The translations under genes were made by a program, and so were the position numbers. Below are positions 1 through 64,000 of a DNA stretch of 64,000 bases, piece by piece. This stretch comes from Auanema rhodensis (Eukaryota; Animalia; Nematoda). The notes beneath the pieces are model-generated. The model saw only the letters and a list, made by a program, of their open reading frames with translations, ran no database searches and was not told where the DNA came from. The first letter of the stretch is position 1. The number at the start of each line of letters is the position of its first letter. The DNA is taken from NCBI GenBank assembly GCA_964057225.1, contig OZ059898.1:13640001-13704000 (forward strand), read 5' to 3'.

Positions 1-360
1 GAGAGAGAGGGGGATATGCTAAAAAGAGAGAGAGAAAGAGAGATGACGAATGTATGGGTATAACTATATATAGAGAGGGAGATTATTAGATTTTAATTTA
101 ATCTAAGAATATGTAAAAATGATTCTTATTGATCATCATAATCATCATATTACCTTCATCCCCACTCTAGTCCAATGACAAATCTTATAATCAAAGAAAT
201 TATATAAATGACTTTTTATACTTTTTCTTATCCATCTATCTATACATATACATGTATATGAATAATTATATTTACAATATAACTACGTTTTCTATTTTTA
301 TTTTCACTTACCATCAATAATGATATAACATATGTATATTATAATATATATATTATATTA

Positions 361-389
361 TACATACATACATACATACATACATACAT
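361..389. repeat. (TACA)n microsatellite
   Basis: About 7 tandem TACA units. Confidence 0.9.
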
Positions 390-649
390 AGACTATACAT
401 GTATGCCAAGTATATCAAGACATATAGTAGTTATACATAATGCCAATGGCATTTCATCTTCATTCATATAAAATCTATTATGATTTGATGAGTACAAAAG
501 AATTTTTGACTGATCATGACATTTTATTTTTCTAGTTTATTCAAAAAGAATTTTTTCTCCAGTAATCCCATATACATGCTATTGGAAATGTATAAATCTG
601 ATGTCGGAATGCTTTTACCGTTTAGAGAAAAGAAAGTTGGTACTGAAAC

Positions 650-653
<4 letters not shown>

Positions 654-715
<62 letters not shown>

Positions 716-728
716 ACACACACACACA
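654..728. repeat. (TC)n then (CA)n microsatellite
   Basis: Visible dinucleotide runs; these generate the SLSLSL/ERERER pseudo-ORFs. Confidence 0.95.
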
Positions 729-1614
729 CTCATACAGAAATATACATACATTTAACTTATTGGTCTTTCGAATGCACTTATAAATCTATTCAACAGGCTT
801 CTATTCTCATTTAAGATTTCTGGATGTGCACACTGATCTGAACAGCTTAAGTTTGACAATCCTACTAACTGGCCGAACTGATTGAGACTGTGGAATACTA
901 AAAGCATGACCGACCCATAGATGGAACACCTGTGTCACATCTAAGTATCTCAGTATAAGGTGCTAGAATCCACCTGGATCTCAGCAAATCTCTTGTTTGC
1001 TTTGTCACCAGTTCGGCTTGAACCAGTCTCTATTAGCGATAAGTGTCCTCAATGACGTAAGCCATACCGTCAAACAACGTGAGATGCCGACGTGGATCTT
1101 CAGAGTAGAGGAGCTTAGGTGAGAAGAAGGTCTTGAGCATACACCTAAGTGTAAGATGAAAGAGCAAGACCGATACATTCCATTACTACTTGTTCATTTT
1201 GTCTAAAAAGTTTGCAAATACTTCCTGATATAGGAAATATAAATATCTTTTCTGTACTAAAAATTATAAAAATTATATAGAATATGTTGAATTCATATTG
1301 AATATCTTCATTAGTTATGAGATAGTTAGCTATCCCTGAAGTTTTACTGAATCTGAGAATTCGATGCAACGGTACGGACTGAAGTGAAATCCTTGTCCGA
1401 AGAAAATTATAATTACGTTGAATGAAATCCTGCATAGTTATGCTAACACTCTATGGTTTCAAGGAACATTTGCGATTTGGACATTTCACACTTTATTGTG
1501 AAAATTTGAACAAAAATTAGTAAAATAATATATTAGAAGAAGAAGAAGAAGAGGTAAAAGAATATACAATATAAAAAGAAGAAATACAAGAACAATCAGT
1601 TTGAATTATTCATG

Positions 1615-1618
<4 letters not shown>

Positions 1619-1652
<34 letters not shown>
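1619..1652. repeat. (GA)n microsatellite
   Basis: About 17 GA units. Confidence 0.95.
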
Positions 1653-1656
<4 letters not shown>

Positions 1657-2005
1657 GAGTGAAACGAGAAAAAAAGAAGTTTTCCTATACATTGCGTACA
1701 TACATACATCGTAGAATCTTTGAATGATTAGAATTATCATGCGAATCATCATGCTTGCTGACTGTTTCTTCTGAACTCACATAATGAACATGAAAGTTGG
1801 ATAAATAGAGAAAAGAGAAAAAGAAGGTGAAAGATATGAAAACAAGAAGAAGCTTTAGGAGAGGAACAAGAAATAATACAGACAGCATTTGATGAGAAAA
1901 ATAGTTACAGACAATCAATGTCATTTAATGTATTCATAAAAGTTTAAATAAATAAATTAAATATTTAAAGAATTAATTTTACTTCTGTTGCAAAGTAATT
2001 TTCAG

Positions 2006-3274
2006 CTACAATTGTTCTGTTTGTTCGAAAAGAATTGGAGTTATCTGGCCACAATATGTTGGATTGTTTGGAACGTATGCTTCGGATGCATAAGTTGGAT
2101 AGGTAGCTGTAGGATAGTATGGTGGGAAATAATTATTATAAAAGTTATAATTAGCTGTTGGAGGCAGTGTGTATGATGGCCAACCTGAAACAATCAAAAT
2201 AAATAATGAACAACATATTAAGGTTTTGAATCAAGTTTGTAAACTAATGCTTACCGGCTGCTGCTCCTTGGCTGGAATCGGTGTACTTAACAGATGATAA
2301 TGGCTCAGGGTCGATAAGTTCTTTTTTTGGTTTGATGGCCATGCTCAGATACTTGGATTCCGTGTGAGCATCGAATTCAGCTGTTCCAGGCATAGGAATT
2401 ATGGGCATAGAGAGAGGCTTGATATCAAGAACTTTAGGTTCAGGTGGTGGAGATTCAGTATCAGTATTGCCAGATTTGGAAGAGTTATTGGATTGTAATG
2501 CCTTCTTAGCCAATCGTTCTTTAGCACGGCGATTTTTAAACCAAACCTGAAGTGAAAAACTTGTTGATAAACGTATTAAAAACGAATATTTTTTTTGATT
2601 TGTAGATAATTCTTTCAAATACAATTTGACGAAACAAAAATGTTTAAAAATATAGTACAGTACCTGAACTCTAGGTTCTAATAGTCCAATAGCTCGAGCA
2701 ATTTCTTCTCTTTTACCCAAATCGGGGTATTGGCTAATTTTGAATTGATATTCCAATTGTTGAAGCTGAAGGTTATTGAATGAAGTACGTTCACGGCGAG
2801 TACTTGTTCGACGACTGACATCTCGTCCACATCTTGCAGCACGATAACTGAAACAAAAAATGAAAATTAGAAGATTTGTATGATTAATCCGAAAATTTTT
2901 ATGTTGATATGTTGGTTGTTTGTTGTTGTTTATTTGTTGTAAAGCTTTAATGTATATAACATAATCCAATTTTGAGGCTGTACGATAATCTCGAAAACTT
3001 ATGTAATCCGGTAAGGTCGGATATAAACGATATACAAATGATCTTATGAATTTAGATTAATGATTTGTTGTTTCTCGAGTTGTTGTTTGAAATAATTTGT
3101 TAAAAAACTGTACCCGTTAGGCTGAGCTGATGCAGCTCCGTTCATTAGAACTTGTGGATGAGGAGGCAGATTATTGAAAAAAGCAGGATAATGTAACGGT
3201 TGGAAGGAAGCAAATCCTGGATAGGCAGCTGGGAAAGAAGAAGCCGAAGCAGTAGAAGCTGGAGGAGGTCCCAT
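2006..3274 (-). CDS. ceh-36: Otx-like paired-class K50 homeobox protein, CEH-36-like (~271 aa)
   Basis: Exons 3274-3114, 2847-2664, 2546-2255 and 2184-2006 splice in frame with GT-AG ends (816 nt). Homeodomain [56 protein letters not shown] has K50. It resembles C. elegans CEH-36 (RRERTSFN...QYPD..REA.A.AI.L..RVQ) and lies in tandem with a ceh-37-like gene. A TTCAG acceptor sits 16 nt before the ATG. Confidence 0.85.
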
Positions 3275-4321
3275 GATATGTATGTCTAACCTGAAGAAAA
3301 GATATATTATTATAAAGAAAGTAGAAGATAACAAATGAAAAAGAGAGTAGCAAAGAGAAAGAGAAAGAATAAGACATTGTTAACTATATGGATATAGTTA
3401 GCCCAAAGAGATTATCAGAAGAAAATTCATAACATATAAGAAATAGAAAGGTGAGAGAAAGGCTAAAAAGACTTAAAAGAGAAAAGAGAAAAAGATAAGC
3501 TGGATAAGCCAGTCAAAATGAGATTGTCGGATGGACCTGCGAATAAGAATATGAGACCATATACTAGAGAAGAGATAAATCTTCAAAATAAATTAAGAAA
3601 ATTAGTAGAAACATGTCAGGTGTTCGAGCCAGAGTATATTCGACTTTCTATATAATTCAAATAAAGCAGAGATTTTGGTTAATTTCAAATTAAAAATTAT
3701 CTTTGAATTTTTAAATAAAAAGAATCGTTTTGGCCTAAATATTACAAGTGAAGAGCTAGAAGATAACTATTTTTAAAATTTTGTTCCAATATATAATATA
3801 GTAAAAGAGGAATAATATGATATAGTATAGGATGGATAAGAAAAGATGGGCTTGTGTTGGCTCCACCCGGATAACCAATCTCTCTCACTCTCTCTCTCTC
3901 TCTCTAAGTGTGTGTAGGGTGTATGCAGAATTACCGTATAAGCAATGACATTTACCAAGAAAGAAAAGAAAAAAGACATTTAAAAATGAAAGAATCGAAT
4001 ATATTTTTTGAATTTTGGAAATATCAAATAGGATTTACTAGAATAATGAGAAGAAATATTTGAATAAAAATTATTTTTACAACAGAAAACAAAACAAGAA
4101 AAATTTGATTGTCTGAATGAAAAAAAAGTATGAAAAGTAAACTGAAAATGAGGAGAAAATAGGTAAAATCAAATTTTTTTTTTATGGAAGCACATATGGA
4201 TGAGAGAGAGAGAGATAGAATGAGGGACAATAGTTGGAAGAAAAGATTACAGGCTTCATCATCACCTGATATAACTGATGGTGTCGGGAAGCCAAGTTAG
4301 TTCAAATGATTGGGATTAAGC

Positions 4322-4359
<38 letters not shown>

Positions 4360-7300
4360 ATAAAATATATTATATAAATATGAATATATAGATAGATAAA
4401 TATGGAAAATGAGAGAGAAATTCACTGATTTTTTTGCTTCACAATATCTATCATGATCTTTGAATTTGACGAGTCATTAAGAAATATAGAGGTAAGGACG
4501 AACGAAATGCAGTTTTTGCTTTCAGGAGGTCTTATAGGAAATATTCAAAAAGATTAAGTAAATACATCGAATCTACCGTAATCCTTCGGCAAACGATATC
4601 TGAGAGGGAATCCGAAGGTCCTTATTAGGCCAACGACGAACTGACTGACTGAGGATGGGGCTTGGCCTAAGCCGGATGGTTCTACCGTAAGGGGCGGAGC
4701 CTCAATGGTCAGAAAGACTATGGTAAAGGTCCCCCGGACCATTTTCCGTAAAGGATTAGGCTGGAAATTTAAGAAATATGTTGAAACATCAAAGACTTTC
4801 CTGAAAGATTATTGGGAATTTTCGTCTGGATATATTCTGAGATGAATGACAGTTGTCTAAGCTATTTTGGAAATTTGCTTATAAGCATACAAGTTAACTA
4901 TGTGAAAAACTTAATTTAGTAAAGAAATATTAAATCACAACATCCCTTGAGACTGATTATGAATTATGATTATTGAATTTTCCTTTTTTTCAGTCTTAAA
5001 TACATAGGACATGAGCTATAAACATTGGAAAATACAAGTCTATATTCAGATTTATATCATAGTATCATGTTAATTAAAAAGATTTTTCGGAATATTAAAC
5101 GGTCCCAGCTGAACAACTTTTTAATTTCGAAAATTAAACAAATGCTAGATATAACTTAAGAATAAGTATTTAAGCAGATATACGGAATTTATCCTTAGGT
5201 GGAGAGCAGATCGTTAATCCGTAGTGAAGATGATGATGCTAGTGCTTGGTTGACAGCTCGGATTTAGCTATGACTTTCTTCATGTATGTAGCTATTGACG
5301 GATTTGTGTCAATCACATCTTCTATTCAATATACTAATGTTGATCATATGTATAGTTATGTGTTAGTATACTACTTATATACATATATATGTATGGTTTA
5401 ACCTTATTAAGACTTTTAAGCTTAACTTAATTAGAAAAAAAAGTTTTAGAAAAGAAAATCGGCTTAAGTTTAGGTCATAATTGACCTTTTTTGACCTCAA
5501 ATTATTTATGAACTTTTAGGAAAACTATGGAAATATTTTTATACTATACGGTATAGTTAAGGCTTTTTCGGAATATTCGTCATTAGAAATATGAACTGTT
5601 GTGAGAATTTTGGAACCTTTTCTCATAACTATGCTAAGAATGAGATTGAGGTAAAACATTGCTGTGAAATAAGGAGAAGATAGACATAGCGTTGATTATG
5701 TGGTGAAATAGTTGGTTTAAAGATGATATACTATAGAAAATCTTCTAGTTTTCATCTAATTATATGTTCAAATATTGTAAAATGAGAAGAAAATGAGAAG
5801 TTATTATTACATTAAACTATCTCTCGTCATATACCTCCTCTTCTTCTTCTTCTTCTTCTTCTTCTTATACATAGTTTTTCTCTTTTCTATCTATCTATTC
5901 ATAATGTCTTTGCAATCTCGTCAACTTAGCATAATAGGTAGATAGCTGGACACCTGTTACTTGCCCTAATAAGGTGTCCGAAATTTGATGCTAAGCCGAA
6001 AAGTGGTACCCTCCAGCTTGATGAGCCTGATGAGTTGCATGCTATCCCATCAATTTAGTTCATAATTTAGTCGTAAATGACAGCAGAATTAAGCAAATGG
6101 TTAAGGACAATTTGTAAACAAAATGTTCGAAAACAACATAAAATTTGGAAAACAAGGCTAAAGGTTGAAGTTTGATTTTAAAAAAAAATTTCATCTAAAA
6201 TGAGAATAATTTTTGGAATATTTGTTTACTGTTTCTTCTTATTTGTTTTTATTCCTCATATTCTGTCATTTAAGCAGGCAAGCTAGCAAGCTTGACTGTT
6301 TAATCCTTTGGATTAAGCATAAATCTAAGCAAGCATCCGATGACCTGAGGCAGATTATAGCAATTCTAATAACGAAAGATCATAATTGACTCTGATTTTC
6401 ATATTTTTTGGAACGGCAAAGGATATTATTGGAACGATTGTTATTGAGAATATAGCATATAGAAGGTGATATTATTGAATCAGAAGAACAACAATACACA
6501 TTATAGCTATACCCTAAGCTTCAAGCAAGCCTGATTAGAAGAATAGGCTCTACCTCACTTTGTGTTATAAAATTAATTAACAAGCAATAAATATTGTTTA
6601 TATTATTATTTTGAAAATATTTATTTCATAAATAAATTGATATAAGTACAAAACTTGAATTATTAAGAAAATACTAGAAAAAAAAACAACAAAAATACAA
6701 AAAATCAAGTTGTGTATATGATTTGATGAGTGATGTCTGACTGTAGAAGGTGACATATGGGAAAAGCTGTTCGTATCTCAGTTAGATACAGGAAATACAT
6801 GAGGAAACGAACTTTTGGTAAACAGTCTATTCAATCCTAATACAGAAATGTTTCCGTTAGCTTACGTAATGATCTGTTGGTCAGGTCAAAACGCGAAATT
6901 GGAAACGGTCACAGTCTCGTCTTCGAGTAAATAGGAAGCAGAGGTATAACTTAGAACATCTATATTTGGCTATATATTCTGAATTTCATCACATAAACAG
7001 TATATAATTGTGATTTTCTTTTTATTAATTTGTCTGTATTTCTGAAATCGTCAATCAAATATTCTACAATAACGGTGTATCTGGGAAAAATCATAAGAAT
7101 ATTCTGATATATACGTACGAACGAAGTGTTTCTCCCAGAATGAGTAGTTGACGAATGGCGACAGATCTGATGCTAGTGATCCAGCTGTGAAAATGCTTCT
7201 GGCATATCATATCTAAGGCATAGCTCGTCCGAAATTGACCTCCGTTTTCAAAGTAATGAGACTTAAGGTTATATTTGTATGATTTAAATTATTTTCATAT

Positions 7301-10159
7301 TTAAATCAATCTTTCAAATCAATTGTTCTATTGAAGTTTTTTCCAAAAAATACGAAAATGAGGGTTTTGAATTGCAAAGTCGATTCGAAGTTATGTGGGT
7401 GTTCAGTGTTTTTATGAACTTTTTTCAGGCTGAATAAACTTGAAACCTTAAAGTTGAAATGATGAAGTTGTTCATATATTTATTTTTTTTAGAAAATGAG
7501 ATTGAGACAAGACAGTGAAGCTAGAAGAAAGACAAAGAGAAGAAGACAGCTGGTGTAGGAAGCGATAACGATCGGAACAATGATGAGCAGTAAGCAATCT
7601 AGAGATAAAGACCATGGATTGCTGAAAAGGAAGAGTATTAGAGTTTCATGTGGATTGACTAATCCTTAACCTATCGTTTAAGGTAAAAGCTTAGTAGCCG
7701 ACTAATTGCCAAGCAGATATAAGGAAAACTAGCTAACACCTGTCATAGTGTAGCATAGATAACTATCTGCTAACTATGTGTCTATCTCTTCAACACATGG
7801 CTTTAACTATCTGCTTACTATCTTCTTCCGTTTTTTGTTCTTTTGTTTATATATATATACATAAATGATGGCATATCTTGATAAACTCAAACTACACGCC
7901 AATCAAAAGCATTACTATAGGTGAGTTGGGATAAACTATGCTATTTATAAAAATTGTATTCATGTTATCTATACGTATAGCCAAAATCTCTTCAATACAC
8001 TATTTATAATTCTCAATTTCAAATCATATATCACGTAGTATCATAACTATATCTTAACATCTCAACATCTCAAAAATCATATAATTTGAAATCAAAAAAC
8101 GGAAGTGAAATCATGTTTAAGGAGATCAATTCTTCTGATAATTAGCATATTCTTTTTCTTATTCACCCGCAAAAGTTGTTACTGAAGGTCAAAACATGCT
8201 TAAAGCAAAATGGTCGGTTACCTCACACCTCAAAGACATATGACCTATCTCGCTGTTGGAGTTTTCGTTTGAAACAACTGTACTGGACATGATAGGCTGT
8301 TCAGAAGACATGCATATAAGCCATTGGCCAGGATTTTCAAGACATTGATCCAGCTGAGAAGAAGCCAGAGGCATGGACGGCTCATGCTTTGTCACCTGCT
8401 TTTGCTCTTTTTTTCGTGAATGATACCGCTGCTTCAGGCCTAAGCCTAATTAATTGGTTTTCTTATAAGATACCGTTAATTAATATCCGCACAAATGAAA
8501 AAGAAAGAAATATGAAGGAAAAAAAGGGAATCTATGACATGCCATATAACAATCTTAATTTTCAAATTTAGTACATTTCGCGCAATTAAATATGAGTTTT
8601 GCATTTCAATCTATTGATAGATGATGAGCGGTTGCATTGTTGATTCCTTCATTTTATTTTTAAATTGAATATACTATATATTGAATGGTTATTTATAATT
8701 ATTTATATATAATATATATAAATCTTAATATTTAATTATATTTTTTTTCTTTTTTTAAGGTACATAGTTGATATGTTGTTTGATTTTATGTTGTTTATTC
8801 GGATGTTTATTCCCTGTTACCATTTCCTACATACAACCTCGTCTTCCTATCTATTGGTTAACAAACTATCCAAACAAGCTACGTGGTTGGTGATCGGAAA
8901 TTACGGTATATAAAGTAACTATAAGCTTCCGTTTAGCTTTATCATCATGTAAATACAATACAATTACTAAATTCAGTTTATTTTGTTATATTCAAAACAA
9001 AAAGAGAAATTAATTTTTGAAATAGATGAAAATTCTATAGTCCCCTTTTCCCTACCTTCAATAATTTTTTTTCAAAGATAGTAAATAATACTTAAATCAT
9101 TAGTATTATTTGATTAATATTCATATAAAAATGAAAAGAAAAGTAAAGGTGTCGCGTCATAACGCATGTGCGGTGTCCTCAATGCTTTATACAATGATGT
9201 TGATGACTTGTCGGCTTCATAACATAGAAAGAAATATAAAGTACTTAGCTTACTAGTGTGTTTCAAGTGTACTTATAGCCACCACAGGTGACCGTAAGGA
9301 TCTATAGATCATGTAAAATGCTATAAATCCTTTTGTATTATGTATCAAATATGGTAAAAGTTATAATAGGGATAATATATGTCTTTAATTAAACTTTTAT
9401 TTAGTTCTTCTTCATCTAAAAATTTGAAAAATTTGTTTATAAACAAGCATACATATAGAAAAGTTAGTTATGATAAACCCTGTTGAGAAAAAAAATAAAT
9501 TAATTGCGAATAGAATGAAAAAATTAATTTTTCTTCGAACAATTGAGCGACGGCCAGAGAATATGGTTAGATTTGAACATGATGTTTGGGTCTCATAATA
9601 GAAGTTATACAGTAATATACAAGAAAACAAAAGGATAAGAGAAGAAGAAGAAGAGAAGAAGAAGACTAAAAGAAATTTTTGTTATAACTATATGTATATA
9701 GTAAAGTAGATATATCTGCTAAACTCTTAATATCTAAAATATTAGTTGGACGATATACATTTCACACGGTTTGAAAACGAATAGAATTTGACAAGAACAG
9801 AAACATATTTAGATGAAGAAGAGAAGAAGTTCTAGTTACCTTTGTAATATGAAAATTTAAATTGAAGAAGGACATGAAGCAGCAAGAAAAAGCTCATTTT
9901 GAAGTTTAAAAAAATAATACTGAAGCGGCAAGTTGAAACTTTTTCAGAAAAAATTAATTTTTCAAAAAAAATGAATAAAGAATGACCATTTCTATTGTCC
10001 AGTATGTGCTGGAGTACAAATAGAAGGAAGCAGATTGGTTAGTTGGTTGGTTAATGAAGAAACAAAATGGAAAGAGGGGTTAAGCTAAGAAAGTAATAGA
10101 AGGAAATTCAACCCGAAAACTATTCTTTTGATATATTCAATATAAACATTCAATTCTCT

Positions 10160-11653
10160 TTAGAGAGATGTATTGGTTCCGGCAAAGAAATATGGATTTG
10201 AGGCATTGTACTGAGCTTGGGAGTAAGCTGGATAAGAGTATCCGGTGGCATATGCTGAATCAAACATTGTCGGGCAATATGGGTTAGCATAGATTGGATA
10301 GGTGTTGTAGACAGTTGGACTACTAATATTTACAGCTAATGGTGCTGATGAAGCTGCCGAGCTGACTGATGATGTTGCTGAGCTGGATGAGACGCTCTGA
10401 AACAAGTTATTCGTTCAATCATCTTTCTATAATATGTGAAGCTTACCGTTGATGATTCATTACTCCAACTGTTATCCCGAACACTGACTCCAGGAGAATC
10501 AGTCTTTGACAATGGTGAGAGAGAATTTTTTGGTGGTGTACTGTAACTTGAATCGATAAAGATGATTATAGATCAAAAGTGTTATTACCCAGATTCTGGT
10601 TCACTTGTTATCTGGTTGTATCCATTTGAAGGTGGTTCTTCTTTCACTTTAGTTGCAGTTGAATCAGCTAAAATTTTAAGAAATCATGACAAGTTGACAA
10701 GAACATTTCAATAATTTTCTACAACAAATTTCAAAAAACAAAAAGAAAGAATTGTTATTCAACAAACCTTCTGCTTCATTTTTGTCAGCTTTTGGCTTTT
10801 GTCGTTCCTGTTGTCTATGCTTAGCACGTCTGTTTTTGAACCAAACCTTAAAAGAGGAAATGAAATATATTAAACAAAACAATAATATGTACCTGAATTC
10901 GACCTTCTTGAAGATGAATTTCTTCAGCTACTTTTTCTCTTGTGAATACATCAGGATAATGAGTTCTAGCAAATAGATTTTCCAAAACTTCAAGTTGTTG
11001 TCTATTGAAAGTTGTACGTTCACGACGATTTTTTCGTGGAATCATGCCTGAAAATGAAATGCATTTTCTACAAATCCCTTCAATCCATATTCTTTTATTT
11101 TCATTTTTGAAAAACAAAATATTTTATCTGCTCAGCTAGGTCAATATTTCTTTTATCATCTTATCATCTTAGAAATCCGACCTTGCCAATCAAACGACAG
11201 ACCTTCCAGCCTGCTCAGGTATTTCATGCTGACTTCTCATGTCATTTGAGGTTTTTTTAGTTTTAAATTCAAAACAATTTGACAACTGATTATCGTATCT
11301 TCTCTTTTTTCTCTTTTAACAGAAGAATATTTTGAATTAGTAATGAGAATGATACCGACGTTGACACATACATATGTATGCAAGCATGTTATACCTCATC
11401 ATCATCTCATTTCAACATCAATACATACACTTATTCTTCTTCTGAATATTCAGATTTTTTGATTTGAAAATCAAAGAATAGCATCATATATCATTCAAGA
11501 TAGTTATGTTGTTCAACAACAATATGTAAATGCTCAATAGCTGGCTGTGTTGAAGTTGTCGTCGTCGATCGGCTTATCCTTCCGTGGACCAGCCGATGAT
11601 ATGAGCGTACACTTATGAAAAGAGATGCAAAAAAAAGAAAGAGTGAAAGATAG

Positions 11654-11692
<39 letters not shown>

Positions 11693-12101
11693 GGAATATT
11701 ATAGAGGGAGGAATATCAATTAGTAAAATGAAATTGAAATTTGGAAGAATGCATTGTCATCATTCCATATATGGAAATGAAGTACATCATCTCTTGCTGT
11801 TTCTCTCTCTCTTCATTTTCTTTCAAATTTTCATCACGCGTCAGATACTAGATTCGCTGACTATCGTCACTATGTTACCGTAACCTCTAGCATGTTTAAA
11901 TATAAGTTTACCAAGCTGAATACAGTTGTGAATATAGAACTTGTGTTAAGGAAAATAAAATTTCGAAATCATACCTGGATTGTAAGTTCCAGGAGGAAAC
12001 ATGGTAATACCAGGTACAGTCGTCATACCGTAGGCAAAACTTTGAGCTGGAGTTGTTGCAGATGGGCATTGGATATATGGAGAGAAAGTACTGTATGCCA
12101 T
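10160..12101 (-). CDS. ceh-37: Otx-like paired-class K50 homeobox protein, CEH-37-like (~256 aa)
   Basis: Exons 12101-11975, 11047-10893, 10846-10768, 10667-10589, 10540-10447 and 10396-10160 are in frame (771 nt). [73 protein letters not shown] matches the recalled CEH-37 homeodomain and flanks. The C-terminus is Tyr/Ala/Pro-rich. Confidence 0.88.
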
Positions 12102-15100
12102 TTTGATATCTGCAAAAAGATTGATTGGAATTTCATATTCATATAAATTTGAGAAAAAAAGAAAAAACAGTTAATTAGCCTTAGATTATGTAATGGAAAA
12201 CGTATAGCATTGATATATAGATACATACATGAGAAAGGAAATATAGAGAGTAGAAGAGATTGGAAGAGAAGTAGAGAGATAAAGAAAGAATGAGAGATTA
12301 GAAGAATACAAAAGAAAACGAGAGAAACAACATAAGATTACTGTAGACAGTCTCACTGATAAGAGAAGAGATGAAGACAAAACGAGACGAGCAGGGGCCT
12401 TCAACAGGTCTTCTAATCGAAATTCCATTCAAGACAAATGGGACCAAATAAAATGAAAAACAGAAAGAATCAAAAGACCTTATGGTTTGCGAGGTTCAAG
12501 AAATCACAAACGCATTGTTTACGAGAAAAAAAGACAAAATTGCTGTCTTGTTTCTTTGAAAAGATGTAGGTGCTTGTAAACATGCTATCATGAGGACTCG
12601 AAGAAACACATTCTACTTAGGGGACCTCGAGGTGATTTCAATGTCACGTTCAACTTCTTATGGATAGTTTCATCAAGTTCAACTTAATTTATTTTAGCTC
12701 TCAGAGATAATGTTGGCTCAAAAGTTCATACGTTCTTTGAGAACAGTTGAACTTAACGTGGCGAAAGCATGAAACGGTTCCGTAAGCGGATAATCAGACT
12801 GTAATCGGAGGCATACATAAACCAATAGACCATATATGGCTTCATAGCATTAACTGGAGATCAGAGACATGAGCAAAATTAAAAGAAAAAGCTGTGTGAA
12901 GTAGCCATGATGAAAAGAAGAAGACGTCTCGGAGAAGAAATAACGTCACGTGATTGGCATTCATATGGCCCTCTACCGAGGTTTCCATATCAAGAACACA
13001 ACAAAATGATAGATTTTTGCCTGAGGGCATTACATTCAAATACAAAACTATGAGCTTTAACAAGAAAATGAAACGATGTAGAAGAGTAATGAGTGAGAGT
13101 TGCCAATTCGAGGTTCTACAAGGCAATTCACATACTTGCGTAAGGAATTAAGCCGCTTAGCTGTGGATCCCGACGCTCCTTAGAATAACACTGTGGACTG
13201 ATAACATCAATCGATCACACAGAGACTATCAGGGAGGGGAAAGTATGAAGTAGAGTCAGAAAAATGAATGAAAACGGAGAAAATGGGTGGTGAGATGAGT
13301 AGAGAATACAGAGAAATACTGTTCAACTAACAAAGAGTTGCAGAGGGTCCAAGAGAAATGAAAAGGAAAGATAATGAGAATGAAGAGATGCTGAGATAGA
13401 AACTGATGGAAAGAGTGAGAGGTACAGATACGATTATGTGAACACAGTGATAATACCAGGGACAGACGTATACATTGCATGAACCACCACGTATTGTGAT
13501 GGGTTACGGTAAGAGTGGTACTATGTCTATAACTGAGATTGTGAATATAGTTTGTGAGTTGAAGATGAATAAGAGAGAAAAGTTGCATAAAATTCATAAA
13601 GAGAGAAAGAAAGAGAGAGAGAGAGAGAGTGAGAGAGAAGAGCCGGTTGTGTGTGAAGAACTTTTTGGAAATTTTCAGGTTTTGGTGTTATAGTTATATG
13701 TTAATAATATATGAGAGAAAGATGGAAAAGTAGACAAGCCTAAGCTGGTCACTAAAGTGTTAAAACTCTAAAAACCTGGAAAATCTAAGATAGTAACTGC
13801 TCATCTTGTCGTCAAAACATTGGAAAAGGAATGTACAGTTAGATGGCATTATTGCATTGTTATTAAGTAAAGTGAGATGAAGAAAAAGGAGCTTAACTAG
13901 ACGAGAAGGAGCCAAGCTCCTCCTGTTTCTTCAATTTTTTTGAATCTATCTATCAGAAGCGAATTATGTATGACGACAGCCGTATAAGCTTCTCTTCATC
14001 TGATTTAGATGCATAATATCAACGTAACAGTTGGCATTAGATGTCCAAATAAGGAAAAAACGTTTTGACAATATAATCCTGAGGCTACAAAATCAAAATA
14101 TTAAAAAGGAATTTGTGTTTTTGGTTGATGAAACGTTGAAATGCATGATGTCGTCAAAACAGAAGCTCTCGTTTGGTGAATGTGCTGAACGTTCATAATC
14201 GAAATCAGGCGATTGTGTGACGTCGAAAAGAGCATATAGCATAGGAAAAGGCTTCGTTCATGAATCATTTCAGAGTATTAGAAGAAGTCGGATGGCAAAT
14301 GGAGAATAGACAAGAAGATCTACAAAGTGAAAAGAAGAGAGATAGCATAACAACATATAGAAATAAGATAAAAGAAAAAGAGAAAGAAAGAGGGAAAAAG
14401 GAAATAGGAAGGAGGGAGAAGGACCTTGCTAACCTTCTATATCTATGTTAGCATGCCAGGTGATCAATACAATATGATGATCATAAGGATTCAGTTGTGA
14501 TTTAATTATTGAGGAAGAGAAATACATAGAGGCTTCTCCATCACATATATATTATATTGCTTGATATTCACCTTATTCATCTAATTTTGGAAAAAAATGA
14601 AGAAACTAAAACAACTTTTCGATTGAAAGATGAACAACTTGAGCAAATGTCAAGTATTAAGCTTAAAACATTGTCTTATTTGGAATATTTAAAACTCAAA
14701 AAAAGTATTCGATGACTGTTGTTAATTTATTTTATTTATAGAATAACTATAATTTCAAAAAAATAAAATATAATCTAAGATATTTTTGAAAATAATGGTA
14801 AAAATCTACTTAATTTTGCAGATAAAAGTTAATGAAAAAAAATATTGAAGGAAGCTTAGAAAGAAAAGAAACAACTTACATATGTCATCAAGTATATTCT
14901 ATATTTCCATTTAATAAATGAAATGAGAACTTATTGCAAAAGAAATAAAAATACTTAATGATTATTGAAAATGAAAAAGAAAATAGTTGGATCAGTAGGC
15001 AATTTGATGATTTTGTTTTTGTTGGAAAAAAAAATGATTTTTGGACTGAATAATGTAAGTTTAAGAAGAATTAGTTTCTTCTTATATCATGAAAATTCAA

Positions 15101-18100
15101 ATATAACATTGAAATTAGACAATTGACGATTGTTTAACAAGAAACAAGAAAAAATGGATATAAAATGAATTTTTTTCAAAAAGTTTAGGAATGTGAAGAA
15201 GCTGGTACTGAGACTGAGGATGAGCTCACTAATCCGAAGGTTACTCAAACTGTCTTCTGAACTATGTCTGATCCGCCCCCTTAGCCCGAGTACGATCACA
15301 TCCACCATCGCTGGGACCACCCAAATATGGGCGGTCCAATAGTGAATGGGCGGAGTCACGAACAGCCAATAGCAAGTTAGTTTGAATTTTGAATTGAAGT
15401 TCTCAGTAAAATCCAAGAAACTTGTATGAAAGTTTGAAGTTGTGTAAGAATGCAATGCTAGAAAATGATTAATTGAGATGAGGTGTTATAATCAGATTAG
15501 CTAATTGGGTAAAGCTTAGGCTGAAAATCGGAAAAGACGAAAAGTATATACAGAGGCAAAGAACTTAAGTTCTTAAAAGGTTAACAGAGAGAGAAAAAAA
15601 GATGAAGAATGATTTAGCAACTTATGAACAATGGGATTATCTATTTAATCCATATGAGACGCCTAAGCAATAGGTTTAAAATCGATAAGACGAGTGTTAT
15701 GAAGTTCATTTATTTCTATTTGGGTGTCCAAAGCTCGGATTAAACAAAACAGATCAAGCATGTATAGATGATAGATAGAAAGAGAAAAATAAAAATATTT
15801 AGCTGATAGATCTTGAGAGAACACAAGTACGATATACGTACACAGAGAATATCGTGCATTAAGTCGCTTTATCAATCAAACTTTTCAAGTTATCAATCTA
15901 AATTAACTTGAGCGCAATCGGCAAAAAGTTTATTTCAGAAAACACATTACTTCGTAACAACTATGCTGATATGTTTATATATGGTTATATACATATAGTT
16001 AGTAAAAAATGATTAAGTTAATCATCCCTATCACGAAGTTTTTTTTCTGATTCGATACATATAGAGAGGATGAAACAGAATTTTTTTTTCAAATTCATAG
16101 ATATTTAACTATGTGAATAGTCTCATTGTAAATTACGTGAAAAAAAGTTACGACTGTCAATTAAAGGTCAATTAGCACAGAAGGTACGGTAATTAAGAGC
16201 AAAGGAGCTGCAGGTTGTAAACATTCGGCTCGTAAAATAAGACATAACCCTCCATCATTTCACTAAATTCTAATGCCATTTAGACTTTTCAAACTGAATT
16301 TCAAGAATTTGAAAATCAAATGTGAAATATTTGAATGTTTGGTACAATCAAATTTGTAATTGTTATGAAGCGATCTTCCAAAACAAAATAAACTCCAAGG
16401 AAATGATTATGAGGAATTTGAAATGAAATAGACAAAACTTCTAACACTTGAATATATTCGTCAATCATAAATATTTTTAAAAATAAAAAAAATATATTTT
16501 TTTCTTCACAATTCAAAAGAAAAAAAGAAGAATTTGATGAAAATGATCTCTAAAGTTTGTGTCTGACATTGTCCTTGATAGATGAACGAAGTCTAAAACC
16601 GGCACGATTATGAATTTTACCGTATACGGCATTGGATTGAACAGTCAAGCGACTTTTCATTTCTCTTTTTCTCTTTTCATATATATATATATATATATGA
16701 ACATTCATTTCATATCTAGTACTAGTATGTATAGATTCTGATCAAAAAATGAGGCAAAAGAGAGAATGACGAAGTGTTGAGAGAGAAAGAATAAAATGAA
16801 ATGTAAAGCAAAAAGGATTAACTAAAGATTGCCAGAGAAAAAAAGATAGAAGGAGAGAGAGGGATAGCTACTATACTACAGTAACTGAGAGAGAAAGAGA
16901 AAGAGAGAGAGATAGAGGGAGAAAATGAAAGAGAGAGAGAGAGAGAGAGAGAGAGAAAATTGAGTAAAATTGTAGGTGCAAATGGTCATAGAGCAATATA
17001 TGCAAAATTCTGTTTTAAACTCAACTATTTTCTTTTTTTGAAGTAACTATAAAGCCTGATTGAATTGAAATAGAGTTCAATTAGTTTGAGGCAAAAAGAG
17101 GCATAGAAGAAGACATTTATAAGGTTTATAGCCTATATGAAAGGTGATTGAAGGTCGAAAACACTTATGAACATTAAATGAATCCTTCCAACAAAACACT
17201 TAGCAACAATAGCCGTGTTGAGCTTTTTAAAGAAAATTATCAGAATCATGAGCAAGAAAGGGAGGAGTAAGTAAACCTTTTAATCAGTTAAGAATAAAAA
17301 ATGACGTAACGAAATATATACACACATTCGACCGGAAAAGGTCCAGACTGTTCCGTTGTTCTCTCTCTTTCTATCCCTCTTTGCAGGTGTTGATTATCAG
17401 AAATTATACAATACAAAGTATTTAAGGTTATATTGATTACTTTGATATAGTTAGTCAGTCAGTGGTATATTCGTGTTACGGTATATTTTGAGTGACATAA
17501 TATATATAAAATCTAACACATATCTAATCATTGACACCTTATTTGGTGATTATGCTTGAATAATCCAAACATATAGTTGTTTCCTTTAAAAACGGGTCAA
17601 ACAAACGATACAAGGTAAAGGAAGAAAGCAAAGTGGTTCCATAAACTAATGTCATGATTTACGATGTGTTTACTGTATTTTTAACACATCAGGTTGTAAA
17701 ATGCTAATAAACTTCTCTGAATAAGCTTATCAACCTCATGCAATTTATATTTCAATTTTATTTATTTTTTCTTATATAATTTTCTGTTATATTACAATTA
17801 TTTTTCTAATAGTCCAACTGTATTATTTGTAATTTTATCTAGAATATCTTCCTTCAATCGTGTACAGTATTCATGTCCTTACAGCACATACCAGCATATC
17901 AACTCGTGCTGATCTTGCTAATAGCTTTGGTTGGCAGATGAGTTATATCCTTTGGCTACAGACTTCCGTAACACCTGAACTCAGCCTTCGAGCAATACTT
18001 GGGGTATCAACGATGCTGCCAGTTCATATGTCAGATTTTGTAACCATCTAGATGACTTGAGGATATTGAAGGTCGATCATCACCTTCAAGCAAATGACAG

Positions 18101-18208
18101 TTTTGTAGAAAAAAAAGTTTTTAAATTCCAGATTTGCATGAAAAGTTCTTTTATTTCTTCACCTGATTCGCATAACAGCGAAAAATTTTCTAATTTCCAT
18201 TTAGCGTA

Positions 18209-18343
18209 AAAGTTCACGTGTGAGCTATGTGCAATAGGCTGTTCACGTGAAAGTTCACGTACGAGCTGTGTGCAATAGGCTGTTCACGTGAAAGTTCACG
18301 TATGAGGTATGTGCAATAGGCTGTTCACGTGAAAGTTCACGTA
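18209..18343. repeat. Minisatellite, ~3.3 copies of a 41-bp unit containing CACGTG E-boxes
   Basis: Unit AAAGTTCACGTRYGAGSTRTGTGCAATAGGCTGTTCACGTG. AGTTCACG starts at 18211, 18252, 18293 and 18334, an exact 41-bp period. Confidence 0.95.
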
Positions 18344-19390
18344 TAGTAAGTAGGACATTTGATTGTTGAATTATCCGTTATACAAGTCATTGTATTGGAA
18401 AAACTTCATTTTCATTGATAGAGTTTGTTTTTTTTTTTCGATGAAAATCAAAAAAAGTCATGTATTATAGTTAAGATAGATTGAATGAATTTGAATTGTA
18501 AAATAATAATTATATTATTTAGTATTTAGATGATGAAGTATCATAATTAACTGACGAATAACAACTATTCATCAATTGGCGTTTGCTATTCATTTGAAAT
18601 TAATCTCTGTACTCAAAAGGTAGTCATGTCAAGGAAGTCCATCTTGTTTCAGTAATCCGCTCATAAAAAATATGCAAATTTCAAGGTTTTTCCGGTCTTT
18701 TCTCTCTATTTCTCTCAAGGATGTTATAATATTCATTATTCTCTTCCGCTTAACCTTTCAACCTTATTCAATTCATTTCTCTTGATTATAGGATATAGAT
18801 TACTTACTTATATAAAATAGTTTCATTTTTATTTCTCCATATTCATCTCCCTTCTTCTCTCTTTCTCTCTCTCTATCTCTCTCTCTCTCTCTTTTTCTTC
18901 ATCTCTCTCAATCTCACTCTCTATGTCCTGAAGTAGTTGTTACCATTGAAAGTCATCAAAACGATTAGCTTGAGAAAATGGAATAGTTGCCTACCTAAGG
19001 TCATTCGTACGCAAAATCTCACGTATTTAATATAATTTTCAAAATAAATTCTGACAGTTTGTACTCTTCTATATGACGACCTCAATATCATGTTCTCCAG
19101 CTGTGTATGCATATCCATCAGATTCAATAAGATGATGGATTCTACTTCTTCATCTTTTTCTCCTGATTTACTAGCTTTAAGTTCATATTAAATTCATTCG
19201 TTGATCTTCAGTATGGTCTCATTCAACTAGTAGTACTACTACTTCCATCTTTGATCAATCTAATGGAATTCTATCTCCTTCTCTCTTTCCTTACCATACT
19301 TTTCTTCCTTCTTTCTTTCTTTGTCTTCTCACTTCTTCTCTCTCTCTCTCTCTTTCTCTCTTTTTCAAGCTTAATAATTCTTTCTGTTAC

Positions 19391-19520
19391 CTATACATGA
19401 CAGACCTTCATACACAGCACTTTTATCAGGAGTGGACTCTTCGTTCTTCTTCCAAATTTGGCACATTGATTGTTCAAATGAATGTGGGGGACCTTCAGAT
19501 GGTATTGGATGATTATTCAT
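19391..19520 (-). CDS. Isolated putative first coding exon (MNNHPIPSEGPPHSFEQSMCQIWKKNEESTPDKSAVYEG...), possibly an alternative ceh-37 5' exon
   Basis: A TATTTCAG acceptor lies 12 nt before the ATG at 19520. Two candidate donors (exon ends 19406 and 19391) are both phase 1. The segment has coding-like composition within AT-rich flanks. Its partner exon is not established. Confidence 0.4.
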
Positions 19521-21097
19521 TTTGTTATATTTCTGAAATAAAATGAAAATGTTGAATATACTATATGAACTGATTATAAATTTTTTTAGAAAATTGTCAT
19601 TTTTTTTGCAAAAAAAAGAAAAAAATAATGAAGAAATAAATACAATCATACAGTATACAGGTAGTATACATACATATGTCTGCTTTTGCAAATTTACTCT
19701 GATACTCAATGACAAGGAGTTTGAAAAGTAAAAAAAAAAGGAAAAAGAAAGAATTCTACTTCGGAACTATAATTTTTCTATCAAAATTAGACTTTTTATT
19801 AGAAATTATCATATATGCAATGTATTTAATCTTCGAATTGTGTTCATAAATCAGATAGTTTTTCATGAAATTCACTCAAATGTAGGAAAGTAAGGAAGAA
19901 AAGTTAACAAGCTAGTATAGTTGCTACCACTATTCTTCTCCTCCCTATGACGTAGAATTTCAATAAAAAATGTGTGGGTGGGTGATGTGAGTGATACAAC
20001 TTTTCCAAGGCATTTGTATCGTCGTGCCTTGATTTGCTTACTTTCCAACAGAAAACTGATAAGAACACGAAGAAAGATTAAAGTAGGGAGGAGCAGAGAC
20101 GATCTTAAAATACAAAAGTTAGAGAGAAAAAGGGGGAGGAGAAGGAAGAGAAAGAGAGAGAATAAAAAAATGAGTGAAAATCAAAGCATAAATAAAGGAA
20201 AATATAGAATATATTTATAATTAAAATAATTTTTGAAAATAATTAACTCTGCATCTCTCGATTTAAGATGATATATAACAAATAGAAGATCAAACTATTT
20301 AAAGAAAAGGGTAAAAGAATCACCAGGATTAGATTCGAAAGAATAATCAGATCAATTATATTTTTTTAAATGAAATTCTGCTTCAGCAAACGGTGAAGAC
20401 TTCTAATTCTAGTCTCTGTTACATTGCTCACAGAACAAGCCTACAGGTAACTAAAAATTTTGCATTTGACCTCATTTCATCTTATGTCCGGATGAAATTA
20501 CAAAGGATCTCATCCGACAATAAGCAGATGCCAGTCGTCGGAATCTTCTACCTGGCACTTCCCGCTTTTCTATCCATCTATTTTCAAATTTTTTAAGGAC
20601 CTTAGTTTAGATTATAGGAAATTCAAAAATAATTTATATACTCTAGTATGGTGTGTATAAACTTTCTTATATGATTAATCATTATATTTAAGCCATGAAA
20701 CTTATAGTTGCAGTTTTTGCCTAATATTTCTTCCAATTCGAACATCTCACAACAGCTTTTTGGTAGTACTCTTTGAAGATAATCATAATTTAATGCTTAT
20801 AAGTTGATTTTGTCCGAACATTTATATAATTTAGAACGTTTATGGACGGCTTAGTGTGTTAATCCGTTAGTTTAAGTACATGATGATAAGAAAGTTGGTG
20901 TGGTGAAATGAAAGAATCTCGTGCTAATCTGATGAATTCATAAAAAGAAAACTATGTTAAGGTGTTACAAATTATTTACATTTTTGGAATAAAGATCATA
21001 ATCTTTGTGAAATTGACAATACTTCACATCTTTTCATGAAATATTCACGTAAAAATTGTTCATAAAAAGATTATGAAAGACTTAAAAAGAAAAAGGA

Positions 21098-21164
<67 letters not shown>

Positions 21165-21193
21165 AAGATAAAGAGAGAGAAGGAGAGAGAGAG
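21098..21193. repeat. Long imperfect (GA)n microsatellite
   Basis: About 95 nt of GA repeats with A interruptions. Confidence 0.95.
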
Positions 21194-22493
21194 GGAAAGA
21201 AGAAAAAAAAACACAAATGAGTGATAATCGTCATGTCAAATATCTTTCCAATATGTCTGCATCCTTAATCGGTGTGAGAGTGTTCCAAAAACGGATTATA
21301 TTATTAATTTCAAATAAAACAAATGAAAATCAAAATGTGAGAGAAGAAGGAGGAGAAGAAGAAGCTTTGTCCAACAAGGCAATTGGTTTTCAACACGATA
21401 AGGAGCGCAAAGACAACAAGATACAGACGCTCATGCTACCGTATAGCCACAGCAGCAGCAACAGCAGACACACTCATAAGCATCGGACTTCATCATGCTT
21501 TTTAGCTTTTTCACTCCTGTTTTGAACAACCAACTAAACGTTATGATTTTACTTTTTAAACCTATCTAAATATGATTATTTGATACCATTTCACAGAAAA
21601 TATTGTACAATACCTTTTCTTTCTCTTCATGCTTTAGCATTTTGATGATTTCCATCAGCTTCTCATCATCATCGTTCTCCAATTTGAAAAATCGAAAATT
21701 GCTGTTTCTTTAAGATTATACAAGTTTTTCAATATATCACATAATAATGAAAATATTAATTTTTTTCATAAAATTAGTCATCAAATTACGCAAATATGTT
21801 TGTAATTCTTCTTCTATTAACTTTAAAAATTTCAGAATATTTTCAAGTTTAATATTTATATTTGAATATACATTAGCATAAATCTTTAAATAATAGCATA
21901 CTGAAAACTGATTAAGTTTGTCAACTTTTCCATTTTTTTTCATTAAAATCAATGTAACTATCTAGCAATTAGAGCTTCTTCTTTCCACCGTTTGATACAA
22001 ATCACTTAAGAAAATATTTCTTTTTTTTTCAGAAAAATTAAATGTTTTTCAAGAAGAAAAATGAAAATAATTAGAATGTTTTGTAATTCTCATACAAGAC
22101 CTTTCATAAGGTTTGTATTGTATGCATAGTTCCGTTATCACCAAATGTGACTTTGTTTTAGCGATAAATCACTCTCACACCCCCATTTATAACCAATCAA
22201 ACGAAGAAATACCAATTGATGGGGGACCATAAATTACTTCATTAATATTAATTATTTAACACCGTTATGTTGGGACCTACATGATTATTTATAAATTTCA
22301 TTGAAATATTTTAAAAAGTTTTATTAAAAAGAAAATAAAAATAATAAATGAAATCTAGTAGAATTAAAAAAAAACTAAATTCAAATATCATTTGATCAAA
22401 GCTATATATACATATGAATATATGAAATTAATAGAAATGTTAACTATATGTATATAGTTAAGAAATGTTTCATAGTTTGAATCTTAAACATGT

Positions 22494-22922
22494 TTAACAA
22501 CACCATGTATGTTCTAATGAAGTTAAGGTAGTTTCATCCGTTGGTTTATCAACCAATTGCTCAAACATGTTTTGGAAATCATTTTCAATTCGAGTTAAAT
22601 AGTCTTCTTTGATTTGTTTACGAAATCGATGAGGTTCCATACCTTCCGGAACTAAGGTAACCTTAATTATATAATTTTAGCATAATAAAGTTGATTATAT
22701 ATTTTAATAAAAATGAAAATAGCATACAGATTGTCCATGATAAAAATCATTAGCATGTCGAATAGCAAAACAGAGAATGGCACAGAATAGAACAATACCG
22801 ATAAGGTTTAATTCATCTCCGTTTGCAGTATTTTTTATTCTAAAATATATTTTATTTTATTTAAAAAGTCTCTTTCTATCTCCAGTTCTTTAATAAATTT
22901 TCAAACACACATTCCTTTTCTC

Positions 22923-22977
<55 letters not shown>

Positions 22978-23105
22978 ATCGTTTCAAGAAAACTAAATGA
23001 TATGAGGTGAACTGACCTGCTGTCCTCACTAGATGCATCTTGTATGAAAGATGCTGATGTAACAGATAGAAGAATACAGTAAATTGTATATTTCATTTTT
23101 GCCAT
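22494..23105 (-). CDS. Small single-pass membrane protein of unknown function (122 aa)
   Basis: Exons 23105-23017, 22839-22728 and 22661-22494 total 369 nt in frame. It has a signal peptide MAKMKYTIYCILLSVTSA, a TM segment LIGIVLFCAILCFAI and a charged tail ending EHTWCC*. Confidence 0.75.
22926..22975. repeat. (TC)n microsatellite in intron 1 of the small membrane-protein gene
   Basis: About 25 CT units. Confidence 0.95.
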
Positions 23106-23506
23106 CAAATCAAAAAATATGATTTTCAAAATAAGAATCAGAATTATCTTAGAATTGTCTTTCTTAATCTTTCATTTAGTCCCACTCAAGACAAACATAT
23201 CACCATTTGACAGATTTTCATAGAATCAACAGAGAATCAATATTTTTTTTGAAAAGAAAAACGATTTAGTCAAACATTTTTTATAATTTATAAGATTAAG
23301 TTTCAAGTTTTAATTTATAACTCATCACTTGGAACTAACAATATTCTGAAATATCATACAACATATAACTAATTATTTAAAAATAAATCATATTTATTGA
23401 TTTTTGTGAAATTTAACCTACAATAAGAAATAAAATCAATAAAAACTAATTTACAAAATAGTAAGAGATAAAAGTAATATTTCCTCAAAATACTTAACGT
23501 TGAAAT

Positions 23507-23991
23507 TCAGATAGCACGCTTCATTGATGCTCTTGTTTTACCAAAAATCATGCTAGAAGAGCCAGGCATGGTAGATGTCGGAGTGGCAAAGTTCGAATTG
23601 AGTGAAGATATTGTGCTAATGGTTGGAGTACATGTTGACATGATTGCCAGGGATTCACGACTACATGATGGAGGTGTATTCTGATGCATAGCTGGAGGTA
23701 GAGACGGTGTTTTGAATACAGGCATCGGATTATTGGACATAGTGTTAGTTGATGTCGCAGGCACAGAAGTTGGAATGTTATTGCTTGAAGCCTTACCAAC
23801 AGCTTTACCTTTCTTACGATCTTGCTTCTACAATATTATTATAATAAATATATATAAAACATGATATGTTAACTATAAATAGTAAGCTAATTATAAGAAA
23901 TACTTACTTTTAATCGACGTGCAAGCATATTTTTCATGAAAATCATATCTTGTGTAGTTACAACAATCTCAGATAAAGGAGAAATCATCAT
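23507..23991 (-). CDS. Small low-complexity Ser/Thr/Pro-rich protein with a basic patch (134 aa), unknown function
   Basis: A TTCAG acceptor lies 4 nt before the ATG at 23991. Exons 23991-23908 (GTAAGT donor) and 23827-23507 total 405 nt in frame. The basic stretch is ARRLKKQDRKKGK. Confidence 0.7.
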
Positions 23992-24399
23992 TGTACTGAA
24001 GAAAATGAAAATTAAAAATAGAAATACAATAAAGAGATTTAGTTAATGGATATCTAACAGAATAATAATAATAATAATAAATTGAATGAAACTAAATTGG
24101 ACAGACTCTGTTCATGTTCATATTTCTCAGCACAGCTCCATAATTAGGTCAGGTTGTCAGAGTTATAAAGCAGACTATAAACTATAAATATTTATAATAA
24201 TGTTAATATATCTTAAAGAATATTTAAAAAAAAATATTTAACATTTACATGAACTTATGAATCTATTAACTATGCTGATTATATGTATGAGAATCATAGA
24301 TTACAAATTATTCAGTATATCTCTTGTTTACTATACATGACATATCAAACAAAATATAAAACAATCAAAATAACTTGTAACGACTCTATGAGTAAGTGA

Positions 24400-24428
24400 A
24401 TGAGTGAGTGAGTGAGTGAGTGAGTGAG
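24400..24428. repeat. (TGAG)n microsatellite
   Basis: About 7 TGAG units. Confidence 0.9.
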
Positions 24429-25715
24429 TATGTGTGTAGATCTATAGAAATTAAAAATATTGGAAAGAAGAATAGTACAACCGTACGCGTAGATATTACT
24501 GCTTCAAATGAAATTCTGAATACTTACGTGAAATGACGTAACTCTCACGTATAATATATTATTATTTATTATAATATATAATATATAAAGAATAAAATAG
24601 AATAAAATATTTATAAAAAATATATTAACCTCTTTCATTCAAAATTGTATTTTTTTTTGTTTGAAAACAAATAAAATAGAAACATATCCTCTCTAAATAG
24701 ATATGAAGTTAAATATTCAATCAATGTTTAGTTTTTAATTTTGTTTTCTGTTTTTATTCAAAAAATATTTTGAAATATCAAATGTTCTTCTCTAATTTGA
24801 ATGTTTATGAAGCCATTGAAAGCTTGCACATTATACATATATCAACTATGTCCAATGTTCAAAAGTGATTGAAATTAAAGAAAAACGATCAAAAACAATT
24901 AGAAAATAAATTTTATTATATATAATTCTTTTTTTTTTATTTTTAACTATTTTTAGTTTCAACTATAAATATGTGTGGACATACAAGTAATAATACTAAA
25001 ACTATTATAGCGTTTCCATGGCTTCCTTTCAATTCTTCTTCATTCTTATTTCAAATATTAAACATAAGTATTTAGAAAAACATTCTTTATTAACTATTTG
25101 CTTTTTCCCTTATATTGTGTAAAAAAAATTTCTTTAATTTATTGGTTTTTTAAAACCAAAAGATGCTTCTTCTTTAACCTTTTAAATTTATTTTACATCT
25201 TTCTTACAAAGCTACTAGCAACATACTCATACTAAACACAAGAAACAAGAAAATGCTTTTTCTATTTGTTTAGACCGTTCGCATACAACATCATTTTCTC
25301 TCGTAAAATTTGAGAAAAAACCTTTTAATTCATCAAATTCTGAATATCTTCTTTCTTTTTCAATGCCGTAATGAATTTCGTTTACTTTCCTGCTCGAGAA
25401 CTTTTAAGCTGAACTATTATTCTTTCATTTTATATTTGGAAATTTAACCAACTTATTCTTATTTTTAACAATATTTTTGTTTACTTTTTCAATTTTATTT
25501 TTACAATACAATGTGTAGTTCTGCTATTTTTTTCTGAATTTTAAAATAGGTTCTCTATATAATATTATCCAGACATACATACATTTATTGAGCAAACACC
25601 TAATATTGAAAAAGATTTTACAGATGTTCAAATATTATAAATCATTTCAGTTATAATTTCTAATATAATCTATGTTAATATTTCTATATTATATATTGTG
25701 GATTATATATTAGAT

Positions 25716-27323
25716 ATGAAATCAATTGTAAGTATTTTCTAAAATATTTTTGAATAACTTTTTAAATTTTTGTAGACAAAATCACCGTTTGTATGGCTAT
25801 GTATTATATTCATTGGTGGAACATTTCTAGAAATTATCAGCCGATTCAATAATTTTACTACATCTTCATCTTTTTCTCAAAGTATTCAAGACAATTACAA
25901 CTTTTTTTTGTTAAATTCAGCTTTTTTCCAGCATTTTTCAGTATTAATGATTCATATAACAATCGTTTCTATCCAAGAAAAAAAGTTCTAATTTATGCTG
26001 CAACAACATTTTTTCATAAAACAATAACTGATGAATCGTTTCTAGATGGCTGTACATCAACAAAGGTATTTAAACCTTTAAAATATTAAAAATAAATTTT
26101 ATATCTTAGGGTTTCTGCCATATCACATCAGATTCAAATGATTTAGAAAAAGCTGATGTGATTGTTTTTCATAATGCGGATTATTCAAGTGATAGATTAC
26201 CGCCAATTCGTTATAATGTTCCTTACGTGTTATACAGTATGGAAAGTCCATATAATGATAAATTCCGTCCAGGACAAGGTATTTTTAATTCTTCTTAAAA
26301 GATTTTAAAATAAAATTATTTTTAAAGATATAATAAATTGGACTATGAGTTATCGAAGAGATGCTGATGTTTGGTATCCATATGGTCATTTTGAACCTTT
26401 AGAAACAGAAAGTGATTGTTTAAATTCATAATTCTTCTCTTTTCTTTTTAATATTTTTCTTTTTTACTTCTAATCAATATTTCATTTAGTTGATTATGAT
26501 TTGGATTCAATATGGTATGCGAAAGATCCGTATAAATCAGTTGCATGGTTAGCTTCTAACTGTCATACAGGAAATAATCGTATAGTATTAATAAAAGAAT
26601 TAATTAAATTAGGAATGAAGGTATTTCAAAATATTTTTAAAAAATAAAATTTTAAATGAAATAGGCTGATTTATATGGTCGTTGTGGAAAACCAGCACCA
26701 AAATGTCAAGGAGTATCAAAGCAAAGTGATCATTGTGTTATACAATTACTAAAGTAATATTTTGAATTTATTATAATTATATGAATCAAAGGATTGAAAT
26801 CAAATTACAGGCCATACAAATTCTATTTGGCATTTGAAAATACGAATTGTCGTGATTATGTTTCTGAAAAATTCTTTGAATCACTTCGGACTCGAATGGT
26901 CGTACCAATAGTAATGGAAAGAAAAATATACGAAGACATCGGTGTAAGCTGCAAAATTAAAATTTAAAGTTCTAACATGTTGAATCATCTTTCAGGCTCC
27001 ACCTTCTTCTTTTATAGCAATATCAGATTTTGAAACTTTAAATGATTTTACAAACCATTTAATTGATTTAGAATTGGATAAAAAGAAATATTTGAAATAT
27101 CACGAATGGAGAAGATCATATAGGTTTTTGACAAATTTCTTCCATGCAATGTTTTAACCTTTGATATTTCAGAGTTCAACCAGTTCAACATGATCGTACA
27201 GGGTTTTGTGAACTATGTCGTCGACTTCAAAAACCAATATTCCATCATAAAAGTTATAAAAATATTTCAAAATGGAATGAGGAAAAGATATGTAATCAAT
27301 CATTTATATTAAAATATGTATAG
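25716..27323 (+). CDS. Alpha-1,3-fucosyltransferase (glycosyltransferase family 10), type II membrane protein
   Basis: Multi-exon model starting with micro-exon ATGAAATCAATT/gtaagt and an N-terminal TM segment (FVWLCIIFIGGTFLEII). Family motifs: ADVIVFHNAD, YSMESP, NWTMSYRRDADVWYPYG, VAWLASNC, DLYGRCG and the GT10 signature YKFYLAFENTNCRDYVSEKFF. Stop TAG at 27321-27323. Confidence 0.93.
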
Positions 27324-27425
27324 TTTAATTTCTGAAATTATTTTTAAAAATGCGGGTCTAATGATGAATCAATGTTAAAATTATTTATATAATTAATTAA
27401 TTTATAATAAAATATTAATATAATA

Positions 27426-30057
27426 TTATCCTGTATCTGTTAAATATTTTAAAAAGTTATGTGCATTTTGATAATCAACTAAATCTTCTTTCTGATTTAC
27501 TTGTGCAAGTTCACTTAAAATTTCCAAGAAATTATCTGAACGTATTGAAGTATTTTGAGGCTGAAATAGATAAGTTTTAAATTTTTTTTGTTATAATATG
27601 GAAACCTCTCGAATTTGTTTTCGTTTAAATGACCACATCTTATAATCAGGTATGAATGATATTGGAGATGATGTTGTTACTGTTAACTTCAATGGATATA
27701 TAGGTCTTAATGTAACTTCTGATGATGAAAGATTGATGAAATTATCTTCTGTTGTACGAGGCATTTCTAAATTAATTACAATAAGATTGTTATACAACTT
27801 AATTTGTAGTTCACCTGTTGTTGTTGTTGTTGTTCGACGAGTTATAACTCGTGGCATTGGGGTTACACGATAGCTTCTTGTGGACGATAAAGGAGTTGTA
27901 GTTGTAGTCGTGGTTGTTGTTGAGGTAGTTGTCGGTCTGGTAGTTGTGGGGGTTGAGGTTGTTGTTCGTATTCTTGGTGGCATAGTAACGATTACAGCAT
28001 TACGTGGTGAAGATGTGGTAGTTCGATATTCTCCTCTCTTTGATTCTGCTGTCAAGATGGCAAGCTTCCGTCTCAAAGCTGCTTTTCCTCGGTTTTTTCG
28101 GAAATTTCTGCGTTCTGGAGAATTCATGGCTCCAACTAAAAAAGGGGATTGCAACAATAATGATAAGATAATGGTACCAGCATTCAATGGTGTGTCAATG
28201 GAACTGTACTCCTGAGTTTCGGTTGAGTTTCCTTTTTCAAGTTCAGTTCGATGTCTTTTCAACATATTCTGAAGTAAAATGAGATCAAATATAAACTTTA
28301 AAAATTTTTTAACTGGATATCTAATACAGCAAGTGAACGGCGAACATTGAGTATAAGCTCCAGAACAATGACATGGTAATACGTTACATCGGATAGTTGC
28401 TGGTGGAACAATCAGACAATCCACATGACATGAAGGCATACTGAAATTCAAAAAAGAATATCAATAAGTTTTTTCTAAATTGAAAACCAATCAGGACGGC
28501 AGAATGGTCGGTGAGATTGTATTTCCTGCATAGGGAATGGAGCAAATTGGACATGTGAAGTACACTGAGGAAGACATTGGGGTTGACAAGATGGAGCGCA
28601 TTGAGCTGTAGGGTTTGGATGTATCACAACAACAAACGGCTGATTTGGTGTAGGAGATCCTTTAATTTAAAAAATATTTTAATAACTTTTGAAAACAAAT
28701 GAGAGAAGTCATTCAACCATAAAATCCAAACATAGTTACCTGGTAAAGTTGTAGCATGAACTGCGGAATTCTGACAACATTGATGACCACACCATCCCAT
28801 TTGGCAATGTGGAAACGGATCCTGTAATCAAAATTTTAAAGTAATACCATAAGGAACTAAAAGTTGTAACCTCATATTCACTGTACATGCTCATTCCTCT
28901 CATTCCGAATCGTTGCTTCTTCCGTACAAGATCGTTTAATTCTGTTTTCTTTTGCTTCTCTTCGATCATGTCATCGCTAATGATCTGTCGGTTCCGGCTT
29001 ATTGACGTTCGCTGACGTTCTGACGGGATCACCGCAGATGTTGTGCGACTATTGCTTGTAGTACTGCTAGTGCCACCGTTGACAATATTCTCGGGGAGAG
29101 CAAGATGTCGTTGAAAGCTTCCGGCTGTTTGCGGTGATGATGTTACAGGTGACGTCATTGGCGGCGTCTTTAGAGTAATACGAGGATACGGATCAAGCAA
29201 GGGAATAGGAGCATGAGCACGATGAGGTGCCGTATCTAATGGTTTTTGAATGAATGTTGATGCAGGTTGAATGAAAGTTTGATTTCCTTTAACTACAGGA
29301 TATAATGGTTGAATAATGGGTAATTGAATATTTTGTGGTTCAATTCGAACAAAATGTTGAAACTTTCGAATTGGAATAACTATAAAACAAGATTATAACT
29401 AGAATAAAATAAAAATTCTGATGTTACCATTAGGTTCTTGTTTGTTTAAGATTATAGTATTAGGATTTACTTTGTTATTATTACTCCATCTTAATTGATT
29501 ATACTCTTCCAGACTAATGGATCGTGGTTCAGATTTAAAATTCTAAATATATTAAATTATTTATAATAAAATAAAGGATTTAAAATTAATTAGCATATGA
29601 TTAAGAGCCAACTAATTCAAGTGTATATTCGGATTCACGTGAATGAGCTCACGTCAAAATTCTCATTTTTTTTTAACGTTAGCATAGTACTGGTGGTTGC
29701 ATTTAGAACTTTATATTTTTTATTTTTTGAATAATAAATTTCAAATTTTAGAAAAAAGAGGAATCTGGAAATGAGAAAGCAAAAAGAAACTTACGTTGGA
29801 TGGTTTCAGTTCTGAATTACCAATTGACCATGCTGCATATCTTTGAGCTATATCCAATAGATTAGCTTCCTAAAATGATGACATAATCAAAAAATATTAA
29901 TATTCAATAAAGAAAAAACTCAATTTTTTTCTTTTAATCCATATACAGTAATTTCAATTTAATTATAATATTTCTTTTTATCGCTTACCTCTTGTGAAAA
30001 AGCTTTTGAAGATAATATAATAGTTAAGAGAAAAATAATAATGTAAGTTGAAGACAT
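27426..30057 (-). CDS. Secreted protein with nematode Cys-rich repeats (CxxxCxPxCxxxC) and Thr-rich mucin-like tracts
   Basis: Signal-peptide exon MSSTYIIIFLLTIILSSKAFSQE (30057-29989). Later exons give CQMGWCGHQCC, CAPSCQPQCLPQC, CRPDCMPSCHVDC, CNVLPCHCSGAYTQCSPFTCC and a poly-Thr tract at ~27890-27965. The last exon ends ...LTDTG* at 27426. Some internal exon boundaries are approximate. Confidence 0.8.
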
Positions 30058-30484
30058 TCGCTCGTCAAATTCTAAAGTAGATTTGATTCAGAATAATGAA
30101 TATAGTGCTTGAGAGAATCTGCACACGTATGACGTTTTGACACTTTCTATATATCTAAGACAAATAGAATAATTGCAACCAAATATGGGACATGATGATG
30201 ATGATGAGAAGGATGACGAGATGAATAAACGAAAAGCGCAATAGGCTCATTCAGAAACTAGAAGACATGATATCTAATGAGATTATAGTGTATAGTAAAG
30301 TATATTTTTAAATTTTTTTTCAGTTCATATTGTATAATTATATAATAATAATTAAATTGAAAAGTTATAAATATATATATCTTTATTTTGTCTCTGATCC
30401 CGTCTACAACGAAAATAAATAAATAAATAATAAATAAATATAATATAATATATAATATATCTCCGATTCTATGAGCTGCTTGTT

Positions 30485-31468
30485 TTAGAGTCCCATTTGA
30501 CTTAATTGTGATAAGATGGACTGGTGAACATCACGTCTCATACGGAAGGATAGACGGCAGCTAAGAACCATTGGAGAACATCTAAAGAACTTTAATTAAC
30601 AAAAAAATTTCGATATTTATGATTTAACCTTGGTGGTGGTGGACCACAGTTTGGACATTCAACTAATGGAGCAGAGCATCTGCAGGGAACTGGACGGGGA
30701 GCTTGACACATGCATGGTGGTGGAGGTGGTGGTGGAAGTTCTCCCTAAAAATGTTGAAATGCTATTCTGAAATCTCTTGTAGCTGCTAAGTACCTGACAA
30801 CAGGGGTTTGCGGGTGTAGGTGCAGCAGCACAACAAGAAGATGGTTGTGGTAGTGGTGGTGGTTGAACCAAAGCTTGACAACATGGATTAGCTGGAGCTG
30901 GAGCTGCCTTGCAGCATGAGACAGTTGGAGAAATAGCAAGCTGAAAAGAATAACTAGTAAGCTTGCAACCACTCATTTTATTCTGATTTTGATAAAATTT
31001 TGAAAAGTTTAGGATAATCGTTTGAGAATATTTGCCTTTGTTCCGTTGATTATTACAAATTCACTAATAGGTGAAAGAATGATTGGAACTGGGACCAGAA
31101 TGGTCTGGAAGACGCTCTCTCTGATACCCGTTTTTACTACTAGAAATGAATTACCTGACAACATCCAGGGTTGGGTCGAGGAGCATTGCAGCATGATTCT
31201 TGCATTGGTGGGGGTGGTGGTGGAAGTGGAGCATTATTACAGCAAACAGGACATTGAGCACACAATGGAGGTGAGCTGCAACCACCTTGACCACAAAATC
31301 GCTTGACACGAGATACTGCTGTACTCTGTAATTAGCCGTATTAGTATATGAAATACATAAAAATAAAGAATAACAAGTAGTATATAGCATATTACTTACC
31401 GAAGATGGAGTTGGCTGAGTACTGAGGAAAAGCACAGAGCATGCAACAACAACAGATGAATATCTCAT
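30485..31468 (-). CDS. Secreted Cys/Pro-rich precursor (199 aa), putative cuticle or apical-matrix protein
   Basis: Exons 31468-31400, 31325-31155, 30940-30794, 30744-30629 and 30581-30485 total 600 nt in frame. It has a signal peptide, an RVKR site, a core with 26 Cys and poly-Pro runs, and an RMRR site near the C-terminus. Confidence 0.88.
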
Positions 31469-31535
31469 GGTTGGAGTGAGGAATTGAATTGAGCCAAATA
31501 AGTTAATTGATGATTGAAATCAGACCTGAACTCAC

Positions 31536-31544
31536 TTATATACC
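31536..31544 (-). promoter_or_regulatory. TATA box (GTATATAAG) of the Cys/Pro-rich gene
   Basis: Matches the nematode extended TATA consensus GTATAWAAG and lies ~70 nt upstream of the ATG at 31468. Confidence 0.7.
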
Positions 31545-32140
31545 CCCTGAACCGGTGTTTTTCTGCTCCTTGACATAGCTGTCAAAGGTCAGTACAGACA
31601 GACAATGAAACAGTCTGGGTAAAGCATAAAACTGGATTTTCATTTATCATTTAATTTCGGAACTTTCAAAACCGTTTCTGGATTATATAAGATTTGAAAG
31701 ATCATAGAAAACAAGTCTACGTCAATCAACAAAAGGTTGAATTTTTTCTAAAAAATTCTTCAAATCAAAAGAAAAAAGTTTTTATTTTTAGTTTAAGAAC
31801 ATTTAGATTGTGAATAAATTCGATTTTCTTCTTTATTTTCTTCAATTTATATTTCAACTGAAGATTCTATCCGATAATTGTGAATAATTTGTTTATTTTT
31901 AGAAATATTCTATACTCTTATTGTTTTCATATTTTTGTTTATTAATTTACATTTGTTACGCTAACATCAATCACGTGAATTTAGAATATTATTTTGATTT
32001 TGAAAAGACGTGAAAGCGGTTGTATACTGTTAACTATACAAACTATTTTTTTAATTATTCTAATTATAATGAGATGAAAGAGGGTTAGAAATCTTTATTC
32101 ATATAGATGTTACAAGATGAATATCATTGATTCTTCTATC

Positions 32141-32491
32141 TTACCAACCGTTGGCATCCCAGCACTTCATGGTCTTGTTGAATTCTTTGACAGTCATACA
32201 ACACCTAGAATGAAATCAAGTTGGAACTTGAAGTCAAAACTTGAAGCCTTACATGTAGTAGTTGTTGTTACAGTTGTGCATCTGAATATCAAGACATCTC
32301 TTATAACACTTGTCAGCACACCAGGTTTCTCTCCAGCTGAAAAGCTCAAAGTAAGGTTAGAAACTTAGAAGACACAACGTTTGGGGGATGGAAGCTTCAC
32401 AGTTGGATCCAGCAAGAGTTCCGTGACAGTAGTCAACGCAGGAAGCATAAGCAGCAGCAATGCAGACAGCAAGAACAATGAGGAGTTTCAT
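32141..32491 (-). CDS. Secreted 10-Cys peptide, copy A (86 aa; M>W variant)
   Basis: Reverse complement of copy B with the same three-exon structure. ATG at 32491, TAA at 32141-32143. Encodes RETWCADK rather than RETMCADK. Confidence 0.88.
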
Positions 32492-32594
32492 TCTGAAAGT
32501 TTGAGTTTCAAGTTGGAAAGTTGAAAAGTTGGAAGCTGAAAAGGAGAAAGATATGCAGGATGATGATGATGATCTGATGTTTAACTGTTAACTG

Positions 32595-32847
32595 CTTATA
32601 TACATGATTGTAATTTTAATAAAAAATTTAATATATATTATACTATATAGAATAAAATAAAAGTTTTATAATTTGGTTATAAAACTTTATTTTAAACTTT
32701 GATATCAAAAAGAATTTTATACAAACTTGTATCACTAAGTAGGCGTTAAAGAGCTCCCACTGTTTACAAGCCAGCATGAGATCTATTGAAAAACAAATTT
32801 CTTTTTTCTATTAAAAGTTCAAAAAAGATTAAAATTATGTATTTAAG
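32595..32847. promoter_or_regulatory. Shared bidirectional promoter of peptide copies A and B (repeated at ~38744-38996 for C and D)
   Basis: Outward-facing TATA-like boxes GTATATAAG (minus, 32595-32603) and GTATTTAAG (plus, 32839-32847). Forkhead-type TGTTTAC at 32761-32767. Confidence 0.65.
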
Positions 32848-32943
32848 CAGTTAAACATCAGATCATCATCATTATCCAGCATATCCTTCACTTTTCCAGC
32901 TTCCAACTTTCCAACCTTCTAACTTGAAACTCAAACTTTCAGA

Positions 32944-33295
32944 ATGAAACTCCTCATCGTTCTTGCTGTCTGCATTGCTGCTGCCTATGCTTCCTGCGTT
33001 GACTACTGTCACGGAACTCTTGCTGGATCCAACTGTGAAGCTTCCATCCCCCAAACGTTGTGTCTTCCCGAATTTCTAACCTTACTTTGAGCTTTTCAGC
33101 TGGAGAGAAACCATGTGTGCTGACAAGTGTTATAAGAGATGTCTTGATATTCAGATGCACAACTGTAACAACAACTACTACATGTAAGGCTTCAAGTTTT
33201 GAATTCAAGTTCCAACTTGATTTCATTCTAGGTGTTGTATGACTGTCAAAGAATTCAACAAGACCATGAAGTGCTGGGATGCCAACGGTTGGTAA
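32944..33295 (+). CDS. Secreted 10-Cys peptide, copy B (86 aa)
   Basis: Exons 32944-33056, 33100-33183 and 33232-33295 (261 nt; introns of 43 and 48 nt, GT-AG). Protein: MKLLIVLAVCIAAAYA-SCVDYCHGTLAGSNCEASIPQTWRETMCADKCYKRCLDIQMHNCNNNYYMCCMTVKEFNKTMKCWDANGW*. AATAAA at 33337-33342. Confidence 0.9.
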
Positions 33296-33525
33296 GAAAG
33301 AAGAATCAATGATATTCATCTTGTAACATCTATATGAATAAAGATTTCTAACCTTCTTTCATTTCATTATAATTAGAATAATTAAGAAAATAGTTTGTAT
33401 AGTTAACAGTATACAACCGCTTTCACGTCTCTTCAAAATCAAAATAAGATGTACCAAATTAATTTAAAGAAATAATTTAAAAGTTTATTTTATTAAAAAA
33501 AAAAGAAAAAGTTTTTTTGAATATA

Positions 33526-34815
33526 TTATTTGATATCAATTATAGTGGTTGGTCTTGCTTGTCGCTTATAAAGTTTAATTCTTAAAAATTGTATAACGCA
33601 TTTTCTATATGATGGTACGGTATATAATGTTAAAACTGATCCACATATAAAATAAATTATTAAACATGAAATAAGAAAATTTTGAATTTCTGCAGAAAAA
33701 AAAGGAAAATAATTGATATAAACAAAACGTTTTTACCTTTTACATTGTAACATAAATATGATAAAAGAAGAAATATAAAAGATATTATGGTAGCAATTAT
33801 GAGAGCAAGAGCCTTAATATAAATAATATTTTATAATAAACAAATATATTTCAAAAAAAAAAACAAATAAAAAATAATAAAAACCTGAATGAAATTTATT
33901 TTTATGAGCATTTTATGTGAAGTTAAAGTTTGTTGAGACATGCTGCTCTTGATATTATTAAATCTATTCCATGTAAGAGCCCCTAATGTACAAATTTCAA
34001 TCAAAAATAAAGTTAAATTTATCATAGTTAGCACAATATTGCTAATAATATATGAACCTGACTTTGTTAATGATATAATTAAAGTTTTTTCTTGTAAAAT
34101 ATCTTTTGGATCACCAGGATATATCTGGAAATTGATTAGGTTCAGTTTCACATAATGAAAACTATATGGTATAGTATAGTATGTCAAACCTTTAAACAAT
34201 CATTCTTTACTTCTTCAATATTTTCAATTTTTGTTATAAGAACAAGAATATTCGGAATTAGTGAATATCTAAGAAACGTCTCCATCTTTATTATATATTT
34301 AAGTGTTTTGTGCATTTTTATTTGTACAGCTTGATAACGAAAATGAAACATTAAGATTGTAATTCCACCGTAATCTTAAGAATATTTGATTATTTTTAAA
34401 AATAAAAAATTATAAAAGATACTTACAATAAAGTAATAAAACAATTACTAAAGTTAATGTAAGTGTTGAAACTCCAGAATATTTTAAAAGTCCCATTGGA
34501 TATCCTCCTAAACAAGGAGCTACAAACATAGGCATTGCTCCACATGACACAATAAATGAGAATAGTAGTCCACTTGAAAATATATTTGTTAAAAGAATTT
34601 TTTAAAATTTTAAAAACTATAAGTTCCATATGGAAGCACTTTCGTAATTCTCTCCAAATTAATATTAAAACTTACAAGAAACATTGTAAAAATAAACAAT
34701 TTCTATATTCGTTATCCATATTTGAAGGAGAATGGTATAAAACACAAAATGAAGCAATACATAAACATATAAATGATGTTGGAATACAAGTATAACATGC
34801 TATTTCGTAAATCAT
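33526..34815 (-). CDS. Serpentine 7TM chemoreceptor, Str superfamily (srd/srh/sri-like)
   Basis: N-terminus MIYEIACYTCIPTSFICLCIASFCVLYHSPSNMDNEYRNCLFLQ (SP..M..YR motif), multiple TM exons, loop MSQQTLTSHKMLIKINFIQ, and TM7 GSVLTLYTVPSYRK. Stop TAA at 33526-33528. Internal exons were not all frame-checked. Confidence 0.82.
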
Positions 34816-36376
34816 ATAACTAACTAAATAAATATAATATTAATTATTTATTAAAACTACTATCATATAATATTTTAAAAGAATTATGATATTCAAATAA
34901 AAATATAATTTTTCAAACACTTGGCACGTTTCCGAAGAAAACCTTCAACTTTAGTTAAATATCAATGGTTTTTATCTGATACTTGAAATGTTTTTTTTTA
35001 ATTTTTATGACAATAATGAGAAAAAAATTCAAAAAACCGAAAATAGAGAAGAATTCTTAAAAATATATTTGAAAAAAGAAGGGCTTGTTTATATTCTAGT
35101 AAAATAAGGATAAACTGTAAAAAATGCTGTAAATATACAAAAAATAAATAGTTTGAAATATATTATTTCTTGAAATGAAAATGAAAGATTTACACCTAGT
35201 TATTAAAGTTTTGCAAACTTGTTTTGTATTGTATTTATATAAAAATATAATAATAATCAGTTAGTATTAGTAGTGGTAATATAAAAAAATTGTTGTCTAC
35301 TTGTTGTATAAACACTGATCAAAAAGATGTTTTACTATATATTATATAATTTATTATATATTATTCTATATTATATCAAAATAATTAGATTAAATTATAG
35401 TTCAAACTTTATTTGAACAAATTTATACAACATGATATGAACTTTTTAACCATTTAAGTACCAGAAAAACTTTAATGTAACTTTCTATTAAAGTAAATCT
35501 CTAAGTTGGATAATTTTGAACTTAGGAATTGTCAAGTTAATGATTTGTTTTTCAGCAATCAGCACGGATTTCTGATATTATTAAAAGAAAAAGTTTTAAT
35601 TTTGAAAGATGCTTGTTGATGTAGCCGATAGAGACAAGTATGTGTTTCCATTATCAGATTTTCAGTGAAATATCGGCTTATTTTCATTATATTAAAATAA
35701 AATTTTGAGATTAAGCAATATCCGTCAACAGTACTTAGTGGTAGTTAAACATCTTTAGATAATCATAAGAAGAAGAAGAAGAATGAGAAGAAGAAGAAGT
35801 GAACAACAAATAAAAAAAGAAATTAGTTAAACTGGATGAAAGGATAAGCAATGAAAATAGTTTTTTCTTAATTTCAAATAATAATGGCCATAAAGCATAC
35901 TGTAATTTGCTCCGAAATGAGCCAATCACAATGCAGTATTCGAAGTAAAGTCCATGAGAACATTAACTTACCATAACTTATCACAAAATTCACAATTTTT
36001 AAATAAAAAATAAAAAATATGATACAAATGATTAAAAATAAATTCAAAAACATGATGAAAATTGTATTTTATTTTGATTTTTAAAAGAACGTTAAAAGTA
36101 CTTTTTGATAAAAAAAATTAGAATATATAGTACTTTTTAATTTTAATTTGTACTTTACATCTTTCCCTTTTTTTTTTAAAGATCAATTGATTATTATGTA
36201 ATTATGTAATTATATGATTATTTTGTTTTCATTTTGTTTATCAGTATTAAATATTTTATCATTATACATCATTAATACGTTGTTTTTTCTTTATATAAAC
36301 TTTTTTCTTTTCTTTTTTTTTGCTTATATATAAAGAATTAAATAATTTTTATGAAACATACAAATTTGTTAAATTT

Positions 36377-37711
36377 ATGATGTACATTTTATTATTTTTT
36401 CTATTACCTTTAGTATTTGCTGATAATATTCAAGAAGATGAGGTATATTTTAATATTTTTATTTCATTATATTCACATCTATCTATTCGAACTTGTTGCT
36501 TTTCAAACAATTTAATTGAAAACTCTGAAACGTTTTATAACATTATTGTGAACCATAAAGCATTTTAGAAACAAGTTTATTTGTTATATAAACAAATAAT
36601 TTTATTTTTTTACAATCATCAACAAAGTTTTAATTCAGTATGTGCAAGCTGCTGATATTCTTGCATTTGATGAATTATCCAAATCACAACTTGAATGTTT
36701 GAAAAATGAAGGATTTCAATCAATATTCATAAGGTTAAATTATAATTAAAATTTATAATTAAATATAAAATGTATAGAATACATCCATATGTTACTGCTT
36801 TTTCAACTGTTGATCTTGGTATTGCTCTAAGTCAAAATGCTTCAACAGGTATACTTTTGATGATGTAAATACAAAAAAAAGTGTTTTTTTCAGCTGGTTT
36901 TGAAGTAGAATTACTTCTAATTCCCAATATGAAATATATAAATATTGGATCAAAATTCTTTAGAGAATTTTATAGAAAATTGATTGCTCATCATTTATAT
37001 GCCAACAGTATATGGCTTGATGTGAGTGAAGTTTCATCCAATTTCATCAAAAAGCTCAATGCTCTCATACAAACCAATGATTTTAGGTTTCAATTCCAGC
37101 ATTTTGGTCAAATAGTTCACAATTTAATCGGAAATTTATTGATGAATTTTATAAAGAAGCACACGTAATAATATATAATATTATTCAAATATTAATTTTT
37201 AATTCAGAAAAACAATGTGAATGTTGGATTTCATACAAATCCCAATGATTGGTTCATTATAACTGATAATTATTTATTACCTGGAAAACGTTGTGATCCT
37301 GTTTGGTAAATATTTCATATTATTAGTTAAAATATTTGTTTTCTTAGGTATGATAGCAAACTTCCAGCTTCTGCCGAGCTGAGTTTTGACAATTTCGAAG
37401 AATTTGGAGGATGGACCTATGGAACTGTCCAGAATTACCAAAGCAATGAGCCATCAAAATGTGATGTCTGGATGACACAGTAAGTAATTTATATATAAAA
37501 TCACATAAATTTGATGATGATAATCAAAAAAAAGAGATGGGAAATTCACAAATCAAACCAAAAAAAAATGTTTTGCAGAATTGTATACCGTCCAAAGGGT
37601 ATGATGAATTCTGAAACTGAAGATAAAAATAAGAAAACATCAAGCATCAGGAAAATACTTCAATACATTTCATCAATAATAAGTTGGATATTACCAAATA
37701 AAAATATATAA
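36377..37711 (+). CDS. Protist-type (GH25-like) lysozyme, lys family
   Basis: Signal peptide MMYILLFFLLPLVFA. Motifs: AADI...SQLECLKNEGFQSIFIR, IWLD/VSIPAFWS, VGFHTNPNDWFIIT, PVWY, SFDNFEEFGGWT and KCDV. Exons are GT-AG bounded. Stop at 37709-37711. Confidence 0.88.
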
Positions 37712-38289
37712 TGAATATAATAAAATATTTTTTATGTAACGAATGTCTATTAGTTTCTTTATTAAGTATTTTCAAAGATTTAAAGAAGAAATACAAGCAC
37801 AATCTATAAAAAGCTTTTCTAACGTAAAACAATATTTGTTTTTCTATGTGTGTTTCATGTCGCTTTCATGTATGGCTACAACATTTCATGTTAACTATAT
37901 TATAATTCGTTTTTGAAACTAAAAAAGAAACTTAAAAGGTATTTTCTAATCAGATGCATAATCTGTACTGGATCTTTGCCAATTTTCCTATGTATACATA
38001 TATATACATATCTTTTTCCCGATTTTAGAAAATATTACTTGTAAGAAATATTTTGCAGGTAATATATTCAAAAAAACTTTTTCTTTTTTTTTTAATAAAA
38101 TAAACTTTTAAATTATTTCTTTAAATTAATTAGAATATCATTTTAATTTTGAAAAGACGTGAAAGCGGTTGTATACTGTTAACTATACAAACTATTTTCT
38201 TAATTATTCTAATTATAATGAAATGAAAGAAGGTTAGAAATCTTTATTCATATAGATGTTACAAGATGAATATCATTGATTCTTCTTTC

Positions 38290-38640
38290 TTACCAACCGT
38301 TGGCATCCCAGCACTTCATGGTCTTGTTGAATTCTTTGACAGTCATACAACACCTAGAATGAAATCAAGTTGGAACTTGAATTCAAAACTTGAAGCCTTA
38401 CATGTAGTAGTTGTTGTTACAGTTGTGCATCTGAATATCAAGACATCTCTTATAACACTTGTCAGCACACATGGTTTCTCTCCAGCTGAAAAGCTCAAAG
38501 TAAGGTTAGCAACTTAGAAGATACAACGTTTGAGGGATGGAAGCTTCACAGTTGGATCCAGCAAGAGTTCCGTGACAGTAGTCAACGCAGGAAGCATAGG
38601 CAGCAGCAATGCAGACAGCAAGAACAATGAGGAGTTTCAT
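38290..38640 (-). CDS. Secreted 10-Cys peptide, copy C (86 aa)
   Basis: Same three-exon structure. ATG at 38640, TAA at 38290-38292. Coding differences from B are synonymous. Confidence 0.88.
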
Positions 38641-39092
38641 TCTGAAAGTTTTAATTTCAAGTTGGAAAGTTGAAAAGTTGGAAGCTGAAAAGGAGAAGGT
38701 TATGATGGATGTTGATGATGATCTGATGTTTAACTGTTAACTGCTTATATACATGATTGTAATTTTAATAAAAATTTTAATATATATTATACTATATAGA
38801 ATAAAATAAAAGTTTTATAATTTGGTTATAAAACTTTATTTTAAACTTTGATATCAAAAAGAATTTTATACAAACTTGTATCACTAAGTAGGCGTTAAAG
38901 AGCTCCCACTGTTTACAAGCCAGCATGAGATCTATTGAAAAACAAATTTCTTTTTTCTATTAAAAGTTCAAAAAAGATTAAAATTATGTATTTAAGCAGT
39001 TAAACATCAGATCATCATCATCATCCTGCATATCCTTCACCTTTTCAGCTTCCAACTTTTCAACTTTCCAACTTGAAATTAAAACTTTCAGA

Positions 39093-39443
39093 ATGAAACT
39101 CCTCATTGTTCTTGCTGTCTGCATTGCTGCTGCCTATGCTTCCTGCGTTGACTACTGTCACGGAACTCTTGCTGGATCCAACTGTGAAGCTTCCATCCCC
39201 CAAACGTTGTATCTTCTGAGTTTCTAACCTTACTTTGAGCTTTTCAGCTGGAGAGAAACCATGTGTGCTGACAAGTGTTATAAGAGATGTCTTGATATTC
39301 AGATGCACAACTGTAACAACAACTACTACATGTAAGGCTTCAAGTTTTGACTTCAAGTTCCAACTTGATTTCATTCTAGGTGTTGTATGACTGTCAAAGA
39401 ATTCAACAAGACCATGAAGTGCTGGGATGCCAACGGTTGGTAA
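39093..39443 (+). CDS. Secreted 10-Cys peptide, copy D (86 aa)
   Basis: Same three-exon structure. ATG at 39093, TAA at 39441-39443, followed by AATAAA. Confidence 0.88.
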
Positions 39444-40347
39444 GAAAGAAGAATCAATGATATTCATCTTGTAACATCTATATGAATAAAGATTTCTAAC
39501 CTTCTTTCATTTCATTATAATTAGAATAATTAAGAAAATAGTTTGTATAGTTAACAGTATACAACCAGTCATTTATATTGAATAAAACTTTTTATATTTA
39601 TCATCTATTTAACTTTATTTTTCTTTAATATACTTTTATATTTCTCTGTTACAACCCTACAGTAGTAGGCAGTCTTTACAACATTGTTTGAGTTTGGGCC
39701 TCTATATGTATTTGCAGTAGCAGTGACCTAGGTTATAACCGGCTTAACGTATGATTATATGAACAGTGAGGCTTTAATCTTAAAAAGTAAAGCTAGATCT
39801 CTAAGGACAAACATAAAATATGAATTTATTTATTTATTATCAAGAATATAATGTTATATCAGATTATTCAATGTATTATACTAAGAAATATACATAGATG
39901 ATAATGTGATTTCTATAAAATCCCTTTATCTTCTTAGATTCAAGGATATAAATAAAAATTAAAATTAAGATTCTACTTCGTGTCAAGATATTTGAATCTG
40001 GCGCCATATTGATGGATAGTAGTTGACATCGTTATTGAAATGATTGTTGTGATTAGCATACGAATAGAAAGGTAACATAAGGACAAAAGAGTTATAAAGA
40101 AAGAAATTTAGAAAAGTGATGGATAACATTCGTTCAAATGAATATTGATGTTAACGGTATCAACATTTGAATTGTTGTATTGTTAGATATTATTGTTTTC
40201 AATGAGTGATGTTCTGTATTCGATGAATCTAGTGAGCTATCATGGGAAAAGTTTAGATAACTCATGTTCTTCTTTCATGAGATATACATACCTATATGCC
40301 TGAAGTGTGAGGACTTATGGGAATATGGTACTCTTATGTTGATAAAT

Positions 40348-40350
<3 letters not shown>

Positions 40351-40402
<52 letters not shown>
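40351..40402. repeat. (GA)n microsatellite
   Basis: 26 perfect GA units. Confidence 0.95.
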
Positions 40403-40405
<3 letters not shown>

Positions 40406-43400
40406 GAACGTCTGAGTTTTACAGTAACCAAGGATAATATGCAGATAGCTGAGAACTAAAGAATGGAACAACCATAACTAACCTAAGATTTAGTTCTTAG
40501 TTCACTGCTCATAAATTTATAATTATATAGAATAACTTGATTATTTAGAACATATACATATAAAATTATTTTAATTATTTGACCCTTCAGATATTATTTC
40601 AAAAAAATTTTATATGAGGAAGAAAAGTTTCAAATATTCAGTTTAATATATCTTCTTGTAATATGATAGTTTTTGAATACAGGTGCTAATAGAAGACTGT
40701 ATTGTTGTAATTTTCTATGTTGAAGTGAATTGAAGAAGCTAGGTATAAGTTCTTTCATTTCTGTCACTTTTTCTGTTATATGATACTTCCTCAACCAGAT
40801 AGACACAGAAGAGAAGGCTATGAAATCCCTTCTGACCCTCACATCTTCTAGTTTCTCTTCGTCTTCAAATTCAGTATCTTCTTCTCTGTATTATTGTGAC
40901 ATTGACGTCAACAACATCTAGCCTTACCTATCATCCTCTCTAGTTAGTAATAAGTACTTGGAATAACCATATACGTATATAGTATAATAGAAATACAGTT
41001 ATAAATTGAATTACATGTGTTATTGACATGTCATGTTCAAACTATTTAGAAATCTGTATCCATCATCCGTCAATAACTATTCTATACAATATAGTTACCG
41101 TCAAGCTTTGCCGACATTATTACAAGGTTGTTTCTCATTGAAAATGAAGTCAAATGTAAATTATAATGATTACCTGTGCATGAATACGATTTCAATACTC
41201 TGACTAATAGAATACATGTGATGTATATACATATATATAAATAGTTAGTACATAGTTAGTTTAATAAACTATATATATATACATATATAGTTAGTTAGTT
41301 TAATTAAAATATATTAAATAATATATAAAATAATTTAATATATTATATATATAATATTATGAGCATATGTTTATTCTAGTAAACTATTATATTTCTTTTT
41401 CTTGAAAATGTAATAAATACATTTATCATATACATATGGATTAAAAAGAAAATGAGAGATGAAGAAGAAGACGAAGAACAGAAAAAAACGCAACCGATCT
41501 GCTCTGACGCAATATAAGAAATGGCTTTAATGCTTGATTGTCTAAAAAAAATTTCACGTGACCTTACCAACACGTAAATCAAATTAGAATAAAATATTGA
41601 GATAAATAATTTATATAAGATTTAGTTTAATGTTTATATAGTATAGTCTACATATATTATACAAGTTCGATTAATAGGTTCTATCCCTTCTTAACCTCAC
41701 ACCTGATGTGTCAACATTGCTCACATCATTAATAGAAAATTTATTATTATTTTTCATTCTGATTGACAATGATATTATCATTGTTAAAATTACAAAAACA
41801 AAGAAGAGAAACATCTATTTTCTAATAGTTTAATATTAATTTATACGCATATAGTATATACAATTTAATATTTTTCCCCTTGTGTTAATCTTCATAAATA
41901 ATAGTCACACCTCTACTTCATACCCTCATTTTCATCTCTTTTTTTCACATTTTATTTCTTTTTTTTTTAATATTTATATGTTCTTTTATGGTCATTGTAT
42001 GAGATAAGTTGAACATATGTAGTTATAGTGGTCAAGGTCTACTAATAACTACCTTGGCACCATGGTGGTCATCATGTTTAATGTGTAAGAAGCCTATCTT
42101 ATGCGATAATCTGATGTAATATCTTGTACCTAATGACGATAAAACAGATTCTCACTTATTCGAATTATATGAAAAAATTACACCTGTTGCTTATAATTAT
42201 CTAAAAAGGTAAGATATATATGTTATCTAACTATATGCATATTTATTCATTTTTCAATACAAATCTAGTTAATTATAAGGTATATTATATATAAATAGGT
42301 GTAGATAAACCTGTAATTTTATGAAAAAAAAGAAATAAAATCACAACTTATCTTATTTCATTTAATATACATATAGTTAAAAACTCATTCTAATACTATA
42401 CACATATACTATATCATATAATATAATTATAATTCATAAACTTGTTTCTTCTCATCATTCTTATAAATATATAATTTACATTTACTTTTAGATTAGTAAT
42501 ATTACAAATAATAAAAAGAAATATGGAAAAAAAAGTTTTTAAAAACAGAATTCTGTACATACGAAATGCATAAAAGACATTATCTTTGATTATAGAACAT
42601 CTGAATCCACTATATCACATCACAATTTTAACATATTGTTTGAACCAGATGAGAGCAGATGAATTATCGTCATCATACACATACATACACACACACAGAC
42701 ACTACTATCTGTCAGACAAAAATCCAGAATTTCAATGTTGGTGATGACGTCGATCAACATCAGCATTCAGCATCTTGTTCATTGTATTAGATGTTACTCT
42801 CATCAGTATTCTCTGCCATGATTGTCAGGAAAAAAAACTTTTTTTCTGTTCTTCTCTGTTCTATTTCATTCTGTGATATTCGTTGAAAACCATTTATAAT
42901 TTTTTGACAAACTCTTCAACATCTGTCTCTTAATCCAAGAAAATTAAAATTATCCATATTTCTAAATTGAATTTGATGTCTTTTGAGTTGTCATAATAAA
43001 ATATTCAATCTACACCACGTATGATCATCTTCATTTTCTTTTTTTTTTCTCAGATATTCTACCAAATCATTCATTAATTTAGAAATAATTCATATTTGAC
43101 TCTTCAATTAGAAATAACTTTTATATATTCTCATATTATAATCAATGGAAAATAATAAGAATTAGACCCTAAATTGTCTATAAATTCCAAAAAAACAGAG
43201 AAACAATAGATCATCATCGATATGACCTTGTGCTCAGAAAAGAGGGTAAAAGAGAAGAAAAGATCTATTGAGCTAGTATTGAGATATAGAAGACACTTAT
43301 TCTAATTATTTTATAAATTGCTTTTAAGTTTCTCTTTCTAAATCTTAAATATCTTCCTATAGCTAATTCATCATTTTCTATTTAATTTCTATTTCAAATA

Positions 43401-46400
43401 ATTGAAAATGAGAGTCAGTTGTTCAACTGTATGGTAATAGAAGGTCAAATTAAGTGAAATGATGCTCGGAATTTGAGACAAAAAACTGTTCGAAAATAGC
43501 GAAATGGGCTATTAAAAACCTCAAAAATACCATAGTGTTATTCAGAAAGAAAGAGAGAGAGAATGTATGTAAGAAGAAGAGATATATAGAGAGATGGACT
43601 AAGAGAGATTTGAGTGTGAGTGAGCAGAAGGGAAAAACAATACAAGTGTGAATCTTCTTTCGTATTATTATATTCCCAAGTAATATAAGAGCAATATCTT
43701 GTAGCTAAATTATGTGACCCGAGAATAAGAAAATGGCGACAATGGTGAAGAAAGAAGAAGAATGTCCTCTTCTATATTTCTTCGGCCTGTTCATTAATTT
43801 ATTAAAAGACGATACAAAATCTTAAAAGACAATAACCTCACCCCCTTGTGAGATAATTAGGGGTAGCAGGTGTAAGTGGAAGCTATACTATGTACTATAT
43901 ACTAGACTATATACTCTCTACATGTAAATATCTATCAATACATAGTACTATAAAGCATTCAATTTGAGATTTTCTATATCAAATCTAATACAATAGCTCT
44001 TCCGTCTATTTGTCGGAAACGACATAGCTTACCGAACTGTCTTTCTCATAACCTTGTTCATATAATTGGCACAGTAATTCAAAAATACTATTAGCCACGT
44101 ATTCCAGCATATGCTGTAAGAACAATACAATCTTCAAAATTGTTGCCAGCAGGTTCTTAAGCCAATGCTTTTTAAGATTTTCAAATGATAAGATTTTTCA
44201 TTTATTGAATGGTTCTATGTTGAAATATAATCATGATCATCATGTTAGACCATATGATGATCCATCGTATCATTGAAAACGATAAGCAAGAGCCGTATGA
44301 TTAATTGCTTATTCATACATCATTATATACAAATTATATTCACATAATATATAAAATATTCTAAAAAAATTCAAAGAAAATATGTAAAATCGTTGTCTTA
44401 CAATCCATTTATCTATTTTAAATTTTTTATTTATATACATATGTATAGGCATATTCACGGTCAGTTTTTGAGATCTAAAAGAATTTTTTTTGAATCAAAT
44501 AACCTTAAATACTTTCGTTTCAATTTAGAATGAAAGCAAAAACTTCAACATTTAACCATAAAAAGACAAATTTGTCTGTCAAAAAAAAAAGTTGTTAAGG
44601 TAATATATCAATTTGACACAATGTCATTGAAATTAGACCATGTATCTCCGGAAGTTTCTTTTTGTTGTCTTGATTTTCTTAGATCAAATCATCTGAAAGC
44701 CAATTTATAAGTCATGAGCTAATGAAGATGAGAGACTCTTCTCTCTTCAATTGCTTATAATTCATTGAAAATTCTTCTAAGATGTCGGTTAAATGACTGT
44801 CATCATCTGAGTTTTGAAATGCTTCCGCCATACACAACAAGTAATTATGTGAATTAAACAACGTGGAATAACTAATCTGTGCTACATCGGCAAGCTTTCA
44901 TGTATAGTTCGTGATGATATAGTATGAATACACTTATCATATCTTATATTTATATATATATTTCATTCACATATTCAACTCCAAATCATATAGTATTTAT
45001 AACGTTTTGATATTATATATGAAATTATATTTTTAATTTTTAATTATATTATATAAATATTTTTATTATTTTATAATAAAATATCATATAAGTTACTGTA
45101 TTATTAGGACAAGTTTCAATGAAAAGAGAGATTTGACAGAGTTTCTCAAATATTTCATTCTATTGTTATTATTCCAAACGGTAAGTCTTTGACACATTTG
45201 TAGTCAAAACGAATAAAAAAAAACAAATTGAATAGAGTATCTATCTATCCATATATCCATATACATATGTATATAGTTTGAATATAAATCAAATATTCTT
45301 ATATATTACTAAGACATACACGTATATTCAGATTTATTTCTAAATCATTATTTCTATTTTAGTTCAAGTTTATGTGTATCACTTATGCTGCATATGTTGG
45401 TACGTACCTACGTGAAGTTACACGCAGATTAACATTTCACGTGCCACGTGAAGTAAGACATTTTTGATTGTCAAGTAGATATTGAACGGTTGCACCTTTC
45501 TTCTTCCGTTCCTTTTAATTTCAATTCTACTATTAACTAGTATTCCCAGGCTCATTCAATTCTGTTTCCAATCGCTTTAGCCTCTTCCCTTCTGTGTTCT
45601 GTCGGTTTCTATCAATTTGCTCTTCCCTTTCCCTTCTATTTTCTCATTATACTATTGAAATGTATTCATCATTTTAGATTGTTCAGTAGTTATAGTAGTA
45701 ATAGAATAACAGACGACGATATGATTTCATGTATCAAACCTCAATGTTACTTCTTATTCTAATTCTTTTTTACCTTTCTATACCGCCAGTATCTGGCTGG
45801 AACCTTTCATCCTTCCGATTCTTTCCTGGCCTTCTGTGACCAGATGCCACAAACGGCATACAGCTATTCATCATAACCTTTCATTCTCACACAGAAACTC
45901 ATAGACGAATTCATCATCCTCTGCTCTCTTTCTCTCATTTCTTCATTCTCTCTCATATTGCCTCTCTCTCGATTCTATTATGATACTCTTGCTGCAGATT
46001 TTACTTGTAAGAACCCATCTTGTCATTCTGTTGCTCTCCCAAAGACTTACCGTGTAATGCTTCATAGTTATGTCATCACCTGACGTCATTTGTTCCTTCT
46101 GTCACTAGTGTACATTAGATGAATACTGTTCGTTGTAGAATGAATTTCAATTTCTTCCAGTTTTAAGCTTAAATCTTAAAGCCTAACCAAAACTAATATC
46201 TTAATGCTAATTCCGACAGCAAAAAAGTGCTAAGTAATGCGTCAATTTCCCATAAACAATCTCTAATAGTGTCTGAAAGTGAGAAAAAAAACTAAGAGAA
46301 ATACCAGAAATTCAGCCTCATGTTGTCATCAGACAGCTAACAATCATCAGACATCCAGATGAATTAAACACAAATGTTGTCTAGCACCTGAATGCATTTT

Positions 46401-48261
46401 ACTTCTTTTCTAATACCTTTTTTCAATTTCAAATGATTATTTTAATCATCAGATGACCTGATCGTTTGTTATTTCATATCCTTCTTCTTATAACATTCTC
46501 TTTCTTTCAACACACTTCCACTCCAACCTTCACAACCAAATCAAATAAAAATTTTTGTGCGAAAATGGCCGAATTCTGATTTGATACCTCATCTGCTCGT
46601 TAAAAAGATTCGTTTATCTTAACTGCAATCTACCGTTTTATTCACAAAATCTAATCCAGGCCAGTTTTCTAAACTTCTTCACACCTGTTGATCCATAAGA
46701 TGACTGTTAGGGAGATGTTACTCTAACCTCCTTTCCTTCTTCATCCTCTTAGTTCAGTGCCGAACAGCAGGAGGCGTGGCTTGAAGAGGATCATCAGAGG
46801 GGAGGAGGGTGTTGGCTGAACGGAGAAGAAGAAGAAGAAGAAAGAGGCAAAAGAAGGACCCTAGGCTGTGTTGATGTGCTGGTGAGGCCATCCCTCGAGT
46901 ACCGCCCTCCTCATCCATCGCTACTGATCTGATGAGGATGACGAAGGCGACAACAGCATGATCATCATGATTTGCGCAATCCGCCAACTTAAGACTCAAG
47001 ACGGAGCTATATGTCTGAATAATTTTAAATACTTTATGAATATTATAACAATTTCTCTGAGTATGAAACAGGAAAATTGTTCTACCTTCTTTAAAAATAT
47101 TTTTATTTCATTTTATTCATTTTTTTTTCATTTCAATTTTACATTCTTTCCAACGTTTTCCACTTAATTCTTCTACTTTTCTTCTAATTTTCGGTTGTTC
47201 TTATCGTCAATCCGCCATCTCTCTTAAGCTAAATTTCGTTTTTAGCAAATGCACTGATGCCGTGTTGTGATATCATGACAGACAAAAAATTCGTTTTTCA
47301 AAACAGTATTAATCGATCTTCTTCTTCTTCATCTTCTTTATCGGTCGGCTTACTTCTGTTATCTTTTGAATATTCGAGTAGAAAAAAAGTTTGAAAACGA
47401 TTAGGTTTGTTAGTAGCTGACCTTATACAGTTCATGATCAGCATACTTATTCGTTTCAGCATTCTGAGAGCATTTTTATGTTTTTTTTCACATATGTTTC
47501 TGAACTGTACTCTCAATTTCTCTTTAATTTCTCATCAAATTCTTTATTCACTCCAATAACTCGTTGACTTCTTTCTCTATTTAGAGGATAATGAGCTAAC
47601 GGTTGACTGACGCCAGCAAGTCGTCGTCATCGTTCAGACGGCCCATAGGCAGGAGTCAACGCACACATTGCTCTCTCCTAGAAACATCTCTAACATTCTC
47701 TCACTCTCTCTTATTATATGTTCTTTTTGATTTGTCTGTGTCACAGTCCTCTATATCTTCTTCTTCTTGCTTTTTACCGCTATGTGTGTTATGAAGGTCG
47801 TCTATTATCTAGATATTTGTTCCTTATTCTGATGTTCTAAACCATTGTTCTGCCAACCTTTCACCTACTCCCTTCTACCTTCTCATCATTTTGAATACAA
47901 AATGGATTAGAAATCCAAAACAACATATCCAATCTCTTTTCCTTTTCCATTTATATTTACGTGAACGTGAAGTAATTTTGTCATTCTTGCATACGATTCC
48001 TCCAATTTTTCGTTTTTCAATTTCCTTTGTTTCTTCTTTAGAATTACTTTCTTCATCAAAAAAATTTCACCTTTTCTTCACCACCTTCTGGAACACAGTT
48101 TTTCAATCAAAATACACAGGAAATCTTTTTTTGCCTGTTCTTACTCAGTACATGTTGCAACTCAAATCTCTGACTCATCTAACATATCTCTCCCAATTTC
48201 ATTTCGAAGAACTTTTCTATTTATAGTCATACGTATATACACATGTTGTTATATCCAAAAG

Positions 48262-48265
<4 letters not shown>

Positions 48266-48299
<34 letters not shown>
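48266..48299. repeat. (GA)n microsatellite
   Basis: About 17 AG units. Confidence 0.9.
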
Positions 48300-48308
<9 letters not shown>

Positions 48309-51300
48309 TGAGGGAACCATGTATTCATAACCATTATCGGTTTCAAAAAAGTTTTCTTTCAAATCCAGATGGTCTCTGCGAACTATCTCGGAGGTCTATT
48401 TTCTATGTTATATACAAGTATTTTTGCAAAACTTTTCTTTTGAACCCTGTTCGTGAATTCAAAATTGCATACATCTTTCTGAGAATTTGGCAGAAATTTT
48501 GTCCAGTTTTTTCTATAATTTTGCTCAAAAATGCTGACTTCTTAATACATTCTAGCGACGAAATACTCTTTCTCATACTTTCAAAACATTTTGTATATTT
48601 CATTCCATTTTATAATAATTGTTTTCAAATATATATTTCTTCTTCTCTTTCTTCTTGTTTATATTATATATAATAAGTATAACTAATTATAAGAGTTTAA
48701 CGTAAATGACCAGTTATCGTTTCATGTTGTTCGTTAGTTCCACTTCAATTAGTTATTTCAATATGGTCCATATTAGGCACGATCTGTCGTCTGATCGTTT
48801 GACATCTCTTCCATTGCTTCAGGACATCTTTTAGATGTTTGGAGTATCTTTCTCATTAGCTTTCCTTTGCACAACACTGTCAAAATGAGAAATAATGAGA
48901 GAGGCTAAGAGAGAAAGAGAGAGAGAAAGATCCAGAACACAACAGAAATGGCAACACAACCGATCATTGCATCTTCAAAAAATGAAATGAAAACTGTGAA
49001 TATACATATGTGAAACGTCATTTCTACAACGTGGTGACAAACTATAACCTTAAGAGAGAATACCTCTCTCTCTCTCTCATTCTCTCTCTTTATCTCTTTT
49101 TCTCTCTGTCTCTTTAATCCCTCCTATTCTCATTGCTCTCTGGCTTCCAACATAGGTTTTCTTGCATTCTCGCCAACATAGTCTCAATGAAAGTCCCAAA
49201 ACGTGTCTAATCTAATAATATCTTTGGTTACCCATTTACAAGATTTTGTTCATTTGACACATTCCAATTTGGTCAGCTTAATGTTTCACTTGGATGCTAA
49301 TAGTTAGTGTTTTTCCCAACTATGTCTTTAACAAAAAAACTTTTTTTGAGTAAAAGCATTAGTTGATAAGTTGGAAAAGATTTGAATCTAGTTTTACATG
49401 TTTTTCCTTTTTTTTTCAAAGTTTACACGAATATATCTTTAGGTTTATATATAACTATATACATATATTTCTTCAATATACTTCATATTCTATCAATTCA
49501 TTTATATGAAAATTTGAAAATGAAAGAGAGAAAGATGAATTCCTAAACACATTATTGAAAAGCAGTTTTTAAAAAGAATATAGTCGATGAAAGAGAGTAA
49601 ACGAGAAGAGAAAACTGATTGATTTCCATAAATAAATATATCTCGGTTCTTTCTATTCGTTGTCGTCTTATTCTTCTTCTGCTTCTTCTTCATGCTTCTC
49701 AGATCAGCTTACATCCTCCTCATCATACCAAAGCACTTCCGTAGCACTTCATCTACTATATATCCAATGATTCTTTATTACTCATCTCTGGTATGGGTAT
49801 TCCTATCTTTTCTTTCCTTCCATTACTCTCTTTCCCTCTTATTCTTCTTTTCCTCAATCTCTCTTACTCTCTATAATTCTAAAAATCTCCTGTTTTCTTG
49901 AAATGAAATTTTTTTCCTATATCTCACTACTACACAAAACTGAGAAATATGCAATGAACAAATATCCTATCGTACTAATTCACTTCAAAATTCATTCCAA
50001 CAACATTTTTTTTTTCATTTTTATCGTCTTGTTCCTATTCTTCCGATATTTTTGTGGCCACACTCACAGCCATAGGGTGTCCACTTGGCCATAAATTTCG
50101 AAGCGGCCATCATCCGTTCTCAATTTTGTACACTTTGGATATTTGGCTTCTTCTGATTATCTAAGAATTTTCGTGTATGTATTAGCTATTACCTCAATCT
50201 TTTCGTCTTTCTTTCAGCATTTTCATTATTGCCAATTCTGATTTTCTAATTTGAAATTAAATTTTTGATCAATATTTCTTTATTAATATTTAGAAATAAT
50301 TTTATATAATGTCATTCAAACTTGAATATTTCATTTGGCTGACTATGCTGAATTTCCTCTCTTGTTTAATCCCAGCTTATCAGCCCGAATAGCCTTGCCT
50401 TCAACGGTTCCTCACCCAAAAGGCTCAACTTAATCCTTATAGCATGAACATTCCCTAATTGAAATTCTTTTATGTAAAAATCAAGTTGCTTTCTCCAAAT
50501 ATATTCTAATATTTATTTTCTATACGACAAGGTTTTGTGAAAAAAGTTTTGAAGTTGCAATCTGACCAACATTCTGTCTCATTTTTCAATTGCTCTAAAA
50601 GGCTTCGACCATGTGCGTCCAGGAAATGGGACGAAAGAAGAGAAGCCATAACAGGCCTCCAAAAGCCTTTAGACTTCCAGTGTCTAATGCATAGCTGGCA
50701 GAGGGTAAAGAGATGCAGCTCCGGACTTTCCACCCTTCATGCCCTGAGGCAATCGAGCGGTTTCTCAATTAACATGACTAGTACGGCTCTACGAGCACTG
50801 TCATCCATCACATAACTTCTCTTCAACACTCAATATATATATTCATATATGAGCATAAATTGAAGAGTAAGAGAGTTTTACCATAAAGCCAATGAAAGAG
50901 AAGGATTAAAAAAAATTAAGAGAGAGGAACAGAGAGAAACAGAGAAAAAGGTAAAAAAGGGTATTTAAGAAAATTTTGCATTCACTTTCCTTTTAAGTTA
51001 TTCTCATATGCTGCTCCTTCTCTCATCCGTACTCCTCTTAACCTAACACGTGGGTGCCTGAGATATAACACATATCTAGGATAGTACTCAGAGAAGCAGA
51101 GAAACTGGGCTTGGGCTGAGAGAGATAGGCGGGAATAAGTGACACAGAAGCGGTCTGGGTGGGCAATTATTTTTCCCTCCAATCTCCTAGATACTAGTGT
51201 GTTGATGATGATATGTGGTGAAGTGAGTTCATACCAAATATCGTCGTATCAGACATTTATTTCTTTTTTTTCATCAACAAACTAATAGTTAAGCTGATAT

Positions 51301-51540
51301 TTAGTCTTTCATCTTTTTTATTTTCTCTTTCTCTTCTCTTTTTTTTAATTTTTTACACCATGATTTGATATATCTTGTTGGCTTTTTTTTATATCTCAAT
51401 CTTTCTTCTTCACATGCTTAAGAATCGTTAGTTAGTTAGTTCCAACAATTGAAACTATTTGATTTCAGAAAGATTAATGTTTAACTAATTATAATTATAA
51501 AAAGAATAATAACTATAATCTATTAAACATCAACAACATC

Positions 51541-54500
51541 ATGTCAATCTATATTTTCGTCATTCAACTCCTGCTGAGTTCTGTGTCTTCTCTAGAACTA
51601 CGTAAGTTTCTATTCTTTTATTTCTTCTTTGAAAAGTATTTATCACATGTATATCTCATCCAAATCTATTCTTTTTTCTTCTTCTTCTGATAATTTGATT
51701 AAGAAATAGTGATAAGACGAAGAACTTATGAATTATTATCGCTCAAATGAACACATGTTCTTAATTGTTTCCTTAACTATACATATATAGTTAGATAGAA
51801 TTCTTAGGCTAAAGAAAGAAAAAGCAATATCATTTACATTTTTTTTTGTTTTCCGATCGTTATGTGTGTAAATGAATCAGAAGTATATTCACGGTTTATT
51901 AGCATATATAAGCTGTTAAATGGATAGATTACTAGCTATCCTTCGGGAGATATTCTTTCATTTTTGCCGACACACATAGCTACTTCAAGTCTTTCAACAA
52001 ACAATGCCCTCAGGGCTTCTGAAGTGTGAAGTGAGAGTAATGATCTGATATAGAGAAACATTCACATATTCTTTTTTCCATTTTTGTCTAAAAGGAGCCT
52101 AGATTTTTTTCTATCGAAAAATATAACATAATTCTTCAGTCGGGAGAACAGACGATGAGTATCAACAGATGCACGCAGTGAATACGCAAGTGCTCTCACC
52201 ATTGCGTGTGACCTCGAAAACAGCTCGATTTTCTCTCATCTGACAGTGATGCTTCTATATTCTCGCTTTTGGAACGCTAGTTCCATAAGGTGTGAAGAAC
52301 ACATGCTACCTGTTTATCTATTTCTGTCACAAAGTTCGCACTCATCTCTCAAACTTGCAAAAGCTTTTAAGCTGTCAGTTCTAACAGCAGGAAGATGATA
52401 TGTGAAAACGGAAGCCAACTGTTCCGGACACGGTCAAAGACTAGCCGCCTGAAGTCTTTCCGGGGTCGAAGCGCCTTGTGAGTCAATCGTTTTCTCTACT
52501 TCATCTATCTTCAACTCCTGTGCTCATTAAAAAAATTGAGAGAGTAGCTGTATTCAGAGAGGAATGAAGAGAGATAGAGAGAAAAAACAGGATGAAGGTG
52601 ACAGGAAGAGGAGATGCAACAGTCTAAGAGTAATACAGTCGAATTTTTGTCTCCACACTTCCGTCGTCATCCATCATATATCTGTCACTAGGCAATATTA
52701 CAAAATTTATTTTGAAGATAGATAAAGCTCTTTGGAATAAAGCACTTCAAACAGTCGGCCGATTATTATCATAAAGCTGTCTATAGCACTTAGACGTCAT
52801 CCTTGTTGCCGTCGTTCTGACCAGCTTTTTAGAACCGGGGATTTCATTTTTTGTTTTAATGAAAGATCAACAAATTAAAAAGGAAAACGAAGCGTTGTTG
52901 ATGACCATATGATCTTATGAATTCTTAAAGTCTTAAAGTCGATATTAATGAGATGATGTTGAGGATGTTGATGAATAGCAATAAGTAAATCTCTATCAGA
53001 ATCTGGATTTACAGAGTGAGTAAGGTGAATGACCTCAGCTATTTATCTTTCAATCATCATAACTACTAACTTATCTATGTCAGTCTAAAAAGTTGTCAAA
53101 ATAATTTATTTGTTTGTTTACCTCACTCACTCATTCATCAACAATTCTTATCTCAGACGGAAAAAAAGTTATTTATGATTATAGATATGTAAAACTACTT
53201 TTACACTAAATATTTAAATAAGAATGTTGTAAATCAAAACAGAGATGTTAAGGTGTGAACTGTTTATAGTAGAATATACATATAGTATAGATGTATTCAA
53301 AGAAAACAGAAAGAGAGAGAAAGAGAAAGAGAGAGAGAGAGAGAGAGAGGTACTGTTTCAAATATGATTTACAACCTTAGAAAAAACATTCTCATCTTCC
53401 TTAAGAAGGCGAAGAAAGGGAACGTCTGGCCTAAAATACTGTTTTTTTATGTTTATTGGTACTTGCTGTCATGTTGTTTTGATTGTTCTAAACCAAAGAC
53501 GGCACAGTGATTCAACATCGCGATTGTGGTCATAGTAACTCAATTTCACATAATACTCATATACGATATGAGGTTTTTGTCTGGAAAAATTGGAGAAGAG
53601 TAAGATAGAGTTACATATGATCAGTCATCACATCAACAAGCAACTATAGTTAGCTAGCTATATCGTTTAGTAAATGAACTCTGATCTTCATGATAGTAAG
53701 TGAACAAGTTTCTTGGATTTGGCCTCTTCTATGTCTTACTGTACATTTCTTAGATATGTTTGTAGAAGCCATATTTGGGTTTGTTCATCAACTTCTTCTT
53801 CAATCTGACTTACATCTAAGAGTTCCTAGTCTCTTAAGTAAATACCAAAACACAGAAGTCGGCAACATTCTTAAGACAAATGTGTGATTTTTGGCACAAA
53901 AATCTTAAGATTCTTATCATATCTCACTTATATCCTTATATGCCATTCAAGGAGTATATTTACTAGATTATAATGACGTAACATATAGCTAATCGTCGGT
54001 GTATATCAAAGGCAATTATTATTATTTCTATCCGGAAATTGTGGATTAGCATATAAACTACTGTGTGTGTGTGTGTGTGTGCTCCTTTTCCAAGCTCATA
54101 GCCTATCAACTGTTTCTAACAGGGGTTTACTGCTCCTTGTGAAAAAGAGCAGGTTGAGTCTCAGATTCGGTTGACTGCAAGAGATGCGTATGTTCATCTC
54201 TTGGACCTAATTCCTTCATTCGGTCAACCAAACAATAGAAGTCATGCGAAAATCAAATAGAACATCTAGCTAACTACCGTGGGTGAGCAAATGAAGATGA
54301 ACCATCCACATCCTCATCATGACAATCATCATCATCTTTTTTCATCTTCGACACCATTATTCGTTATGAGACCATGAGGGCTTTTAAGACAAAATATTCA
54401 TTTTTCCAATGAAAATTTATTTCAATTCTTATGTTCTTTAGTCCACAGAAATTTATTTGAGTTGCTCAGAAATGAATTTTAATTGAAAAAGCTTGTGAGT

Positions 54501-57500
54501 CGTCTCATTCATCAGAAGGTTAGAAGGTCAGCATTCTATAAACCTATCTACTCTCACTCCATCCTTTGCTCTCTTTCTCTCTCTCTTCTTATGCCTTTTA
54601 AGGTTTGTATTGTATTAGAACGACTACAAAGGTTTAAGAGTAGGAATCAGAGAAGGGGGATTAGAACCCAGATGCATCAAACAACAGCAGTATCTAACAG
54701 TGCAAATGCTTCGAAGATGTTTGTCTGAGTGCTCCTACCCAATCTGGTATTAGAACCTAATGAACCATATATGGAACATGTATTTGTATGTACATTTAGC
54801 AATTGTTTAAGAATTTCAAAAGCATACTTGATGTTTGAAGTTATTTTTTCGCTTTGAGACTTCAGTTTCATCAAATTCGAAGAAATCATTTGGTTGTATA
54901 GTTTGTTGAAACTCTAATTTTACAAATTCATTCAATGAAAATAATAAAATAAACTGGAATTTCAAAATACAGAAAGAGGGAGAGAAAGATTTAAGAGTAA
55001 TTCTGATTTTACGATTGAAAATCTTCATGATTACTTTTGGGATCGTTGTTATCCAAATCCTAACATCATTTTCATCGTAAATTCAGAAGTCATTTAGAGG
55101 AGTAAATCGCCGTCCTTGTGCGTTGGTCCATCATCAAATTTTCCAAAATTTCTGCCATATTAGCCTTTTAGACAACTGTTTCTAGCTATACATATACACA
55201 CATATATATATATAGGTATTGAGGGCTTTTAGCTCGTAAGGATTATAGAATTTTACGATGTTTCTGATTAATTATAAATGAGATTTTAATGTATTTTTGG
55301 GCTTTCATCGTTTATGACCTCGTGTTTCCTATCTCTCCTTCTGTTATAGCAATGAATTACAAGAGAATATCCATATATATAAGAGGTCAAATTGATTCAA
55401 AATGACCTGAATGATGATGCAATAGATGAATATAAAACCCAGGGGGGAAAATCTGTTCATCGATATGGCAGAAAAATCATTTTTCATCAAAAAAAAAATC
55501 AAAAAAATAACATGAAAAGGCTTTTTGTAATATGATGCTTATAAGATACATATGTATGTATAAGTAAAGAGATGATATGTAAATATTGTTTTTGAAAATT
55601 GTAATTGTACCGTTGAAGCGGTAAAAGTTCAAAAAGAAGATACCGAAGTCAAGTGGAAAATGATCTTCTGTTGGCATGTCGGTCACTATACGGCTATTTG
55701 GTCATGACAGGTGAAGCATCTGCTCTAAACTCATAAATCTGTGAAAGTATTCTATAGACCTATATAGGTATTAGGTTTACGTAAAAGAAAAGTATATCAT
55801 TGCTAGCTTATCCTTATTTTTTCCAAATAGTTCATTGGAGGGAAGAGAAAAAAGAAATTTTTGAAAAAATGCAACCGCTTTGTTGACTTTATAAATCAAA
55901 AATGACTTCATTGAGTGCACGCATACGTATGAATATTCTAATTTTGTGTATTTATTGCAGGAGGATGCAACCATCCCCTAGGAATGACTTCTGGAGTTAT
56001 TAGCGATTCTCAGATTACTGCATCATCCTCGTTTGATGAAGAAAGTACCGGACCTCAACACGCTCGGTTAGTTTTCAATTTATTAATTTATAGGATTGAG
56101 TATATCATTGCATAATACTCAGCCAACTGTCAGCGTCTTTATCTTTGTAATTAGCAACGGAATTCCGTTCGACAGCCACTTCTAACAAGGGGAAGGATTG
56201 AAAGAACAATAATATAAATATAATTTATTCCACTTCATTGAATGACGTGAGAAGGTCTTCATTTGAGTCAAGACAATCTTACAACTGATAGAGTTATATA
56301 GAATGAACATATGGTCACTTGTTCGTCGTCATCGTCTTCTGAATATGCCATTCGCTCCGTCGGTTGTCTCTTCTTCTATCCTTTTCTTTTTGCTCTAAAT
56401 CTCAGTTGAATTCCTTTCCATCCAAGATGTCATTCTATCTTCTTGGATCTCCAAAATCGTCATTCAACCATGTCAAACACAATTAGCTCGATCTATGAAG
56501 GATTCATACAAGAGCAAGTCATCAGAAGATATGAGAAGATTTTCTTTGATTTGTTGTTGACAAGCCTGTCCAAAATCAGTATGGTCAACAGATTGTTGTC
56601 CTATACGCTCTCATCAGCCTAAATAATGAGAATTTGCTTCATTACTGATCACAAAATTACTACAGGGCATAAGTACTCTGTTCTGTATTTTCTAGCCTTT
56701 TAAGTTACAATCCGAGTTTTGCTTATGGGGATTTGAAGGGAACTACTGCAGCATGGCAAGCAGAAAGATCCGTAGAGCAGCTGATGAGTAATATGTGAAG
56801 CGGGAAGACATAAAAAGAGAAACTTTCTAGTATATGGGTCAAACATCTTATTAGCAACATTTTTCATTCATTTTTGGCCATCAAGACACGGAAAAGCCGC
56901 CTGGATGTGCTTAATTGAATGGCACCCATCGGAAGTGGCTAGGCTGAAAAGGGGAAAAAAGATGTTTCCTAATAGACTAATGACAGGCTTTTGCTAGCAA
57001 CTGTTAACTCTGACCATATGGATATAGTTCCGTTCAATAAAAAAAAATATTCAAATAATTTTTTCAGATTACGTCTTCAAACTGGCAGCGGAGCATGGTG
57101 TCCTCTTCATCAGATAAATTCCACAACAAAGGAATGGATTGAAGTCAACTTCAATCAAGATATGGGTATGACATAGCTAATCATACGGTATTCCAGTAAT
57201 ACATAATTTTGCTTTTAGTCATCTCTGCTGTTGAAACAGAAGGAAGATACGACAATGGTCGTGGTATGGAATATGCAAAAGCTTATTCTATTGAATACTA
57301 TAGAAGTAATTTGGATTCTTGGGCATTATATCGTGGAAATAATGGAAAACATGTATGTTGTTCTTTTTTTCTTTTTTTTTTAAATATGCTATATGGTTAA
57401 TTCCATATTCTCAAAGAAAAAAGTCGTTTTTTTCTTTCCGGGATTTCTTCCCATTCAGAAGAAATGTCATCGTTATATCGTTTGATGCCGATATATACCG

Positions 57501-60500
57501 ACAACCTGAGTGAAGTGAAGTTCAGATGATGATGATGATGAGTTGTCATAAGAAATGCAGAACAAATGTTCTTTCTATTCATTTCGATGTGAGTGGGAAG
57601 AAAAAATAATTTTCTTTTTTTTTGTTTTGTGAAGGGAATCAAGAGAAGAGAAGAGAAAAAGAGAGAGAAAGAGGGAGAGAGTGAAAGAGAAATGATACAA
57701 TATAGGAGAACAAGATGTTTCTTCTGATTTATATTGAGTTTCTTGAATTTTCAATTAAATCCAACAGCAAGACAGATGTACGAATGCATATGTGGTTAAG
57801 CTATTTTCTTCTATTTTCTTTGAAAAGAAGGAAAAATTACAACCAGTTACCAACAGATGAGGAACAAGTAGTTTACAGTCCTGTTACTGTCTCAGTTATG
57901 AGCAGCTGGGGACGGCAGAAACCTTATACGGATAAAGAAACCATCGGCTACTTTGTGGATTAAACGAAAGGTCATTTTCACGATAATTCTTGTCACAGGT
58001 CACGCAATTAAAGGGAAATGAAACAGTATAGAAAAGTCTTTTAAGGTAGCAATGATGAGGGATAGTTAATACCGATCCCAGCTTATGCATAACATTCTCA
58101 AATAAAATATAATTAGCATAATTAACTAAAATAATCATCGTCACCTGTTCATTTCTGAATACGAGCATGGTGCGAAAAAAAAGAGAATCATTTTTTCCCA
58201 GATCTTTTGATGTTTTCAAAAGAGAGACATTTGAACAGCTTTAATACGCCTTTCTTTCAAGATTTTCTAAAGTCCTTGACCAGGCGCTAAATGCACTTAT
58301 CATACATGCATCGTCTGCTTCTGGGTGCTTTTTAATTCTTTCTGTCGTCAAACAACAAAGAAAAATGTTGATTGTCATCAATCATGCTATAAGATTGAGA
58401 GGGCTTGGAGTTAAAGAACATAGCAGACCCTTAAGTAGTACTGAATATCAATTCTGTAATTCTCTCTTTCTCTCTCTCTCTTTCTCTTACTCTCATTCTC
58501 TCTTGTCCTCTCATAAGGACTGTATTCTGTTGTCAGCTGTGTATTTGAAGGATTGAGAGATTGAGAAGGAAGGGAAACAGAAAGAGCAAGAAAGATAGAA
58601 AAGGAAATGGCACTTTTTATGTTGACGTCATCTGGTCATCATGTCTTGTTCTCGTCCTCCAGAATTCATAATCACGTTTTAAGCGAGAGAAGTACAAGAT
58701 AGAGAGGGAGAGAAAAGGATGTGGTTTGACCATTACAATGCTAAAATCATTGATTTTGAACAGAATTGTGACATGAGAAGACACAACAGACATCAGGCTT
58801 CTGTCTCATCAGGCCAACTAGTTCATAGTCCTTATCTATTCAGAGAATTTTTGAAGGGCATCATGAGCGATATGAGTAGACAAGAATGAATATCATACCA
58901 GATGTTATACATGCATATATACAGTTCATCATCATTATGATTTGTGAAGAAAACATTGTGAACAATGAGATTTTCATGACATGATACGTCAATCTTCTGT
59001 CAATTTGCCAGATTACGTGAGAATTTTGATGGCAATTTCTATTCCAAACTATGATTGTTTTGAGGGAAACTGTGAAGAGTTATATGAACCTATTATTCAA
59101 ACTTCAAATAAAATAGTTGAAGATTAGAAGAACCTATATGACAGAAGCTCTTTTGACGGCTTCTGTCTTCTAATAATGAGCAGAAAATCCGTTGATTACA
59201 GTTGCCGTTCTTCGGTTGCTTTCTAGCATTGAGATCAAAGCCACGGGTCACTAAACATCTTAATCCCGTTATGGTTCAGCGTTTTACCTTTCAATTGCCA
59301 AAAATCTCAGAAATCTCATTCATTACCATCTGATCTAAAGGTTAAGACAGAAAATACGTCAGAAGCGGATTAACTTTTCTTCTAAAAGACTTCATGATCG
59401 TGAGGATAATGTTACGATTTGTCAGATGACGCAATAAATGATCTGAGCAATACCATACTAAGGATTATAAGACGTCAAACAGAGCATATCGTTCAATAAA
59501 TTTATTATTTTTATAAAAAAGAAAGATAATAAATCTTATAAATGAATAAAATATATTTTTTTATAGTAAATAAATCAAAATAATTTCAGATTATTCCTGG
59601 AAATACTGACACTCTCACAGGAGTATTAAGAGTATTGAATGGAACTATTATTGCTCGTAAAATTCGAATAATTCCCATTTCAAATACTACAAGAACTGTT
59701 TGTCTTAAATTTGAGATTTATGGATGCCCATATAGAGGTAAATTTTTTCTTTTTAAATGTTCAGAAAAAAAAGGTGAAATGCAACCGATAACACGAAGAA
59801 AAATATGTAAAAATGCGAATTATGAATTAATTTTACGTGAATGACGTGAAAATAATAATTATATATCTTAATATGCTAATTTTCAATTTCAGATATTGTT
59901 GAATCGTATTCCATTCCAATAGGATCATTTTCTGATGGATTACTCCTATTAGATAATACTTATGATGGAAAATTTGAAAATAAAATGCAAAAAGGTGGAA
60001 TTGGCAAGCTATTTGATGGTATGATTGGTCATGATGATTTTGAACATCATCCACAAAAATGGGTTGGATGGCACAAAGAACCAGAAACAGGTAAGATTAT
60101 AAAACAAAAATAGTTTTTTCTGAGTCATCTAATACAATTCTTTTCAGAATTTATTCCATTATTCTTTACTTTTACTTCTCGTCAAAATATTTCGTCAATT
60201 CTTATTCATACAAGCAATCAGTTTAATCAATTGGCACCAGCTTTTGCCTCAGCTTCTATCTCATTTTCACTTGACGGAAACAATTTTTCCCGAAGAACAG
60301 TTCATTTTCAATATAAGAAAGATATGAAATTTGAAAATTCACGTTGGATTCGTATACCAATTCCTGATCGTATTGCTAAAGCTGTTGAGGTTCGCATGAT
60401 TCTTTTCTAATTTTATTAATTATATATTGTATTCAGGTTAAATTATATTTCCAAGAACAAGCTACATGGCTTCTTATTTCTGAAGTCAAATTCGAAACAA

Positions 60501-62138
60501 ACAGAATTATTTTTGAAATTTCTGATGAAGGATCTCATGAAGATTTCGTTTTACATCACGTAACTGAGAGTGAGCCAACTGATCCTATGAGTATTCATGC
60601 ATATCGTAAGAAATTCATATAGTTAACGTTGATTTATTCAAAATATTTCAGTTCTTTCTTTGGCTATTTTCTCTTTTGTTATTGTTTCTTGTGTCATTTT
60701 CCTGATGAAGCGACGTGATAGAAGAGTTAAAGCATCATCTCCAGCACCAACCTTATATAATCGACGAAAATTAGAAACTTTGATTAACTATAACGGAACA
60801 AGAGTAAGCTTTATCTCAAGTTTAGACTTTTTAATTTCAAAAATCTTTTAGACTATGACAACAACTGTCTCAGGATATGAAATGACAAGAGAAAGTATGC
60901 CTACTTTATTAGAAAAATATCCAATTCTTGAATCACTTGAATCAGAATATGCGGAACCTGAAATGATGTAAGAACCTGTAAAACTTTAAAAAGTTACCAA
61001 AATATTCTGTTTCAGTTGTGGAAATATATATAATCCTTTATTATCTTCATTCTATACAACTGATGATACATTACCTATGGATTTTAAGAAATCGTAAGTT
61101 TTATTTCATAAAATTTGTGGTAAAATGAAAATATTACAGTAATCCTCTATCTTCATTGGTTAAATATTCTGATTATGGAGAAGTTTATACTACTACTCTT
61201 CCTGAAATTGATAGAAATAAGCTGGAGTTTGTGGATAAAGTTGGACAAGGAGAGTTTGGAGAAGTTCATCTCTGCCGTCTGGAGAACCGCCTTGTTGCTG
61301 TCAAACGGCTTCACAGTACCACCGAAGAGGATGAGATGGCTTTCCAAAGGGAGATTCGTGTTCTTGGAGCTCTGAAGCATGCTAACGTTGTTGAAGTTAT
61401 TGCTGTTTCTACTATTAACAAGCCTATTCTCTGCGTAATGGAATACATGACTAAGGGAGATTTAAAATCATATCTTTCAACACTTCCGGAAATAACATCT
61501 TCATACTGTATATCTGTGTGTACTCAACTTGCTGCTGGATTGGCTTATCTGGAATCATGTAACTTTGTCCACCGCGATGTTGCTGCTCGTAACTGTCTCG
61601 TTGATGACGATGGAAATGTAAAAATTGCTGATTTTGGAATGGCTCGATCATTATATTCATCTGAATATTATAAAGTTGGAGGTGGAAACTTTGTTTTACC
61701 AGTTCGTTGGATGTCTCCAGAAGCACTTTTCATGGTTTGTCTTGAGTACTTTTTATCCTGTTTAATGCTAATCATATCTTTAGGGTAAATTCTCATCAGC
61801 TTCTGATGTCTGGTCATTTGGAATTACGATGTGGGAAATATTTAATAAGTGCCAACTTCGTCCATTCAATCATCTTTCTGATGATAAAGTTGTTCCAAAC
61901 CTTCAAACAATTTGTAGTACAGGACGAATAGAGGTAATAATTTGCTTAAAATCTGATCTTTAAACTATTCTTCTCAAATTTTCAGAATTCACTTTCTTGC
62001 CCATCACTATGCCCTCAAATATTGTATCATCAGTTACTGCTAAGATGCTTACATCCATCTGCCACAGCTCGACCAAGTTTTGCTCTGATTCATCTGAATC
62101 TTCAATCATTTATCCATTCAAACAAAATCAATTTATAG
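51541..62138 (+). CDS. ddr-2: Discoidin domain receptor tyrosine kinase
   Basis: Exon 1 (51541-51601) encodes MSIYIFVIQLLLSSVSSLEL. Exon 2 (55961-56066) encodes GCNHPLGM...ITASSSFDEESTGPQHAR. The discoidin motifs GSGAWCP..QINS, ETEGRYDNGRGMEY and SNTTRTVCLKFEIYGC follow, then a TM segment at ~60652-60705. The kinase has VGQGEFGEV, VAVK, HRDVAARN, DFG, LYSSEYY and VRWMSPE. Stop TAG at 62136-62138. Matches recalled DDR-2 motifs (LELR.C..LGM, STGPQHAR). Confidence 0.92.
53312..53349. repeat. Imperfect (GA)n microsatellite in ddr-2 intron 1
   Basis: GA run with AAA interruptions. Confidence 0.85.
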
Positions 62139-62461
62139 TTAAACTTATATGATATATTTAGTGTAATTCATTATTCTAACGTGTTTGTTCTCTTTCATCC
62201 AATTCAAATGTCTACAAAAATTTTATTGTTTTTTTAGTTAATTTCAATTTGCTAGCTAGCTTTCTTCCAAGATAAGCTCTCTATTCCAAATACGGTTCAA
62301 ATCATCAGTGATCTAATTATCTATCCATGTCCGTTAAATATCTTTTAAGGACGTTTTCTATGTATTTATTTTTTTAATTATATATTGTATGTACATAATT
62401 TGTAAACAAACTTTCATTTCAACTTTATAAGTTTCAAATATTAAAAAATAAAAATTTTATT

Positions 62462-64000
62462 TCAATCATGCTGTGTTGTATATGATCGAACAAGCTTAGA
62501 CACTTTTTTATTTGACGAATCCGAACTTCGTCTCTCATGAACGTCATGCTCAAGCTGAAAAATCCTTTTCTTAGCATCCGTACCAAATTGCTGAAATATG
62601 TTATAGAGAATACTATATGTATTATTAAATATTAGAAATACATTAATTCTTGCTTCTGTTTCTGTGAGGGAATTTTCAATTTTTTGAATAATCTTTTCTA
62701 ATTGAACAAGTTGAAAATCAATATCAGCTTCAAGATCAACTTCATCTTCTTCAACAACATTTTCATCCAAAAGATTATCTTTAGCTAATAATTCTTTTCC
62801 TGTAATATTAAAATAATTTTAAAATATTCAACGTTATGAACAAAACCTTTCAACATTAATGATTCCATAGCATCTGGATACTGTCGTAAAGATTCCCACA
62901 GGGCATTCTTTGATAGAACATATAAATCTGAATATCCAACAGAGCGTACATTAGCTGTACGTCTATTTCCATTCTTATTTCCTGGAATATTGAGGATTGA
63001 TAGTTCACCAAACACAGTTCCTTCAGCAAGTTGAACAAAGACCTGAATATATTGCGATTGAAACATTTATTTGAATATTTCTACCTTGAGACCATCTTCT
63101 GATACAACTTCTACTGATCCTTTATTAACTATATACATTTCAGTTCCAACTTCACCTTTGTTACAAATATAGTCTTTAGGACTGTATATTCGACGCTCCA
63201 AGCGTAGGATAAGTTCGTAGAGTAAGCTCAAATTACAATCCTGTAGGCAGAAATAAAATATTTAAAATGAATAATTGAAGATACACCTCAAATAACTTGA
63301 CTTTTCGAAGTGTTTCCATGTGAATATGAACAGCTAATTGACCATAAAGTCTTGGAGGTAAGAACTCAGCAATTTCCTGTTTGAGTGGATTGATTCATGA
63401 AAAGAAAAAGAAGAGATGGAAATTACAGATTCATCAACTTGAGCTCCACCATGAGTCCACATATACGAGAAATAATCTATAGCTTTTCGTTGTAAAATTG
63501 GATGAACTTTTCTATAAAATAATTATAGAAACACTTGAAATTATATAAATGAAGTACCTGTATACCATAAACCTTTTACATCCATCTAAATCTTCTTCAA
63601 ATTGTGATCTTTTCAAATTCATATTATAAACCATATTACCTTTATAAGTTTTCATTGAACAGAAATAATTAATAAGAATCATACCAATATCTCCGACAAT
63701 CACAGCAAATATAACCAAACCAAGTAATGTATCTCCGATTTCAAAAGCATTTTGAAATGTTGTATTAGGCCACGGCTTCAAACAGCTTTTTAATTCAAAA
63801 CTTTTATAAAGTCAAATCAAAAAACCTGTTCTCCAAGTGTGACAAGAGTCAAGGCTGACCAATAAAAACTTAAACCATATTGCTTAGTAAAGTTACTGAA
63901 CTCAACAGCTTTCATTCTAAAAATAAAATATTTCTTTTAAATATTGAAAAATCAAAAGAAAATTCATACTTTGTACCCCAATACGATACGGATTTGTTGA
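62462..64000 (-). CDS. che-6: Cyclic nucleotide-gated channel subunit, 3' part (pore, C-linker, CNBD); 5' end lies beyond the window
   Basis: Pore [19 protein letters not shown]6 [24 protein letters not shown]-linker HGGAQVDE and FLPPRLYG, and [37 protein letters not shown]. The CNG family is certain; the che-6 paralog assignment is from memory. Confidence 0.8.

Follow-up and report, generated by a model that had tools for sequence, protein, structure and literature searches.

The locus between positions 31981 and 39566 of the 64-kb window (the whole stretch of DNA that was analysed) carries two head-to-head pairs of peptide genes, A/B and C/D, in units of ~1.44 kb each that are 97.5% identical to one another and flank a GPCR gene and a lysozyme-like gene. 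This arrangement is probably one local grouping within a large nematode peptide-gene family that evolves in concert, rather than a functional island, and would belong to a kind of cluster already known in nematodes, with the two unrelated genes as its passengers.

Repeat comparison revealed two direct repeat segments, 31981-33419 and 38130-39566, of 1438 bp, the starts of which lie 6148-6149 bp from one another. Both units are palindromic, with arms of ~570-630 bp that are 95-99% complementary and enclose a spacer of ~195-260 bp. The left unit (arm A, spacer, arm B; 31981-33450) has arms that are 95-98% complementary and an A/B spacer with its unique centre at 32621-32814; the right unit (arm C, spacer, arm D; 38130-39566) ends in the arm with the earliest end, the homology of D stopping at 39566. 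When read in the same direction, the spacers of the two units show 99% identity. The inverted homology between B and C outreaches the direct repeat by 72 nt, the 3' flank of B at 33457-33528 being 100% complementary to an inverted copy at 38060-38131 and common to the C side only, and because of this extra match the units can equally be described as 1.5-kb inverted repeats (32018-33528 and 38060-39566) with a 4.5-kb core between them. The shared flank contains the 3'UTR and poly(A) signal of the GPCR gene and terminates exactly at its stop codon. The GPCR and lysozyme-like genes are divergent across an intergenic region of 1561 bp (34816-36376), and each is convergent with one peptide copy. 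A sequence-only reading had described this layout, with 1.44-kb direct repeats 6149 bp apart, B and C inverted about the core and ~1.55 kb between the divergent genes, and both the repeat comparison and the gene models bear the description out. A (GAA)n microsatellite lies in the intergenic region at ~35760-35810, and every run shows a depth spike at 35699-35881. No Rfam family or tRNA was detected in scans of the 64-kb window.

Regarding the peptide genes, copies A (32141-32491, minus strand), B (32944-33295, plus strand), C (38290-38640, minus strand) and D (39093-39443, plus strand) were all modelled with three exons of 113, 84 and 64 nt (in copy B at 32944-33056, 33100-33183 and 33232-33295), with introns that are 42-48 nt long and bounded by GT..AG, and with a product of 86 aa; the proteins of B, C and D are identical and that of A departs by M43W. 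Each arm has its own TATA-like box and a TTTCAG acceptor, which precede the ATG by ~105 nt and 1 nt, respectively, and in copy B an AATAAA lies ~40 nt past the stop, the repeated unit being a compact gene of ~600 bp with TATA-like box, SL-type acceptor, three exons and AATAAA signal. Judged by these models the peptide genes are real and intact, and their product, with a signal peptide and a mature part of ~70 aa containing ten cysteines and a conserved N-x-T sequon, is predicted to be of secreted type.

The closest database relatives of the peptide are Auanema proteins and a Pfam domain. A phmmer search of 1.84 billion representatives gave as its sole match the 90-aa Auanema protein P0002 (E=7.6e-8), a profile built from the peptide alignment returned nothing but Auanema proteins, and a homologue word search with the peptide gave no matches. 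The peptide aligns to positions 7-79 of the 99 in Pfam DUF7772 (PF24977) at 15.9 bits (E=0.017), which is under the gathering cut-off of 25 bits, and the Auanema proteins P0002, P0005 and P0006 exceed that cut-off at 30.9-32.9 bits. All ten cysteines, W39, W81 and the F-N-x-T sequon align between the window peptide and the Auanema proteins, in the frame C-x3-C-x8-C...C-x3-C-x3-C-x7-C-x6-CC-x10-C that is also that of DUF7772, and the window gene and its homologues in Auanema melissensis have in common three exons, an exon 2 of 84 nt and the same intron positions; amino-acid identity is 39% (range 38-41%), a distant comparison. The peptide is thus evidently a distant relative of DUF7772, with homologues detected in Auanema melissensis only. 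An AlphaFold2 model made with a 9-sequence alignment reached a pLDDT of 61.6, an AFDB cluster search returned noise only, an ESM Atlas feature search with P0002 gave uninformative scores (<0.8), and a literature search found no text naming DUF7772 or PF24977. The peptide may have a role in microbial defence.

The copy number of the family was approached through the word depth of assembled contigs, a proxy by which the ~600-bp gene unit stands at ~40-145x single copy and the spacer at ~2x. In DNA run X6, arm contigs had depths of 3923 and 10221 against 221-247 for the core, the summed arm depth of 10,000-36,000 not being readable as a copy number, and the arm excess was repeated in runs X9 and X10. 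The window itself holds four gene copies, so A-D would be a small fraction of a large family whose other members are inferred from depth. Variants that are "private" to one local copy are common across the family: the TG variant of copy A that gives M43W (at the equivalent of 33113-4) has a word depth of 10221 (~41x single copy), the T of copy C at 33051 stands at >40x single-copy depth and the T of copy B at 32920 at ~22x.

The informative sites among A-D comprise three AC|BD events (a 7-nt indel counted once), three AB|CD sites and two AD|BC sites, interleaved along the arm. Three incompatible partitions among four copies indicate gene conversion, which appears to be the homogenising process, and they agree with the suggestion of the sequence-only reading that the repeats are able to recombine, here in the past. 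Deletion or inversion alleles were not seen in the short-read contigs, which are unable to show present-day ones. Homogenisation takes in exons, introns and UTRs, which are 97-100% alike; the repeat comparison gave 97-99% identity with introns and UTRs counted. Among the seven high-depth coding variant events (9 changed bases), five are synonymous third-position changes, and the K76H variant leaves the sequon intact; on this pattern the peptide is evidently maintained by purifying selection. Inverted adjacent paralogues, homogenised non-coding sequence and signs of both conversion and purifying selection, the hallmarks of concertedly evolving clusters, were all found at this locus.

These observations can be accommodated by a sequence of events in which an inverted duplication would first have produced a head-to-head pair, and this pair, together with 72 nt of the 3' flank of B, would then have been copied beyond two resident genes. 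We infer this order, for which the likeliest route would be that 32018-33528 was duplicated in inverted orientation and the spacer then turned round by recombination between the arms; alternatively, a direct duplication could have been followed by gene conversion. Newborn duplicates in C. elegans are often adjacent and inverted (PMC2728529). Conversion from arm to arm, unit to unit and between loci would keep exons, introns and UTRs alike, while purifying selection would preserve the peptide, and the Srh chemoreceptor gene and the expressed lysozyme-like gene would be passengers with their own regulation.

The 600-bp arms might instead be a gene-bearing repeat of mobile or foldback-like type, inserted twice so that it happens to bracket the core in the manner of a composite transposon, but we consider this unlikely. 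The arms are high-copy, occur in inverted pairs and have fairly sharp common ends, contigs diverging at 33445, at 33510 and, upstream, at ~32904-32936; yet the end points differ between A, B/C and D, so that the termini are inconsistent, and no target-site duplications and no transposase were found at the repeats, the sole ORF being the peptide gene. The spacers are single- to low-copy, and the unit is a complete gene under apparent selection, with intron positions conserved in Auanema, in which its copies are few and dispersed. The missing termini and target-site duplications led to the rejection of the transposon reading.

It is similarly improbable that the family amounts to about a hundred near-identical copies, mostly missing from or collapsed in the assembly, whose palindromic pairs serve as a genome-wide recombination substrate that restructures environmental-response genes. 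If this were true, the pairs would bracket, invert, duplicate or delete genes such as the chemoreceptor and lysozyme-like genes, and a gene family would drive structural variation, its selected product possibly being a dosage-dependent defensive or reproductive peptide.

More doubtful still is a co-regulated "sense and defend" module, in which chemoreceptor, lysozyme and antimicrobial-type peptides would act jointly and the repeats would tune dosage or orientation. Such a module is suggested by the six products all being proteins that are secreted or lie in membranes, in classes frequently linked to interaction with the environment, by the transcription of the lysozyme-like gene and by the contribution of C. 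elegans protist-type lysozymes to pathogen resistance (PMC3169628). Against it, word depth places tens of further peptide-gene copies elsewhere, and with ~40-145 copies adjacency to any given gene is expected by chance.

The GPCR gene runs from 34815 to 33526 on the minus strand, with six exons, GT..AG at all junctions and an intact, stop-free frame of 316 aa. In an exon-by-exon search, exon 1 (14.4 bits; positions 6-45 of the profile), exon 2 (24.5 bits; 51-96) and exon 4 (23.2 bits; 163-238) gave collinear matches to Pfam PF10318, each below the cut-off of 26.3 singly and ~62 bits when summed, and in a hydropathy scan overlapping peaks merge to six clear segments, the helix near residues 120-150 not being separated. 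The assignment to the Str superfamily made in the sequence-only reading is upheld, and the gene is predicted to encode an Srh-type 7TM receptor. Srh receptors form a very large neuronal family, which speaks against a part in such a module.

The lysozyme-like gene (36377-37711, plus strand) has eight exons and encodes a putatively secreted protein of 266 aa; its transcript was seen from 36341 to at least 37694, and an 820-nt RNA contig (depth 27.2) spans all of its exons at the predicted GT..AG sites, the last intron being 37480-37578. The RNA-confirmed junction 37021/37087 reads W-L-D-V-S, in which D-V-S may stand at the position of the catalytic D-x-E site of GH25 enzymes; the short motifs ..CLK..G...IR, WLD and FGGW are presumably collinear with those of protist-type LYS lysozymes. 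Searches with single exons and two partial stretches did not confirm the proposed lysozyme identity. No match was found in Pfam at E up to 10 with the single exons, the N-terminal 105 aa or the C-terminal 159 aa, the GH25 profile PF01183 included; phmmer against PDB gave no solved GH25 structure and nothing significant (best E=0.16, to an unrelated GH99 enzyme), a homologue word search with the C-terminal 159 aa found none, an ESM Atlas feature search with exon 7 was uninformative (<0.8), and for the C-terminal 159 aa an alignment-free AlphaFold2 run yielded a model unusable for judging a (beta/alpha) barrel fold (pLDDT 45.8).

Co-regulation and conserved linkage, which the module also implies, were likewise not borne out. 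RNA run X11 assembled the lysozyme-like gene at depth 13-34, with a GPCR depth of 0 and the local peptide copies unassembled, the sole peptide transcript being a spliced one from a paralogue elsewhere; this is a weak test of co-expression, one small run of contigs that shows presence and not absence. Repeat comparison of the peptide promoter and spacer with the GPCR-lysozyme intergenic region gave AT-rich low-complexity matches only, and the GATA-type motif CTGATAA is not enriched (15 occurrences against 17 expected), so that an intestinal-promoter argument cannot be made. The GPCR and lysozyme-like genes are presumably regulated independently of the peptide genes. At three peptide loci of A. 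melissensis, tblastn detected neither a lysozyme-like nor a GPCR match within up to 10 kb on each side, the flanks being shorter than this at a contig end and including long N runs.

That the duplicated units are an artefact of the assembly or of haplotypes, a possibility raised with the sequence-only reading, is scarcely credible: near-identical palindromes are difficult to assemble, but in run X6 the exact-match contig of the spacer has a depth of 544, 2.2x that of the exact-match contigs of the core, unique junction contigs occur in independent runs of two studies (X6, 33410-33528 and 33499-34112; X9, from the different study, 33410-33641, spanning the B-flank/GPCR junction with zero mismatches), and fixed substitutions separate the two units, so that depth and junction contigs largely refute it.

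With the locus read as a cluster of a concertedly evolving family, the apparent six-gene island reduces to something simpler and open to testing, a strongly selected family of secreted peptides that is unannotated, apparently of very high copy number and, save for some Auanema entries and a Pfam domain of unknown function, absent from protein databases. Should the copy number be upheld, it would count as one of a nematode's larger peptide families under concerted evolution and a good system for palindrome-mediated gene conversion. The locus also calls for care in annotating genes, and in inferring function from adjacency, in such genomes.

Among known systems, the C. elegans hsp-16 locus, as Russnak and Candido are said to have described it in 1985, reportedly consists of four small genes in two divergent pairs with short shared intergenic promoters, the pair being duplicated as an inverted repeat. 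The likeness lies in the four small genes, the two divergent pairs and the duplication of the pair, whereas at hsp-16 each pair reportedly combines two genes that differ from one another, the space between the pairs is not known to contain foreign genes and the products are not secreted peptides. The lysozyme-like protein is similar in size and signal peptide to the GH25-like LYS lysozymes of Caenorhabditis (PMC2383907, PMC3169628) but has an extra C-terminal tail of 44 aa and is without Pfam, PDB or homologue support in the searches made. The NSPC genes of C. elegans, 18 genes in clusters on chromosome X whose complete deletion gave no detectable phenotype (PMC12406010), are likewise multi-copy, clustered and near-identical genes for small secreted peptides, with no sequence relation to the window peptide. 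DUF7772 and a set of 90-aa Auanema melissensis JU1783 proteins, CAI4226144.1 among them, share with the window peptide the signal peptide, cysteine frame, sequon and 84-nt exon 2, but identity is 38-41%, the window peptide falls below the Pfam cut-off, and A. melissensis has few copies (about 8 entries), in dispersed positions. The small secreted-protein clusters of Caenorhabditis, in the parts of their description relayed by PMC2383907, evolve concertedly with inverted genes and under purifying selection (Thomas, 2006, Genetics 172:2269, via PMC2383907). As far as that account extends, they are, like the present locus, nematode-specific, with inverted neighbours, homogenised non-coding sequence and purifying selection; in contrast to them, the window family is DUF7772-like with ten cysteines, belongs to another nematode, has pairs that bracket unrelated genes and apparently exists in far more copies (~40-145x by word depth).

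A blastn search of all 64 kb with the left unit, together with a repeat scan of 29000-42500 and alignments of the four arms and of the spacers, bore out the layout proposed in the sequence-only reading, in which two units, each a pair of peptide genes (A and B on the left, C and D on the right) around a spacer, bracket a core comprising a chemoreceptor (GPCR) gene and a lysozyme-like gene. The direct repeat relates 31981-33419 to 38130-39566 (1438 bp, 97.5% identity), with the units spaced 6148-6149 bp start to start. Both units are palindromic, with arms of ~570-630 bp that are 95-99% complementary and flank a spacer with a unique centre of ~195 bp; read in the same direction, the left and right spacers share 99% identity. 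No more than four peptide copies, and a single gene each for the lysozyme-like protein and a GPCR of this kind, occur in the 64-kb window. The inverted relation (32018-33528 with 38060-39566) exceeds the direct relation in length and includes 72 perfectly identical nt (33457-33528 and 38060-38131), a shared flank that holds the GPCR 3'UTR and stops at the GPCR stop codon; both the spacers and the arm markers next to them keep the direct register (AC|BD). A near-palindromic 22-mer (7-bp stem TTGTATA/TATACAA, 8-nt loop) lies ~90 nt past the peptide stop codon at 33380-33402 and at the equivalent position of every arm, and the homology of copy D stops ~15 nt beyond it (39566). Directly left of the island, the GC-richer stretch 30500-31500 (40-43% GC), with strong positive GC skew and cysteine- and proline-rich frames, is probably another gene.

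A complete small peptide gene is present in every arm. Its ATG is preceded by a TATA-like box at a distance of ~105 nt and by a TTTCAG acceptor 1 nt away; three exons (113, 84 and 64 nt) are separated by 42-48-nt GT..AG introns, and AATAAA follows the stop by ~40 nt. The 86-aa product, identical in B, C and D and carrying M43W in A, starts with a signal peptide, cleaved after A-Y-A, and continues as a mature part of ~70 aa with ten cysteines (C-x3-C-x8-C-x12-C-x3-C-x3-C-x7-C-x6-CC-x11-C). A word-based homologue search with the peptide gave no match, and phmmer against 1.84 billion cluster representatives gave one true relative, the 90-aa protein P0002 (E=7.6e-8); two further matches were repeat proteins aligned over short stretches and were discarded as spurious. 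P0002, like the other proteins of its cluster, belongs to Auanema sp. JU1783, since described as A. melissensis (PMC9984802); these proteins score above the cut-off of Pfam DUF7772 (31-33 bits), the window peptide remaining below it (15.9 bits vs 25). Alignment with the A. melissensis relatives shows that all ten cysteines, W39, W81 and the F-N-x-T sequon are kept, and the A. melissensis genes likewise have three exons, with exon 2 of 84 nt as in the window copies. Because of the homology to P0002, the aligned residues and the exon structure, the window peptide is a diverged member or sister of the nematode DUF7772 family, neither name of which (DUF7772 or PF24977) was found in the literature searched. 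AlphaFold2 on the peptide (nine sequences) gave a mostly helical model of low confidence (pLDDT 61.6), for which fold comparison brought up nothing meaningful.

Regarding copy number, contigs of three DNA runs (X6, and X9 and X10 from another study) and one RNA run (X11) were placed on 32588-38059, depth being word depth. In X6, exact-match contigs of the core had a depth of 221-247 and that of the spacer 544, 2.2x core, as expected for two units; arm contigs reached 3923 at 33277-33384 (16x core) and 10221 at 33073-33181, intron sequence included (41x), and summed arm depth was 10,000-36,000 (40-145x), although summed word depth is not copy number according to the tool's own warning. The same excess was present in X9 (arm 354-850 vs core 5-19) and X10 (arm 22-40 vs core 2-4). 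Even so, many genomic copies of the peptide-gene arm are indicated by the within-run per-contig ratios, by the correct twofold depth of the spacer and by the presence of intron sequence among the arm contigs, and the apparent copy number is unexpectedly high. Some 290 distinct X6 contigs were placed, mostly on the arm, and many part from the window sequence at ~32904-32936, 33445 or 33510, thus representing other copies in other contexts. A diverged spacer (32631-32797; 14 substitutions and a 1-nt gap), also detected in X9 and X10, has single-copy depth in X6 (253, 1x core), which implies at least one further palindromic unit, a third one with this spacer type, outside the window. Deletion was rejected as the cause of the low core share in X10, which reflects low coverage, since the X10 core pieces match exactly. 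A (GAA)n-rich microsatellite between the GPCR and lysozyme-like genes (35699-35881) gave a depth spike in all runs, including the RNA run.

Informative sites among A-D span all three possible partitions, interleaved along the arm (AC|BD, three events, a 7-nt indel being counted once; AB|CD, three sites; AD|BC, two sites), which indicates gene conversion or crossing-over, as no single tree fits. Variants apparently private to one copy, namely the TG of A (M43W; depth 10221), the T of C at 33051 (10604) and the T of B at 32920 (~5400), are common across the whole family, which makes A-D mosaics of variants shared across the genome. The peptide is under purifying selection, not decaying as repeat cargo, because five of the seven high-depth coding events are synonymous, at third positions, and K76H, which with M43W makes up the remainder, leaves the N-x-T sequon intact.

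Regarding the core genes, assignment of the GPCR (34815 to 33526, minus strand, six exons, 316 aa) to the Str superfamily holds, because its exons gave collinear matches to Pfam Srh (PF10318) over profile positions 6-238. Variant contigs of X6 on exon 4 (33869-34234) reach 4-8x the depth of a single copy, as with 33948 C>T (1790 of 2036), which implies that the genome contains several further close paralogues of the receptor with at least 88% identity. The lysozyme-like gene was modelled by hand, and all splice junctions were confirmed by an X11 RNA contig (820 nt, depth 27.2), which exposed a last intron (37480-37578) and added a 44-aa tail to give a product of 266 aa with a signal peptide. 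The tail, encoded by the RNA-confirmed last exon (37579-37711), is lysine-rich, then hydrophobic (..ILQYISSIISWIL..), and could be a signal of GPI type or for membrane association. Pfam found no family in single exons or in either half of the protein, and lysozyme identity was supported neither by a PDB sequence search, a word search or an Atlas search with exon 7 nor by AlphaFold2 on a fragment, leaving the 'lysozyme' label as a lead. The protein has what we take to be a collinear series of LYS-like motifs, with W-L-D-V-S presumably at the expected D-x-E catalytic motif, and may be non-catalytic if this alignment with LYS proteins is right.

The sequence-only reading had regarded the six genes as a co-regulated, structurally labile microbe-response module. 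Its lability stands, past recombination at the units being evident, and repeats of 1.4 kb at 97.5% identity can plausibly recombine; no deletion or inversion allele was seen among the short-read contigs, which do not resolve such alleles. The rest of this 'sense and defend' interpretation did not find support; expression was covered by one RNA run and depth at contig level. In X11 the lysozyme-like gene alone was assembled, GPCR depth was zero, and the only peptide transcript was a spliced paralogue (exon 1 94% identical, exon 2 different), so that co-expression was not seen. No linkage was seen at three A. melissensis peptide loci, where tblastn over up to 10 kb on either side matched neither the lysozyme-like gene nor the GPCR and the products of neighbouring genes include ribosomal L22, a clathrin adaptor subunit, a zinc-finger protein, Piwi and a phospholipase D-like protein. 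On A. melissensis CALQYR020007291.1 (79.6-91.1 kb), the DUF7772 genes P0005 and P0002 are divergent and ~10 kb apart. The interval between them contains stretches of N and inverted blocks of 167-bp tandem repeats, and the layout resembles the head-to-head pairs in a looser form. In a repeat scan, the peptide promoter/spacer and the GPCR-lysozyme intergenic region had only AT-rich low-complexity matches in common, and the CTGATAA motif was not enriched.

The locus is best read as two passenger genes bracketed by palindromically arranged members of a secreted-peptide gene family that evolves in concert. In the simplest account of its history, the A/B pair would have arisen through inverted duplication, a further inverted duplication of ~1.5 kb would have put a copy on the other side of the lysozyme-like gene, and arm-to-arm recombination would then have flipped the spacer, with patchy gene conversion. 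Alternatively, a direct duplication could have been followed by conversion of the flank of C from B. Adjacent inverted copies are common among newborn duplicates in C. elegans (PMC2728529), and small secreted-protein families that evolve in concert, contain inverted genes and are under purifying selection have been described (Thomas 2006, as summarised in PMC2383907).

Follow-up and report, generated by a model that had tools for sequence, protein, structure and literature searches.

A small, spliced three-exon gene is present in four intact, near-identical copies within the window, that is, the whole 64-kb stretch of DNA that was analysed. The copies are arranged as two head-to-head pairs. 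A 30-nt probe taken from the gene start finds four sites in the window (zero expected by chance), and no diverged fifth copy is found elsewhere in the 64 kb. The four copies are placed as follows:

32141-32491, minus strand: copy A; exons 32379-32491, 32253-32336 and 32141-32204; introns of 42 and 48 nt; carries the substitution M43W
32944-33295, plus strand: copy B, the gene first noted; exons 32944-33056, 33100-33183 and 33232-33295; introns of 43 and 48 nt
38290-38640, minus strand: copy C; exons 38528-38640, 38402-38485 and 38290-38353; introns of 42 and 48 nt
39093-39443, plus strand: copy D; exons 39093-39205, 39248-39331 and 39380-39443; introns of 42 and 48 nt

Copy B starts with the ATG at 32944 and closes with the stop codon TAA at 33293-33295. 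Both of its introns are of the GT..AG type: intron 1 (43 nt) ends with CTTTTCAG, and intron 2 (48 nt) takes the form GTAAGG..TCTAG. Under the same splice model the joined exons of each of the copies A to D give an 86-codon frame that is closed by a stop. The first-pass annotation had placed a three-exon gene in four intact copies opposite the antisense ORFs and had described frame, splice sites and all cysteines as kept in each, and both claims are confirmed by the joining of the exons. Its intron lengths of 43 and 48 nt hold in part, as the 48-nt intron occurs in all copies, whereas the 43-nt length applies to copy B and is replaced by 42 nt in A, C and D.

The donor of intron 1 is weak (GTTGTG or GTTGTA), and two alternative sites are in frame, namely a donor 3 nt downstream that adds one residue and an acceptor 6 nt downstream that removes two. 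Because of these alternatives, the spacing between the third and the fourth cysteine is uncertain by one or two residues, while all cysteines are retained whichever intron 1 site is used. Many other GT/AG combinations at the locus likewise give open frames, so that an open frame has no diagnostic value by itself. The adopted splice model is the one with the strongest sites and every cysteine kept.

The ORF list of the locus is dominated by the opposite strand. As had been remarked earlier, it reports antisense ORFs, and the sense strand enters it only with fragments. The entry that covers copy B is the following:

32954-33319, minus strand: antisense ORF of 121 aa, the longest unspliced ORF at the locus and the one in the ORF list

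This length is what speaks for the antisense ORF as the true gene of the locus. However, the length of the open frame is not conserved, as its stop-to-stop span is 96, 134, 96 and 148 codons in the four copies, and both its frame and its C-terminal part differ among the copies because a 1-nt intron indel shifts the frame. The antisense ORF has no Pfam match, and no relative of it was found. The sense coding sequence is free of TTA, CTA and TCA codons, which read as stops on the complementary strand, and for this reason antisense stops are absent from the codon-aligned frame over the exons. It is therefore extremely improbable that the antisense ORF is the true gene.

Signals for transcription and polyadenylation accompany the spliced gene on both sides, and each pair of copies has a common divergent promoter region between its two starts:

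32840-32847 (copy B) and 38989-38996 (copy D), both plus strand: TATA-like box, reads TATTTAAG
32595-32602 (copy A) and 38744-38751 (copy C), both minus strand: TATA-like box, reads TATATAAG
33337-33342 (copy B) and 39485-39490 (copy D), both plus strand, and 32094-32099 (copy A) and 38243-38248 (copy C), both minus strand: AATAAA, 41 nt past the stop
32492-32943, no strand: common divergent promoter region of the pair A/B, 452 nt, with two TATA-like boxes
38641-39092, no strand: common divergent promoter region of the pair C/D, with two TATA-like boxes

The TATA-like box, which lies about 100 nt upstream of the gene in each case, and the AATAAA that had been reported for the gene are both present at all four copies. 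The hexamer TTTCAG also precedes the ATG in all four; in copy B it occupies 32937-32942 and, followed by a single A, stands immediately 5′ of the ATG. The centre of the A/B promoter is mostly non-repeated, with 260 nt between arms of 220 nt. Weaker 46-nt arms (32588-32633 and 32809-32854, 78% complementary) continue the palindrome towards its middle, so that 175 nt are left. The same layout is seen in both pairs, where the weaker arms are 78-80% complementary. Copies A (32588-32602) and C (38737-38751) carry a 7-nt tandem duplication (CAGTTAA), placed between the TATA-like box and the conserved leader. The forkhead/FOXO core motif TGTTTAC is located once at the centre of each common promoter (32761-32767 and 38910-38916); it occurs 14 times in the whole window, which corresponds to about 0.1 expected per 452 nt, and is taken as a lead only. 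No TGATAA is found in the common promoters. A scan for bacterial promoters and terminators, which is not applicable to a eukaryote, stayed at the level of shuffled sequence.

In its layout the locus resembles the hsp-16 loci of C. elegans, in which divergent pairs of genes share a short common promoter and a whole pair has been duplicated near-identically. The products are unrelated, and the likeness is an analogy of locus architecture only.

Both pairs are embedded in large inverted repeats that include the flanks of the genes:

31981-33450, no strand: palindromic unit 1 with copies A and B and their flanks, arms 95-98% complementary
38130-39566, no strand: palindromic unit 2 with copies C and D and their flanks, arms 38167-38736 and 38997-39566, 98% complementary

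The segment 31981-33418 recurs as a direct repeat at 38130-39566 with 97.5% identity. Counted in pairs, the copies differ at 11 (C-D), 15 (A-D), 16 (B-D), 18 (A-C), 23 (B-C) and 25 (A-B) positions. A simple duplication of the unit is a poor fit to these numbers, because A-C and B-D should then be the closest pairs, but are not. The differences are out of step with the order of duplication and hence indicate gene conversion, and the comparison points to concerted evolution among the four copies. The 3′ borders of the repeat are staggered among the copies, a pattern suggestive of repeated duplication or conversion. Since the borders are staggered and form no defined ends, segmental duplication is favored over a mobile element, and a transposon was rejected as the source of the repeat. 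Beyond the common repeat, copies B and C share an additional 72 nt of inverted homology at 100% identity (33457-33528 and 38060-38131).

The presence of two palindromes with arms of about 600 nt, together with the many GT/AG combinations that are open at the locus, would also fit a palindromic repeat without coding function, or the remnant of a transposon, in which the spliced frame is open by chance. Such an origin is very unlikely. In addition to the staggered borders, the units contain no transposase-like ORF, and variation among the copies is lower inside the exons than outside them. Across the four copies, 5 of 261 columns are variable in the exons vs 28 of 297 in introns and flanks (Fisher p=1.2e-4; p=0.016 for exons against introns alone), a comparison that rests on few changes because the copies are 98% alike. 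Outside the exons, variable columns are most frequent in the 5′ flank (16/100) and intron 1 (6/43) and rarer in the 3′ flank (5/106) and intron 2 (1/48). The sole indel in the gene body is a single nucleotide and sits in intron 1. Four coding changes separate the copies. Three of them are synonymous, where 47.7 synonymous stand against 210.3 non-synonymous sites (p about 0.02, from the same small number of changes). The only amino acid change is M43W in copy A, in which two adjacent bases are altered; the earlier description of the coding changes as synonymous except for one M>W was thus accurate. Apart from coding constraint, gene conversion could likewise homogenise the copies.

A strong codon bias that is confined to one frame further argues against a frame that is open by chance. 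The GC3 of the gene is 0.54, whereas five other exon stretches nearby have values of 0.15-0.40, and the window as a whole has a G+C content of 31%. Asn is encoded by AAC in 7 of 7 cases, Leu by CTC or CTT only and Ser by TCC only, and the codons for Ala, Thr, Val, Leu and Ser never end with A or G in the gene. Codons of this set are the optimal codons of highly expressed genes in Caenorhabditis, and the same holds for rhabditids. As the bias matches this optimal-codon pattern, high expression of the gene is predicted. A high-dosage gene had been proposed at the outset, and the signs of high expression are found at the level of codon usage.

The product comprises 86 aa and is divided into a 16-aa leader and a 70-aa mature part, with 11 cysteines in total, 10 of which follow residue 16. 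The gaps between the mature cysteines are 3, 8, 12, 3, 3, 7, 6, 0 and 11 residues in all four copies, in agreement with the ten-cysteine framework and spacing that had been read from the gene. The leader has a mean Kyte-Doolittle hydropathy of 3.34 over residues 3-13 and is followed by Ala at both -3 and -1, with Ser at +1. By these rule-of-thumb measures it has the n-h-c organisation of a secretory leader with small residues at -3/-1, and the 16-aa signal peptide proposed before is supported as a signal-peptide-like N terminus with an Ala-x-Ala site. The mature part has a predicted mass of 8.2 kDa and a pI of 6.6; its 7 Lys and Arg residues balance 7 Asp and Glu residues to a net charge of about zero. 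It also holds one N-x-T sequon.

A crude propensity scan marks helix-favouring stretches at mature residues ~21-32 and 52-67. The C-x3-C-x3-C run encoded by exon 2 places cysteines at mature positions 28, 32 and 36 (i, i+4, i+8), and these three would share one face of any helix that spans them. From this arrangement we infer that the ten cysteines may form five disulfides and staple a helical core. It is highly probable that the locus holds a genuine gene family whose product is a secreted, cysteine-rich and disulfide-rich mini-protein made in large amounts. The fuller account, in which the four intact copies evolve in concert and are spliced and probably highly expressed, and which includes the mechanism proposed below, is as a whole somewhat more probable than its opposite.

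Searches for relatives were run exon by exon with queries of 37, 27 and 20 aa, each of which has little power. Exon 1 (32944-33054) was compared with 1.84 billion protein representatives and gave two matches of 28-29% identity to multi-stretch proteins. Both were judged spurious, and the one that was inspected (P0001) is a tandem-repeat protein. The detection limit for exon 1, as derived from the search scores, is ~33 bits, and comparison of the exon with itself gives 79 BLAST bits. Since ~33 of these 79 bits are needed, close or moderately diverged relatives are detectable and distant ones are not. A 55-aa open stretch at 32923-33087, which starts with 7 codons of 5′ leader and runs through exon 1 into 11 codons of the intron, had no relative among candidates of 30-96 aa in an index of 5.8 billion proteins that includes assembled sequencing runs. 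The same stretch identified no related locus in metagenome contigs or in contigs of prokaryote genomes. Nine residues of exon 2, written as a degenerate pattern of 27 nt, had no match in metagenome contigs. The searches of large protein collections and contigs thus cover exon 1 and the nine-residue motif of exon 2.

With the exons scanned apart, Pfam gave no match at E up to 1. Among PDB sequences, exons 1 and 2 have no match below E=5. Exon 3 retrieved WD-repeat and fucose-lectin proteins over 10-12 residues, which were rejected as an artefact of short motifs summed over repeats. No single stretch of these best matches passes alone, and the remaining ones score much lower (E 0.005-0.9). Rfam and tRNA scans of the window were negative, and literature searches with keywords and short peptide strings found nothing relevant. 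The claim that the peptide matches no known family therefore holds for exon-wise searches with queries of this size, and the unfamiliar cysteine framework is consistent with this exon-wise evidence, which falls short of proof.

The taxonomic position of the DNA can be read from a neighbour of the peptide genes, whose kinase exon lies about 17-29 kb away from them:

59584-61785, plus strand: DDR-type receptor tyrosine kinase; its exons encode F5/8 type C, DS-like and kinase domains

Its kinase exon shares 73-74% identity with Teladorsagia and Haemonchus, 68-72% with Dictyocaulus and 55% with Steinernema. Because the closest sequences are trichostrongylid fragments, the DNA is assigned to a clade V (rhabditid or strongylid-related) nematode; a human or viral source is excluded. 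The Srh-class chemoreceptor exon found between the two pairs also speaks for a nematode. Clade V includes the model Caenorhabditis as well as major parasites of livestock and humans. The peptide family appears to be confined to a narrow group within clade V, and no other species in the collections searched exon-wise lends the gene independent support.

Several known systems share part of the properties of the gene. The defence-peptide clusters of rhabditids, which comprise the ABF/CS-alpha-beta defensins, the caenopores/saposin-like proteins and the NLP/CNC peptides of C. elegans, are likewise built from short genes with tiny introns that encode a signal peptide and a small product, and they also form local groups of near-identical paralogues for which high expression is likely. 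They differ in that no similarity is seen at the level of the exons and in that the peptide described here is neutral and not cationic. The CS-alpha-beta signature pairs a C-x3-C on a helix with a C-x-C on a strand. No C-x-C occurs in the cysteine gaps of the peptide, and Pfam gave no match to this class by exon, so the peptide does not belong to the CS-alpha-beta proteins. Saposin-like proteins and caenopores have six cysteines where ten are found here, and the ShKT domain holds six cysteines in about 35-40 aa. Neither was matched in Pfam by the exon pieces of 20-37 aa. In the small Tim and CHCH proteins, twin C-x3-C (or C-x9-C) motifs in a helix-loop-helix staple antiparallel helices, and the C-x3-C motifs of the peptide could act similarly, which is an analogy of motif only. 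Tim10 (PDB 2bsk chain B) is the only PDB sequence retrieved by exon 2, at a non-significant E=5. In contrast to the peptide, small Tim proteins are made in the cytosol, reside in the mitochondrial intermembrane space and have four cysteines without a signal peptide, whereas a signal-peptide-like leader and ten cysteines are present here, so that the peptide does not belong to this class.

The TIL domain (PF01826) is similar in outline, with about 60-70 aa, ten cysteines, a C-x3-C-x3-C run, secretion and occurrence in nematodes. It has five disulfides, the number predicted for the peptide. The likeness of the C-x3-C-x3-C run to TIL serves as a lead only. Two differences can be seen in the framework: the peptide has an extra N-terminal C-x3-C, and it has CC at the place of the C-x-C that TIL domains carry. 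Moreover, TIL domains are β-rich, whereas the peptide is predicted to be helical by the crude propensity scan. The TIL profile gave no match at E up to 1 with the exons scanned apart, the 20-37 aa pieces being too short for the domain cut-off.

These comparisons bear on whether the gene, real as it probably is, is a member of some known cysteine-rich family, too diverged to be reached with exon-sized queries, such as a TIL-like ten-cysteine inhibitor or another nematode module. The small size of the three queries and the bit score that a relative of exon 1 must exceed leave room for such a family, and the resemblance to TIL, a lead only, points in the same direction. On the other hand, exon 2, which bears the shared motif, remains without a Pfam match, the PDB comparison gave nothing for exons 1 and 2 at the stated limit and artefacts for exon 3, and CC replaces the C-x-C expected of a TIL-like protein. 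A diverged known family is thus a possible but rather unlikely explanation, and it is one that overlaps with both functional readings of the peptide, as an effector and as a bulk protein.

For the secreted mini-protein encoded by the four copies, the following mechanism is proposed. TTTCAG would act as a trans-splice acceptor in front of the ATG. The leader would then direct the protein into the ER and be cleaved off after residue 16, and the ten cysteines would subsequently pair into five disulfides. The cysteines of the C-x3-C-x3-C in exon 2 would line one side of a helix, with staples to the C-x3-C at the N terminus and to cysteines further on, by which a compact and stable mini-protein could be generated. 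Four gene copies, two bidirectional promoters and optimal codons would together provide for high output. Tentatively, the peptide may be an effector that is abundant outside the cell and binds or inhibits a target there, in defence or in the interaction with microbes or a host. The neutral charge points to no specific activity; as the mature peptide has a pI of 6.6, a classical cationic, membrane-active antimicrobial peptide is less likely. Membrane lysis and hormone signalling are both less likely as its function, and both the number of copies and the codon usage disfavor a low-abundance hormone.

Codon bias, multiple copies and neutral charge would equally suit a bulk structural or reproductive protein of the eggshell, cuticle, pharyngeal lining, sperm or seminal fluid. 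The product is free of repeats and low-complexity stretches of the matrix-protein type, but nothing specific stands against such a role; a bulk protein is considered unlikely, though conceivable. The original interpretation, a high-dosage effector such as an antimicrobial, toxin or protein pheromone, is therefore retained in part: the spliced, secreted ten-cysteine gene in four copies with its expression signature stands, and the function, the five disulfides and the helical CxxxC staples are proposals.

The immune effectors, inhibitors and host-interaction molecules of nematodes have one of their main sources in small secreted disulfide-rich proteins. Nematode genomes commonly contain genes for small secreted cysteine-rich proteins that are lineage-restricted and locally amplified, so that the gene is of an already known kind. 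It is doubtful whether the peptide goes further and founds a new family of secreted five-disulfide mini-proteins, with a new framework and a helix stripe formed by C-x3-C-x3-C, amplified, highly expressed, narrow within clade V and missed by annotation. If the cysteine framework is new, it adds a stable mini-protein scaffold and a marker of some physiological state. If the peptide is a diverged member of a known family, the locus is an ordinary cluster of orphan-looking paralogues. A multi-copy gene with expression-type codons that has no relative in billions of proteins, as searched exon-wise, implies that much of this repertoire is lineage-specific.

The remaining neighbourhood of the peptide genes contains the following features:

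2247-3056 and 10679-11123, both minus strand: two homeobox genes on one strand, about 8 kb apart
27594-28460 and 28739-29392, both minus strand: mucin-like open frames rich in Thr runs, best Pfam E=0.23-0.38, not significant
30662-31060, minus strand: open frame adjoining copy A with repeated CC..P-rich..PCC motifs, best Pfam E=0.079, not significant
33834-34199, minus strand: Srh-class chemoreceptor exon (PF10318, E=8e-7), within the 4.7 kb of AT-rich DNA that separates the pairs A/B and C/D
62465-63811, minus strand: exons of a cyclic-nucleotide-gated channel with a cNMP-binding domain and a C-terminal leucine zipper, convergent with the DDR gene
527-780, 48227-48300, 53286-53350 and elsewhere, no strand: many (GA)n/(TC)n microsatellites

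The open frame at 30662-31060 may encode another secreted cysteine-rich product, as judged from its repeated motifs. In both homeodomains an intron follows position 46, and both contain the sequence WFKNRRAK with a Lys at position 50 (K50, Otx/Pitx-like).
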